Assembly: GCA_021797995.1 (NCBI GenBank) | Contig: JAJZYR010000005.1 | Coordinates: 1-50,601 of the forward strand | Source of the DNA: Candidatus Micrarchaeota archaeon | Lineage (GTDB): Archaea; Micrarchaeota; Micrarchaeia; Micrarchaeales; CABMGC01 | DNA length: 50,601 nt | Direction: 5' to 3' | Part shown: piece by piece, positions 1-50,601 of the stretch | Layout: the number at the start of each line of letters is the position of its first letter | Position numbering within the stretch: the stretch's first letter is position 1 | Made by a program: the position numbers and the translations under genes | The notes under the pieces: model-generated | What the model saw: only the letters and a program-made list of their open reading frames with translations | Databases searched by the model: none | Told to the model about the DNA's origin: nothing

Positions 1-28
1 TAGATGCAATTGCCTCTTTCCTGGTTAG

Positions 29-934
29 TTACCTTCTCTTCAGGAGCTCCTTCTCTACGCGGAGGAGCAGGTCAAGGATGAGTCCGCCGAGTATAGAGAG
101 GAAACCGAGTACTACGAGCATGAATGCGATCAGCGCCCTGCCTATCTCGTTCAGGGTGCCTGTGTAGAGGTAGTTCGAGATCACGAATGCGCCTACTACA
201 ATGCCCAGGATTATCAGGACTAATCCTATGCTCCCGAAGAGCAGCAATGGGTTGTAGTCCCTTGCGAACCGTATCGTGTGCCTTGCGATGTTCATCCCAT
301 ACACCGGCTTTGCCCTGGAGATCTGCGATGTCGAGCCGACCCTTGGCCTGTAGCTTATCGGTATGTCAACCAATTTAAACCCGCGCCTAGCTAGCTCAAT
401 CTCGAAGAAGAGGGTGCCTGCCCTGTACGTCTCCTCTTCCCTTATCGACTCGAAGGCCTTCCTGGTCATGGCGAATGACCCTGAAAGCCCGTCGTGTATC
501 CTCTGCTTGTAGAGCAACCTGTACAGCCATGTCAGGAACTTGTTGCCGAACGCGATTGTAGGGGTCATTGCACCCCTGTGCAGCTTTCCGAACCTGTTCC
601 CGCTGACAAAGTCGGCCTTGCCAGATGCCACTGCGGAGACAACACGCCTGAAATCCTCCACGGAGTACGTGCCGTCAGGGTCTATGGTTGAGATTATGCC
701 TCCCCTGGCAGCACGGAATCCCTCCATAAGGGCATTTTCGTATCCTGAGGAGCTCTGTGTGATCACCCTTGCCCCTGTCCTTACTAGCTCCTTCCTGTTC
801 TTCTCATTGCTCTTGTCTATGACAATTATCTCGGCAGACTTGCCGAACGAGCGGACGAGCTCCAGGATGGTCTTGGGAGCGTCAGGCTCGTTCATCGTAG
901 GCGCGATGATGCTCAGTTCAGGCATATGGCACAC
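29..934 (-). CDS. GT2 glycosyltransferase, dolichol-phosphate glycosyltransferase-like, with two C-terminal TM helices
   Basis: LSIIAPTMNE, GYENALMEGF, IDPDGTY (DxD) and VSGNRF motifs; hydrophobic C-terminus; real start probably MPELS at about 925. Confidence 0.85.
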   Translation of the reverse strand: MCHMPELSIIAPTMNEPDAPKTILELVRSFGKSAEIIVIDKSNEKNRKELVRTGARVITQSSSGYENALMEGFRAARGGIISTIDPDGTYSVEDFRRVVSAVASGKADFVSGNRFGKLHRGAMTPTIAFGNKFLTWLYRLLYKQRIHDGLSGSFAMTRKAFESIREEETYRAGTLFFEIELARRGFKLVDIPISYRPRVGSTSQISRAKPVYGMNIARHTIRFARDYNPLLLFGSIGLVLIILGIVVGAFVISNYLYTGTLNEIGRALIAFMLVVLGFLSILGGLILDLLLRVEKELLKRR

Positions 935-1075
935 GTGTTGTTAAAGTGGGAATATAACTTTATATTTCTAGTACTCTATTAGACTGGTTGGCTTTGCAGT
1001 TGCAGGACACAGAAGCATGCGGTTGCAGGGCCTGGAAATATACGGTTGCAACAGGAACCGTAGCGGAGGATAGAG

Positions 1076-1447
1076 ATGGACTGCCCATTGTGCAGGATCG
1101 ACGAGCGGAAGGAGAAGATACGCCTGGTAACAAGGGACATAATGGTAGTTGATACGATAACTCCGAAGGGCCACAGGGGCAGGATAATGTGCCTCTACAG
1201 AAAGCACACAAAGAAGCTCGCCCCGTTGGTAAGGAGGAGGGTGATGGCCGAGTTCCGCAACTTCTGCATACCCTACTTCTTCTCCTACACTGACCGCTTC
1301 TCGATACACAAGGACACGTTCAGCACAATACCTGGCCACTGGCACGTAGTCGCATCTGACCTCGACAGGAAAGCCGAGGACTACAGGCAGATACTGAAGA
1401 CACCGAGAACTGAGTACAGACTCAAGACAAGGGATGTGGAAGTATGA
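1076..1447 (+). CDS. HIT-like hypothetical protein
   Basis: N-terminal CPLC and C-terminal IPGHWHVV resemble the HIT fold Zn site and a degenerate histidine triad; GGAGG upstream. Confidence 0.5.
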   Translation: MDCPLCRIDERKEKIRLVTRDIMVVDTITPKGHRGRIMCLYRKHTKKLAPLVRRRVMAEFRNFCIPYFFSYTDRFSIHKDTFSTIPGHWHVVASDLDRKAEDYRQILKTPRTEYRLKTRDVEV

Positions 1448-1573
1448 ACGGTGTCAAGCCAAGGCTGCTCCTCATAGGGAACACGCTGGAGACCTTCGGA
1501 GGCGGGGAAAGATGGCTTTTGGAAGTTGCAACGTTGCTGAAAAATAAGTACAGAATAAAGCTCTGTAGAAATG
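1444..1573 (+). pseudogene. 5' stub of a GT4 glycosyltransferase, cut by an IS200/IS605 remnant
   Basis: MNGVKPRLLLIGNTLETFGGGERWLLEVATLL is a typical GT4 N-terminus (GGxE); similarity stops at the IS hairpins. Confidence 0.65.
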
Positions 1574-1915
1574 GTGACAATAAGGGGCTAACGCCCCTTA
1601 TGAACCCCACGCACGAGCGCTCCATCCCCCGACTACGTCGGGGGTATTTGGAGCGCTCGACGCAACGCACCGTCAGTTGAATAGTCTCCTCTGTTTCTCG
1701 CTGTAACTCTGAGACACATCCTGCCGTCGTATATAGTTCTGGATTATGTGTTCTCCGACGGGTCCTACACTACTGTTGCTGTACTGGTATCCCCAGAAGC
1801 TCCCGCGTGGATAGAGTTTTCTGAAATTCGGAATCTTCTGGAAGATTACCGATGCAGAATGGCTCTTCAGAATCTGGATTACCTGAATCACTGACAAGGT
1901 ATTCGGTATGTCAAG
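1574..1915 (-). mobile_element. tnpA: IS200/IS605-family remnant: C-terminal half of TnpA (Y1) plus end hairpins
   Basis: IPNTLSVIQVIQILKSHS...RGSFWGYQYSNSSVG...IQNYIRRQ matches the Y1 C-terminus including the catalytic Tyr; HUH part missing; hairpins at 1580-1601 and 1615-1658; TCAC on minus at 1574-1577. Confidence 0.75.
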
Positions 1916-2271
1916 TCCGATACATTCTTATTCTTTGCATGAGTTCCACTCATCATATTATCGCTTCGGCGGCGAAATTTCCGGTCGCGTCAAATCCGCG
2001 GCCACTCGCCGTCAGAAGAATCTGGAGGAAAAGATGTATATTTACTGCAGGACTAGACCCTTAAACCCCCAACGAGGTTGGGGGAATATCTTTGGTATTT
2101 ACAAAGAAATATCGTCGATAAACTAAAGCTTTCGAGGCAACTGCCTGTTAACATTATATTGCAAAAATGAGTTCAGAAAGGTAGGTTAAAAGGCCTCTGG
2201 TTTCCTCGCGCTTTTTATACTCTTGCATGGGAATATTATTGCTAATCTTATAATTGGATTGAGGAGTCAGG

Positions 2272-3489
2272 ATGATCCATAGGCATTCGTGCATAGTATG
2301 CGGCAGTGAAGACCTTCACAAAGTACTTGATCTTGGTATGATGCCAAGCTCCAACAATCTTGTTGAGAAGAGCCAGCTGAAGAGTGTGAAGAGCTATCCT
2401 CTCGTCTACTATATCTGCACTAACTGCAGTATGTTCCAGTTGCTTGACATAGCCGATAGGGAGGAACTTTTCGACAACTACCTTTACATGACCGGAGTAA
2501 ATAAAGAATTGGTGAAACACTTCGAAGAAATGATAATTGATGAAGTCGTAAAGCCTGGCAATGGGAACGGATTCGGAGTTGTAGTGGGCTCGAATGACGG
2601 CTCAGAAGTAAAATTGCTTAAGGAGACAGGAGGCTTCAAACGGGCCATAGGTGTAGACCCTGCAAAGAACCTGGCCATAATAGCCAATGAGAACGGCATA
2701 TACACAATAAATGATTTTTTTACTGAAAGACTTGGTCAAAAGATTGTCAGTGAGTTTGGTAAGGCAGATTTTGTTACGGCAAACAACGTTTTCGCGCATA
2801 TACCTGATCCTTCAGACATGCTCAAGGGAATGAAGGTCTTGATAAAGGATACTGGTTTCATAATAATAGAGGTTCATTGGCTTAAGAGCATAGTGGAGAA
2901 GCTTGAATTTGAAACACTTTACACAGAGCACTATTATGTATGGTCTGTAAAGTCGATGGATAAACTGTCAGAGAAATGCGGCCTTAATATGGTCGATGTC
3001 AAGTATATGCCAAAGCAGCATGGGGGTTCATTACGATTCAAGTTCATGCTAAGTGGTAAAAATGATCTAAGGCTTGAGTCTGATGAGGAGAAAGCGGGAC
3101 TCTATGACATGAAAATGATGACAGATTTACAGTCGAGAGCAAACCGAAGGAAGGAGGAGTTTATGAAGCTTGTGAACAAGTTAAAGAATAACGGGAAGCG
3201 CATAGCCATTTGGTCCGTCCCTGCGAAAGTACCGACCTTGCTTAATTTCTGTGGGATAACTTCGAAGGAAATCGACTGTGCCTACGAAATTGTGCCGAGT
3301 AAGATAGGCAGGTACATACCAAAAGCAGGGATAGAGGTAAAGGATGAGAAACTTATAAATAGTGACAAGCCCGATTATTTAATCATAGGAGCATGGAACT
3401 ACATGGATTTTGCAAAGGAGAAACTTAAGTGGTATACAGCTCAGGGAGGAAAACTAATCGATCCGCTGAGTGGTAAAGTCCTAGAATGA
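2272..3489 (+). CDS. NDP-hexose C-methyltransferase (class I SAM, Zn-binding N-terminus)
   Basis: CIVCGS...LDLG.MP..N...CTNC, GSNDG, GVDPA, ANNVFAHIPD, YTEHYY, HGGSLR, IIGAWNY. Confidence 0.85.
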   Translation: MIHRHSCIVCGSEDLHKVLDLGMMPSSNNLVEKSQLKSVKSYPLVYYICTNCSMFQLLDIADREELFDNYLYMTGVNKELVKHFEEMIIDEVVKPGNGNGFGVVVGSNDGSEVKLLKETGGFKRAIGVDPAKNLAIIANENGIYTINDFFTERLGQKIVSEFGKADFVTANNVFAHIPDPSDMLKGMKVLIKDTGFIIIEVHWLKSIVEKLEFETLYTEHYYVWSVKSMDKLSEKCGLNMVDVKYMPKQHGGSLRFKFMLSGKNDLRLESDEEKAGLYDMKMMTDLQSRANRRKEEFMKLVNKLKNNGKRIAIWSVPAKVPTLLNFCGITSKEIDCAYEIVPSKIGRYIPKAGIEVKDEKLINSDKPDYLIIGAWNYMDFAKEKLKWYTAQGGKLIDPLSGKVLE

Positions 3490-3498
3490 ATTGATTTT

Positions 3499-4455
3499 AT
3501 GAAGATACTCATAGCAGGCGTCAGTGGGTTCATAGCCACAAACCTAGTCGAGTACTATCTGGCCAGAGGTTCTGCAGATATAATAGGGATATCGAAGGCG
3601 CCTAAGACAGGATCGGAAATTAGGAGAATCGAATCACTTTCTGCAAAGTCAAATGGAAGATTCACATTTAGGCCATGTAACCTGAGAGATAGTATGCAGC
3701 TCAAAAGCATCCTTGACAAGGAGATGCCTGATCTAATAATAGACCTGGCTGCACGATCATCTGTACCGGAAAGCTTTATACATCCATATGAGTTTTACAA
3801 GGACAATGTAGAGACTGTGGTAAATCTAGTCGAATGGCTGCGACACAGTAGCCCGTCTACAAGGGCAATATACTTCAGCACAGAAGCCGTGCTTACAGCA
3901 ACGGGATCTGGTGCCGCCATGGAGCACCTAAATCCGATGAATCCATATGCGGCAAGCAAGGCTGCAGCAGAGCAATATGTGCATGCGTACAATGGTTGCT
4001 TCGACGAAAAAATACAGATAGTGAGACCGACTAACAATTACGGGCCGTATCAGATGCCTAACAGGCTTATAGCAAAGGTTATCGTCAACTGCCTAAATAA
4101 AAACAAGTTCAGGATATACAGGGAAGCGTTACCACCTACGAAAAGGTGGTGGACTTATGTTGAGGACACTTGTGCTGCAGTTGACTTGATATCGAGCAAG
4201 GGAGAACCAAACGGAGTCTATGACATAGTGCCAAAAGACAGACTCTGCGTTGAAGATGTCGTGCACAAGATACTTAAAATGGCAGACTGCGAAAATCTAT
4301 TGGAAGGTTACATGGAGAAGCGCGCCCTCGACAAAGAGGCATACGTATTGGACAGTGCAGAACTATCAAAGCTAGGATGGAAACCGAAATATAGTATTAA
4401 CAAGGGACTTGAGAAGACCTTTGAATGGTACAAGAAGAATTTGAACTTGTTTTGA
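3499..4455 (+). CDS. NAD-dependent epimerase/dehydratase (extended SDR), RmlB-like with altered acid residues
   Basis: GVSGFIA, YAASK, RPTNNYGPYQ; STEAV in place of STDEV. Confidence 0.85.
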   Translation: MKILIAGVSGFIATNLVEYYLARGSADIIGISKAPKTGSEIRRIESLSAKSNGRFTFRPCNLRDSMQLKSILDKEMPDLIIDLAARSSVPESFIHPYEFYKDNVETVVNLVEWLRHSSPSTRAIYFSTEAVLTATGSGAAMEHLNPMNPYAASKAAAEQYVHAYNGCFDEKIQIVRPTNNYGPYQMPNRLIAKVIVNCLNKNKFRIYREALPPTKRWWTYVEDTCAAVDLISSKGEPNGVYDIVPKDRLCVEDVVHKILKMADCENLLEGYMEKRALDKEAYVLDSAELSKLGWKPKYSINKGLEKTFEWYKKNLNLF

Positions 4456-4464
4456 GGTTTTATA

Positions 4465-5424
4465 TTGAAGACACTAATAACTGGCGTAAACGGTTTCATT
4501 GCAACCAACATGGCCCACTATTATGTGGGTAATACAAAACACGAGATTGTCGGCCTTTCAAAGAATACACACGCCTCTTACGGGCATAGGGATATGATAG
4601 CACTTGCTAATAATAATCCACGATTCAAATACCTTCAGTGCGATTTGCTCGACAGTAACAAGCTTTGGAGTATACTTGATAGGGAAGCTCCGGATCAGAT
4701 AATACACATGGCAGCAGAGGCTGATGTGTCTAGAAGCTTCGAGTATCCATACGACTACCTAAAGACCAACCTAGAGGGAACTCTCAATATACTCGAATGG
4801 ATAAGACGCAACACAGATACAAGGATGGTACACTTTAGTACTGACGAGGTTTTCGGTGAACCGGACCATAGAAGTCTTGAGGAGGAGGTACTTTGCCCAA
4901 AGAACCCTTATTCTGCTAGCAAAGCCGCAACAGAACAGTACGTCAACGCGTATAATGCGTGCTTTGGAACGCAGGTGCAGATGGTAAGGCCAGTAAACAA
5001 TTACGGACCATATCAGGGGACCAACAGGCTTATATCGAAGACGATAATCAGGTGCCTTGAAGATGAGCCGTTCCATCTATTTGCCGAAACCAAGAAGCAT
5101 ACGCGATGGTGGATTTACGTAGAAGATACCTGCAGGGCCGTAGACATGATAATAAGGAAGGGTGAGAAAACAGGCATATATAATGTCACCTCTGATACTG
5201 AAATGGGTGTTGAGGATACCGTAATGTACATACTAGACAAGCTTGAGAAGAAATCGCTCTTTCAAGGATACAATGATTTCAGGCCGAGAGATGACGAAAA
5301 TTACGCACTGGACGGTACAAAACTGAAAAAGCTTGGATGGAAGGAAAAATATACATTCGAGGACGGAATAAGGCAGACAATAGAGTGGTATAGGAAGAAC
5401 ATCAATGACTTCCAGAAGAGGTAG
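4465..5424 (+). CDS. NDP-glucose 4,6-dehydratase-like SDR
   Basis: GVNGFIA, HMAAE, STDEVFG, YSASK, NNYGPYQ; TTG start. Confidence 0.85.
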   Translation: MKTLITGVNGFIATNMAHYYVGNTKHEIVGLSKNTHASYGHRDMIALANNNPRFKYLQCDLLDSNKLWSILDREAPDQIIHMAAEADVSRSFEYPYDYLKTNLEGTLNILEWIRRNTDTRMVHFSTDEVFGEPDHRSLEEEVLCPKNPYSASKAATEQYVNAYNACFGTQVQMVRPVNNYGPYQGTNRLISKTIIRCLEDEPFHLFAETKKHTRWWIYVEDTCRAVDMIIRKGEKTGIYNVTSDTEMGVEDTVMYILDKLEKKSLFQGYNDFRPRDDENYALDGTKLKKLGWKEKYTFEDGIRQTIEWYRKNINDFQKR

Positions 5425-5427
5425 TCA

Positions 5428-6435
5428 TTAATCCATTCTATCATTGTAATTTGTTGACATATGTTTTTTATAGTGCTTATAGAGCTTATATCCCGTTGGT
5501 ATTGCGTTAACCGATGCTTTAATTCTTTTGGGAAGATTGTCTTTCAGTCTTATGCTGGTTATGCTCCTCTTCCTGTTCATCCCTTCTATGGATATCGCAC
5601 TTGATAGAAGTTCTATACCTATCGCCTGGGCCCTTCCGATGGGGCCGTGGTGTTTCAGTGCATAGTATATGTAATTGATCTGGGCGTTATAGAAATTAGT
5701 AAACTTCTTAGATTTACTGGCTACCTGAGATGTTGTGAATCCTTCTAGGTGGACTACATGAGACATGCCGAAATATACTATCTTGTAACCGGCTTTCCTC
5801 ATCCTGATACAATAGTCGACATCCTCACACCCGAAGCAGAATCTCTCATCGAAGAGACCGACTTTGTCCATTGCAGTCTTCCGGATAAGCATCACTGCAC
5901 CAGTGACTCCCTGCACTTCCTCAACTTTATCGTAAATACCTGTATCTCTACTTCCCCTTCCCCTGTTCGCCGCAGTCACACCTATATTCATGCCGCCGTG
6001 TTGGATGTTGCCGTTTGGATAGATAAGTTTGCACCCAACTATGCCAACTTGGTTATTTGCCTCTGCCGTGGCAACCATTTTGCTCAACCAGTCTTTTTTT
6101 TGGAATATCAGGTCGTTGTTGAGCCAGAGTATGTATTTTGTTTTGGGATATTTTCTTGATATATACTTTATTGCCATGTTGGTTTCATACGAGAGACTTA
6201 TGTCCTTCTCATTGATAATGTCAATTTTAGGATATTTTTTCTTTACATGGCTTACAGAGTTGTCGCTGCTGTTTGGGTCTATCATGACTACCTTTAGGTT
6301 ATCGTAATCGGTCTTGGTGAGGGTGCTCAGGCATAGTTCAAGAATTGGTTTCCCCTCGTATTTTATGGACATGCCGTTCCAGTTGAGCACTATTGCAGTT
6401 ACTAATGGATTCTTATTGACCTTTGACATCCACAA
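5428..6435 (-). CDS. GT2 glycosyltransferase (rhamnosyltransferase-like)
   Basis: IVLNWNG, LNND, IVGCKL, FDERF..EDVDYC, HLEG. Confidence 0.85.
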   Translation of the reverse strand: MWMSKVNKNPLVTAIVLNWNGMSIKYEGKPILELCLSTLTKTDYDNLKVVMIDPNSSDNSVSHVKKKYPKIDIINEKDISLSYETNMAIKYISRKYPKTKYILWLNNDLIFQKKDWLSKMVATAEANNQVGIVGCKLIYPNGNIQHGGMNIGVTAANRGRGSRDTGIYDKVEEVQGVTGAVMLIRKTAMDKVGLFDERFCFGCEDVDYCIRMRKAGYKIVYFGMSHVVHLEGFTTSQVASKSKKFTNFYNAQINYIYYALKHHGPIGRAQAIGIELLSSAISIEGMNRKRSITSIRLKDNLPKRIKASVNAIPTGYKLYKHYKKHMSTNYNDRMD

Positions 6436-6480
6436 TACCCATATTTACTATAATAACGTTATAGCCAACCACAAAAGTAA

Positions 6481-6933
6481 TTAGACCTGAAAGCTTAACA
6501 ACGCTTCTATAGGAATCAATGACGCGACACTCTTCACCGTCTCAGGTTTCGGGCGTCTCACGAACCAACTCAGTCTCATTGCGAGTTGTCTTGCATCGGC
6601 AAATTCGTGGTTGTTCAGAAATTTCCGCCGGTCGTGACACCAAACCAATTCCTGTGGATTCAGATCCGGGGAATAAGGCGGCATCCACCTGAGCTTCACT
6701 TTCGGGTGCAATGACAACCAAAGTTTGACAAGTTTCGACTTGTGGACCGGCCCGTTGTCGAGATAGATCCATATTTCCTTTTTATTTTGGTACGCCTTCA
6801 ACACCTTGTCAAGAAACTTTGTCATCGACGGCGCCTTTGCGACCTTTGTAGCCAACTGTATGCGCCTGCCGCTCAAAGGATCCGTCGCGCCGAAAACATT
6901 CAACCTCTCCTTGTGCGGCTGCTTTGCCTTCAC
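6481..6933 (-). mobile_element. IS630-family transposase, 5'-truncated (C-terminal DDE part)
   Basis: LNVFGA, IYLDNGPVHKS, MPPYSPDLNPQELVW motifs. Confidence 0.85.
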
Positions 6934-6979
6934 GATGAGTCATTCCCTAAAACCCAAAGTTAAGGCTTAAATCATGAAA

Positions 6980-7705
6980 CTACATATTGTTTTTTGCTAT
7001 AAACAGCGCAGCCTTAAACAGCGATTCAAATGTTCCTGCATCGAACCAGAAACTATCTATTGGTATTGCCTTTAACCTTCCTTGCTTCAGATACCAATTG
7101 TTGACATCAGTTATTTCTAGCTCGCCTCTCTGGCTTGGCTTAAGTGTCTTGATAAAGTCAAAAACATCACTCGGATAAATATATAAACCAGTAACTGCAA
7201 ATTTTGAGGGCGGTTCCTTGGGCTTTTCTACTATACCAATTATTTCTTTATTTTCATCGAATTTCACCACGCCAAATCTTTCTGGATCTTCTACCTCTTT
7301 TATGTATATATATGCGTTGTTATCTGAAAATGCCTCAGACGGTACTTCTACTTTCTCAAAGATATTGTCACCCAGTATGACTGCAACCTTTTCGTCATTT
7401 TTTACAAATCCTTCTGCCTGTAGCAGCGCATGAGCTATACCTTTTGGCCCATCCTGTACTTTGTGCGTCAATCTTATCGAAAATTCTGCCCCGCTTCCGA
7501 GGAAGCGCATAAAATCAGCTATTTGCTCACCTCCGCTTACTATATATATATCATCGATTCCCAAGCTTTTCAACGTCTCTAATGGGTAAAGTATCATTGG
7601 CTTGTTGTATACCGGCAAAAGATGTTTATTAGTAACTTTTGTGAGCGGGTAAAGCCTAGACCCTGTGCCTCCTGCCAAAATAACCCCCTTTATTTTATAG
7701 TTCAT
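6980..7705 (-). CDS. rmlA: glucose-1-phosphate thymidylyltransferase
   Basis: GVILAGGTGSRLYPLT, KHLLPVYNKPMI, RGELEITD, WFDAGT. Confidence 0.92.
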   Translation of the reverse strand: MNYKIKGVILAGGTGSRLYPLTKVTNKHLLPVYNKPMILYPLETLKSLGIDDIYIVSGGEQIADFMRFLGSGAEFSIRLTHKVQDGPKGIAHALLQAEGFVKNDEKVAVILGDNIFEKVEVPSEAFSDNNAYIYIKEVEDPERFGVVKFDENKEIIGIVEKPKEPPSKFAVTGLYIYPSDVFDFIKTLKPSQRGELEITDVNNWYLKQGRLKAIPIDSFWFDAGTFESLFKAALFIAKNNM

Positions 7706-8670
7706 ATGCCCACCTTTTGGCGATAATAATCTAATTTTTCAGTATAATAATTTATTGTAAGCCGCAAGCCTTCATTAAATTTAGTCTTAGACTTCCAGCC
7801 TAGTTCTTTGATTATCTTCTTTGCATCTATCGCATATCTTACATCATGGCCCGGTCTATCTTCTACAAACTTGATTAACTTTTCATCTTTACCTAAGATT
7901 CGCAATATCGCTCTTACAACGTCTATGTTATGTCTTTCCTCATTTGCAGATATCAGATATGTTTGCCCGTATTCCCCCTTAAGTAGAATTCTTTCGAGTG
8001 CTGAGCAATGATCTTCTACATAGATCCAATCTCTCACTTGCATGCCATTGCCATAAACAGGTATTGGCTTGTTTAATACTGCGTTTATTATGACCTTTGG
8101 TATAAGTTTTTCCGGATGCTGATAGGATCCATAGTTATTGCTGCAGTTTGAAATAGTAACAGGAAGTTTGTAAGTGTTGAAATACGCGTTTACAAGATGG
8201 TCCGCTGCTGCTTTTGTTGCAGAATATGGGTTTCTTGGATTATATTTGCTTTTTTCTGTGAATTTTGCATGCGAATTGAGCGGAAGTGTGCCATATACTT
8301 CATCTGTAGAAACTTGATGAAACCTAATACCATATCTTCGCGCAACTTCTAAAAGATTATAAACACCTAAAACATTTGATTTAACAAAGTCTTTCGCATT
8401 TCTTATAGAGTTGTCTACATGCGTTTCAGCTGCAAAATTTATTATAGCATCTACATTTTTTGCTACTTTTAATACTGTTTCCTTATTTGCTATATCTTCT
8501 CTTACAAATACATAGTTATATTTGCTTTCGATTCCATCTAGATTATGGAAATCTGCAGCATAGGTTACTTTATCGATGTTTATTATTGTGTCCTTGCCGT
8601 GCTTCTTAAACCAATACCTTATAAAGTTAGAACCTATAAAACCTAACCCACCGGTGACAAGCAATTTCAT
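7702..8670 (-). CDS. rmlB: dTDP-glucose 4,6-dehydratase
   Basis: TGGLGFIGSNF, AAETHVD, STDEVYG, YSATK, DRPGHDVRYA. Confidence 0.95.
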   Translation of the reverse strand: MKLLVTGGLGFIGSNFIRYWFKKHGKDTIINIDKVTYAADFHNLDGIESKYNYVFVREDIANKETVLKVAKNVDAIINFAAETHVDNSIRNAKDFVKSNVLGVYNLLEVARRYGIRFHQVSTDEVYGTLPLNSHAKFTEKSKYNPRNPYSATKAAADHLVNAYFNTYKLPVTISNCSNNYGSYQHPEKLIPKVIINAVLNKPIPVYGNGMQVRDWIYVEDHCSALERILLKGEYGQTYLISANEERHNIDVVRAILRILGKDEKLIKFVEDRPGHDVRYAIDAKKIIKELGWKSKTKFNEGLRLTINYYTEKLDYYRQKVGI

Positions 8671-9563
8671 TTGCGCACCTTTTCAAACTCTGCTCTAAAG
8701 ATCTTTACAGCATCAGATATTGTAAGCATCTTTGTCTTTGCAGCCTTTTCTGCCTTGGACACATTAAGTGACACTTTTTGCGGTCTCTTCGCAGGCTGAT
8801 TAAGTTCTGATGTTGTTATTGGTTTGATCAATTTTTTGTTTAAACCAAACTCATTTGCCACTATCTTTGCGAATTCATACCTGTTTATAGTGTTTTTACC
8901 TGCTACATTGAACAATCCGCTTTTGTCTTTTTCATAAAGAGCGATTAAAGTTTCAGCAAGACTATTTGTAAGGGTGGGATTGTTGTATTGATCTATTACA
9001 ACCCTAATCTCCTTATTAGCTCTGAGTTGCTCTACAACCCAGGTTGGGAATGGAGTTTTATCGTGGCTCTTACTTATGCCAAACAACACGGCCGTCCTTG
9101 CGATTATATAATCTAGATCTAATGCTTCTATTACTTTTTCTACGATTAGTTTTGTTTTGCCGTAATAGTTTATCGGATGCGGTTTGTCCTTCTCTGAATA
9201 CAGTGTGGCCTTGGTGCCGTCATACACATAATCTGTAGAGATAAAGATTAACTTGCAACCGTTTGTTTTGCAGGCTTCGGCTACATTTTTTGTGCCTTCG
9301 ACATTTGTCTTCCAGGCTTCTTCTAGGTGCAGTTCGCAATAATCAACATTGCTTACTGCATGCGTATCTACTACCAAATCTGGCTTTACCTCATCAAAAA
9401 GCCTAAATACATTGTCTCTTTTTACTACATCCAGCTGATGCATATTTTTAAACTCTGGCTTGTGGATATTATAGGTTCCATGCACCTCGTAATCTTCACT
9501 GCAAGATTCGTAGAGCTTGCTTCCTAACAGGCCACTTGCACCGATTATTAGAAGTTTATCCAT
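8667..9563 (-). CDS. rmlD: dTDP-4-dehydrorhamnose reductase
   Basis: GASGLLG, ISTDYVYDG, YYGKTK, DQYNNPT, AKRP. Confidence 0.93.
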   Translation of the reverse strand: MDKLLIIGASGLLGSKLYESCSEDYEVHGTYNIHKPEFKNMHQLDVVKRDNVFRLFDEVKPDLVVDTHAVSNVDYCELHLEEAWKTNVEGTKNVAEACKTNGCKLIFISTDYVYDGTKATLYSEKDKPHPINYYGKTKLIVEKVIEALDLDYIIARTAVLFGISKSHDKTPFPTWVVEQLRANKEIRVVIDQYNNPTLTNSLAETLIALYEKDKSGLFNVAGKNTINRYEFAKIVANEFGLNKKLIKPITTSELNQPAKRPQKVSLNVSKAEKAAKTKMLTISDAVKIFRAEFEKVRK

Positions 9564-9614
9564 GAATTTTATTTATATGGTTAAATATTTAAATGTTAAT
9601 ATCATTAAATCATT

Positions 9615-10151
9615 ATGCCATTTGAATTTAAGCGATTAGAAATTCCGGATGTAATTTTAATAACCCCAAAAGTCTTCTATGACGAACGCGGCTTCTTCAT
9701 GGAAACCTACCAAAAGGATGAGTTCACAAAAGCAGGGATAGCTAGTGAATTTGTACAGCAAAACCACTCAAAGTCAGTTAAAGGTGTATTAAGGGGCTTA
9801 CATTATCAAAAAGAACCGTATGCACAAGCAAAGCTTGTTAGATGCGTAAGAGGCGAGATATTTGATGTAGCTGTTGATATAAGAAAAAATTCACCCACTT
9901 TTGGTAAATATGTTTCTACGATACTTTCAGAAGAAAACAAGAATATGCTTCATATTCCAAGAGGATTTGCGCATGGTTTTGAAGTTTTGAGCGATGAGGC
10001 AGAAGTGGTATACAGCGTGGATAATATCTACTCAAAAGACAGCGAGTCGGGAATTATCTGGAATGATCCCAATATAAGAATTGAATGGCCTATAAAAGAG
10101 CTGATACTATTGGAGAAAGACAAGCGATGGCCGTATATGGAAAAGTTATAG
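9615..10151 (+). CDS. rmlC: dTDP-4-dehydrorhamnose 3,5-epimerase
   Basis: DERGFFME, GVLRGLHYQ, GFAHGF. Confidence 0.95.
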   Translation: MPFEFKRLEIPDVILITPKVFYDERGFFMETYQKDEFTKAGIASEFVQQNHSKSVKGVLRGLHYQKEPYAQAKLVRCVRGEIFDVAVDIRKNSPTFGKYVSTILSEENKNMLHIPRGFAHGFEVLSDEAEVVYSVDNIYSKDSESGIIWNDPNIRIEWPIKELILLEKDKRWPYMEKL

Positions 10152-10166
10152 TAAATCTGACCATAG

Positions 10167-11081
10167 TTAGGGCTCAAATTTTCCTAACTGTCCTTTCAGT
10201 CCTTTCAACGTTGCCAATATATATATATGAATAAGTGTAGGAAGATCAGAAAGCCCTTTTGCCAAAAGGTATCGCCTATAGAAGAAAATCACTCCGAACA
10301 GGTATTCGAAAATCGGCAATTGTCCATTTTTAATTAAATAAGCCGAATTTCTTGTGAAGTAGAACAAACGCAATTTATTTTCATAATGGATTATCTTTCC
10401 ACCCATTCTTTTTTCACTTCCTAGTTTATGCTTAACAAATTTTTTTCTTGTTTCCAAAATAAGATAGCCTGCTTTTTTTATTCGACTAGAATATTCACGA
10501 TCTACCTGATCAATAAATAGTTTATTCATGAACTTGAATTTATGTGCTATTTCTGACTTTATCAGCATACCGCTTTGAATCGCACATTTAACTGGTAAAA
10601 AATTTTTGTAAGAACCTTTGCGGCGCTCATATTCTGATTTATCTAAAGTTATCTGATTAAAAACAAATCTATCAATCTTTCTTTTGCCGAATTTTACATG
10701 ATTTAAGCGAATTATTGCTGTTTTATCCTCTATTTGTCTATTAAGCTTTTTGTAGTTTTCAAGTGTTGTTTTTATGGCATCTTTATTAACAATTGTATCT
10801 TGGTCTAAAGTTAAAATCCAACTACAACCACCATTTAGCTCTTTAGTACCTATATTCAACCCTTTGGCTAGCCCGACATTTTGCTTAAGTCCCATAAATT
10901 TTATTTTAAAACTGTGATTATCGTTTTTGAGCGCTAACAGGACTTCTTTAATGTTAATGGACCCGTTATCTATAACTACCAACTTATTTATTTGATTGTC
11001 TAAACTATATACGACCTTCTCAAATCTTCTTACATCTGGATTATACGTAACAATTATTCCACCAATCTTGCAATGAGTCAT
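10167..11081 (-). CDS. GT2 rhamnosyltransferase
   Basis: IVTYNPD, IDNGS, N.GLAKGLN.G, LDQD, LFIDQVD, RLFYFTRN. Confidence 0.85.
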   Translation of the reverse strand: MTHCKIGGIIVTYNPDVRRFEKVVYSLDNQINKLVVIDNGSINIKEVLLALKNDNHSFKIKFMGLKQNVGLAKGLNIGTKELNGGCSWILTLDQDTIVNKDAIKTTLENYKKLNRQIEDKTAIIRLNHVKFGKRKIDRFVFNQITLDKSEYERRKGSYKNFLPVKCAIQSGMLIKSEIAHKFKFMNKLFIDQVDREYSSRIKKAGYLILETRKKFVKHKLGSEKRMGGKIIHYENKLRLFYFTRNSAYLIKNGQLPIFEYLFGVIFFYRRYLLAKGLSDLPTLIHIYILATLKGLKGQLGKFEP

Positions 11082-12064
11082 TTTATCGCTATGTTTGATT
11101 TTTTGTATAATCGTTGCACATCTTTTATCGCTTTTAAGCTTAATAACAATCTAGTAAAAGGTTTTTCTTTAAGCCAGATATTTGATAGTTTTCTTTTTCT
11201 ATCTGGTCCTTCTATACTAGGTATAGCCCCTAAGAAAAAGATAAAAATGGCCTTAAGTCTATTTAACCCGCCAAATTGCTTCAGAGATTTATATTTATGC
11301 ACAAAGTACCAGAAATTAACTTGACCGTGATAAAAACTTTCGAGTCTAATCTTATAAAATTTTGAATTTGTACTAGTAAAACCTTCTAAATGTATTAATT
11401 TCACATTACCCGCATAATATACTTTAAACCCGCTTACTCTGGCTCTAATGTTATAATCTACATCTTCAAAGCCCATAAAGAAGTTTTCGTCTAGTAGACC
11501 TACCTTTTCTATCGTTTTCTTTTTTATTAACGCTGCAGCAAAAGTAACTCCCTCCACTTCTTTTATATAATCAAATTGTAAATAATCTTCTTGCCTTCTT
11601 CCTACGTTCCTAGCCCCATAATAGCCTAGCTCTATGCCAGCATGCTGTATCCTTCCAGTAGGATAAACTAGTTTGCAACCCACAATTCCTATTTTTGAAT
11701 CTGATTCAGCTACTTCTAATAGTTTGTTAAGCCATGAATCATCAGTTATTATTATATCATTATTTAGCAACACTATGTAATCAGGCTTATATTTTTGCAT
11801 TGCGTACTTTATCGTTTTATTGTTGTTTTTTGAAAATCCACCGTTTGAATCATTTACCACAATGTCAATATACGGAAAGTTTTTCTTAACATACTCAATA
11901 CTCCTATCTGTTGATTTATCATCAGCCATTATGATCTTATAATTTTGATATTTGGTCTTCATCAGGCTCGAGAAAACATCCCATAAAATATTGTGCTTTT
12001 TGTAAAAGTATGATGCTCCGTTGTAATTTGAAACTATTATAACAACAAGAGGGAAACCTTTCAT
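11078..12064 (-). CDS. GT2 glycosyltransferase, paralogue of 5428-6435
   Basis: SNYNG, LLNND, IVGCKLVYP, FEDVDY, HLEGFTS. Confidence 0.85.
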   Translation of the reverse strand: MKGFPLVVIIVSNYNGASYFYKKHNILWDVFSSLMKTKYQNYKIIMADDKSTDRSIEYVKKNFPYIDIVVNDSNGGFSKNNNKTIKYAMQKYKPDYIVLLNNDIIITDDSWLNKLLEVAESDSKIGIVGCKLVYPTGRIQHAGIELGYYGARNVGRRQEDYLQFDYIKEVEGVTFAAALIKKKTIEKVGLLDENFFMGFEDVDYNIRARVSGFKVYYAGNVKLIHLEGFTSTNSKFYKIRLESFYHGQVNFWYFVHKYKSLKQFGGLNRLKAIFIFFLGAIPSIEGPDRKRKLSNIWLKEKPFTRLLLSLKAIKDVQRLYKKSNIAIK

Positions 12065-12118
12065 TTTAATACCCCTTTTATTTTCATAGTTGTATCATTG
12101 GCTATCTTATCTTTATTA

Positions 12119-13375
12119 ACTTAAGTTCGCCACTTTGGGCAGTGAAGTCTCTAACCTTTTGATCTAACCTGATTCGCCAAATCGAATTTTACCAGCGCAG
12201 ATTGAGGTTTTTATCCCCATATCTTAAGGGAAAATCCCCTAAAATTGCCTCAATTGGGGGCGAAAGATTGCTCACGACCCTGATTCTGAACCCGTTTCGG
12301 GGATAAATGACCGTAAGTGTCAAATTTCCGAGGTATTTTTTGAGTAACTTGAAATTCTTGACGTCAGGGTTCTTGCACAATTTTTCTGTCAAATTTATTA
12401 TGGCTGATGCGAGGAAACAGACGAACAACGCCCCTATAATTGCATCTCTGTTCCAGTGGCGTATTGGGCGCAGCTCACCTCCTTCCTTCATGCACCTTAT
12501 GAACTTCTCCGCAACATCTCTTTGCTTGTACAGTTCAAGGACTATCTTCGGATCTACGTCAAGAGAACTTTCAAGAATGAAGAACCCCTCGATACCAGTT
12601 ATGTATGGGTTTTCGATATTCGAGATGGTTTGCTGTATCTCAGGATAAAGCCCGATCCATCCCTCCTTTGAAGGGAACGTTTGAACTGCCTTGTGTTTCC
12701 TTGCCTTCTTTGCCAGTTCGCCTCCTTTCTTCAATCTCCTTTGAAACTTCAACTCCTTCTTTCGCAATTGATCCTTACAGAGTTCCTTTGAGAAGAAGAT
12801 GTAGAGGAATTCGTTGTCTCTTTTGTCCGATGCCCTCTTCACTGCGAGATACTCCTCTTTCACGACGTTTGGTGCTTCTCCTCGTTCGATCGTAATCTCT
12901 TGGCATTCCTTCTCGAAGTTCTTTATGTGATTCTTGTACGTCCTTACCTTTTTCGCCTTCAAGGTTAGGTAGTTGTACCCATTGCTGATAATCTTATCTT
13001 TTACCCACGGTGAATTGCCGCCGCAATCGAACATGATGAGAGACCCTTTTTCGAGGATTCGCAGCGACACTTTCAACATCTCCCTCATATGCAGTTTATC
13101 CTGTAGATTGCCTCTTTGTATCGTCAGCGCAGTGGGAATGCCACTGACACCGGTGGTTATACCCCATGTAACCTGCTTTTTGTCAGGCCTGTGGTCTCTG
13201 GAGTATCCATGTTCCGCCAGTTCGGCCTTTTTCCCTTCGAAATACGATGAAGAGAAGTCAGTGATCTGATCATTGTCAACCAATCCCTTTTCAGAGATAA
13301 TGTTCTGGTATTTTTCCATCAGTATCGGAAATAGTCTACTTATCTTCTGGATGTCTCGGTAAAGAGATCTTTCGG
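12119..13375 (-). mobile_element. IS1634-family transposase, 5'-truncated by an IS66 end
   Basis: DFSSSYFEG, GYSRDHRPDKKQV, FDCG, LYKQRDVAEKFIR, LRPIRHW; frame continues upstream of 13319 (ERSLYRDIQK) up to the IS66 TIR. Confidence 0.85.
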
Positions 13376-14207
13376 GTAGCTGTTTAGAGTTTTGAAGTGC
13401 CCAACGACAACTTATTCTCGAGGTACTCTTTGCCCCAAGTAAGGAAGTTATGGTCTCTCATCTTACACGTCTGAAGAGTTGTAAGCAGTACTGGCATTGT
13501 GACTATGCCGTTGTCTCCCCTACTCCCATAAGAGTTCTTCCGCATTACAACTGTTGGTCTTATTGCTCTTTCCGCAACATTATTGTCTGATGTGACGCCA
13601 TCTTTGATCAGGAATGTGAACATATTTCTTGCATGTCTCCTGAGTCTCTTTATCAGTCTCTTGCAGTCGGAATCTTTCCAACCTTCATTGCATAATGCAA
13701 TGACTCTGTCTTCTAGGTGCCCCTTTCGTGTTTCTAGCACGGATAGACGTTTCTCCCTTTCTTTCAGTCGTTTGCCGTCATCAAGTATCCTCTTGAGCTT
13801 CTTTTTGAAGACAAGGAATTCACCTCCACTGCATTTTCCCTTTGCAGTCTCCTTCAAGTCTCTGCGAAGATGGACGTCGCATTTCTGCCAACTACTTCCG
13901 GCGTAATTGTATGCCCCTAAGAAGTCGCTGCCTACGGTACCTCTGTAGTCTTTGCCCAACACCCTCTTTGGTATCTTCTTGCCCCTGCTATCTTCGATAG
14001 TGTAGAATGTCGTCCATTTTCCCACGAAAGCCCACAGCCACCAGTTTTTCCCGTTCTTTCTCCAACTCGTCTCGTCTCCATTAACATACGGGCTCTTTCT
14101 CAGATCTTCTCTGAGTTCATCGTAATATTCTCCAAACTCACCTGCCAGAGAGTCCAACATCTGTGGCAATGCACCCTTTGACAAATCTAAACCATACGCA
14201 ATCCGAA
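13376..14207 (-). mobile_element. IS66-family transposase (TnpC), 5'-truncated, with its downstream TIR
   Basis: GDETSW, WLWAF, SRG, SDFLGAY, QKC.VHLRR, DNNVAERAIR; TIR GTAGCTGTTTAGAGTTTTGAAGTGC at 13376-13400. Confidence 0.88.
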
Positions 14208-14301
14208 GTATCTGTTTAGAGTTTTACAGTAATCGACGTCAAAACTTTTCTAACAAAGTTTTAGTCTACGACGACAGCACTTCAAAACTCTAAACTATTA
14301 C
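14208..14301. mobile_element. 94-bp IS66-type MITE
   Basis: Ends GTATCTGTTTAGAGTTTT (14208-14225) and inverted GCACTTCAAAACTCTAAACTATTAC (14277-14301); the latter is 22/25 identical to the IS66 TIR; internal palindrome AAAACTTT..AAAGTTTT. Confidence 0.7.
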
Positions 14302-14384
14302 CATAAATCTTCTTTTCGTTGGTCTATCACGACCAGTATGGATCTTCAGGAAGACTCCCAACAACTAAAGAAATTGGTACTTGC

Positions 14385-15497
14385 TCAATAATGTGTGGTA
14401 TTATTACTTTTGCGGTTTGCTATAAGTACCTTTTTGTATACTACAAACGTTTCCCTTGCACATCTTTCCCATGTGAAACTTCTTGCATATTCCGTTGCCG
14501 CCTTTCTCAACTTTTCCTTGTAGCCCTTTTTCTTCAAGTTTTCTATTATCTGCGCCATGCGCTCCGGGCTCTCTGCCTCGAAGCAGTATTTCCTGACTTC
14601 CTTTGGGATCTTTCCGTATTTATAGATTATCACAGGGAGGCCGCGGGCCTGGGCCTCGAGGATCGGATAACCAAGACCTTCGTACAGGCTCGGAAACGCG
14701 AAGGCGTTGAAGCTGTCGTAGGCTTTTATCTTGGCGTCTTCGTCGAGGTGGCCTCTCAACTTGACATTGCCAAGGGCGTTGTCCTGCCTGAACTTATCCA
14801 GGATACCTTTGTCAGCACCTGTCCCGTATATCGCAAAGCGGTACTCGGGCTTTGATTCCAATGCCTTTGCAGCCTGCAGTATGAATAAGACGTTCTTGTG
14901 CTTCATCAGGGCGCCAATATAGCCTGTTGTAAAATATCCATTCTCTTTCTTCTTCTGCAGAGGAGTGCTGATAATCGCGTCATTCGTACCGTGCGATACG
15001 ACTTTTACACTAGCCCTCTGCCCGAAATGCGCGATAATCGTTGCGCACGTCTGTGTGGAGTTGCAGAGCAGGAAGTCAGAGTAGCCCACGGCGTCGCTGA
15101 CGCTTCCCTGCACCATGTGGTTGTAAATCATCTGCGCGAGGCCGCGGTGAAGGCCTTTCTCGAACCGGGAAAGGTCGTGTATTGTAGTTATTACCCTGGC
15201 CTTGTTTCCGAATTTTTTCAATATTTTTGCTGCAAAGCCGAGTTCGTGGTCGAGGATGTGTATGATATCGTATTCCTGCGTCGGTATCGAGGCTATCCTC
15301 CTCTTGAAGGAAGTATTGGATATGAGCAGGCCGCGGACGTTGTTCCTCTCGGACTTGGAGAGCGCATAGAGTACGCCTATCGAATCGCTCTCGGAAAGAA
15401 GCGGCTTTAGATGCCTTGCCAGTTGATAGGCGTATTCGGTAAGGCCGCTCCCGCTTCCCCTATACGGCATTGTGTTGTTTATTAGGAGAATCTTCAT
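14385..15497 (-). CDS. GT4 glycosyltransferase
   Basis: TIHDL, KNV, FPSLYEGLGYPILEAQARGLPVI, FTWERCA. Confidence 0.9.
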   Translation of the reverse strand: MKILLINNTMPYRGSGSGLTEYAYQLARHLKPLLSESDSIGVLYALSKSERNNVRGLLISNTSFKRRIASIPTQEYDIIHILDHELGFAAKILKKFGNKARVITTIHDLSRFEKGLHRGLAQMIYNHMVQGSVSDAVGYSDFLLCNSTQTCATIIAHFGQRASVKVVSHGTNDAIISTPLQKKKENGYFTTGYIGALMKHKNVLFILQAAKALESKPEYRFAIYGTGADKGILDKFRQDNALGNVKLRGHLDEDAKIKAYDSFNAFAFPSLYEGLGYPILEAQARGLPVIIYKYGKIPKEVRKYCFEAESPERMAQIIENLKKKGYKEKLRKAATEYARSFTWERCARETFVVYKKVLIANRKSNNTTHY

Positions 15498-15616
15498 CGT
15501 ATACTGGAGAGTATTTGTTAGTTGGCTTTTAAAGTCTTATGCGTATGCAGGGGTCGGGCAAAGCCAGGCAGAGGCCATCGCATTCATTAAATGCATAATG
15601 CGCTTAAGTTTCTAAC

Positions 15617-15795
15617 ATGGAGAGGCCAAGGTTCCTTATCACGGGCAGTGCGGGATTCGTAGGCAGGCACATGATTGCGGAGGCAGTGCGGAACGGCTAT
15701 GAGGTGGTAGTGCCAGACATAAAGGAGAACAACAGCGCAGGGATGGAGTTTGTAAGGGCTGACATCCGGGACAGGGCAGAGGTCGCAAGGAGCAT
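15617..15795 (+). pseudogene. 5' stub of an NAD-dependent epimerase
   Basis: MERPRFLITGSAGFVGRH...ADIRD; similarity ends after about 58 codons. Confidence 0.75.
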
Positions 15796-15806
15796 CATGC
15801 CGCCGC

Positions 15807-15929
15807 TCACTTCCTCCAGTATTCTACCATCTTGTCAAGCCCTTCCGACAAAGAATATTCCGGCTCCCAGTCCAGCAGCTCCTTCGCTTTTGAGCTGTTG
15901 CCTATGAGTACCTTTGCGTCAAGTGGCCG
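15807..15929 (-). pseudogene. 3' stub of an NAD-dependent epimerase/dehydratase
   Basis: Hand translation RPLDAKVLIGNSSKAKELLDWEPEYSLSEGLDKMVEYWRK* is a classic extended-SDR C-terminus; no start. Confidence 0.75.
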
Positions 15930-15996
15930 CGGCGGGGAGCTGTGCCAGGTCCGCAGTTCAAATGCCTATATATATTTACCTATATATAATATCTGC

Positions 15997-16605
15997 ATGA
16001 CTGTTTACAAGCAGACTCTTCTCCGCGAAGACGCATATAACCAGCTCGTTGCAGCAAAGGAGAGGCTGCGCTCGCTGTATGGAAGAAGGATAACGCTCAG
16101 TGACGCCATAAACCTCATGATAGGCAGGAGGCTCAACCTTCTCTACCTGCCTAAGGAGATGCAGGAGTACATCTCAGGGTTCGTGAAGATCGCCTCGGAA
16201 GACAGGCAAGTCCTGGGGGTTCTGCTCTTCGGGTCCGTGGCGAAGGGCACCTACGGCAAGTACAGCGACATAGACCTGCTCGTGATGGTAAGGGGAAGGG
16301 CCAAGGAGCACCTGCAGCCGGTGCACGAGATGGTGCAGTCTGCAAACCCGCTTGCGGACAAGTTGGCTGATACGGGAATATACTCTTACATAACGCCCAT
16401 AGTGCTCGGCAGCGATAATTCCGGAAGGTTCTCGCCACTGTACGCAGCGTTTGTTGACGAGGGCATAACGCTCTTTGACAGGGACGGCGCGCTTGCCGGA
16501 TTCCTCTCTGATGTGAGCAGGATGGGATATACCAGGGAGGAGTTGGCAGGGGCAATGGTAATAAGGTGGAAGCATGGAGGCAGAGGAGATACTGAGAAGC
16601 TCTGA
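15997..16605 (+). CDS. minimal nucleotidyltransferase (MNT) with an N-terminal antitoxin-like DNA-binding segment
   Basis: LLFGSVAKG..SDIDLLV; ATG 15997 follows TATA-rich DNA; N-terminus MTVYKQTLLREDAYNQL..TLSDAI looks RHH-like. Confidence 0.85.
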   Translation: MTVYKQTLLREDAYNQLVAAKERLRSLYGRRITLSDAINLMIGRRLNLLYLPKEMQEYISGFVKIASEDRQVLGVLLFGSVAKGTYGKYSDIDLLVMVRGRAKEHLQPVHEMVQSANPLADKLADTGIYSYITPIVLGSDNSGRFSPLYAAFVDEGITLFDRDGALAGFLSDVSRMGYTREELAGAMVIRWKHGGRGDTEKL

Positions 16606-16981
16606 GATGTGGCTCCGGACGTGCGACGCAAGCAGGAAGGCCGGGATTCCGGCCTCTGCGCTCTACAGCCTCGAGATGTCCGTGGAGATGGCGCTGAAGG
16701 CGGTGCTCTGCGGCCTGGGCATAGAGGTGCCGAAGGCACACAATGTCACGAACCAGATAAGGGAGGTTGCGAGGCATGATGCGCGGATTCCAAAGGAATT
16801 CAGGGAGAGGATGGATAAGATCGCCAGTACGTTCTCAACGCTGGTTGAGTACCGGGCACCATCCGGATACTCCTTCGAGTACAATCTCTCGGATGAGGAA
16901 TTGGAAAGAAAGCTTGACAGCCTGTATGACGACTCTAAGGAGATAATTGAACTCTGCAGGAGGGCGGTTGCGTCTTTATAG
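16574..16981 (+). CDS. HEPN domain protein, MNT partner
   Basis: EMSVEMALKAVL, PKAHNV, RAPSGY (Rx4Y); overlaps the MNT gene. Confidence 0.85.
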   Translation: MEAEEILRSSEMWLRTCDASRKAGIPASALYSLEMSVEMALKAVLCGLGIEVPKAHNVTNQIREVARHDARIPKEFRERMDKIASTFSTLVEYRAPSGYSFEYNLSDEELERKLDSLYDDSKEIIELCRRAVASL

Positions 16982-16991
16982 GGTTGAGGCA

Positions 16992-17111
16992 GTGGAGTTT
17001 CTCGACCGTCTGCTGAACCGAAGGCGCACCGGATGCGTAAATGGAGAAAGCGGAAGCAGGATAGAGATCTACGGGTACGGAAATGGGAAGGTCATGAAGT
17101 TCAACGGAATC
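16992..17111 (+). repeat. 5' stub 1 (about 40 codons) of the spermidine-synthase-like gene at 20451
   Basis: GTGGAGTTTCTCGACCGTCTGCTGAACCG...AAGTTCAACGGA; about 85% identical to 20451-20570 by hand count, no indels. Confidence 0.95.
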
Positions 17112-17298
17112 GAAAAGTCGTCGGAACAGGAACATGCCCAGCAGACGCAGGGGAAGCCAGCAGCTTTTAGCCATTTGGGGATGCTGCTTCTTACTATGCA
17201 CTGGCTGCTCCGTCCTGTGCCTATAATTATTGAAACTTGTTTAATAAAGATGCGATAGATATTTAAATAGGTTAAACGATAATTGTTAGTTGCTTGCC

Positions 17299-18591
17299 AT
17301 GGACAGAATCATAACAAGGGATCTTCTGGAGACGGTGTCAAGGCACCTTGACGATGAGAAGATAATAGGCGTGCGGGGACCGAGGCAGTCTGGCAAGAGC
17401 ACGCTGCTGAAGCTAGTAAAGCAGAGGCTGATTGAGAGGGGGGTTCCTGAGAAGAGCATAACGCTTCTCACGTTCGAAGACCCGGGCGTACTCGACGACT
17501 TCGTCAAGGACCCTGTGCGAATGCTCAAGAGCTACGTTGCCGGGGACTCAAGGCACTACTTTCTGCTCGACGAGGTGCAGTATGACAAGGGTGCAGGAAA
17601 GCGCCTTAAACTCGTCTTCGACACTATGGAGGGGGTAAAACTCATTGTAACGGGATCGTCGTCTCTTGACATCGCTCAGGTCTCCAAGTTTCTTGTAGGG
17701 AGGATGCTCATGTACGAGCTCTATCCGCTGAGCTTCGGAGAGTATCTCAGATACGAGGACGAGAGGCTCTACAGGATCTTCATGGAGAATAATGAAGGGG
17801 TGTGTGCGGTGCTTGCTGGAAAGGCGGTAGAGCTGGAACTGGATGGAACCTCGCTTGGGGAGATAAATTCGCACTTTATGAAGTACATAACCTACGGCGG
17901 CTACCCTGATGTTGCAAGGCATGCGAATAACACAGATAAGATGGAACTGCTGAAGAACATATACACGACATATGTGGGCAAGGACATAGCCACACTCTTT
18001 GGCATAGACGACACGATGAAGCTGAGGAGGGTTCTGATAATTCTTGCCTCGCAGATAGGATCGCTTGCAAATTACAATGACCTGGCAAACAATACAGGCA
18101 CGTACTACAAGGAACTAATGCGGTACATGGGAGTTCTGGAGGAGACCTACATCATAAACCAGCTGAGGCCTTTTCATAAGAACATGAAGACCGAGCTGAG
18201 AAAGAATCCGAAGATCTATATGCTTGACCTAGGTATGAGAAATTATCTTGTGAATAACTTTAATGACCTTGAAAGGCGGGAAGATGCGGGCCACATAGTC
18301 GAGAACTTTGCCTTCTCAGAGCTGTTCAGGAACCTTGAACCAAACCGCTCCCTTTATTTCTGGAGAACCCTTACCAAAGCTGAGGTTGATTTCATATTGT
18401 GGGACCAGAACGCCGCGATCCCAATTGAGATAAAGTTTTCGGGCTTTAGGAACGCAGAGATAACTAGGGGCATGAGAAGCTTTATCTCCGAGTATAAGCC
18501 GCGTGTGGCCGTAGTGGCGACGCGTGATTTTATAAAGGAGGTCAAGATAGACTCGACCGCAGTCTTCTTCGTTCCTGTTGCTTTTCTATGA
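17299..18591 (+). CDS. AAA+ ATPase, AAA_14 plus DUF4143 (C-terminal PD-(D/E)xK-like)
   Basis: GPRQSGKST, LLDEVQ, VTGSSS, GGYP, KIYMLDLG, EVDF..PIEIK. Confidence 0.9.
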   Translation: MDRIITRDLLETVSRHLDDEKIIGVRGPRQSGKSTLLKLVKQRLIERGVPEKSITLLTFEDPGVLDDFVKDPVRMLKSYVAGDSRHYFLLDEVQYDKGAGKRLKLVFDTMEGVKLIVTGSSSLDIAQVSKFLVGRMLMYELYPLSFGEYLRYEDERLYRIFMENNEGVCAVLAGKAVELELDGTSLGEINSHFMKYITYGGYPDVARHANNTDKMELLKNIYTTYVGKDIATLFGIDDTMKLRRVLIILASQIGSLANYNDLANNTGTYYKELMRYMGVLEETYIINQLRPFHKNMKTELRKNPKIYMLDLGMRNYLVNNFNDLERREDAGHIVENFAFSELFRNLEPNRSLYFWRTLTKAEVDFILWDQNAAIPIEIKFSGFRNAEITRGMRSFISEYKPRVAVVATRDFIKEVKIDSTAVFFVPVAFL

Positions 18592-18627
18592 GGTGCGTAG
18601 TGCAATATGCTTTGTAGGTCTGGCTAG

Positions 18628-18806
18628 ATGGGATCCCTTGACCGACTGCTGAACAGGAAGCGCGTAGGATACGTAAATGGGGAAAGCGGAGGCAGGATAG
18701 AGATCTACGGGTACGGAAACGGGAAGGTCATGAAGTTCAACGGAACCGTGTACCCGGGGGTCAGCAAGGACAGCACATGCACGCACGAGTACTGGGACTG
18801 CTTCTT
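18628..18806 (+). repeat. 5' stub 2 (about 59 codons) of the spermidine-synthase-like gene at 20451
   Basis: MGSLDRLLNRK...THEYWDCF; about 86% identical to 20451-20627 by hand count, no indels. Confidence 0.95.
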
Positions 18807-18837
18807 GTGGGTATGCCGGAAGTGTGGTCTCTGATAA

Positions 18838-18870
18838 ATAACTATAAATAGTTATCGTTTTAGTAACTAT
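18838..18870. promoter_or_regulatory. palindromic operator/promoter upstream of abiEi
   Basis: ATAACTAT-AA-ATAGTTAT (18838-18855) overlapping a TATA-like box; extra half-site GTAACTAT at 18863-18870. Confidence 0.6.
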
Positions 18871-18873
18871 TCT

Positions 18874-19650
18874 ATGACAAAGAACAGTATGCCCGGGCAG
18901 AGCATGACCCCGACAGAGCAGAAGGTATACTTCGCGCTCTCAGGATCCGGTGGCATGCTCTTCGACATCGCGCAGATCAGAAGCTACGGTCTCTGCGGCG
19001 AGGGCATGCTGAGGAGGGCGCTCTCATCGCTCGTCGCGAAGGGCAGAATGACAAGGATAAAGAAGGGCCTCTACCTCATCGGCGACACCGACCCGTTTAT
19101 TGCAGGACCATACATGTTCAATGGCTACCTGGCATTTTCCTCGGCGCTGTATGTCTACAGGGCCTTCGATGAGAGACCTTCCCTTATATACGTGGCGAAT
19201 GCATCTTCGTCTGCCACGCGGATCCTGGGGGGCATGGAGATAAAGGGGGTTGCGCTGCATAGGCGGGCGCTCGGCATGACGCGCCATGAAGGCTATATCG
19301 TATCGACAAAGGCGAAGACGGTGTATGACAGCCTCTACCTGCCCGAAGACGCGGGTGGGTATGGCAAGGTGTTGCGCGGCATTGCGATGCTTGGCATGGG
19401 CAGGCAGGACTGGGATGAGTTCCTCTCTTACGTGAAGAGGTTTGAGGGGGCATCTTTCAGAAGAAAGGCAGGGTATCTCTTTTCGGTACTGAACACCGCC
19501 GGCGCGTTCGTGCCGCGCCGTGTCATAGACAGCCTGAGATGCCAGGGGGGCGTTACGAGGCTCGGGCAGGGAAGGAAGGGCAGCTATGTTAGGGAGTGGA
19601 ATCTGGTCGACTATGTCGGCAAGGAGGCCCTCATGGGGTGGGTGCAGTGA
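18874..19650 (+). CDS. type IV TA antitoxin, AbiEi-like (wHTH)
   Basis: LSSLVAKG..RIKKGLY, YLAFSSAL, STKAKTVYD; coupled to an AbiEii gene. Confidence 0.8.
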   Translation: MTKNSMPGQSMTPTEQKVYFALSGSGGMLFDIAQIRSYGLCGEGMLRRALSSLVAKGRMTRIKKGLYLIGDTDPFIAGPYMFNGYLAFSSALYVYRAFDERPSLIYVANASSSATRILGGMEIKGVALHRRALGMTRHEGYIVSTKAKTVYDSLYLPEDAGGYGKVLRGIAMLGMGRQDWDEFLSYVKRFEGASFRRKAGYLFSVLNTAGAFVPRRVIDSLRCQGGVTRLGQGRKGSYVREWNLVDYVGKEALMGWVQ

Positions 19651-20450
19651 TGGTGCCGAGCGAGGAGATGTGCAGGTCGATTGCGCCGAAGTCAGGCCTT
19701 CCCCTGGACTTCGTAGTGAAGGAGTTCTACCTCTTCAATCTGATGGAGGGCATTGTTGGCGGAGGCTTCTCGAAAGACCTTGTCTTCAAGGGGGGCACGG
19801 CGCTCAACACAGTCTATCTCAGCGGCCTCAGGTTCTCGGAGGATCTGGACTTTGACCTTGCAAAGGAGATTGATGACATAAAGGGATATCTTGGCATGGT
19901 CATGGGCGGAGCCGCGGGATTTGCAGGCACGGAGATGCGCAGGGTGCGCAACACCTATATGATAGACTTCATGTACGATTCGCCGTTGGGCAGGCGCGAC
20001 AGGGTGAGGCTTGACGTGAGAGTCGGCACGCAGCATCTCTCCGCAGAAAAGCCGCGCAGGATGGCAATGCGCTCAGTCGTCACGGGCCAGGTGGTCGGAA
20101 ACGTTCTTGTCTACGGATTCGAGGATCTGCTTGCGAGAAAGATGGGCGCGCTGGCGGAGAGAGAGGAGGGAAAGGACCTCTTCGACGTGTCTAATGCAAT
20201 TGGCAGGGCAGACCGGAGGAAGCTGCTTGGCGCCATTGGCTACATGCTGAAGGACCTTGCAAAGGACGCTGATATAACCGGCTTTATCGGGCGGGTGCTG
20301 GACAGGCTTGAGAACATGGACTATAACAAGGCAATGAAGCTTACGAACCCATACATACCAATAGCGAGCAGGCCGCCAAGCTGGAAGCTGCTCGGCGCGG
20401 ACCTGGCGGAGAGGATGCGCAGGCTCATGGAATCCGATAAGGGTATTTGA
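19650..20450 (+). CDS. type IV TA toxin, AbiEii nucleotidyltransferase
   Basis: VKEFYL, LVFKGGTAL, RFSEDLDF, K..AL..R.EGKDLFD. Confidence 0.9.
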   Translation: MVPSEEMCRSIAPKSGLPLDFVVKEFYLFNLMEGIVGGGFSKDLVFKGGTALNTVYLSGLRFSEDLDFDLAKEIDDIKGYLGMVMGGAAGFAGTEMRRVRNTYMIDFMYDSPLGRRDRVRLDVRVGTQHLSAEKPRRMAMRSVVTGQVVGNVLVYGFEDLLARKMGALAEREEGKDLFDVSNAIGRADRRKLLGAIGYMLKDLAKDADITGFIGRVLDRLENMDYNKAMKLTNPYIPIASRPPSWKLLGADLAERMRRLMESDKGI

Positions 20451-21206
20451 ATGGAGTTTCTCGACCGTCTGCTGAACCGGAAGCACGCCAGCTGCATAAA
20501 GGGGGAACGCGGAGGCAGTATAGAGATCTACGGGTACGGCAACGAGAAGGTCCTGAAGTTCAACGGAACCGTGTACTCGAGGGTCAGCAAGGACAGCATA
20601 TACACGCACGAGTACTGGGACTGCTTCCTTCCGCTCGCCTGCCTCTATCCCAGGCCGCGCGTGCTGATCATCGGGTTGGGGGGAGGAACTGTCGCATATC
20701 AGCTTCGCAAACTCTTCGGCGCATCAGTCACGATAGACGTTGTGGAGACTGACAGGAGCATGGTCAGGGCCATGGAAAGCTTCCTTCCTGAGAGGATAGA
20801 AGTAAAGGTAATGATAGGCGACGGAGCCGGATATGTTAAGAGCATAAAGCACAGGTACGACACGATAATCCTTGACGCCTACGTTAACGACCTTGTGCCT
20901 GAACAGTTCCTCACGCAGGAGTTCATTGACAGCACATACGATGCGCTGGGCCCTGCAGGGACCTTTGCAATAAACTACATCAACTCATCGAACGGGCAGG
21001 AGAGGCTCGAGGGCTACATAGCGCTCCTGAAGGCGAGGTTCAGGGTCTTCGAGGTGGCTCCCAACTCCTTTACCTCGAATGTGGTGCTCGTCTGCTCCAA
21101 GGTATTCGGGAAGGAGGAGATGCTCGAGCGGATAAGGGCGGCAATGCCGAGGGACGGGAAAAACCTCTTCCTGCTCGAGAGCTACGAAGGCATGAAGGAA
21201 GCATAA
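20451..21206 (+). CDS. spermidine synthase-like class I SAM-fold protein
   Basis: VLIIGLGGG, IDVVE, GDG, YDTIILDAY, FLTQEF. Confidence 0.8.
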   Translation: MEFLDRLLNRKHASCIKGERGGSIEIYGYGNEKVLKFNGTVYSRVSKDSIYTHEYWDCFLPLACLYPRPRVLIIGLGGGTVAYQLRKLFGASVTIDVVETDRSMVRAMESFLPERIEVKVMIGDGAGYVKSIKHRYDTIILDAYVNDLVPEQFLTQEFIDSTYDALGPAGTFAINYINSSNGQERLEGYIALLKARFRVFEVAPNSFTSNVVLVCSKVFGKEEMLERIRAAMPRDGKNLFLLESYEGMKEA

Positions 21207-21216
21207 TAGCCTGGCT

Positions 21217-21633
21217 TTATTCGGGCTGCTGGAACTGAGGCATCTTGACTCCATATGTTTCGCACTCGCCCTTTAGATTCCCGTCAAATGTCAACAGCGG
21301 CAGATCCTTCTTCTTTGCAAATGATAGTATGAGTTTGTCGTTGAATCTTTTGAATGTGGTGTTCCCCTCATGCATGATTGCATCTTTTGCTTGCATGATT
21401 TCGTCTTCGCCTACGCCGAGGATTTCGTAGGAGTTCAAGACCTCCCTTATCTCCTGCTCGATTGTCTTCTTGTCCAGACCCATCCTATTCAGTACGTACA
21501 CAAGCTCCTCTAATACGACGCTTGGCAAGACGCCATTGTCAATTCTTTCAAGATACTCCTTGGCTTTCTCATGCATCTCAGAGCCTTTTATTATATAATC
21601 CACCAGTACGTTTGTGTCTATCACGCACTCCAT
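21217..21633 (-). CDS. vapC: PIN-domain toxin (VapC)
   Basis: VIDTNVLV, VLEEL, FNDKLI, LLTFD. Confidence 0.88.
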   Translation of the reverse strand: MECVIDTNVLVDYIIKGSEMHEKAKEYLERIDNGVLPSVVLEELVYVLNRMGLDKKTIEQEIREVLNSYEILGVGEDEIMQAKDAIMHEGNTTFKRFNDKLILSFAKKKDLPLLTFDGNLKGECETYGVKMPQFQQPE

Positions 21634-21869
21634 TTTACCGCCTCTGAAAAACCCTCGTCTATTGCATCTTCTATCTCCTTCTCTGTTACCTGCCTGCCCA
21701 AGTCTATGATCTTAAGGGTCACTTTCTTCCGTGGCGCCTTCGCCTTGCTGGCCTTGAGCCTTTTGTTTATAAGCAGGGATAGTTTTCTGGTACTGCCATA
21801 CTCCTTTACTGACTCTGCCACAAGCTCCTGATACAGTTTGTCTTCTAGCATTATCGTTGTCTTTACCAT
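21621..21869 (-). CDS. vapB: VapB-type antitoxin
   Basis: MVKTTIMLEDKLY RHH-like start; overlaps vapC. Confidence 0.75.
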   Translation of the reverse strand: MVKTTIMLEDKLYQELVAESVKEYGSTRKLSLLINKRLKASKAKAPRKKVTLKIIDLGRQVTEKEIEDAIDEGFSEAVKWSA

Positions 21870-21933
21870 GGCCTTATATGTTATCTAGACATATATAAAC
21901 TTTATGTTTAGATGGCGTATATTGGCCTAACAC

Positions 21934-22209
21934 TTATTCGAGCCTCTTTATTATGTGGTAGCCGAACTGAGTCTTCACTATGCCCGATACCTGGCCCTTC
22001 TGGAGGGAGAATGCGGCCTTCTCGAACTCCCTTACCATCACGCCATGGCCGAACTGGCCCAGGTCGCCGCCCCTCCTCGCCGATCCGTCAATCGAGTACT
22101 GCTGCGCCAGGTTCGAGAACTTCTCCCCCCTGCCCAGCCTGTCCAGGATCTCCTTAGCCTGCGATTCGCTCTTTACCAGTATGTGCGCACACCTTATCTT
22201 GTCTGCCAT
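21934..22209 (-). CDS. ppiC: parvulin-type peptidyl-prolyl isomerase
   Basis: CAHILVK, GGDLG.F, MVREFEKAAF, VKTQFGYHII. Confidence 0.93.
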   Translation of the reverse strand: MADKIRCAHILVKSESQAKEILDRLGRGEKFSNLAQQYSIDGSARRGGDLGQFGHGVMVREFEKAAFSLQKGQVSGIVKTQFGYHIIKRLE

Positions 22210-22242
22210 GTTCTTACCTCCCTATCCCTTACCGTAGAAGGC

Positions 22243-22761
22243 TTACTTATGCCTCTTTTGCCTTCTCCTTGAGCCCCGCGTGCTCCGCCTCCAATCCAGT
22301 TTACGGACACCTGGAAACGATGCCTTCCCTTCCCGCGATTCCCGCGGCTTGCGCCCGGCTCCCCTTTCGTATGCGTATATGGAGAGCAGGAAGAGGGCTA
22401 TGACAAGTATGTGGACCGAGGTGCAGTATATGCAGATGGCCCTTAGCGAGTATTCGGCGAAGAGGAGGTACGCAACGAACGCGACCCCTATGCCGTTGTA
22501 CAGCACGTTGGCGTCCCTGCCTGCATAGAGTACAACGAGCATCTCGATTATGAAGAATGCGGCGCCCCATGCTCCCAGCGGCACTCCGAGAAGGTTGGCG
22601 AACTGGCTATTGAGGACCTTTGCACAGTCTATTATGCCAGACTTGGGGCATGCTACCGGCGTGTTCGTGTAGTGCGCAACGACAAGGTACAGCGACACTG
22701 CCAGCCCAAGAACGGAGAGGATGAGCGCGGCCTTCGCGAACTTCCCGGTATTCATGGTCAT
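22243..22761 (-). CDS. vitamin K epoxide reductase (VKOR) family protein
   Basis: C..SG.IDC.KVL.S loop cysteines, CIYC, four TM segments. Confidence 0.88.
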
Positions 22762-23573
22762 GCCTTTTCAAGTGCAGCCACATACGGCTGGCCGCACACG
22801 CTCTGCGGCGTGTTATTGGTAGCTTTGCATATCTGCGCGGTGAAGAGGTTTGCTGCAGCCACTATCGACTTTGCCTGTAGGGACTGGGGATTAGACAGTT
22901 CCGACGCGGTGCTGTTCCACGTCGCGCCTGCGAAGACCACCCCTGGATTGTAGTTCGCGCCCACCTGCACCGAGATATTGGCTATGTCTATGAAGGGTAT
23001 GGCCCCGCTGGGATTGAGTGTAGACATGGTGCTGTTCTGCGAGGCGTTTGGGGTCTGCAGCTGCGTGTACGGGGGCCCGTTGTTAGTAGTAAGCTCTACC
23101 GGTACGAAGCGTATATAGCTGCTTGTATAGGTCGAGTTGTAGAACGTGAATGTTGGCGTGTTCGGATACACGTCATTGGAGCCCGAGGTCATGTACCTCA
23201 AGCCGGTGAAGGTGCCGAACCTCTTCAGGGCAATAACCATCGCCCACCTCTCGGCAGCACAGAACGGGCAGTACTCTGCGCCTATGTACAGGACGATTGG
23301 CTTCCCTGAGGACGTATACATAGGAGGGGACTTAACCGCCGTGTTTGTCATGTTGGTTATGATCCCCTGCTCTTCGGACTGAGTGGCGTTTACCGCATTG
23401 CTCACGTTGTTCGGCACGCTGAGCTGCGCGAGCAGGTACTGTGGAACTATCTTGTTGTCGTACGCGACAAGCGCGGCGGAACTGGACGATCCTGACTCGC
23501 TGAGGAGTATCAGGATTGCCGCCACCGCGATTATTATAATGGCAGCCAGTAAGTATAATATCTTCTTTTGCAT
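22758..23573 (-). CDS. DUF929 thioredoxin-like membrane-anchored protein
   Basis: [21 protein letters not shown] cis-Pro-like motif; N-terminal TM; coupled to VKOR. Confidence 0.8.
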
Positions 23574-23682
23574 GAGAAATCCGTTTTGGAATTGGTCGAA
23601 AAAGCTTATATATGTTGGTCATCGCCATGCAGGGATTGTAGAAGAATGCCTATGTGTTTCGCAGGATGCCCAGGCCGCGCGG

Positions 23683-25272
23683 TTACCGGCCCAGAAGCCT
23701 CTGGTTTTCCGGCCCCGGACCCCTTCTTTCAGATAGGCTCAGGTCGATGCTCCTGAGCGTGTTGAGCATCTTGAGCTCGCGCTGCCTTGAGACGTGCAGG
23801 TATACCTGGTCTTTCGTGCCCCTTGCCACGAGCATGTATACCTCGCCAGCGGCGAACCTGCCGGTCCTCCCCCTCCTCTGTATGTTCCTTATCTCGTTCG
23901 GTATGGACTCGTAGAAAAGCACGAGGTCGACGCCGGGTATGTCGATGCCTTCCTCGCCTATCGAGCTTGCCACCAGGATAGCGAACTTTCCGTCCCTGAA
24001 GTCCTGTATCGTCTGCTTCTGCTGCTCCTGCGTCACGCCCTCGCGCTTCCCTATGAACGGCCTTGCCGGCAGGCTGTTGTTGTTCAGGTACTCGACCAGC
24101 ATCTTTACCGTGGTCCTGTACTGCGCGAAGATTATTGCCCTGCCGCCCTTGTAGTCCTTCAGTATGTCGAACATCGCAGTGACCTTCGGATGCTCCTCCC
24201 CGTTTTCCAGCGCTTTGCGGGCCTCCTGCCTGAGGGCGATGATGCCCTGGCTTTTGAGCAGCGCCTCGAGGCCGCGGCTCTTCTCCGGCCGCTCGTAAAG
24301 GCCCTCGAGGTACCTTGAGAGAGGGTATATGCCCTCCACAAGGAGGAGGTCATACATGTGAGTCAGGTTCAGCAGCTTTGTGTAACTGAACAGCGCGGCG
24401 AACTTGTAGCTCTGCGAGCTCATCCTGCCTATCTGGTTTCCCAGCTCTATCAGCCTGCCTTTTGGTATGCTGTCGAAGTTGCGGAAATTGAAGAGGCCGA
24501 GCTTGTGGAGCCCGTCAAGGCTGCGGTTTATCTCGGGCACGAGCAGATCCGACATCGCGCGTATCCTGTCGCTCAGGTCGACCATTACAACATGCACATT
24601 GTGCGGCATCACGTACTTTACGACGTCGAGGTCCGTGGAGACCCTTACCTCTATGTTGCTTATGCCCAGAGTCTTGACGAGCGCGGTTATTCTCTCCTTC
24701 TTCCCCCCAGGCGAGGCCGTGAGGCCGACAACGAGTATGCCCCTTGTATGGCATTCGTTGGCGAGATAAGTGTATGCATACCTTCCTACCGCCCTGTGGC
24801 ACTCGTCAAAGACAACGGCGCCGAACTCGTCAAGGCTGAGGAGCCCCTTCTTCAGGTCATTGGCGACCGTCTGCGGCGTTGCGACTATCACCCTTGCCGC
24901 GGCCTCGGCCTCCCTGCGCCTCGCCCTGCCCAGCGCCCCGGTAAGCAGGAGCATGCCCCCGCCGCCTATGGACAGCATGCCTTTAAGTGTGCCGTAATGC
25001 TGCTCGGCAAGCGGTTTTGTCGGTGCAAGGAAGAGGGCTTTCCTTCCCCTTGCGAGCGCATCTGCCATCACCCCGGCACCTATCAGCGTCTTCCCGAGGC
25101 CGGTTGGCAGCACTACAAGCGTATTGCCGTGCGCGAGCACCGACCGGATTATGCTGCACTGGTACTCCCTGAAGCCGATGCTGCCGAGGTTCATGAGCGC
25201 GGCCCCCTTGCCAATGGCAAACCACCTCCCGTCAACAGGCATCGACGCTGCCCCCTCCAACGAATCAACCAC
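23683..25272 (-). CDS. hef: Hef/FANCM-like SF2 helicase, helicase domain only
   Basis: REYQ, LPTGLGKT, DECHRA, LTASPG, EEGIDIP, IQRRGRTGR. Confidence 0.9.
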   Translation of the reverse strand: MVDSLEGAASMPVDGRWFAIGKGAALMNLGSIGFREYQCSIIRSVLAHGNTLVVLPTGLGKTLIGAGVMADALARGRKALFLAPTKPLAEQHYGTLKGMLSIGGGGMLLLTGALGRARRREAEAAARVIVATPQTVANDLKKGLLSLDEFGAVVFDECHRAVGRYAYTYLANECHTRGILVVGLTASPGGKKERITALVKTLGISNIEVRVSTDLDVVKYVMPHNVHVVMVDLSDRIRAMSDLLVPEINRSLDGLHKLGLFNFRNFDSIPKGRLIELGNQIGRMSSQSYKFAALFSYTKLLNLTHMYDLLLVEGIYPLSRYLEGLYERPEKSRGLEALLKSQGIIALRQEARKALENGEEHPKVTAMFDILKDYKGGRAIIFAQYRTTVKMLVEYLNNNSLPARPFIGKREGVTQEQQKQTIQDFRDGKFAILVASSIGEEGIDIPGVDLVLFYESIPNEIRNIQRRGRTGRFAAGEVYMLVARGTKDQVYLHVSRQRELKMLNTLRSIDLSLSERRGPGPENQRLLGR

Positions 25273-25407
25273 ATAGATAATGTGCCAACAGATAATAAAC
25301 TATGGCAGCCACGAAGCCCGCGCGCAGGATCCGGGGGTGCGGCGCCCGCAGCCCTCTCCCCTACGCCTCGTTTTATATGCCTTTTCTGGGCTCTATTACC
25401 GGATAGA

Positions 25408-26301
25408 ATGCATGCTTCAAGGCTCCAGAGCGCAATGGAGTATCTGATGACGTATGGATGGGCTATACTGCTCATCGTGATTGTGTTGGCTGTGCTCTAT
25501 GAGCTGGGTATCTTCAGTCCGTTCACCTTCGCGTCGAAGGCCCCGCCAGGGTCGTGCCAGGTATACAGGCCTTACGGCCCGAATACCACGGATTACATAA
25601 ATACAGAAGGACCCTGCAACGGCCAGATACCGGAATTTGTCGCGCGGTTCAACGGCGTGAGCAGTTACGCCTCGGTCTCGCAGAACGGCGTTGCCACTCC
25701 TGCACTGAGCCCGAACTCGGTTACGGTGTCGGAATGGATATACGCCTTGCCGTTCGCCTCAGGGCAGGTGACTGAATACATGGCCGCGAAGGTAGGAAGC
25801 TGGCAGGCGGCGATCCTCTCGTCGTCGCAGGATTCGTATACGTACAACGCGGTCTTCTATTACGCGGGCGGCCCGCAGTCACCGGTGACCAGCAGGACCC
25901 TGTACACCGGAACGTGGTATAATATCGCCTTTGAGTACAATGCGACTTCTGGGGTGGAAAGAATATTCGTAAACGGGACGGTGTCTGCTGCAACCACACT
26001 GACGCCCAATACGCCCATCGAGGCCGGCAACGGCATCGCCGCCTTCGGCGGATCGGAATCTGGGTTCTCCTTCGATGGCTATGTATCAAATATCCAGGTG
26101 TACAACACCTCGCTCGACACAAACTCGGTAAAGGCGCTTTATATAGCTGGCATAGGCAGCGACCCGATAGACTTACAGCACATTGCCGGATGGTGGCCTA
26201 TGAACGGGAACCTGAACGATTACTCGGGGCAGGGACTGAACGCGACAGGAACTGCGATAGCGTATACAGGGACATGGTATAACTCTTACACCGCACCGTA
26301 A
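25408..26301 (+). CDS. LamG-like jellyroll surface protein with class III (pilin-like) signal peptide
   Basis: RLQSAMEYLMTYGWAILLIVIV; WYNIAF, FVNG, GYVSNIQVYN; true start 25408, the longer ORF is antisense overlap with hef. Confidence 0.8.
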   Translation: MHASRLQSAMEYLMTYGWAILLIVIVLAVLYELGIFSPFTFASKAPPGSCQVYRPYGPNTTDYINTEGPCNGQIPEFVARFNGVSSYASVSQNGVATPALSPNSVTVSEWIYALPFASGQVTEYMAAKVGSWQAAILSSSQDSYTYNAVFYYAGGPQSPVTSRTLYTGTWYNIAFEYNATSGVERIFVNGTVSAATTLTPNTPIEAGNGIAAFGGSESGFSFDGYVSNIQVYNTSLDTNSVKALYIAGIGSDPIDLQHIAGWWPMNGNLNDYSGQGLNATGTAIAYTGTWYNSYTAP

Positions 26302-26320
26302 TGGCCGCGCCGGATCCGCC

Positions 26321-26417
26321 GGCAGCTGCCATACTGATTTCTCAGACCTATGGGTGCCGTCCTCCCGCCGGAAGTGAGCCATCAGAAGAGGGCTCGGGGG
26401 TTCCCGCCAGCTTGCCA
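26321..26417. ncRNA. candidate structured ncRNA of about 97 nt
   Basis: On minus: terminal helix GGCAAGCUG/CAGCUGCC, hairpin GAGCC-10nt-GGCUC, hairpin CCAUA-CUGA-GAAA-UCAG-UAUGG; TATA-like box about 25 nt upstream on minus. Confidence 0.35.
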
Positions 26418-26470
26418 AAACGGAAAGAGTACGGAAAGAGTATTAAACTCGTTATCCGATTATTCCTGTA

Positions 26471-27808
26471 GTGCAGTCCATGTACGGCGCAGAGACATCA
26501 AAAAGGCTCGATGAAGCAGGGATAGGGCCAGGTGACAGGATAAGGGTCGCAAAAAAAGGCAAGGTGTATGAAGGCGTACTTATGCCGAGGCCTGAGATCG
26601 GCAACGGGAACATACTGATAATCAAGCAGGATGACGGGTATAACATAGGCGTAAATGCAGACGGTGCAGGCATAGAGAAGCTTCGGGGCAAGGCAGAGGG
26701 GATGGTCTTCCCAAAGGCGCAGATGCGCCAAGGGTCCTCGCTTCCAAAGGTGCGCCTTGTGTACACAGGGGGGACAATAGGCGCAAAGATAGACTACAAG
26801 ACGGGAGGGGTGTATATGCTCACGAAGCCCGAGGAACTCCTCTATGAGGTCCCGGAGCTGTCGGACATCGCTGAGATAAGCGTTTCGCAGACCTCAAGCA
26901 TAGCGAGCGAGGACATGTCATCCGACGAGTGGGCCGCAATCGCAAATGAGGTGTCGAGGTCGATCAATAACGGGGCCAGAGGGGTTATAGTCACGCTGGG
27001 CACAGACTCGATGCACTACGCGTCGGCGGCGCTGAGCTTCATGCTCAGGGACCTCAATGCCCCGGTAGTCCTTACCGGCGCGCAGAGGAGCCCGGACAGG
27101 GGTTCAAGCGATGCCTTCCAGAACCTCATATGCTCAGCGCACCTGGCGGCCAAATCCGACATGGCGGAGGTAGGGATATGCATGCACGATTCGAGCTCTG
27201 ACGGCAGGTGCGCGTTCCTCAGAGGCACAAAGGCAAGGAAGATGCACACTTCAAGGAGGGATGCATTCAGGCCGATAAACGCGAAGCCGATTGCGTTCGT
27301 GGATGCCGACGGAACCATGGCTTACGTCAGCAGTTATAAAAAAGCGGACTGGAAAGGGAAGGTTACGCCGCTGACCGGATTCGAAAGGAAGGTTGCATTT
27401 GTGAAGGCGTTTCCGAATTCGGATCCTGATATAATAGACTATTATGCGGGAAGGGGATACAGGGGCATCGTGATAGAGGGCATGGGCCTTGGACACACGC
27501 CTGCATCAACGGTAAAAAAGGAGCTGTCATGGATACCGCATGTAAGGAGCGCAACTGACAGCGGCATTGTCATAGGGATAACCTCCCAGTGCATCTACGG
27601 CAGAGTCAATCCGAACGTATATAGGAACCTCAGGCTTCTGCACAACGCCGGAGCCATACATTGCGAGGATATGCTTCCCGAGACTGCTTATGTAAAGCTC
27701 GGCTGGCTATTGGGCAACTACAAGCCTGAAGAGGCGAGGGCTATGCTCTCACGGAACCTTGCCGGGGAGATAAGCAGGAGGACCACGTACAACGAGTTTC
27801 TCATATAG
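26471..27808 (+). CDS. gatD: Glu-tRNA(Gln) amidotransferase subunit D
   Basis: GYNIGV, TGGTI, GTDSM, GAQRSPDRGSSD, RKMHTSRRDAF. Confidence 0.95.
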   Translation: MQSMYGAETSKRLDEAGIGPGDRIRVAKKGKVYEGVLMPRPEIGNGNILIIKQDDGYNIGVNADGAGIEKLRGKAEGMVFPKAQMRQGSSLPKVRLVYTGGTIGAKIDYKTGGVYMLTKPEELLYEVPELSDIAEISVSQTSSIASEDMSSDEWAAIANEVSRSINNGARGVIVTLGTDSMHYASAALSFMLRDLNAPVVLTGAQRSPDRGSSDAFQNLICSAHLAAKSDMAEVGICMHDSSSDGRCAFLRGTKARKMHTSRRDAFRPINAKPIAFVDADGTMAYVSSYKKADWKGKVTPLTGFERKVAFVKAFPNSDPDIIDYYAGRGYRGIVIEGMGLGHTPASTVKKELSWIPHVRSATDSGIVIGITSQCIYGRVNPNVYRNLRLLHNAGAIHCEDMLPETAYVKLGWLLGNYKPEEARAMLSRNLAGEISRRTTYNEFLI

Positions 27809-27817
27809 GGTGTTATA

Positions 27818-29710
27818 ATGGAGGTCAAAGACGTTTCTTACTACAGAAGGATAGGCTTCCTGTGCGGCCTTGAGATACACCAGAGGCTTGCGACAGCGGA
27901 GAAGCTGTTCTGCTCGTGCACCGCGACCCTGCAGCAGGGGGAACTGCCTGCCGCGGAGGTCAGGAGGCGCCAGAGGGCGGTGGCCGGCGAACTCGGAGCG
28001 GTGGACAGGGCGGCAAGCTTCGAGCAGGAGAAGGAGCAGCAGTTCATATACAGGGTCAGCGATGGCCATGCCTGCCTCGTGGACATCGACGAAGAGCCGC
28101 CGCACAGCCTCAACGCGGAGGCAATGGCCGCGGCGCTGAGCATATCGTGCGGCATGCACGCGGACATCCCCGACGAGCTTGAGCCCATGAGAAAGCTCGT
28201 GGTTGACGGCAGCAACCCAAGCGCATTCCAGAGGACCACAAAGGTAGGCATGGACGGCTACCTCAATGTAAATGGCACAAGGGTAGCCATAACCTCTGTC
28301 TTCCTCGAGGAAGAGTCCGCAGGGATCGAAAGGAGGGCAGAGGACGGCGTGGTTTATGATACAGGCAGGATAGGCATACCGCTGGTAGAGATAGACACCG
28401 ACCCGCACCTCGGCTCACCGGAGAAGGCAAAGGAAACGGCACTGGCAATCGGAACGCTTCTTAGGCTTACCGGAAAGGCGCAGCGCGGGATAGGTACGAT
28501 ACGCCAGGACGTGAACGTCTCGATAATGGGAGGGGCGCGTGTCGAGATAAAGGGCCTGCAGGACCTGGATTCGCTTGACAAGTTCGTAGAGAACGAGGTA
28601 TTGAGGCAGCAGAACCTCGTAAAGATAAAGGAGGAGCTGTCGGGCAGGAAAAACGCGTCGGTAGGCGGGGCAGTGGATATTACGCACCTTTTCACATCAA
28701 CAGGCGTGAAGATCATATCGAACGCGATCTCGTCAGGCGGCATAGTACTCGGGATCGCGCTCGGGGGCTTCGGGGGCATCCTCGGCAGGGAGATAAACCC
28801 GGAAAGGAGGCTCGGCACTGAGATAAGCGATTATGCGAAGATGGGCGGCGTAAATGGGATAATACACAGCGACGAAGACCCAAGAAAGTACGGCTTCAGG
28901 CCCGGGGAGATGGAAGCAGCTGCGAAAGCGCTCGGGGCAGGCGAAGGCGATGCATTTATACTGATAGCCGGCAGGAGGGATTCGGCGTACACGGCAGCGT
29001 CGTTTGCATCCGAGAGGGCGAAGGCTGCGATCGGGTTGGGCGTTGTTCCGGAGACGCGTGCTGCAGTAAACAACAATATGCACACTACGAAGTTCATGAG
29101 GCCGCTTGCAGGCAGGTCGAGAATGTACCCAGAAACTGACGCAACACCGATAGAGGTGAGCGGGAGCATGCTCGCAGAGGCCAGGGCCTCGGCGCCTGAC
29201 CTCGACGCCGCCATGGCCGGGCTTATGTCGGAGCTGAAGAGCAGGGCCCTTGCGGACCAGATGATAATGTCTCCGCGGCTCCAGCTGTACAGGGAGCTTG
29301 CTGGCGAGGCCGGGTCTGACAAGGCGTTCATAGCAAATACGCTGCTCCAGAAGTTTACCGAGATGAGGAGGGCAGGCTGCAACGTCGATGCGATACCGGC
29401 CGGAAGGCTGTCAGGGCTGTTTAAGGCGCACTCCGAGGGCAGGATAACGAAGAACGCGGTCGAAGAGATACTGAAGTCGCTGTCTGAGCGGGATGCGGAC
29501 ATAGAGGATATAATAAAAGCCAGGGGCTTGTCAAGGGTGACTGGGAGCGGGCTCAGGAAGATTGTACTGGAGGAACTTGAAGCTGCGGGGGGCGGCGGAA
29601 ACCGGGGGGCGATAATAAACAGGATCATGTCAAAGCACAGGCTCAACGTTGACGGAGACGAGCTGAACAGGATTCTCAGTGAGGAGGGCAGGCATGGGAA
29701 AGAAGCCTGA
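27818..29710 (+). CDS. gatE: Glu-tRNA(Gln) amidotransferase subunit E
   Basis: GLEIHQRL..KLFC, DEEPPH, DGSN.S.FQRT, RGIGTIRQDVNVS, RMYPETD. Confidence 0.95.
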   Translation: MEVKDVSYYRRIGFLCGLEIHQRLATAEKLFCSCTATLQQGELPAAEVRRRQRAVAGELGAVDRAASFEQEKEQQFIYRVSDGHACLVDIDEEPPHSLNAEAMAAALSISCGMHADIPDELEPMRKLVVDGSNPSAFQRTTKVGMDGYLNVNGTRVAITSVFLEEESAGIERRAEDGVVYDTGRIGIPLVEIDTDPHLGSPEKAKETALAIGTLLRLTGKAQRGIGTIRQDVNVSIMGGARVEIKGLQDLDSLDKFVENEVLRQQNLVKIKEELSGRKNASVGGAVDITHLFTSTGVKIISNAISSGGIVLGIALGGFGGILGREINPERRLGTEISDYAKMGGVNGIIHSDEDPRKYGFRPGEMEAAAKALGAGEGDAFILIAGRRDSAYTAASFASERAKAAIGLGVVPETRAAVNNNMHTTKFMRPLAGRSRMYPETDATPIEVSGSMLAEARASAPDLDAAMAGLMSELKSRALADQMIMSPRLQLYRELAGEAGSDKAFIANTLLQKFTEMRRAGCNVDAIPAGRLSGLFKAHSEGRITKNAVEEILKSLSERDADIEDIIKARGLSRVTGSGLRKIVLEELEAAGGGGNRGAIINRIMSKHRLNVDGDELNRILSEEGRHGKEA

Positions 29711-30221
29711 CGTAATCTATAAGGGGAGGGTGTTCGACCTTCTGGGCAGAGACCTGCACTTCAGGGGCGGGAGCATGCGGTTCGTATATGCCGCAAGCCA
29801 TGGTTCCGCGGTAATCCTGCCGGTTTCTGGCGACGGGAGGATACTTCTGGAGAGGAATTACAGGTATGCGATCCGGAAGAGCCTGTACGAGCTTCCGGCA
29901 GGACACCTGAATAAAGGGGAGAGGGCTGCGGGCGCCGCGGCCCGCGAACTCAGGGAGGAAACAGGGTACAGGCCATCAAGGCTTACGCCGCTGTTCCGTT
30001 CCTATAGCTCTCCTGGTGTCAGCAACGAACTGTACTTCTTCTTCCTGGCATCAGGCCTTGTGAAGGGCAGGGCCAGCAGGGAGCCCGACGAGCGGATGAC
30101 GCTAAGGTTCGTCACGCTGGAAAAGGCAATGACGATGATAAGGGGCAAGGAGATAGAGGACACAAAGACAATAGCCTGCCTGATGTTCTATTCTGAATTT
30201 GTAAAACGCGTGATAGCATGA
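29694..30221 (+). CDS. NUDIX hydrolase (ADP-ribose pyrophosphatase-like)
   Basis: ELPAG..GE...AARELREETGY Nudix box. Confidence 0.9.
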   Translation: MGKKPDVIYKGRVFDLLGRDLHFRGGSMRFVYAASHGSAVILPVSGDGRILLERNYRYAIRKSLYELPAGHLNKGERAAGAAARELREETGYRPSRLTPLFRSYSSPGVSNELYFFFLASGLVKGRASREPDERMTLRFVTLEKAMTMIRGKEIEDTKTIACLMFYSEFVKRVIA

Positions 30222-30904
30222 AATATACGACAATCGGGGACGATATGCAGTCGCTCAGGGTGGACATGGACCAGGGGGAGGCGGTTTACGCCGATTCCGG
30301 AACCCTTGTGAGCAAGGACGAGACGGTGGTGATGACGCCGAGGGTGGTTGGAGGCCTCATCGGCATGATAGAGAGGAAGGCCACCGGCGCCACCGCGCTG
30401 CTTACGGAATTCAGGGCGCTGAATGGGCCGGGGCACATGCAGGTAGCCGATATCTTTCCGGGCAAGATAGTTGCAATCGACATTCCGCAGGGCGGCAAGT
30501 TCTCCGCGGAAAGGAGGGCGTTCCTCGTGGCCGAGGGGTCTGTCAAGTTCGACATACACGTGACAAACCTCTCGGGAGGCATGTTCGGCGGCACGGGCTT
30601 CGTGCTCCAGGAGTTTTCCGGCCCCGGGAGGATTTACATACACGCCGTAGGCGACGTCATGGAGCACAACCTTGACGGCACGAAGGCAGTGGAGGTGGAT
30701 CCTACGCACATTACGGGATTCGACAGCACGCTGAGCTACAAGATACGGTTTGTGGACAACATAAAGACTGCGATGTTCGGCGGCATAGGATTATTCCTGG
30801 CTACTTTCACTGGAAAGGGCAGGCTCATAACGCAGACGAGCTCACGCTACAAGCTCTCTGCCGAGATATACACGCAAGGGCAGCAGACGCTGAAAGGGAA
30901 GTAA
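30218..30904 (+). CDS. AIM24 family protein
   Basis: GDDMQSL, GEAVYAD.G, FPGKI, FGGTGFVLQ.FSG.G, FGG.GLF. Confidence 0.85.
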   Translation: MKYTTIGDDMQSLRVDMDQGEAVYADSGTLVSKDETVVMTPRVVGGLIGMIERKATGATALLTEFRALNGPGHMQVADIFPGKIVAIDIPQGGKFSAERRAFLVAEGSVKFDIHVTNLSGGMFGGTGFVLQEFSGPGRIYIHAVGDVMEHNLDGTKAVEVDPTHITGFDSTLSYKIRFVDNIKTAMFGGIGLFLATFTGKGRLITQTSSRYKLSAEIYTQGQQTLKGK

Positions 30905-30914
30905 CGGCTGGCGG

Positions 30915-31187
30915 TTGAAGCACATGAAGATTCTGCGGTCGAGAGGCAGATTCTATACGAAGACCGGAGGGGCTGAGCTGCTCTACAGCATTACGGATGA
31001 TGGGATAATGAGCATATACCACACCTTTGTCCCTGAGGGCCAGAGGGGAAAGGGGATCGCAGAGAAGCTCGCTGCCGCGGCGTTCGGATTCGCGGAATCC
31101 TCCGGATTCCGCGTGCGCCCTGACTGCCCATACATCCTGCACTTCCTGGAAGAGCATCCGGAGTTCAGGAGGCTGGCAGTTGCCTGA
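30915..31187 (+). CDS. small GNAT-fold acetyltransferase (YjdJ-like)
   Basis: HTFVP..RGKGIA..L, P.CPY. Confidence 0.85.
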   Translation: MKHMKILRSRGRFYTKTGGAELLYSITDDGIMSIYHTFVPEGQRGKGIAEKLAAAAFGFAESSGFRVRPDCPYILHFLEEHPEFRRLAVA

Positions 31188-31250
31188 CGTCCCCTGAAGC
31201 ATGCAATCGGAATTCCGTACGCGGGAAGCTGTGGCATATACCCGAACCTG

Positions 31251-31907
31251 CTACTCCCTGCTTTTCCTACTGTTGGAATGGCGCCTCCAGAACTCCTTTT
31301 CAAGCCTCTCAAGCCTTACTCCCCTTGCATGCGCCGCTACCAGCGCATGATATATCAGGTCGCATGCCTCCCACGCAACCTCCTTTCTGTTCTTCTTCTG
31401 CAGCGCCTCCACAAGCTCCTCGCTCTCCTCGCGTATCTTTGCCACTGCCAGGCGCCTGTCGCCGGCAAGCCTTGCCGTATACGACCCTGCCGGCCGGTCC
31501 TTGATGCGCTCCCCTATTATTGAATCGAGCTCTGCAAGCCCAAGGCGGCAGCTGCTGTCGCCGAAGCTCCTGACAAAGCAGCTCCTCCTGCCGGTGTGGC
31601 ACGCGTTCCCGGATCCGCCGACTTCGGCGCGATACTGCAGCGCGTCCCTGTCGCAGTCAGCCCAGACAGAAACGACGCGCATCACGTTGCCCGAGGTCTC
31701 GCCCTTCATCCACAGCCTATTCCTGGAGCGGCTGAAGAAATGCGCTTTTCCTGTGATTAAAGTGAGGGCCACGGCCTCGCTGTTCGCGTACGCGAGCATC
31801 AGGACCCCCGTGCCTGCAGTGTCGGAGACTACGACAGGCAGTAGGCCATCTGCGGAATACCTGAGGCTCTTGGCAAACTTTTTCGCTGCGTTCCTGCCTA
31901 CTTTCAT
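31251..31907 (-). CDS. hisIE: bifunctional PR-AMP cyclohydrolase / PR-ATP pyrophosphatase
   Basis: SRSR..LW.KGETSGN, DCDRD, ACHTG..SCF; SYTA.L, KI.EE..E, E..DL.YH. Confidence 0.93.
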   Translation of the reverse strand: MKVGRNAAKKFAKSLRYSADGLLPVVVSDTAGTGVLMLAYANSEAVALTLITGKAHFFSRSRNRLWMKGETSGNVMRVVSVWADCDRDALQYRAEVGGSGNACHTGRRSCFVRSFGDSSCRLGLAELDSIIGERIKDRPAGSYTARLAGDRRLAVAKIREESEELVEALQKKNRKEVAWEACDLIYHALVAAHARGVRLERLEKEFWRRHSNSRKSRE

Positions 31908-32665
31908 GCCCTTACCTCTATGCCTCTTGCGGCAAGCTCCTTCTTGCAGCCCTCTACGGTTGCCTTGCCGAAATGGAAGATCCCGGCTGCAAGTGCCCCA
32001 GACGCCTTGGTCTTCTGGAAGACCTCTACAATGTCATTGACAGACGAGCAGCCCCCTGAGGCTATCAGCGGAAGGCTTGAAGCTTCGCCAGCAGCCCTGA
32101 GCATCTCTATGTCAAACCCCTTCCCTGTGCCGTCCCTGTCGATCGATGTAAGCAGGACCTCGCCAGCTCCCCTTGCATCTATCTCCGGAAGCCACTTATC
32201 GAGCGTATGTCCTGTCTGCCTGGTTCCTGCATCCGCAAAGCAGAAAAACGAGTTTCCTGCCCTCTTTGCATCCACGGCAATCACCACTGCCTGCGATCCG
32301 AACTCCCTGGCGCATTCTGAGATCAGCGCTGGCCTGTCGAGTGCTGCGGTGTTTATCGAGCACTGGTCTGCACCATGCTTGATGCGCGCCTCAAAGTCCC
32401 TTATGCTTCTTATGCCGCCGCCTACGCAGAGAGGGATTGAGCACACTGATGAGACGTCAGCGATGACGCCAAGAAAGGGCGTGCGCCTCTGCACCGTGGC
32501 GCCTATGTCCAGCATTACCAGCTCGTCTGCATGCTGGTACCCCGCAGCAAGCTCAACTGGCATGCCGGCATATCTGGGCCTGCCGAACTTCCTGCCTTTG
32601 AGCACGACCACTCTGCCGTTGCGCACGTCGCAGTCAAGGCAAGGTATCACTCTTCTTGCAAGCAT
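31904..32665 (-). CDS. hisF: imidazole glycerol phosphate synthase cyclase subunit
   Basis: RRVIPCLD, ADEL..LDI, VGGGIR, LTSIDRDGT..GFD, IASGG. Confidence 0.95.
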   Translation of the reverse strand: MLARRVIPCLDCDVRNGRVVVLKGRKFGRPRYAGMPVELAAGYQHADELVMLDIGATVQRRTPFLGVIADVSSVCSIPLCVGGGIRSIRDFEARIKHGADQCSINTAALDRPALISECAREFGSQAVVIAVDAKRAGNSFFCFADAGTRQTGHTLDKWLPEIDARGAGEVLLTSIDRDGTGKGFDIEMLRAAGEASSLPLIASGGCSSVNDIVEVFQKTKASGALAAGIFHFGKATVEGCKKELAARGIEVRA

Positions 32666-33372
32666 AGCAAATCCCTCAGATCAGTATCGGCTTTGTACAG
32701 CGCACTGCCGAATATCACGCCGCTGGCCCCCAGCCCGAACGCGTTGCGTGCGTCCTCTGCACCGCGAATCCCTCCTGCAATCCAGACAGGCTTACCGGTG
32801 CCGATGGCCCCCTGGAAGAGTAGCCCGAGCGCGGGCCCCGACGCCATTCCGTCTGCGTCCACCGAACCAATTATCACACCTCCGACACCGCATCCCCAGG
32901 CCGCGCTGACAGCATCCGGGGCTCCGACTCCGGAGCCGTCCTTCCACCCCCTTATCATCGCCATTGGCGGCTTCCCAGAAAAATCCAGGGAGCCCCATAC
33001 CCTCTCCTTTCCGAACTCCTTCACCGCCGCAATGACCTCTTCCCTGGCCTTGAAAATAGAGGTGCCAAAGACAACCTCGTCGCATCCGTGCCCGAATGCT
33101 TCCGCAGCAGACCTCCTGCTTCTTATCCCGCCGGCCCACTGTATCCTCATCCTCTTGCACGCCCTCCGCATCGCCATAAGGACGCCGAACTGGTTTTCCC
33201 CTCCAAATGCCGCATCGAGATCCACTACATGCACCACACCGAACCCTGCAGAATCGTATCTGGCAGCGAGGCTGACCGGCTCGCCGAACACCCTCTCGGA
33301 ACCCTGCCTTCCCTGGGTCAGCCTCACCGCTTTGCCGTTCAGTATGTCTATAGATGGCACGACGATCTTCAT
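32647..33372 (-). CDS. hisA: ProFAR isomerase
   Basis: PSIDI..GKAVRL.QG, HVVDLDAA, GGIRS, DGM.SGP; start MKIVV at 33372. Confidence 0.93.
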   Translation of the reverse strand: MKIVVPSIDILNGKAVRLTQGRQGSERVFGEPVSLAARYDSAGFGVVHVVDLDAAFGGENQFGVLMAMRRACKRMRIQWAGGIRSRRSAAEAFGHGCDEVVFGTSIFKAREEVIAAVKEFGKERVWGSLDFSGKPPMAMIRGWKDGSGVGAPDAVSAAWGCGVGGVIIGSVDADGMASGPALGLLFQGAIGTGKPVWIAGGIRGAEDARNAFGLGASGVIFGSALYKADTDLRDLLCLQEE

Positions 33373-33376
33373 AGCA

Positions 33377-33979
33377 TCATAACCCGCATATCCTGGAGAA
33401 ATTTGCGATAACCCTTTCGCCCGCCGACCCGCTCCTCTCCGGATGGAACTGCACGCCCCACCACCTGCCCGTCCTGACTGCCGAGGCAAACCTCTCGCCG
33501 TATTCTGTCGTGCCTATGATCTCGGCCCTGTCCCTTGGGAAGGCGGCATAGGAGTTTGCGAAGTAAAAGTACTCCTCGTTCCGGATCCCTGCAAACAGCG
33601 GATCGCACGACTCCTGCCTTACCCTGTTCCAGCCGAGCTCCGGCAGCCGCATGCCTGCATTAAGCTTCCTTACCTCACCGCTTATCACGCCGAGGCCCCT
33701 CACCCTGCTGGCCTCGCCGCTGCCCTCGAAGAGCGCCTGCATGCCAAGGCAGATGCACAGTACCGGCACCTCCCTGCCAAGCGTCTCGTAGCCGTCTGAG
33801 ACTGCCTTCCTCATCTGCGGCACGACATTGAAGGACCCGACTCCGGGGAGGACCACGCCCCTCACGCTGCGTCCGTACCTGTACTTCCCCACTATGCGCG
33901 CAGGAGCGCCTGCGCGCGCGAACGCATTTAGGACGGAGTTGACGTTCCCAGCCCTGCCAAAGTTTATTATTTGTATCAA
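33377..33979 (-). CDS. hisH: IGP synthase glutamine amidotransferase subunit
   Basis: GNVNSV, LPGVGSF, ICLGMQ, GWN, YFANSY, QFHPERS; TTG start overlapping the hisG stop. Confidence 0.93.
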   Translation of the reverse strand: MIQIINFGRAGNVNSVLNAFARAGAPARIVGKYRYGRSVRGVVLPGVGSFNVVPQMRKAVSDGYETLGREVPVLCICLGMQALFEGSGEASRVRGLGVISGEVRKLNAGMRLPELGWNRVRQESCDPLFAGIRNEEYFYFANSYAAFPRDRAEIIGTTEYGERFASAVRTGRWWGVQFHPERSGSAGERVIANFSRICGL

Positions 33980-34833
33980 GGGATCGCCTTGTCCAATGAC
34001 ATTACCAGGATGTCCTTGCCGCCTGCGGACTTTACCTTGCGTATCACCGTTGCAAGCTGCGATGTCTCTACGACCGTCTGGACAGCCCATTCCTCACTCT
34101 TCGCAAGCTTGAGCACCGTGGGGCTCTCCATAGAAGGCAGCACGCCGATTATCTGGTCGCGTGCTTTTTTCGACGGCGCATTTATGACGACATACTTGAG
34201 GTTCTTCGCCTTTATCACCCCTGCAAGGGAGATCGCGATCTCCTCGAGTATCTGTTCGCTGCCCTTCTCCTTCCTGCCGGTGGCCACGAGCCATGCAGAC
34301 GAATCGGTTATCTTCTCCACCTTCTTCATCCTGTTTGCCTTGAGGGTCCTTCCGGTCTGCACCTGGTCTATTATGGCGTCGGCCAGGCCGGCAGACGGGG
34401 CTATCTCAACCGCACCGTAGAGAAGCACCAGCTCCGCATCCACTCCGTTCCTACTGAGATACGATGACGAGATCCTTGGCAGCTTTGTGGCTATCTTCTT
34501 GCCAGACAGGTCCTTCGCCGAGCGTATCCCCGATCCCTCCGGCACCGCAAGGGCTATCTCGCACCTTCCGAACCCAAGGTCCATGACCCTCCTTGCCGTG
34601 CTGGAGCTCTCAAGGAGCATGTCCCTTCCGGTTATGCCTGCATACGCGGCTCCGTTCTCCACGTATCTTGTCACGTCCTGGGCCCTGACGAAGAGGTACT
34701 CTACCCTTCCATCCTCGCACCTGGCCCTCAGCGTCGCGTCAGGGCTGTCCAGCACCGCGAAGCCCGCATCTTTAAGCATCTGCATAGCCGGACCGTTCAG
34801 CGCCCCTTTGTTAGGTATGGCAACCCTCATCAT
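33976..34833 (-). CDS. hisG: ATP phosphoribosyltransferase, long form
   Basis: AIPNKG, RAQDV, GITG.D, IATK, GAVE.AP..GLADAI.D.VQTG.TL, C-terminal regulatory domain. Confidence 0.95.
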   Translation of the reverse strand: MMRVAIPNKGALNGPAMQMLKDAGFAVLDSPDATLRARCEDGRVEYLFVRAQDVTRYVENGAAYAGITGRDMLLESSSTARRVMDLGFGRCEIALAVPEGSGIRSAKDLSGKKIATKLPRISSSYLSRNGVDAELVLLYGAVEIAPSAGLADAIIDQVQTGRTLKANRMKKVEKITDSSAWLVATGRKEKGSEQILEEIAISLAGVIKAKNLKYVVINAPSKKARDQIIGVLPSMESPTVLKLAKSEEWAVQTVVETSQLATVIRKVKSAGGKDILVMSLDKAIP

Positions 34834-35427
34834 CTACAAAACCCCTTTGGTCGAGGGCAGCACGGCCCTCGCCCTTTTCCTTACTGTGCATGCCTGCGCG
34901 CACGCGCGCGCGAAGCCCTTGAATATGCCTTCGCACTTGTGGTGGTCGTTGCCTTCGTAGAGCAGCCGAACGGCCACGTTGCACCTCGCGCCCTGCGCAA
35001 AACCAGCGAAGAATTCCTTGACCAGATCGCTCTGCATCCCGCCTATGAACTCCCTGCCGAACCGCGCATCGAAAATGAGGTGCGCCCTGCCTCCAAAGTC
35101 TACGGCGACCAGCGAGAGCGTCTCATCCATGGGAAACGCGAAGCATCCTGAGCGCGCTATCCCTTTCTTGTCTCCAAGTGCCTTGTCAAAGGCGCTGCCC
35201 AAGACTATGCCAACATCCTCGACAAGGTGATGCTGGTCGACCTCCGTATCGCCCCTCGCCCTGACTTCAAGATCGAAGAGGCCGTGCTTTGCAAACGCGG
35301 CAAGCATGTGATTGAAGAAGCCTATGCCTGTATCGGCCCTGCCCTCCCCCCTGCCTTCGATCAGGAGCCTGAGCCTGATGTCAGTCTCCCTGGTCTTCCT
35401 GCCTATTGCGGCATATCTCTTTCTCAT
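34834..35427 (-). CDS. hisB: imidazoleglycerol-phosphate dehydratase
   Basis: RKTRETDI, TGIGFFNHML, DQHHLVED, PMDE, NDHHK.E. Confidence 0.95.
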   Translation of the reverse strand: MRKRYAAIGRKTRETDIRLRLLIEGRGEGRADTGIGFFNHMLAAFAKHGLFDLEVRARGDTEVDQHHLVEDVGIVLGSAFDKALGDKKGIARSGCFAFPMDETLSLVAVDFGGRAHLIFDARFGREFIGGMQSDLVKEFFAGFAQGARCNVAVRLLYEGNDHHKCEGIFKGFARACAQACTVRKRARAVLPSTKGVL

Positions 35428-37112
35428 TCAAACAACCCCCTGAGCGCGGCGTTGACGTCTCCGAACCTCGCAAACTCGCCCTTCTGCATCCTTCCTTTCA
35501 TTATGGCTACGAACGGCATGCCGGCGTTTGCCGCAGCGGCCCTGTCACTGGCCGAGTCGCCGATGTACACCGGGTTCACTGAGCCCGTGAGCTTCTTGGC
35601 CAGCAGGAGCGGCTCGGGCGCGGGTTTCTCCTCCACGCAGTCGTCCATAGAGACCAGTGGCGTATTCCTTGGAAGACCAAGCTTCTCCATGGCCATCATG
35701 GCCTCTGATCTTGGCCTTCCGGTAACTATGCCGACCTTTCTCCTGCCAATGGCCTTTAACATTCCAGGGTCAAGCAGCGCCTTCTCGTTAGAGATCAGGC
35801 CGCGGAGGCTGCCGTCGCCGAGGTAGAATCGCTGGAAGACCGGCACCACTCTGCCTGTTGTTGCATCTGATCCGATGCGCCTGAGCAGCTCTGCCGTCGC
35901 ATTCCAGTCGTTGTTCATGCCCTCCATCGCCTTTACCCCCTGCACCTCCCTCATGCTTACCCTCCTGCCCGACAGCTCCTCTGCCGCCAACCGGATTGCC
36001 GTATTGTAGGACTGCGAGATGTCTATCAGGGTGCCGTCGATGTCGAAAAGAACGGCGTCGAAGCTCTGCGCGAGGACTCTCCTGAGCTCTAGGAGCAGGC
36101 GCCTGTTCTCCTTGGGCCTGCCTATCGTTATCCTGACGCTGTTCTCAAGCCTTCTCTTTCCTGAGAAGTCCCTTATTATTATGCTGCGCTCGGCGAGCTT
36201 TTTTTGCACATTGGCGGCATCCGCCCACCGGGGGCACTTGCAGAGGAGGAAATTGGCTGCTGACGGGAAGACCTCGAACCAGAGGGCTGAGAGCCCTGCG
36301 GCCATTGCCTCCCTGTCAGAGGACAGGATGCGCACGTCCTTTGCCATCTTCGCCCTGCCAGCGGAGAGCGCCCTGAGCGCAAGCCTCTGGGAAGGGACAG
36401 AAACGCTGTACGGGGGCTTTATCTTCATTATCAGGTCTATCACCTCCTTGGAGGCAACCACATATCCTATGCGTATTCCTGCAAGCCCCCACGCCTTCGA
36501 GAAGGTCCTTGAGACGATAAGGTTCGGGATCTTGTTTACAAGCCCAGCGGCGCTTTCCCCTGAGAATTCCGCATATGCCTCATCAACAAAGACCATTGCC
36601 TTTATGCCTTTTGCAAGCTTTTTTATCTCCTCCAAGGGCTGCAGCCTACCTGTAGGGTTGTTGGGCGATGAGAAGAAGACCATCTTTGTCCTCGGATCAG
36701 CCCTTGACGTTATGCTCTCCGCATCTATTCTGAAATCCTTGCCGAGCTGGGACACAGTCACCCTGAGCCCGTTTACTTCTGCGGTGACCCTGTACATCGA
36801 GTAGTCAGGGTATACGCATATGATACTGTCGCCACGCTCGCAGAACACCCGCATGGCCAGGTCAATCAGTTCATCAGAGCCGTTGCCTGCAACCACGTTC
36901 CTCCAGCTTGTCCCCATCCCGACATAATTGGCAATGGCCCTCCGCAGTTCCAGCTGGTCGGAATCCGGATACCTGTTGAGGCCGGCGCGGCCGTACGGGC
37001 TCTCGTTCGCATCAAGGAAGACCTCGGCCTTTTTGAACAGGCCCCGAGCGCATGTGTAGGGTTCCAGCTCCAACACGCCCCTCCTTGCAAGGCCCTTTGC
37101 CAGGTTAACCAT
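35424..37112 (-). CDS. hisC: histidinol-phosphate aminotransferase fused to a HAD phosphatase
   Basis: LDANESP, NRYPD, GNGSDE, SPNNPTG, DEAY, RTFSKAWGLAG.R.GY; then FDIDGTL, VTGRP, KP.P, YIGDS..D. Confidence 0.9.
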   Translation of the reverse strand: MVNLAKGLARRGVLELEPYTCARGLFKKAEVFLDANESPYGRAGLNRYPDSDQLELRRAIANYVGMGTSWRNVVAGNGSDELIDLAMRVFCERGDSIICVYPDYSMYRVTAEVNGLRVTVSQLGKDFRIDAESITSRADPRTKMVFFSSPNNPTGRLQPLEEIKKLAKGIKAMVFVDEAYAEFSGESAAGLVNKIPNLIVSRTFSKAWGLAGIRIGYVVASKEVIDLIMKIKPPYSVSVPSQRLALRALSAGRAKMAKDVRILSSDREAMAAGLSALWFEVFPSAANFLLCKCPRWADAANVQKKLAERSIIIRDFSGKRRLENSVRITIGRPKENRRLLLELRRVLAQSFDAVLFDIDGTLIDISQSYNTAIRLAAEELSGRRVSMREVQGVKAMEGMNNDWNATAELLRRIGSDATTGRVVPVFQRFYLGDGSLRGLISNEKALLDPGMLKAIGRRKVGIVTGRPRSEAMMAMEKLGLPRNTPLVSMDDCVEEKPAPEPLLLAKKLTGSVNPVYIGDSASDRAAAANAGMPFVAIMKGRMQKGEFARFGDVNAALRGLFE

Positions 37113-38417
37113 TTACTCGCCTCCCTCTCTGGCCTCTGCCGCGCGCGCGTGCGCCTCAAGCCCCTCCATGCGCGCGAGGGTGCTGGAGATTCCGGCCAGC
37201 CTCGATTGCGAACCTGCACAGAGCTCGTCTACGTACATCCACTTGCCGAACGACTGCACGTTTACCCCTCCCCACGCCCTCGACGCAGAACCCGTAGGCA
37301 ATATGTGGTTTCCGCCGCTCATCCCGTAATCGCAGAACGCCTCTGCTGTGTTGATGAACACGGCTCCTGCATTCCGCACTAACGGTACCGTTGTTTTTGC
37401 GTCCTTGATAAGAAGCTCGAGGTGCTCCGGTGCAAGCCTGTTCGCTGCCTCGACGGCCTGCTTCACTGATCCGGCGATGAAGATTCTGCCCCACTTCGGG
37501 ATGGATTCCCTTGCCTGGTTTCCCGGGGGGAGGGATGCAAGCTGCCTGTCCAACTGCAACGCCACCTGGTCCGCCACCCTTTCAGATGTACATATGCATA
37601 CCGCAGCGCTGTCGGGCCCGTGCTCAGCCTGTGCGAGCATGTCCGCCGCTGCAAAAGCCGGAGGTGAAGACCCGTCAGCAATAACAAGAACCTCGGAAGG
37701 CCCTGCAGGCACGTCTATCCTAACCGTGCTTCTGCTGGATATCTCCTGTTTTGCGGCACTGACGTAGGCATTCCCAGGCCCGCATATCATGTCGACTCCG
37801 GGAAACATGCCACTGAGACCGAATGCCATCGCCGCAATGGCCTGGGCCCCGCCTACTTTGTACACCTTCTTTATGCCGCATATCCTTGCCGCGGACAGGA
37901 TGCGCGGGTCCGCTCCCTCCTGCCCCTTAGCAGGCGTGCACACGATGATATCGCCGACCCCTGCAGCCTTGGCTGGTATCGCAGCCATGAAGAGCGATGA
38001 GAAGAGGGGTGCTCTCCCTGCTGGCACGTAGATCCCAACTCTCTCTACGGGAATGAAGGCCAAGGTGGTCGCTCCGTCTTTTGTTTTCTGCCTTACCGCG
38101 CTTATTGCCGCCTTCTGCGCTGCTGCAAACGACCCGATCCTGTCCCTCATTTCGCACATTGCCGCCTTCTCCCTCCGGGAGACGCGCGCCCATGCCTCGC
38201 TAAACTCTCTTGGCGATGCGGCAAGCCTTTCCCTCCTTATGTCAGCACGGTCAAACCTCCTCGTGTACTCCCTGACCGCGGCAAACCCTCTCCTTTCCAC
38301 ATCGTCGACTATCCCTGAAACCAGGGTGCTGACCGCAGACCCTGCCTTTCGCCTCGATTCTGCATATCCAGAAATAGCGGTGCCTGTAAGTCTCTCAGGA
38401 GTTACTGCTTGGGGCAT
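37113..38417 (-). CDS. hisD: histidinol dehydrogenase
   Basis: VG.YVPAG, GGAQAIAA.A.G, GPGNAYV, AGPSEV, QAEH, APEHLE, NHILPT. Confidence 0.95.
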   Translation of the reverse strand: MPQAVTPERLTGTAISGYAESRRKAGSAVSTLVSGIVDDVERRGFAAVREYTRRFDRADIRRERLAASPREFSEAWARVSRREKAAMCEMRDRIGSFAAAQKAAISAVRQKTKDGATTLAFIPVERVGIYVPAGRAPLFSSLFMAAIPAKAAGVGDIIVCTPAKGQEGADPRILSAARICGIKKVYKVGGAQAIAAMAFGLSGMFPGVDMICGPGNAYVSAAKQEISSRSTVRIDVPAGPSEVLVIADGSSPPAFAAADMLAQAEHGPDSAAVCICTSERVADQVALQLDRQLASLPPGNQARESIPKWGRIFIAGSVKQAVEAANRLAPEHLELLIKDAKTTVPLVRNAGAVFINTAEAFCDYGMSGGNHILPTGSASRAWGGVNVQSFGKWMYVDELCAGSQSRLAGISSTLARMEGLEAHARAAEAREGGE

Positions 38418-38525
38418 GAAGGCCGTCACTCTTGCCCTTTGATAACGACATCAATATCACCTATAGCAGTATACTGTAAACCGGCTGCTATTTATACATA
38501 TCCGGATACCTTTATAAATCCCACT

Positions 38526-38924
38526 TTAATCCCACCGTATGGACGTTACCCTGGCTCCGGCCTTCCTCAGTGCGGGGCTTATCCTGCCGATCCGGACCTT
38601 GCCGGGACTGCACTCGACCTCCCATATGGCAGTCTCGCCCCTGCGTGCGGAGTGCGACTGGGTCGAGACCAGATCCACGCCGAGCCTTGCAAGCACAGTT
38701 GCAGCCCTTGCCAGGTTGCCGGGCGAGTCCCCAAGGGCAACTTCGATCCTCAGCAGTTTCCTCTCGCGGGCAGGCTCGACCGTCATGGACCTATTCTTCA
38801 CATCGGGCGTCAGTATTACTGCCTCGCCTTCCTTCATCCCCATCGCGTCCCTCAGCGACTGCGGGATCAGGAGCCTGCCCTTCTTGTCTATGTGCGAAAT
38901 GTTCTTTCCGGCCATCCATGTCAC
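38526..38924 (-). CDS. AbrB/MraZ-like DNA-binding domain fused to an ACT domain
   Basis: IDKKGRLLIP..LR.A.G (AbrB-like); D.PG.LAR...LA..GVDL (ACT). Confidence 0.75.
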   Translation of the reverse strand: MTWMAGKNISHIDKKGRLLIPQSLRDAMGMKEGEAVILTPDVKNRSMTVEPARERKLLRIEVALGDSPGNLARAATVLARLGVDLVSTQSHSARRGETAIWEVECSPGKVRIGRISPALRKAGARVTSIRWD

Positions 38925-38939
38925 AGTGTTTGACGAGAC

Positions 38940-39012
38940 TGCGAACGCCGGGATTCGGACCCGGGTTCTTGCCTTGGCAAGGCAAAGTCCTACCAGGCTA
39001 GACTACGTTCGC
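38940..39012 (-). tRNA. tRNA-Gly(GCC)
   Basis: Acceptor GCGAACG/CGTTCGC, anticodon arm TTGCC-TTGCCAA-GGCAA, T arm CCGGG-TCCGAAT-CCCGG. Confidence 0.92.
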
Positions 39013-39291
39013 GCGTTCTGATGCTGTGCTTGCCCTTGTTGCCACGCCCATTTGCCGCAGACGTCGGCAGGCAAGTACGGCTGACTTTCCGTGCACCGCG
39101 TTCGGTGCCGCATTAGCCGATTACTTCGGAGCAGCACGACATGGCTGCTTCGGTTCTGGCATATTCATATGCATCATTGCTTTTATCTATATTGCGGTTC
39201 TCCGTGCCTTGCCCGCAAGTCAGCGTTGTGGGCAGAGCCAGGCTTATGGGCAGGGCCTGGCTCCTGAAGGCATGGTGGAACCGACCTCCAG

Positions 39292-39909
39292 TTACGCTCT
39301 TGTTACCGCAGTTTCGCGGCGTTCGCCTTCGCGCATGCCGATGCCTCTATCCCCGTTAAGGACGTTGAGGGCGTGGATGTACTCATTTGCCTCCCTTCTG
39401 GTCTCCCTTATCATTTCTTCGTAGAAGGTGTTGTTCGGATACTTGTATACCTCTTTCTCCAGGCGCAGCAGCTCGTGCCTCGCCTTCTCGAGATTTCCGG
39501 AGAGCTGTACGCCGAGGTCGGGGCTTTCCCTGAGCAGGCTGAGGGCTTCGGCTTTCAGGCGCCTGTTACGCAGCAGTGCAACCTTCTGCTGGAATGATCC
39601 CGACTTGGCAATCTCCATCTGTTCGCTCTTCAGCAGCCTCGAGCGCGCTATCTTTCCGGAGTCTTCCATGCGGCTGCTCCTTCTGGCATCCCTGATCTCC
39701 TTCCCTAATTTGTATGCGACTCCGGCCCCCACAATAAAGAGATCGCGGTCGTCCCTGAGTGTGCCTGCCAGAATAATTTCTATCCCTATCGCTGATGCCG
39801 CCCCCGCCGCTGCACCGATGACATACGGACGCATCCGCTTTGTACGGTCGTGCCATTTTCCGCCATCCGCTGCCGGAGGGCGCCTGGCAAACCTCGCCCC
39901 TTCTTCCAT
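39292..39909 (-). CDS. hypothetical protein with an N-terminal hydrophobic segment
   Basis: 205-aa ORF with GGAGGTG SD; same strand as the rib genes; no family recognised. Confidence 0.55.
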   Translation of the reverse strand: MEEGARFARRPPAADGGKWHDRTKRMRPYVIGAAAGAASAIGIEIILAGTLRDDRDLFIVGAGVAYKLGKEIRDARRSSRMEDSGKIARSRLLKSEQMEIAKSGSFQQKVALLRNRRLKAEALSLLRESPDLGVQLSGNLEKARHELLRLEKEVYKYPNNTFYEEMIRETRREANEYIHALNVLNGDRGIGMREGERRETAVTRA

Positions 39910-39949
39910 TTCCCCACCTCCACGTAATACAGCATTGGACTGGGTATAT

Positions 39950-40390
39950 TTACGCCTTTTCTACGAACCGACGTCGTACCGGCATCCGTGCCGGCACGCG
40001 AACCCTGACGTTTGAGCCGTCGTGGAGCGAGAGGTTTGTGCGCAGCCTCTCCTTGGATATTATTTCGGCGACATCCACGCGCCGGGATAGCTCCGGAACG
40101 ATAACCGCGCACCTGATTCCGGAAAGCTCGGCGCGGTAGCACATCACATTGCCGAAGCTCCTGCCCTGTTTCCTGAAGCCCTTGACCAGTATGCCCCTCC
40201 TTTTCTTCAGAAGGGCGAATTTCTTGAGGTCTGCACCTGAGAGCCTGATGTTTAGGGTGCCGGAATACGGCGCTATTCCCAGTTTGTCGATAAACTGGAT
40301 TCTGTAGCGCCGCTGCCGCATGTAGTGCCTGCCGCTGCCGGTGCCTGATGCCACGGTTCCGGAAAGGATAATCGATGCTTTGCCTTGCAT
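39950..40390 (-). CDS. ribK: CTP-dependent riboflavin kinase (archaeal)
   Basis: G.VASG.G.G..Y, LG..PY.GTLN, R.FG.V, EIIS...LR. Confidence 0.9.
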   Translation of the reverse strand: MQGKASIILSGTVASGTGSGRHYMRQRRYRIQFIDKLGIAPYSGTLNIRLSGADLKKFALLKKRRGILVKGFRKQGRSFGNVMCYRAELSGIRCAVIVPELSRRVDVAEIISKERLRTNLSLHDGSNVRVRVPARMPVRRRFVEKA

Positions 40391-40408
40391 GCTGGCACCA
40401 GGAACCGG

Positions 40409-40831
40409 CTATATCCTGCCGAGTTCGCGCAGCATCCTGACTACTGCAGATACGCTGCGTATTGCGTATTCCTCGGCGCGCCTGTCAGCCTGCCCTGGCG
40501 TGGCCCCCGGCCCTATTATGCCAAGGCCCACGGGCTTTCCGTATTTCAGCGATAGCCTGAGCAGCGCCGTTGCGACTGCGTGGCCTATGACCTCGTCGTG
40601 CATTGTCTCCCCTCTTATCACTGCGCCGACAGTCGCCACACCTTCGACGTCTTCCCTCTCGAGCAGTTTCTTCGCTGCCACGGGTATCTCGAACGCCCCC
40701 GGAACCGACACCTCTGCAACCACCTTTATGCCGTGCTTCTTCGCGTAGTCCCTCGCCGCCCCGAGCATCCTTGCCGTGATGCCCTCGTTGAACTCCGATC
40801 TTACTATGGCTATCGAAACCAAGATTATCAC
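40409..40831 (-). CDS. ribH: 6,7-dimethyl-8-ribityllumazine synthase
   Basis: SEFN..IT, VPGAFEIP, GAVIRGETMH, KPV.LGIIGPG. Confidence 0.93.
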   Translation of the reverse strand: MIILVSIAIVRSEFNEGITARMLGAARDYAKKHGIKVVAEVSVPGAFEIPVAAKKLLEREDVEGVATVGAVIRGETMHDEVIGHAVATALLRLSLKYGKPVGLGIIGPGATPGQADRRAEEYAIRSVSAVVRMLRELGRI

Positions 40832-41295
40832 CTGCTGATACTGATACTGCCTGCGTCCTCGCGGCCCTGCCTCCTGCCAGTGCCGGCGCGCTGCTGCAGC
40901 ACCTTCTGGTCGAAGAGGAGCCAGAGGGCGTTCTGGGCATGCTTCCTTGCACGGTCCTCGCAGATCGAGGCGAGCTCTGTATCACTCTTTGCCTCGGCCA
41001 TGTGCACAAATACCTCGAGAATATGCTTGCATTCCGCCAGCTGCACAGCCTGGAGGCCGAGGCTTGCCTCGTGCGCGCACTGCGTGTCTATCGCTGCAGG
41101 ACCGACCATGCCGCATGCTATGACAATGCTGCAGCCCTTCCTGAACAGCATCTTGCATGCTACCGGCAGGTCCTTTATCCCAGGGACGGTATAGCGCTCT
41201 ATTTCGACAGGCGGCTTGCTGGAAGCAAGCACCTTGAGCACCACCGGCGCGTAATCGAACCTCGAGAAGGTTGTATCGGCAACTCCGACTTTCAT
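40828..41295 (-). CDS. ribC: archaeal riboflavin synthase
   Basis: GVADTTFSR, RYTVPGIKDLPVA.K, HI.EVFVH..E, G.GRRQG.ED.G. Confidence 0.93.
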   Translation of the reverse strand: MKVGVADTTFSRFDYAPVVLKVLASSKPPVEIERYTVPGIKDLPVACKMLFRKGCSIVIACGMVGPAAIDTQCAHEASLGLQAVQLAECKHILEVFVHMAEAKSDTELASICEDRARKHAQNALWLLFDQKVLQQRAGTGRRQGREDAGSISISR

Positions 41296-41418
41296 GGCCT
41301 CAAATCCGGCGCGGGCCGGGAAGGCAGCCTCGCCGCCTATAACATTGCCTTTTGTGTTTATACGTCTTTCTTCAATTGAACTGACAGGAGTTATAATGAT
41401 TCTGTTGCATTACATATC

Positions 41419-41925
41419 ATGCACGGCGATGAACCAACGGTTATGAGGATAGGAGAGGGCAGGGACATCCACAGGCTCGTGGCAGGCAGGAAGCTTGTCC
41501 TGGGCGGGGTGGAAATACCATATGAAAAGGGGCTTGAGGGATGGAGCGATGCCGACGTGCTAGTGCATGCGGTAGTCGACGCCCTGCTGGGCGCTGCAGG
41601 CCTCGGCGACATAGGAACACACTTCCCTGCCGGAGATGCACGGTTCAAGAACGTGCCGAGCACCGTCTTCCTTGAGGAGACGGCAAGGAAGCTTAAGGAG
41701 CTTGGCTGGGGCATAGTTAACATAGACGCGACCATAATGGCCGAGAGGCCGAAGCTCAGGCCTTTCATTGATGAGATGAAGGAGGAGATAGGCAGGGCGC
41801 TTGCAGTGCCTGCTGAATGCATAAACATCAAGGCAGGGACTGCCGAGGGTATGGGGTATGTAGGCAGGGGGGAGGGCATGGAGGCGCATGCGGTCTCGCT
41901 GATACGGAAGCTCGGGCCTGGCTAA
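41419..41925 (+). CDS. ispF: 2-C-methyl-D-erythritol 2,4-cyclodiphosphate synthase
   Basis: MRIG.G.DIH, LVLGGV.IP, SDADVLVHA..DALLGAA..GDIG.HFP, NID.T, NIKA.T.E. Confidence 0.93.
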   Translation: MHGDEPTVMRIGEGRDIHRLVAGRKLVLGGVEIPYEKGLEGWSDADVLVHAVVDALLGAAGLGDIGTHFPAGDARFKNVPSTVFLEETARKLKELGWGIVNIDATIMAERPKLRPFIDEMKEEIGRALAVPAECINIKAGTAEGMGYVGRGEGMEAHAVSLIRKLGPG

Positions 41926-42686
41926 GCTTTCTGCTCCTGCCTTTGCTGCTTCCTGCGCTGCCACAGTGCTGCAGCAACGCTGATGTCTGTCGGCATTGTT
42001 ATCTTTATGTTGTCGTATGAGCCCGTGAAGAGCTTTACTCTGCTTCCAAGCCTCTCCGCCATCGATGCATCATCGGTAACGTCGTCCGTGATGGTCGCGT
42101 GCGCCTTTTTCAGAAGCTCCGTGTCGAATATCTGCGGCGTCTGCACTGCCCAGAGCTTGTGCCTTGGGATGGTACTTGCCACTGTTCCGTCATCGTGTGC
42201 CATCTTTATTGTGTCGATGACAGGCACTGCCGCTATTGCCACCCCTGTCTCTGCTACGGCGCCTATGGCTGCTTCCATCATCTCCTGGGTGACGAAAGGC
42301 CTGGCTGCGTCGTGGACGATTACATAGTCGCAGCCCCCAAGAGCGCTGAGGCCCGCCGCTACGGAGTCCTGCCTCCTCTTCCCGCCTGTGCATACCTTCT
42401 TCACTTTTGAAAACCCTTCCCTTGAGATGATCGCGGCGTACTCGCTGGCTCTTGCCTTGCTGGCCACGAGTATTACGTGGTCTATGCTTCCGCAGTCCTC
42501 AAATGCCTGGAGAGTCCTTGACAGGACGGTCCTGCCGCACAGGTCAAGGGTAAGCTTGTCGGTCCCTCCCATACGGGTGCTGCTCCCTCCGGCGACAATT
42601 ATGGCTGCGACCTTCTTCCCTGCTCTAGTGGCTTCCATGGATGTCTGATGGGCAGAACTCGAATATATACCTTTTTTCCTATTCAA
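41922..42686 (-). CDS. ispD: 2-C-methyl-D-erythritol 4-phosphate cytidylyltransferase
   Basis: AGG.S.RMG..DK, GG.RRQDSV..GL, VHDAARPF, DTIK, VQTPQ.F, TDDAS, NIKIT.P.D. Confidence 0.92.
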   Translation of the reverse strand: MNRKKGIYSSSAHQTSMEATRAGKKVAAIIVAGGSSTRMGGTDKLTLDLCGRTVLSRTLQAFEDCGSIDHVILVASKARASEYAAIISREGFSKVKKVCTGGKRRQDSVAAGLSALGGCDYVIVHDAARPFVTQEMMEAAIGAVAETGVAIAAVPVIDTIKMAHDDGTVASTIPRHKLWAVQTPQIFDTELLKKAHATITDDVTDDASMAERLGSRVKLFTGSYDNIKITMPTDISVAAALWQRRKQQRQEQKA

Positions 42687-43566
42687 CAGGAGACGAAGTG
42701 GCGGTTTCGGTCAGTATGCACCTGATCCCGCAGTCGCTGAGCTTTTTGAGCAGCGCCTCGGCCTCCAGGCGGGTCTCCGCCATGGAGAACAGAGTGGGGC
42801 CGGCTCCGCAGAGGTGGACCGCGTCTGCCCCGGCCTCGCGGACCCTTTTCATGTACTCTCCGATGCCGCGATAGCACGCCGGAGCCACATTCTCGAATAC
42901 GTTGACTATGTCGGCCGCCCTTACGCCTTCGTGGTTCTTTATGCGCACGGAGAGTGCGTCGGTCGCAGAGCCGTCTGTATAATCAGACCGGCTAAGCGCA
43001 GCATAGAGGCTGGCGGTCTTCCTTTCAGGAACTTCGACTTTTGGAAAGATCAATAGGACTGGTGTGGGCCTGATGCCTGGAAGCGGGGTCATGATTTCCC
43101 CCTTCCCTGAAACCAGGGCCGTACCGCGGTAGAGGAAATATGGCACATCGGATCCGAGGGATGCGGCGAGGTTATGGATGTCCGGGCGGCTGAGGCCGAG
43201 CTGCCAGAGCCTGTTGAGGCCAAGAAGTACGGCAAGCGCGCAGCTGCTATCCCCTCCTAGGCCCGATGAGAGCGGTATGCGCTTCTTGATGGATATCCTT
43301 GCGCCTTTGGTACAGCCTGTCGTATGGTACAGCAGTTCCGCCGCCTTTGACACAAGGCTCCTGCGCCAGTCGAACTCCCCGCTGTCGGCATCGAATGAAA
43401 CATGCGCTGAGGCATCGGAACGGAATGTAAGCGTGTCGCAGAATGCAAGGGATTGCAGTATGCTCCGCAGCTCGTGGAAGCCGTCTGGCCTGTCTGAGAG
43501 GACTTCCAGCGTCAGATTAACCTTTGCAGGGGCGCTGATGCTGAATTCCGCCCGGTCCGTGCCCAT
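42679..43566 (-). CDS. ispE: 4-diphosphocytidyl-2-C-methyl-D-erythritol kinase
   Basis: APAKVNL.LEV...RPDGFHEL, KRIP..SGLGGDSS, LGSDVP.F, G.GE, L.G.GPT. Confidence 0.92.
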   Translation of the reverse strand: MGTDRAEFSISAPAKVNLTLEVLSDRPDGFHELRSILQSLAFCDTLTFRSDASAHVSFDADSGEFDWRRSLVSKAAELLYHTTGCTKGARISIKKRIPLSSGLGGDSSCALAVLLGLNRLWQLGLSRPDIHNLAASLGSDVPYFLYRGTALVSGKGEIMTPLPGIRPTPVLLIFPKVEVPERKTASLYAALSRSDYTDGSATDALSVRIKNHEGVRAADIVNVFENVAPACYRGIGEYMKRVREAGADAVHLCGAGPTLFSMAETRLEAEALLKKLSDCGIRCILTETATSSPVE

Positions 43567-43706
43567 GATATGCTTTATCTCCTGTTATTTATAAAATAAA
43601 GTGTTAGGGCGCACGGCTCTTGGCCGCAGGATATGCACAATAGCAATGATGCAGGCGCACGCGCACCGGCAAGCTGGGTCGTATAGCAGATTATAGTGGT
43701 TGTGGT

Positions 43707-43780
43707 TGCCGCAGGTCGGATTTGAACCGACGACATTCCGGTCTTCAGCCGGACACTCTCCCGAGCTGAGTTACTGCGGC
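43707..43780 (-). tRNA. tRNA-Phe(GAA)
   Basis: Acceptor GCCGCAG/CTGCGGC, anticodon arm TCCGG-CTGAAGA-CCGGA, T arm GTCGG-TTCAAAT-CCGAC. Confidence 0.95.
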
Positions 43781-43918
43781 ACGATGGATAGGCGCCTTTT
43801 TGATGCTGCCCGTGTTTTGTTTTGCATGTATAGTTGGCAGCACAACGACCGGGCCAAGACGAGCGGCCTGCTTCCGGTGTGGGATAGTTGCATGGAAAGT
43901 ATATAAATATAGATACAA

Positions 43919-44110
43919 GTGGCTCCTCCAACTATTGGAGCCGATGGCCTCCCTGCATTTGCAGGGTATGCTCTCCTCTCTTTGGCACCGCTTGCGCCCT
44001 CTGTCGGAATGCAGAGGCAACCATCTCTCTGCACGTAGATGCCATCATGGCGCCAGTTCGGGCAAGCCCTGATGGTCCCTGTTGGCTCCGGTCAGCGTGG
44101 TAGCAGGCTC
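43919..44110. ncRNA. candidate structured non-coding element
   Basis: Serial hairpins GGCTCC/GGAGCC, CCCTGCA/TGCAGGG, CCTCTG/CAGAGG, CCATCA/TGATGG between AT-rich promoter-like tracts; no credible ORF. Confidence 0.25.
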
Positions 44111-44223
44111 GCTAAAAACGTAGTAAAACCTTTTAAGTCATTTCGGCAGATATAATAGCAAAGGCATGTATATGTTAGAGTCAAATCGCAGCGCGCCGTG
44201 AACATATATATTACAAACGCATC

Positions 44224-45633
44224 TCAGCTATGCTTCATATATTCCTGCTTTTCAGGGGCAGGCTCTCCGAACTCCCTTGACAGCGTAGCGCTCTGGCTGG
44301 CATACGCATTGTCGAATCTCCTGAAGCATAATGACCCAAGCAGCGTTTCCGTTATTACTGCATGATAGACGAGTATGCCACTTGTTTCTTTTATCTTCTT
44401 CTCTGCCATCCCGATATCTGTATCATGGAATACAGGCATGAGGAGGAAGGCTCCGAAAGGGGTATGCACGTCTCCTACCAGTGCGTATTTGTTTGGAGGC
44501 GTACTTGTCTCGCTTACTATTTCGTGCAGGAAAGTATTTCTTGTGCGGGTAAGAAGTCCGGGAATAACGACCGTGGTGGATATTACTGCCATGTATTTTA
44601 TAGGCAGCCTCTCCATGGTTATTGTAATCCTCTTCAGCAGCCCGCGTTCCAGGAGCTTATAATAAGAGTAATGCGCCCTCCCCTCGTCAAATCCGTATTT
44701 CTTATCGATCTCCGTAAATTCCGCCTTCCCGTCGTTATTTAGCTCTTTCAGCACGGTGGTCTCCCTCCTGAGGAGCTCCATTTTTCTCTGTGACGGCTCC
44801 TCTCCAAACAGCGGTTCCTTTATTCCGGATTTGCTCTCGAGCATTTTCACAAACGCGTCTCTCAGCGGCATAAAATTATAGGTTTCGTAGAACACTGCTA
44901 TGGTCCACTCGGCTTGGTACTCTGCTATTAGCGTGTTATTTATAATGCTGCGCAGAAGGTGGGTTAGCGTCTCTGCAGAATCATCGAGTACGTACATGAG
45001 CAATTGATATTTCCCTCCGCTGAGAAAGGCTGCATACTGTATCCTCGGATCCCTTTCTATGACGCCCTTTACCTCTTCTGCGGTCGGCACCTTCTCCAGG
45101 AATTTCGCCATCATTAGGAATTGGATATAACCAAGCTTCGTGACGTCTATCTCGGCAATATATCTTATCCCATACTGCCTCTCAAGGCGCTTTATCCTGC
45201 TGTTTACTGCAGACACACTCAGCCCGACCCTCTCTGCAATGAACGGAATCGTTGCCCTGCCATTCATGCTGAGTATGGTCAGAATCTTGCGGTCTGTCTC
45301 TTTAGGCGAGAGCAGTTTTGATGACGGTTCTTCCGTGTTCTCTTTCCGTTCCGGAATTATAACCGTGCCGCCTCGTGAAGCTATGATCTCCTTTGCATTC
45401 TCTAGCTCGTCGTCTTTCGATGCGACCTTCCTTATGAAGGCCCCATTCTCTGTTATCCGCCCAAGATATTCCGATACCGTCTTTATCCTCTTCTTCTCAG
45501 GGTCCCACGGCCGGCGGTCCCTGTAAATATAGTAGTGGCTGTTTATTCTCCTCAATACGATGTAGTCCGGGGGGCTGTAGCCCTTCTTTACCCTCTCCAG
45601 CACTTTTATCACATAGTCAGGTGCGGCTGACAT
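44224..45633 (-). CDS. tandem Lrp/AsnC-type wHTH-RAM protein with a transposase-like N-terminal extension
   Basis: DRKILTILSMNGR...IAERVGLS.SAV..RIKRLE..YIAEID..KLGY; second unit VLKELNNDGK..F.EI...YYKL.ERG.LKR; N-terminus YYIY...WDPEKKR.K..SEYLGRI. Confidence 0.8.
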   Translation of the reverse strand: MSAAPDYVIKVLERVKKGYSPPDYIVLRRINSHYYIYRDRRPWDPEKKRIKTVSEYLGRITENGAFIRKVASKDDELENAKEIIASRGGTVIIPERKENTEEPSSKLLSPKETDRKILTILSMNGRATIPFIAERVGLSVSAVNSRIKRLERQYGIRYIAEIDVTKLGYIQFLMMAKFLEKVPTAEEVKGVIERDPRIQYAAFLSGGKYQLLMYVLDDSAETLTHLLRSIINNTLIAEYQAEWTIAVFYETYNFMPLRDAFVKMLESKSGIKEPLFGEEPSQRKMELLRRETTVLKELNNDGKAEFTEIDKKYGFDEGRAHYSYYKLLERGLLKRITITMERLPIKYMAVISTTVVIPGLLTRTRNTFLHEIVSETSTPPNKYALVGDVHTPFGAFLLMPVFHDTDIGMAEKKIKETSGILVYHAVITETLLGSLCFRRFDNAYASQSATLSREFGEPAPEKQEYMKHS

Positions 45634-45805
45634 GTTTTGTTATTTATAACACATGTATATTTATATTCTTCGTTATGAATATCTGATTATAACATATACA
45701 GTTAGATTATAATATAATATGGGTCTGCACTTTTGTATTGACTACGGGGAAAGCGCCGGAGTTGTGCAAGGCATTTATTTATACAAGGCCGTTCATAATA
45801 TTACC

Positions 45806-45913
45806 GTGGGACAGGGGAGTGATGGGTTGAGCGAAGAACACTGTACGTCTTTTTTCTCGTGCAGATACCGACACCCCAACGTCGTAGATGCGGATCTGTC
45901 GCCTCTGTCCTGC
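45806..45913 (+). ncRNA. candidate structured ncRNA of about 110 nt, divergent from the Lrp-like gene
   Basis: TTTATTTATA about 25 nt upstream; closing helix GGGACAGGG/CTCTGTCCT; inner CTGTACG-10nt-CGTGCAG and TGGGTTG/CACCCCA. Confidence 0.35.
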
Positions 45914-45952
45914 AATTATATACGGGGCTCGCGCCTGTGAATCGGTGGAATC

Positions 45953-46094
45953 GATGGGAATAAGGGACATGCTATTCGGGAAGAGAAGGGTGGAGATATA
46001 CAGCACGCCTGACGACAAGAGGCCGGTGAAGCTGGTGCCTGACGGCCCAGACTCCTGGAGGGTCGTGTGGGCAGACGAACCTGCAGAGAAGTAA
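45953..46094 (+). CDS. small hypothetical protein (about 46 aa)
   Basis: MGIRDMLFGKRRVEIY...WADEPAEK*; GGTGG upstream and a TATA-like box at about 45916. Confidence 0.4.
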
Positions 46095-46111
46095 CACTGA
46101 TTGGTAGATAA

Positions 46112-46311
46112 ATGAAAGGGGATAGAATAAGGAGACGGCTCGACTACAGAATGATGGAGATAAGCCATGAGATCCTGTGGAGAAAGCCAAGCTTATTAAC
46201 AAGGTGAATGGCAGGATACCGTGCGAGATAGAATCGGCGAACGAGGTTGTGAGGAGGAACCTAAGGGCGAAGAGGGACAAGCTCGGCCACTTTCTGGAAC
46301 AGCAACTGTAA
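46112..46311 (+). pseudogene. frameshifted 3' remnant resembling GTP cyclohydrolase II (RibA)
   Basis: RRLDY....HEIL...LLT, then in a shifted frame RIPCEIESANEVVRRNLRAKRDKLGHFL*, like the RibA C-terminal K..KLGH.L. Confidence 0.5.
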
Positions 46312-46321
46312 GGTGAAGGGG

Positions 46322-47263
46322 ATGGACAACTACGCGGATAAACTGCTGAATGCGGTGAAGAGGAAGGGCAATCCATGCATAGTGGGACTGGATCCGAGGC
46401 TAGACCAGATGCCTGACTTTGTAAAAGCAACACCGCGCGACAACCTTGACAGGGCTGTGCGTAGGAGCATCATCGCGTATCATAAATGCATCATAAGGGC
46501 CGTTGCGGGACTTGTGCCAGGAGTCAAGCTGCAGAGCGCGTTCTACGAGCAGTATGGCATCGGAGGGATGCAGGCCTTCATGGACACGGTGCGGTACGCA
46601 AGGGAACGCGGCCTTGTGGTGATAATAGACGCAAAACGCAATGACATATCGTCTACTGCGGAGGCATATGCGAACGCATTCCTGGGCAGGACGCAAATAT
46701 TCGGGAATTCGACCAAGGTCATAGACGCAGACTGCATAACGGTATCGCCGTACCTGGGAAAGGACAGCCTCGATCCCTTTGTCGAGGCCTGCAAGGCATA
46801 TGGGAAGGGCATCTTCATACTCGTGAAGACCTCGAATCCAGGCTCCTCGGATCTCCAGGACAGGAAGCTCTCCGACGGCAGCGAGCTTTACATCAGGGTT
46901 GCAGGGCTGGTGAACAGGTATTCAGAAGGATTGACTGGCGAGCTGGGCTACAGCCCAATAGGAGCAGTGGTTGGGGCAACGTTTCCGGAGGAGGCCATGC
47001 GACTTAGAAAGCTTATGCCCAGGTCGATCTTTTTGGTTCCAGGCTACGGGGCACAAGGAGGCACCGCGGCGATGGCGGCGGAGTGCTTCAATGACGACGG
47101 ATATGGAGCGGTGGTCAACGCCTCAAGGAGCCTGACTTACGGCCTGGGCTCTCCTGGGATAAGCAGATCAGAGGCGGTGAAGGAGATAAAGAACAGGACG
47201 AAGGAAATGATAGAGCGCGTAAACGAAGCAATCAGAACCAAGACAGAGAAGCGATCCGCATGA
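46322..47263 (+). CDS. pyrF: orotidine 5'-phosphate decarboxylase, long bacterial subtype
   Basis: VGLDP, K.Q.AFYE, DAKRNDI.ST..AYA, T.SPYLG.D, KTSNP, GAVVGAT, LVPGYGAQGG, VNASR. Confidence 0.93.
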   Translation: MDNYADKLLNAVKRKGNPCIVGLDPRLDQMPDFVKATPRDNLDRAVRRSIIAYHKCIIRAVAGLVPGVKLQSAFYEQYGIGGMQAFMDTVRYARERGLVVIIDAKRNDISSTAEAYANAFLGRTQIFGNSTKVIDADCITVSPYLGKDSLDPFVEACKAYGKGIFILVKTSNPGSSDLQDRKLSDGSELYIRVAGLVNRYSEGLTGELGYSPIGAVVGATFPEEAMRLRKLMPRSIFLVPGYGAQGGTAAMAAECFNDDGYGAVVNASRSLTYGLGSPGISRSEAVKEIKNRTKEMIERVNEAIRTKTEKRSA

Positions 47264-47320
47264 GGATTCTGGTAGTGGGATGCTCCGGCAGGAGGATGGT
47301 GAGGCAGGTCCTCGTGACCG
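47260..47320 (+). pseudogene. 5' stub of a Rossmann-like gene (PurD- or DapB-like start)
   Basis: ATGA overlap with the pyrF stop; MRILVVGCSGR, then similarity is lost. Confidence 0.35.
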
Positions 47321-47350
47321 AGAGCGGGTATGGCTTTATTGTGATGCAGG

Positions 47351-47386
47351 GGAAGCCCACACGCTTTAGCGGTGGGAGGATGTCAC
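47351..47386 (+). mobile_element. orphan IS200/IS605 (TnpB-type) right end
   Basis: GGAAGCCCACACGCTTTAGCGGTGGGAGGATGTCAC: hairpin with TTTA loop ending in TCAC. Confidence 0.75.
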
Positions 47387-47444
47387 CTTTCCTAATACAA
47401 CAAGGTTTTTAAATCTTAAGGTTAAGTAGTAGAGCGGTAATCAG

Positions 47445-47972
47445 ATGGCATTGGCAAAGCAGGCTCCGGCGAAGAGGGGGATTAAGAAGCTCATTGCAGT
47501 GGTTGCAGTGGTGGTTGTTATAGTTGTGGCGGCATTGTTGCTGTTGCTGCCTAGTAATGGCTATGGCTTCCCGTCAGCACAGACAATCAGCAGCATAGTT
47601 GGCACCCAGGTAACGGCCACTCCGGTAGTTACGCTTACAGGGCAGCAGATAGCTGCAATAGGGGGGCCCACGACCAGCGCCTTTATCTCGTCAGCTGAAA
47701 TGGAGAGTTATGTGACGCCTGGCAACACGGCTTCATTGAACATAACCGAGGCAACGTTCAGCAGTGCCGGAATGACATACCTGAAGTCCATAATCAACAG
47801 CAGTGGGCTGCACCTAACGCCATATGCTGGCGGCTATTATGTACTCGAGAGCGGTGTCACAAGCGGATATAAGGGGGATATAATAGTAGAAATAACTACA
47901 CAGGGCCAGGCCCCCGCACTAAACGTCTCAGAAGCCACTTCGGTAGTCGAAGCGACGCTGAGCGCAATATAA
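47445..47972 (+). CDS. membrane-anchored, Ser/Thr-rich secreted hypothetical protein
   Basis: Basic N-terminus KRG, long hydrophobic helix; TTTTTAAA box upstream. Confidence 0.7.
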   Translation: MALAKQAPAKRGIKKLIAVVAVVVVIVVAALLLLLPSNGYGFPSAQTISSIVGTQVTATPVVTLTGQQIAAIGGPTTSAFISSAEMESYVTPGNTASLNITEATFSSAGMTYLKSIINSSGLHLTPYAGGYYVLESGVTSGYKGDIIVEITTQGQAPALNVSEATSVVEATLSAI

Positions 47973-48097
47973 GCGCCTGCTCCGTGCACCGCGTGTTTCG
48001 TCAGACGTATCTATGTTATAGCGGAAGCTGTCGGATGCGCAGCGCGCCTTCATGCCGTACAGGAAGTCAGGGGGTTTTTATCCTGGATCCGTAAGTA

Positions 48098-48168
48098 TGC
48101 GCCAACCGGGGATTGCACCCGGGTTTCGAGCTTGGGAAGCTCGTATCCTGCTACTAGACTATTGGCGC
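48098..48168 (-). tRNA. tRNA-Gly(CCC)
   Basis: Acceptor GCGCCAA/TTGGCGC, anticodon arm CGAGC-TTCCCAA-GCTCG, T arm CCGGG-TGCAATC-CCCGG. Confidence 0.88.
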
Positions 48169-48241
48169 TTTGATGGCATAGGGGACCTTGGTGCCTCCTG
48201 ATGCAGGCAGATGCTGGTTTGCAGTCTGTGCTGCCCTGCCT

Positions 48242-49015
48242 TTATCTAATGTACGAGAAGGTCTGCTTTGTCGCTGGGGGCCCTTCCTGCTGAGGCATGC
48301 CGCCGGATGCCTTCTCCAGGTCCCGCAGAAGCTTCTCGGTTTCTGCCTTTATCTTGTCCATGCTTGACAAATCCACCTCTATATCGAGTATCTTCTCGAG
48401 CTTTTCGAGGACGGCCTTGGCTGCGTTGGCGTCTATCTCCAGCATGCCTGTTTCGCCCATGAGGCACGCTGCCGGTATGCCGTACTTCTTGGCAAATGCG
48501 ACTATGAGACCTGCAGATCCCCAGATTGCTCCGGTGGCTTTGCCGATTACCACGCCGCTGCCGCCAAGCATGTCCCTGGTCTTTTGGGCTGTTGCGACTG
48601 CGAAGACGCGCGGACTCTGCACGTACTGGTTGTTTATGTTATACCCGCCTATCGTGTATATCTCCTTCCCCCCTATCGATTTAAAGAACCTCACGATCCT
48701 CTCGTTTATGTCGTATTGGCCTTCTGGGGAGCCGGCCTGCATGTCGCCGACAAGTATGATGATGGTGCGCTTTGTCTTGGGGTTCTTGTAGCAGTAAAAC
48801 CTGTTGCTTGCGAGCCTTATTCCGCCGTTCTTCAGCATTATGGCCTGGTGGAGGAAATGGGGCGAGTAGAGGGTGGCGAATCTCTTTGCCTTTAATGACC
48901 CCTTTAGGTGCTCGCCTACAAGACTTCCGACCGTCCCTATTCCAGGAAGCCCGACTATAAGCACGGGATCCGACATCTTTTCCCTCTTGTTGTAGTATAT
49001 TGTAGTTTTATCCAC
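48242..49015 (-). CDS. PAC2-family proteasome assembly chaperone
   Basis: GLPGIG.VG, GD.Q, TIGGY, G.I.G..GL, CLMGET, DA.AA. Confidence 0.9.
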   Translation of the reverse strand: MDKTTIYYNKREKMSDPVLIVGLPGIGTVGSLVGEHLKGSLKAKRFATLYSPHFLHQAIMLKNGGIRLASNRFYCYKNPKTKRTIIILVGDMQAGSPEGQYDINERIVRFFKSIGGKEIYTIGGYNINNQYVQSPRVFAVATAQKTRDMLGGSGVVIGKATGAIWGSAGLIVAFAKKYGIPAACLMGETGMLEIDANAAKAVLEKLEKILDIEVDLSSMDKIKAETEKLLRDLEKASGGMPQQEGPPATKQTFSYIR

Positions 49016-49778
49016 TTGCCTCGCCTTTGTTGCTTTTTATGGAGAACGATATCTGCTTGCTGTACTTTTCGAGGGCAGCCTGCGCCTCCTTTATCTTGCT
49101 TTCTGCTTTCGGATAGCTAGGGCCTTCTGATATGATCTTGTAATGGGGCGCTCCGAGGTACAGAACGCTTACCCCCGTGCCGGCCACCGCGGCAAGGGCC
49201 TCCTTAATCAGGGATATCCCTGCCCTGGTGTTTGTTGTGGTCATCTCTATAGTATACGAAACTGTGTACTTCTTGGGTTTTATGAGCTTGAATACAAGGT
49301 CGTACAGCGCCTGCTTGAAGTCGGCTTCCTTAAAGCCGCTAAGCGGGTCCTTGTTTTCGAATATGTCGTTTATAAGGTCGTTGTACGTCTGCTCCCTTCT
49401 CCCTATCTCGCTTATTATTTCTGCTTTCCTGCTTTCTGTGCCCGACGCCGCGAGCGCTTTATTAAATATGCCCTCTGCGCGCTTTTCCAGGTTATAGTCC
49501 GCCATCTTTCCTTTCTTCTCGCCGGCACTCGCCTTTTTAAATGATATGTCTATGGCCCTCTTATCGTTGTCTATGAATATTACCTTTGCCACCTCCTTCT
49601 GCCCTTCCTTTATGAATTCGTGTATGTTTTTTATCCACCCTGACGCTATCTCGGATATCGGAAGATACGCGTCTGCATTGTATTCCTGAAGCGTGCAGTA
49701 TGCCCCGTATGGCATTATCTTGTTGATCCTGACCAGGACCAGCTCACCGACATCAGGCATTTTTTTTGGTAGTATCAT
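49008..49778 (-). CDS. eif2a: translation initiation factor aIF-2 alpha
   Basis: P.VGELV, YGAYC.L.EY, ISEIASGWIKNI, YLGAP.Y. Confidence 0.93.
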   Translation of the reverse strand: MILPKKMPDVGELVLVRINKIMPYGAYCTLQEYNADAYLPISEIASGWIKNIHEFIKEGQKEVAKVIFIDNDKRAIDISFKKASAGEKKGKMADYNLEKRAEGIFNKALAASGTESRKAEIISEIGRREQTYNDLINDIFENKDPLSGFKEADFKQALYDLVFKLIKPKKYTVSYTIEMTTTNTRAGISLIKEALAAVAGTGVSVLYLGAPHYKIISEGPSYPKAESKIKEAQAALEKYSKQISFSIKSNKGEASG

Positions 49779-49782
49779 CTGC

Positions 49783-50067
49783 TCATCTCTTAATCTCTAT
49801 CTTCTTTTTCGTCCGCATCCCGAAGACGCGGTCTGTGACTTTCTTACAGACGGCGCACTGGAGCATCACTTTTTGCTTTTTTCCGAGCTTCTTCGGATGT
49901 ATTTTCGGTTCTACGCTGCCAACATACCCTCTTATGGCCCTGTTGTGCCTTCTGGTGCCTATGCTTAGGCCCGACGTGCCTTTCTTTGCGTATATCTTTA
50001 CTGTGTGTTTCGTGTGTTTATTGCAGAACTTGCAGTACGTTATTATCTCTTTTTCTATTTTCATCAT
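49783..50067 (-). CDS. rpl44e: 50S ribosomal protein L44e
   Basis: TYCKFCNKHT.H.V, G.RR..R...GY.G, L.C.VC. Confidence 0.93.
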   Translation of the reverse strand: MMKIEKEIITYCKFCNKHTKHTVKIYAKKGTSGLSIGTRRHNRAIRGYVGSVEPKIHPKKLGKKQKVMLQCAVCKKVTDRVFGMRTKKKIEIKR

Positions 50068-50072
50068 ATCGC

Positions 50073-50570
50073 CTAGTTTGCTACCTCTCCTATTTTGTTG
50101 TTTACCATGAATTCGGCGTCGTCCGGGTCTTCTACCTGAATGACTTCCCCTTCCTGATAAGGTCCGAGTTTGTTGCCTTTAGTTGTTATGATTTCTGGTA
50201 TTTTTATAAGTATCTTTATTTTTGTGGTTTTTGGCGGCGGGACCTCTTTGTTTATTGTTTTAAGTATTTGATAGTATAGAGCCTCTTCTTCTGCCGGAAC
50301 CTGGGACGGCAGGGGTTTGTTGTATGCCAGATAAACTAGTATTTTCTGGGTTCTTTTTGATCTGAGTTTGTTCAGTGTTGTTTTTTTGTTCTGTGTTTCG
50401 GCCTTTCTGCCGCCTTCCTTCTCCTGCTCTTTTATTTCTTTTTCGATTTCTTCGTAGAAATCCTTCCCAAGCGGAAGCAGTGTGCCTGTTTTTCTTTCCT
50501 CGTCGAGTTTTGCGAACAGCGCTTCGGTGTAAACCTCTTCTTCTATCATAAAAACACACCGGACTTCCAC
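50073..50570 (-). CDS. GINS subunit (Gins15/51-like)
   Basis: ER....L..L..DFY, R..KI, EE.LY, IPEI....G..LGPY..G.V; position upstream of rpl44e. Confidence 0.75.
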   Translation of the reverse strand: MEVRCVFMIEEEVYTEALFAKLDEERKTGTLLPLGKDFYEEIEKEIKEQEKEGGRKAETQNKKTTLNKLRSKRTQKILVYLAYNKPLPSQVPAEEEALYYQILKTINKEVPPPKTTKIKILIKIPEIITTKGNKLGPYQEGEVIQVEDPDDAEFMVNNKIGEVAN

Positions 50571-50601
50571 TTCTTTTCCTTTCTTTTTTCTAGCTTCTTT
50601 T

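Follow-up and report, generated by a model that had tools for sequence, protein, structure and literature searches.

A tiny archaeon of acid mines carries three defence or toxin-antitoxin (TA) cassettes in series upstream of a housekeeping gene (the anchor), and behind each of them stands a copy of the anchor's initial ~60-180 bases. The cassettes appear to come and go, and to be exchanged between species, through ordinary homologous recombination. The locus lies in the window that we analysed, a 50,601-nucleotide stretch of a Candidatus Micrarchaeota contig (JAJZYR010000005.1; genome G000). With moderate confidence, we interpret it as an integrase-free displacement array, whose cassette-stub units would have originated illegitimately, spread by ends-in homologous recombination with duplication of the gene start of the recipient, and undergone deletion and conversion between stubs. 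Fragments of one conserved gene separated unrelated modules, and the far-side junctions were variable and non-homologous. In addition, the modules were recent relative to their flanks (dS 0.03-0.09 versus 0.64 and > 1.3) and differed between close relatives. Integrases, transposons or simple exchange across conserved genes on either side are the usual explanations for defence islands. The present locus provides sequence-level evidence for another route, in which a cassette with conserved host-gene flanks could be mobilised by homologous recombination alone. Such mobilisation would work even across species whose core genes are saturated with substitutions, and it is relevant to the question of how ultra-small symbiotic archaea, whose genomes have almost no mobile-element genes, maintain a changing repertoire of TA and defence genes. 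An earlier first-pass annotation had proposed a related scheme, which our results partly support.

The left limit of the array is the 5' fragment of a truncated NAD-dependent epimerase gene (15617-15799, forward strand), where the Pfam Epimerase match covered residues 7-60 only (profile positions 2-60 of 240). The genome itself lacks a complete copy, the sole other tblastn match (contig C19) being 33% identical. Fragments of IS66 and DDE transposases were located 1.8 kb to the left of the array's left edge. All array parts up to and including the anchor are on the forward strand. Cassette 1 (15939-16991) consists of an AT-rich TATA-like region, an MNT gene (15997-16605; Pfam NTP_transf_2, 1.6e-10) and a HEPN gene (16574-16981; Pfam HEPN, 3.6e-12), the stop codon of which sits inside leader-like sequence. 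These adjoining genes overlap by 32 bases and are predicted to form an MNT-HEPN toxin-antitoxin pair, with an NCBIfam MntA-like match for MNT that scored under the model cut-off. Stub 1 (16992-17111) carries anchor codons 1-39, and its homology ends at +117/120 (clean end at 17108); it was 85.5% identical to the intact anchor over 117 bases. Cassette 2 (17112-18627) comprises a ~110-base GC-rich spacer, a TATA-like region, an ATPase gene (17290/17299-18591; Pfam AAA_14, 9e-27, and DUF4143, 1.2e-39; PADLOC PDC-S01, 9.8e-87) and a 36-base native-like leader. Stub 2 (18628-18804) carries anchor codons 1-59 with homology ending at +177 (18804), after which its ORF continues for 9 more codons, and was 86.4% identical to the intact anchor. 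Cassette 3 (18805-20450) has a promoter with an inverted repeat, followed by AbiEi (18874-19650; PADLOC, 3.1e-30; Pfam AbiEi_4 at 3.4e-4 only) and, directly downstream with stop and start codons overlapping by 1 base, AbiEii (19650-20450; PADLOC, 2e-23; Pfam AbiEii, 9.1e-20), together a putative AbiE type IV TA system.

The intact anchor (20451-21206) encodes a spermidine-synthase-like protein of the PABS fold (Pfam Spermine_synth, 3.5e-13; NCBIfam polyamine aminopropyltransferase matches, every one below cut-off), and 31 of the 41 genomes contained homologues. No promoter gap precedes the anchor, which is therefore probably co-transcribed with AbiE. Because the anchor needs read-through from the cassette, the orientation and tight spacing of the cassettes are probably under selection. 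To its right lie a convergent PIN (VapC-like) gene and a small upstream partner (21217-21869, reverse strand; Pfam PIN, 2.4e-21).

A repeat search of the window returned one direct-repeat family with three copies, at 16992, 18628 and 20451, and together with the Pfam and PADLOC results it placed the three anchor-start copies between the MNT-HEPN, AAA_14-DUF4143 and AbiEi-AbiEii modules where the first-pass annotation had put them. The copies had been described as beginning at the start codon, 0-36 bp past the preceding stop, with stubs of about 120 and 180 bp. The spacers were indeed 10, 36 and 0 bp (stub 1, stub 2 and intact anchor), and the stubs have unequal clean ends at +117 and +177; however, the homology between copies starts 9 to ~22 bp before the start codon in some pairs, and stub 1 begins with GTG rather than ATG. 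By self-BLAST of the whole genome, 16993-17112 and 20452-20571 were 85.8% identical (E 3e-32), 17001-17112 and 18637-18748 were 88.4% identical (E 2.5e-33), and 18637-18804 and 20460-20627 were 88.1% identical (E 1.7e-54). No further copy of the anchor start was present in this genome, where the next best match was 27 nt long (E 0.002).

Strain variants with different upstream modules might have been stitched serially through the shared gene start during assembly or binning. The array of the closest relative (G003) is broken over three short contigs at graph branch points, and module depths in run X10 were unequal (48, 27.8, 39.9 and 26.1), as such an artefact would have it. But the stub-end junctions join non-homologous sequence and therefore cannot be created by shared k-mers, and the copies have diverged by 12-15%. 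Furthermore, all five junctions were bridged, with at least 31 letters on either side, by contigs from the runs of other studies: HEPN to stub 1 by X3 record 27, the stub 1 end by X13 record 10, ATPase to stub 2 by X3 record 28 and X13 record 11, the stub 2 end by X3 record 29 and X13 record 11, and AbiEii to the anchor by X13 record 13. Two of these junctions were found again in G003, and we regard an artefact as highly improbable.

We compared the locus with that of G003, the array order of which was pieced together from the three contigs via exact 127-base overlaps. It reads MNT-HEPN, stub_a, AbiE', ATPase', a 3' fragment of ATPase'' with stub_b, AbiE, stub_c, ATPase'' and anchor; the three stubs thus separate cassettes in an order unlike that of G000, and the ATPase is relocated. 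This different array, alternative junctions at the slot in contigs of run X10 and strain-level protein variants bear out the proposal that the slot upstream of the anchor is variable. A chronological array had also been proposed, the strict order of which is blurred by conversion and by the relocated ATPase. Cassettes common to the two genomes differed at dS 0.03-0.09 (MNT, 0.07; HEPN, 0.03; AbiE, 0.09). The anchor (0.64), the PIN gene (0.39), its upstream partner (0.54) and the parvulin gene formed an intermediate tier at 0.39-0.66, the next core genes further right reached 1.36-1.99, and the remaining core DNA was 65-76% identical. Cassette 1 was 96% identical from 15939 onward, with unrelated left flanks. 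The high-identity tracts stopped at cassette edges at four of four boundaries (15939, ~+28 of stub 1, the stub 2 end, and ~+15 to +29 of the anchor), and the stub bodies had ~27% mismatches.

The left AbiE junction at +177 was the same in both genomes on two allele backgrounds, and the anchor alleles that carry the shared AbiE junctions (+177 left, -9 right) differ by ~20%. The last three AbiEii codons (GGT ATT TGA) were also found at the ATPase''-anchor junction of G003. Stub_b of G003 was identical to G003's own gene at 75 of 75 bases and only 84% identical to stub 2 of G000, while stub_c, compared over -9 to +69, departed from G003's own gene at +8, +61 and +63 only, with 52 of 52 bases identical at +9 to +60. 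The flanking copies therefore carry the recipient allele in the two anchor-proximal (newest) events of G003; the older stubs of G000 do not, being 85-86% identical to the intact gene. In the scheme first envisaged, a foreign anchor 5' end is brought in by a homologous crossover on one side and an illegitimate one on the other; these 52/52 and 75/75 resident-allele bases fit that less well, whereas identity of stub_b and stub_c to the resident allele is what ends-in duplication would predict.

In our reading, each unit comprises a single TA or defence operon that has its own TATA-like promoter, is tightly fused to the anchor leader and carries a 5' piece of the anchor on its left. In a first step, a rare illegitimate event would place a foreign operon just upstream of the anchor start codon and duplicate or displace the first 60-180 bases of the anchor, possibly by homology-facilitated illegitimate recombination or template switching. 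In a second step, which fits the data best, the anchor-flanked cassette would act as a natural ends-in substrate: the left stub end and the right gene start would both pair with the recipient's intact anchor, and RadA-type recombination would insert the cassette while copying the recipient's own 5' end on both sides, yielding a stub and a restored gene. Cassettes could thereby move between species without a recombinase of their own, and RadA is encoded in the genome. In a third step, which is visible at the population level, the copies recombine with each other, giving gene-conversion patches and forms with cassettes missing. This scheme predicts stub interiors of the recipient allele, junctions inherited with the cassette and loss via stub-stub crossover. 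Linear cassettes with 40-nt ends-in arms are described as producing cassette-held duplications that are strain-transferable and lost by copy-copy recombination ('Dup-In'; Nasvall et al. 2016, PMC5389514). As portrayed there, Dup-In resembles our locus in its cassette between direct copies of a chromosomal segment and its short permuted arms, and is a laboratory construct that uses phage lambda Red in enterobacteria; the literature searched yielded no natural, repeated, multi-cassette counterpart in archaea.

Several points tell against the ends-in scheme. Gene conversion alone could have made the G003 stubs identical to the resident gene. The differences between stub 1 and stub 2 of G000 are mostly synonymous (dN/dS 0.21 over 39 codons), a bias less expected of simple duplicates than of functional alleles that came from outside or of alleles replaced later. 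Some site preference is also hinted at, because the stub ends of two G003 cassettes lie within ~10 bases (+62/67 and +62/72) and the -9 start (GGTRTTTGA) is common to two junctions. Identity of the G003 stub interiors to the resident gene would also suit independent repair or replication accidents in situ, in which either a switch of template into foreign sequence and back again or the filling-in of breaks with a wide stagger copied 60-190 bases of the resident target each time, with no cassette mobility and with cross-genome similarity due to later ordinary recombination. Several other inserts of 0.7-2 kb in this genome, bounded by direct repeats of 78-90 bases that derive from the ends of neighbouring genes (C11 2743/4556, C26 42936/43695 and C21 30995/33051), point the same way. 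However, such accidents leave unexplained the same AbiE junctions on anchor alleles ~20% apart, the near-identical tracts that stop exactly at cassette edges and the low dN/dS between stub 1 and stub 2, and we consider them quite unlikely.

Pfam scans revealed no integrase among the array ORFs. There was no PF00589 match in the window, and the genome had one partial 215-aa PF00589 ORF on another contig (C10:249-896) and no match to Resolvase (PF00239) or the SSV-type integrase family (PF16795). Apart from that partial ORF, neither in the array nor in the genome did we identify an integrase or border remnant that would mark an integrative element. The cassettes leave little room for integrase fragments, with 70-180 free bases on the left and 0-36 on the right. 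Among 15 cassette-end sequences, no pair matched at E <= 0.05, and no inverted repeats were found inside the stubs of the window. Instead of ending at one base, as a constant crossover core would require, the target fragments fell into three classes, at +62/67 and +62/72 (G003), +117 (G000) and +177 (both genomes). When checked for microhomology, each stub end showed 1-3 matching bases after a mismatch, and the stub_c end a match at 10 of 12 bases. These searches agree with the earlier statement that no integrase or shared end site is visible. The MAG is 94.6% complete, so the absence of a recombinase is not proven, and such an enzyme could be supplied by a plasmid, a virus or the host cell.

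The cassettes could be viewed as decayed or cis-mobilisable integrative elements, each inserted into the anchor 5' end by a site-specific integrase since lost or acting in trans, and each bringing a replacement gene start. Accretion of cis-mobilisable elements forms stacks of the same sort at tRNA genes. The same genome holds small integrase-less AbiE cassettes between 35-base copies of a tRNA-His 3' half (C29 25850/27167), another between 40-base repeats (C16) and a tRNA-anchored stack on C21; the AbiE junction identical in G000 and G003 and the two G003 stub ends no more than 10 bases apart would fit as well. Tycheposon stacks are described as elements parted by partial tRNAs, the newest sitting beside the intact target and pushing older ones inward, with cargo that is often defence genes and with degenerate integrase-less remnants (bioRxiv 10.1101/2020.12.28.424599). 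By that account, however, they need a tyrosine recombinase and a fixed attachment core, whereas here neither a recombinase nor a common cassette-end motif was found, the stub ends form three classes, and what is targeted is a protein-coding gene at its 5' end. In addition, the right-hand copies in G003 are the resident allele and not element-borne, and neither an anchor homologue nor its start was found on viral contigs. We therefore judge integrative elements unlikely.

Integrons likewise hold ordered, co-oriented cassettes beside a fixed point, and these can be shuffled or lost. At our locus, by contrast, there was no IntI-type recombinase beside the array and no attC-like site at the cassette ends, the cassettes have their own promoters, and the repeats derive from a host gene. 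Returning to the integrase-free array, we tentatively suggest that its stubs are portable homology arms which, with the host's RadA, make up a recombinase-free, integron-like cassette system and a general route by which DPANN archaea with minimal genomes would exchange defence genes in the absence of mobile-element machinery. A fragment or circle with a cassette and a few dozen anchor bases per side would insert into another species' anchor by ends-in recombination, the stub and intact gene would both be rebuilt from recipient DNA, and the cassette could leave later by stub-stub recombination. The other repeat-flanked mini-cassettes in the genome may represent this system at different anchors. 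Together with the tRNA-anchored element stacks, the nearest known parallels are the displacement ('orphan') arrays described for loci of the T6SS effector-immunity, Rhs and CDI kinds (Kirchberger et al. 2017, PMC5361080, and the Rhs C-terminal displacement work cited therein). According to that work, modules are added serially beside a conserved gene segment without an integrase, older ones are pushed outward and kept, and content differs between close strains, as here; there, the conserved segment is part of the toxin gene, whose 3' ends are displaced along with immunity genes, and the array lies downstream. In contrast, the array of this DPANN archaeon contains unrelated TA and defence operons, each equipped with a promoter, that are stacked upstream of a housekeeping gene whose 5' end is duplicated, and the G003 data point to ends-in duplication of resident sequence.

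Of 60 relatives, 1 had near-identical modules and none a near-identical copy of the cassette 2 ATPase. The array is not a general property of the anchor: stubs were absent from all 21 other relatives' loci and present at 1 of 82 public loci, which was the G003 contig again, with none real among the other 81. Among the loci examined, stubs are thus confined to G000 and G003, two species-level lineages. In the assembled contigs of the runs, we saw neither circles nor deletion joints nor intermediates of insertion. Recombination of the stubs as direct repeats, which had been anticipated, was evident in conversion patches that run both ways between stubs and intact gene. Among the database proteins, P0010 and P0013 had an ATG start with a stub 1 patch, and stub 2 of P0001, P0003 and P0005 carried an intact-allele patch (9 changes at 18662-18680, runs X3 and X10). 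In P0014, read-through from the HEPN end and leader was joined to a full-length anchor, and P0011 had a GTG start and the stub 1 allele up to codon 15, with the intact allele after it. Such full-length anchors with the stub 1 leader or start codon fit the product expected of a stub-to-anchor deletion. P0014 shares 28 bases at the crossover and could therefore be a chimera of small-k assembly, an explanation that cannot apply to P0011, P0010 and P0013. The ORF of stub 2 was represented by 6 protein variants on 19 contigs, and annotators should be aware that short ORFs upstream of such genes would be displaced gene starts.

The stretch studied here, contig C28 of a genome assembly of 0.95 Mb that is 94.6% complete (G000), is also present in mine-drainage and tailings metagenomes. 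A repeat search of the window recovered a three-copy direct repeat family at 16992, 18628 and 20451, the last copy being the start of an intact spermidine-synthase-like gene of 251 aa (the anchor), and no fourth copy of the anchor start was found in a search of the whole G000 genome. By whole-genome self-BLAST, the first partial copy (stub1) matched the intact anchor start at 85.8% over 120 bases (E 3e-32), the second (stub2) matched it at 88.1% over 168 bases (E 1.7e-54), and the two stubs matched each other at 88.4% over 112 bases; clean homology ended at +117 in stub1 and +177 in stub2, counted from the anchor start. Database searches bore out the gene content that the first-pass annotation had assigned to the array, with an MNT-HEPN pair to the left of stub1 (domain searches), an AAA_14-DUF4143 ATPase between stub1 and stub2 (PADLOC candidate family PDC-S01), and an AbiEi-AbiEii pair between stub2 and the anchor (domain and PADLOC searches). 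The three copies begin 10, 36 and 0 bases, in order, after the preceding stop codon, and stub1 starts with GTG. Read directly in the sequence, an AT-rich, TATA-like stretch lies ahead of each cassette, and in front of the intact anchor there is no space that could house a separate promoter. The left limit of the array is an epimerase gene cut after ~60 codons (15617-15799); a full-length homologue lies ~3.5 kb upstream of the anchor in the relative G002. Farther left, IS66 and DDE transposase fragments occupy 12189-14184 as two minus-strand ORFs, one with a weak DDE_Tnp_1 match and one with an IS66-family match that lacks the first 37 profile positions; another relative, G011, carries a copy of the DDE_Tnp_1-type ORF at 82% identity.

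An assembly artefact as the origin of the array is scarcely credible. All five junctions are bridged by contigs assembled from other studies' metagenome runs (X3, records 27-29; X13, records 10, 11 and 13), and two of them, from MNT-HEPN into a stub and from stub position +177 into AbiEi, were seen again in the relative G003. Furthermore, the stub ends join non-homologous sequence, and thus shared k-mers cannot have made these junctions.

G003 carries an array of its own, which we joined from three contigs by exact 127-base overlaps; the points where these contigs break imply branching in the graph, and other paths through it may therefore exist. Its order is MNT-HEPN, stub_a (to +62/67), a different AbiE pair, a different ATPase, the 3' fragment of a third ATPase (ATPase'') with stub_b (+101 to +179), the same AbiE pair as in G000, stub_c (-9 to +62/72), ATPase'' and the intact anchor. 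As in G000, an anchor start follows every cassette. The slot upstream of the anchor had been proposed to be variable, and the two genomes indeed differ both in their arrays and in the cassette that adjoins the intact anchor. G003 also has an extra RNA-ligase-like gene (247 aa; locus L041, 3041-3784), absent in G000, between the anchor and the PIN gene.

As a single-copy gene the anchor is widespread: 31 of 41 genomes, G000 among them, yielded a match, and a GTDB scan gave 505 anchor relatives, from which 80 loci were kept. When each locus was searched with its own anchor start, extra copies appeared in G003 only among the 22 relatives' loci, and genuine ones in L074 only among the 82 public loci (63 with at least 5 kb upstream). 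Since L074, going by its length and coordinates, duplicates a G003 contig, stubs were confined to G000 and G003. Three short matches in L121, L148 and L150 (22 nt, or 38 aa at 34% identity) were judged to be chance. In G011, whose anchor is 75% identical, the genes for a HAD-like protein and a GHMP kinase lie 12 bases upstream of the anchor, and neither was found in G000; elsewhere among the relatives little of the gene neighbourhood is conserved, and sugar-related genes are frequent in it. Scanning metagenome contigs with the single anchor protein returned no relatives, and scanning with an alignment returned two distant loci (42% identity), neither with stubs. A protein search with the stub1 ORF retrieved the stub2 cluster and nothing else, and the viral contigs searched held no anchor relative, exact 20-mer match or anchor start.

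Divergence between G000 and G003 fell into tiers. Synonymous divergence (dS) was 0.07 for MNT, 0.03 for HEPN and 0.09 for both AbiEi and AbiEii, compared with 0.64 for the anchor, 0.39 for PIN, 0.54 for the PIN partner, 0.66 for parvulin, and 1.36 and 1.99 for the next two core genes; other core DNA was 65-76% identical where it aligned. The near-identical tracts start or stop at cassette edges at four of four boundaries, the stub bodies show ~27% mismatches, and near-identical cassettes were found in only one of 60 relatives. The low dS of the cassettes, their bounded tracts and this narrow distribution together indicate that the cassettes are discrete units of recent interspecies exchange. 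The anchor-PIN-parvulin segment, judging by its intermediate divergence, is exchanged DNA too, from an earlier time.

G003 stub_b is identical to the G003 anchor at 75 of 75 positions and only 84% identical to G000 stub2, although the junction is the same, and stub_c matches the G003 anchor at every position between -9 and +69 other than +8, +61 and +63. Stub_a is closer to the G000 allele (92% identity) than to that of G003 (78%). G000 stub1 and stub2 are each ~86% identical to the G000 anchor and to one another, their mutual differences being mostly synonymous (dN/dS 0.21 over 39 codons). In addition, the final nine bases before the ATG, GGT RTT TGA (20441-20450 in G000; L041, 2284-2292 and 777-785, in G003), are common to the AbiEii-anchor and ATPase''-anchor junctions. 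Because the ends of two unrelated genes coincide here, their last codons and stop must derive from the anchor leader. The HEPN stop codon likewise lies within leader-like sequence, and the leaders of stub1 and stub2 resemble the native G011 leader.

We lean, by a modest degree of confidence, towards recombination free of any integrase, and the array pattern matches ends-in recombination. In that process, when the left arm of a linear cassette pairs downstream of its right arm's match, insertion duplicates the stretch between the arms, and a donor-array fragment comprising a left stub end, a cassette and the start of the next copy would be such a substrate for the recipient's intact anchor. Ends-in insertion would explain the same junctions on different alleles, the tract limits at cassette edges, the identity of G003 stub interiors to the resident gene, and the want of an integrase. 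Independent templated insertions are a rather improbable account of the array. Excerpts from PMC5389514 describe duplication-insertions that move from strain to strain and disappear when the two copies recombine. The first joining of each cassette to the anchor would still require an illegitimate event, and for this step homology-facilitated illegitimate recombination, invoked in the first-pass annotation and proposed, in the part of PMC5361080 available to us, for T6SS and Rhs displacement arrays, is a fair candidate; the later spread we read instead as ends-in, given that the G003 stub interiors equal the resident gene. Pure duplication does not account for the older G000 stubs, which suggest that alleles were imported or that the anchor allele was replaced later.

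An integrase that acts in trans or has been lost is unlikely. The sole PF00589 match in G000 is a partial ORF of 215 aa (C10:249-896; profile positions 24-124 of 172), no Resolvase or SSV-type integrase (PF16795) was matched in the genome, and 15 cassette-end sequences had nothing in common at E <= 0.05; RadA is present. The PF00589 ORF sits at its contig start, adjoining a heavy-metal P-type ATPase gene. By eye, the conserved first 29 bases contain no dif- or Xer-like palindrome. An SSV-type split integrase was discarded, as besides the lack of PF16795 matches the borders leave no room for integrase fragments and bear no likeness to a junction repeat on contig C21. If the array were integron-like, with its core site within the first 29 bases, each stub body should move together with its right-hand cassette, whereas stub bodies are 73-84% and cassettes 96% identical, a comparison weakened by conversion in G003. 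Campbell insertion of a single circle lineage into both genomes was rejected because G000 and G003 share neither left nor right copies.

Population variants point to recombination between the copies. Six protein variants of the stub2 ORF occur across 19 contigs; three of the six have a patch of the intact allele, and the same patch accounts for nine changes at 18662-18680 in contigs of runs X3 and X10. We also compared full-length anchor variants, at least 90% identical to the G000 anchor and known from protein sequences. A stub1-type patch at codons 11-15 is present in P0010 and P0013, P0011 begins with V, as the stub1 start codon would give, and follows the stub1 allele up to codon 15, and P0014 has the translated HEPN end and stub1 leader in frame ahead of the anchor. 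These four are what one would expect gene conversion, and a stub1-anchor crossover deleting the ATPase and AbiE cassettes, to produce. Given the 28 bases shared at its crossover, P0014 might be a small-k assembly chimera; P0010, P0011 and P0013 have no such shared stretch. G003-type junctions occurred as loose ends in X10, and a G003-type left flank at 15939 in X13. Metagenome contigs within 15900-21300 held no stub-to-stub joints, which is no measure of absence since contigs drop rare variants. Joints at 21973-22181 were rejected as array variants, as they lie in the parvulin gene and are probably from other organisms.

The closest known systems are the orphan arrays of Rhs, CDI and T6SS loci, tRNA-anchored stacks such as tycheposons (bioRxiv 10.1101/2020.12.28.424599) and integrons. 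Four features set this array apart: an unrelated housekeeping gene serves, by its 5' end, as the anchor; the cargo consists of promoter-bearing TA/defence operons; the array occurs in a DPANN archaeon; and some of the sequence evidence favours ends-in duplication. A literature search, with supplements outside its scope, found no description of such an array.

Several other small cassettes in G000 lie between repeats of 35-90 bases, and thus the process that built the array may be general in this organism. At C29:25850-27201, an AbiEi/AbiEii pair (GC 0.44, flanks 0.52) lies between perfect 35-base direct repeats, the left of which is the 3' half of tRNA-His (C29, 25810-25882), with no integrase at the locus. 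An AbiEii/AbiEi pair at C16:12968-14635 (insert GC 0.39) is flanked by 40-base direct repeats 95% identical, and a DUF4143 ATPase gene (525 aa) at C11:2743-4642 by 87-base direct repeats 87% identical; the latter repeat overlaps the 3' end of a neighbouring minus-strand ORF, and a VapBC-like pair lies alongside. At C26:42936-43772, a ~0.7-kb PIN-domain cassette is enclosed by 78-base direct repeats, 85% identical, that are copies of the upstream ORF's 3' end. At C21:116017-125036, a conserved module of ~150 bases, rich in hairpins, follows each of three DUF4143 ATPase genes; the region also includes a tRNA with an intron and the 3' fragment of a tRNA.
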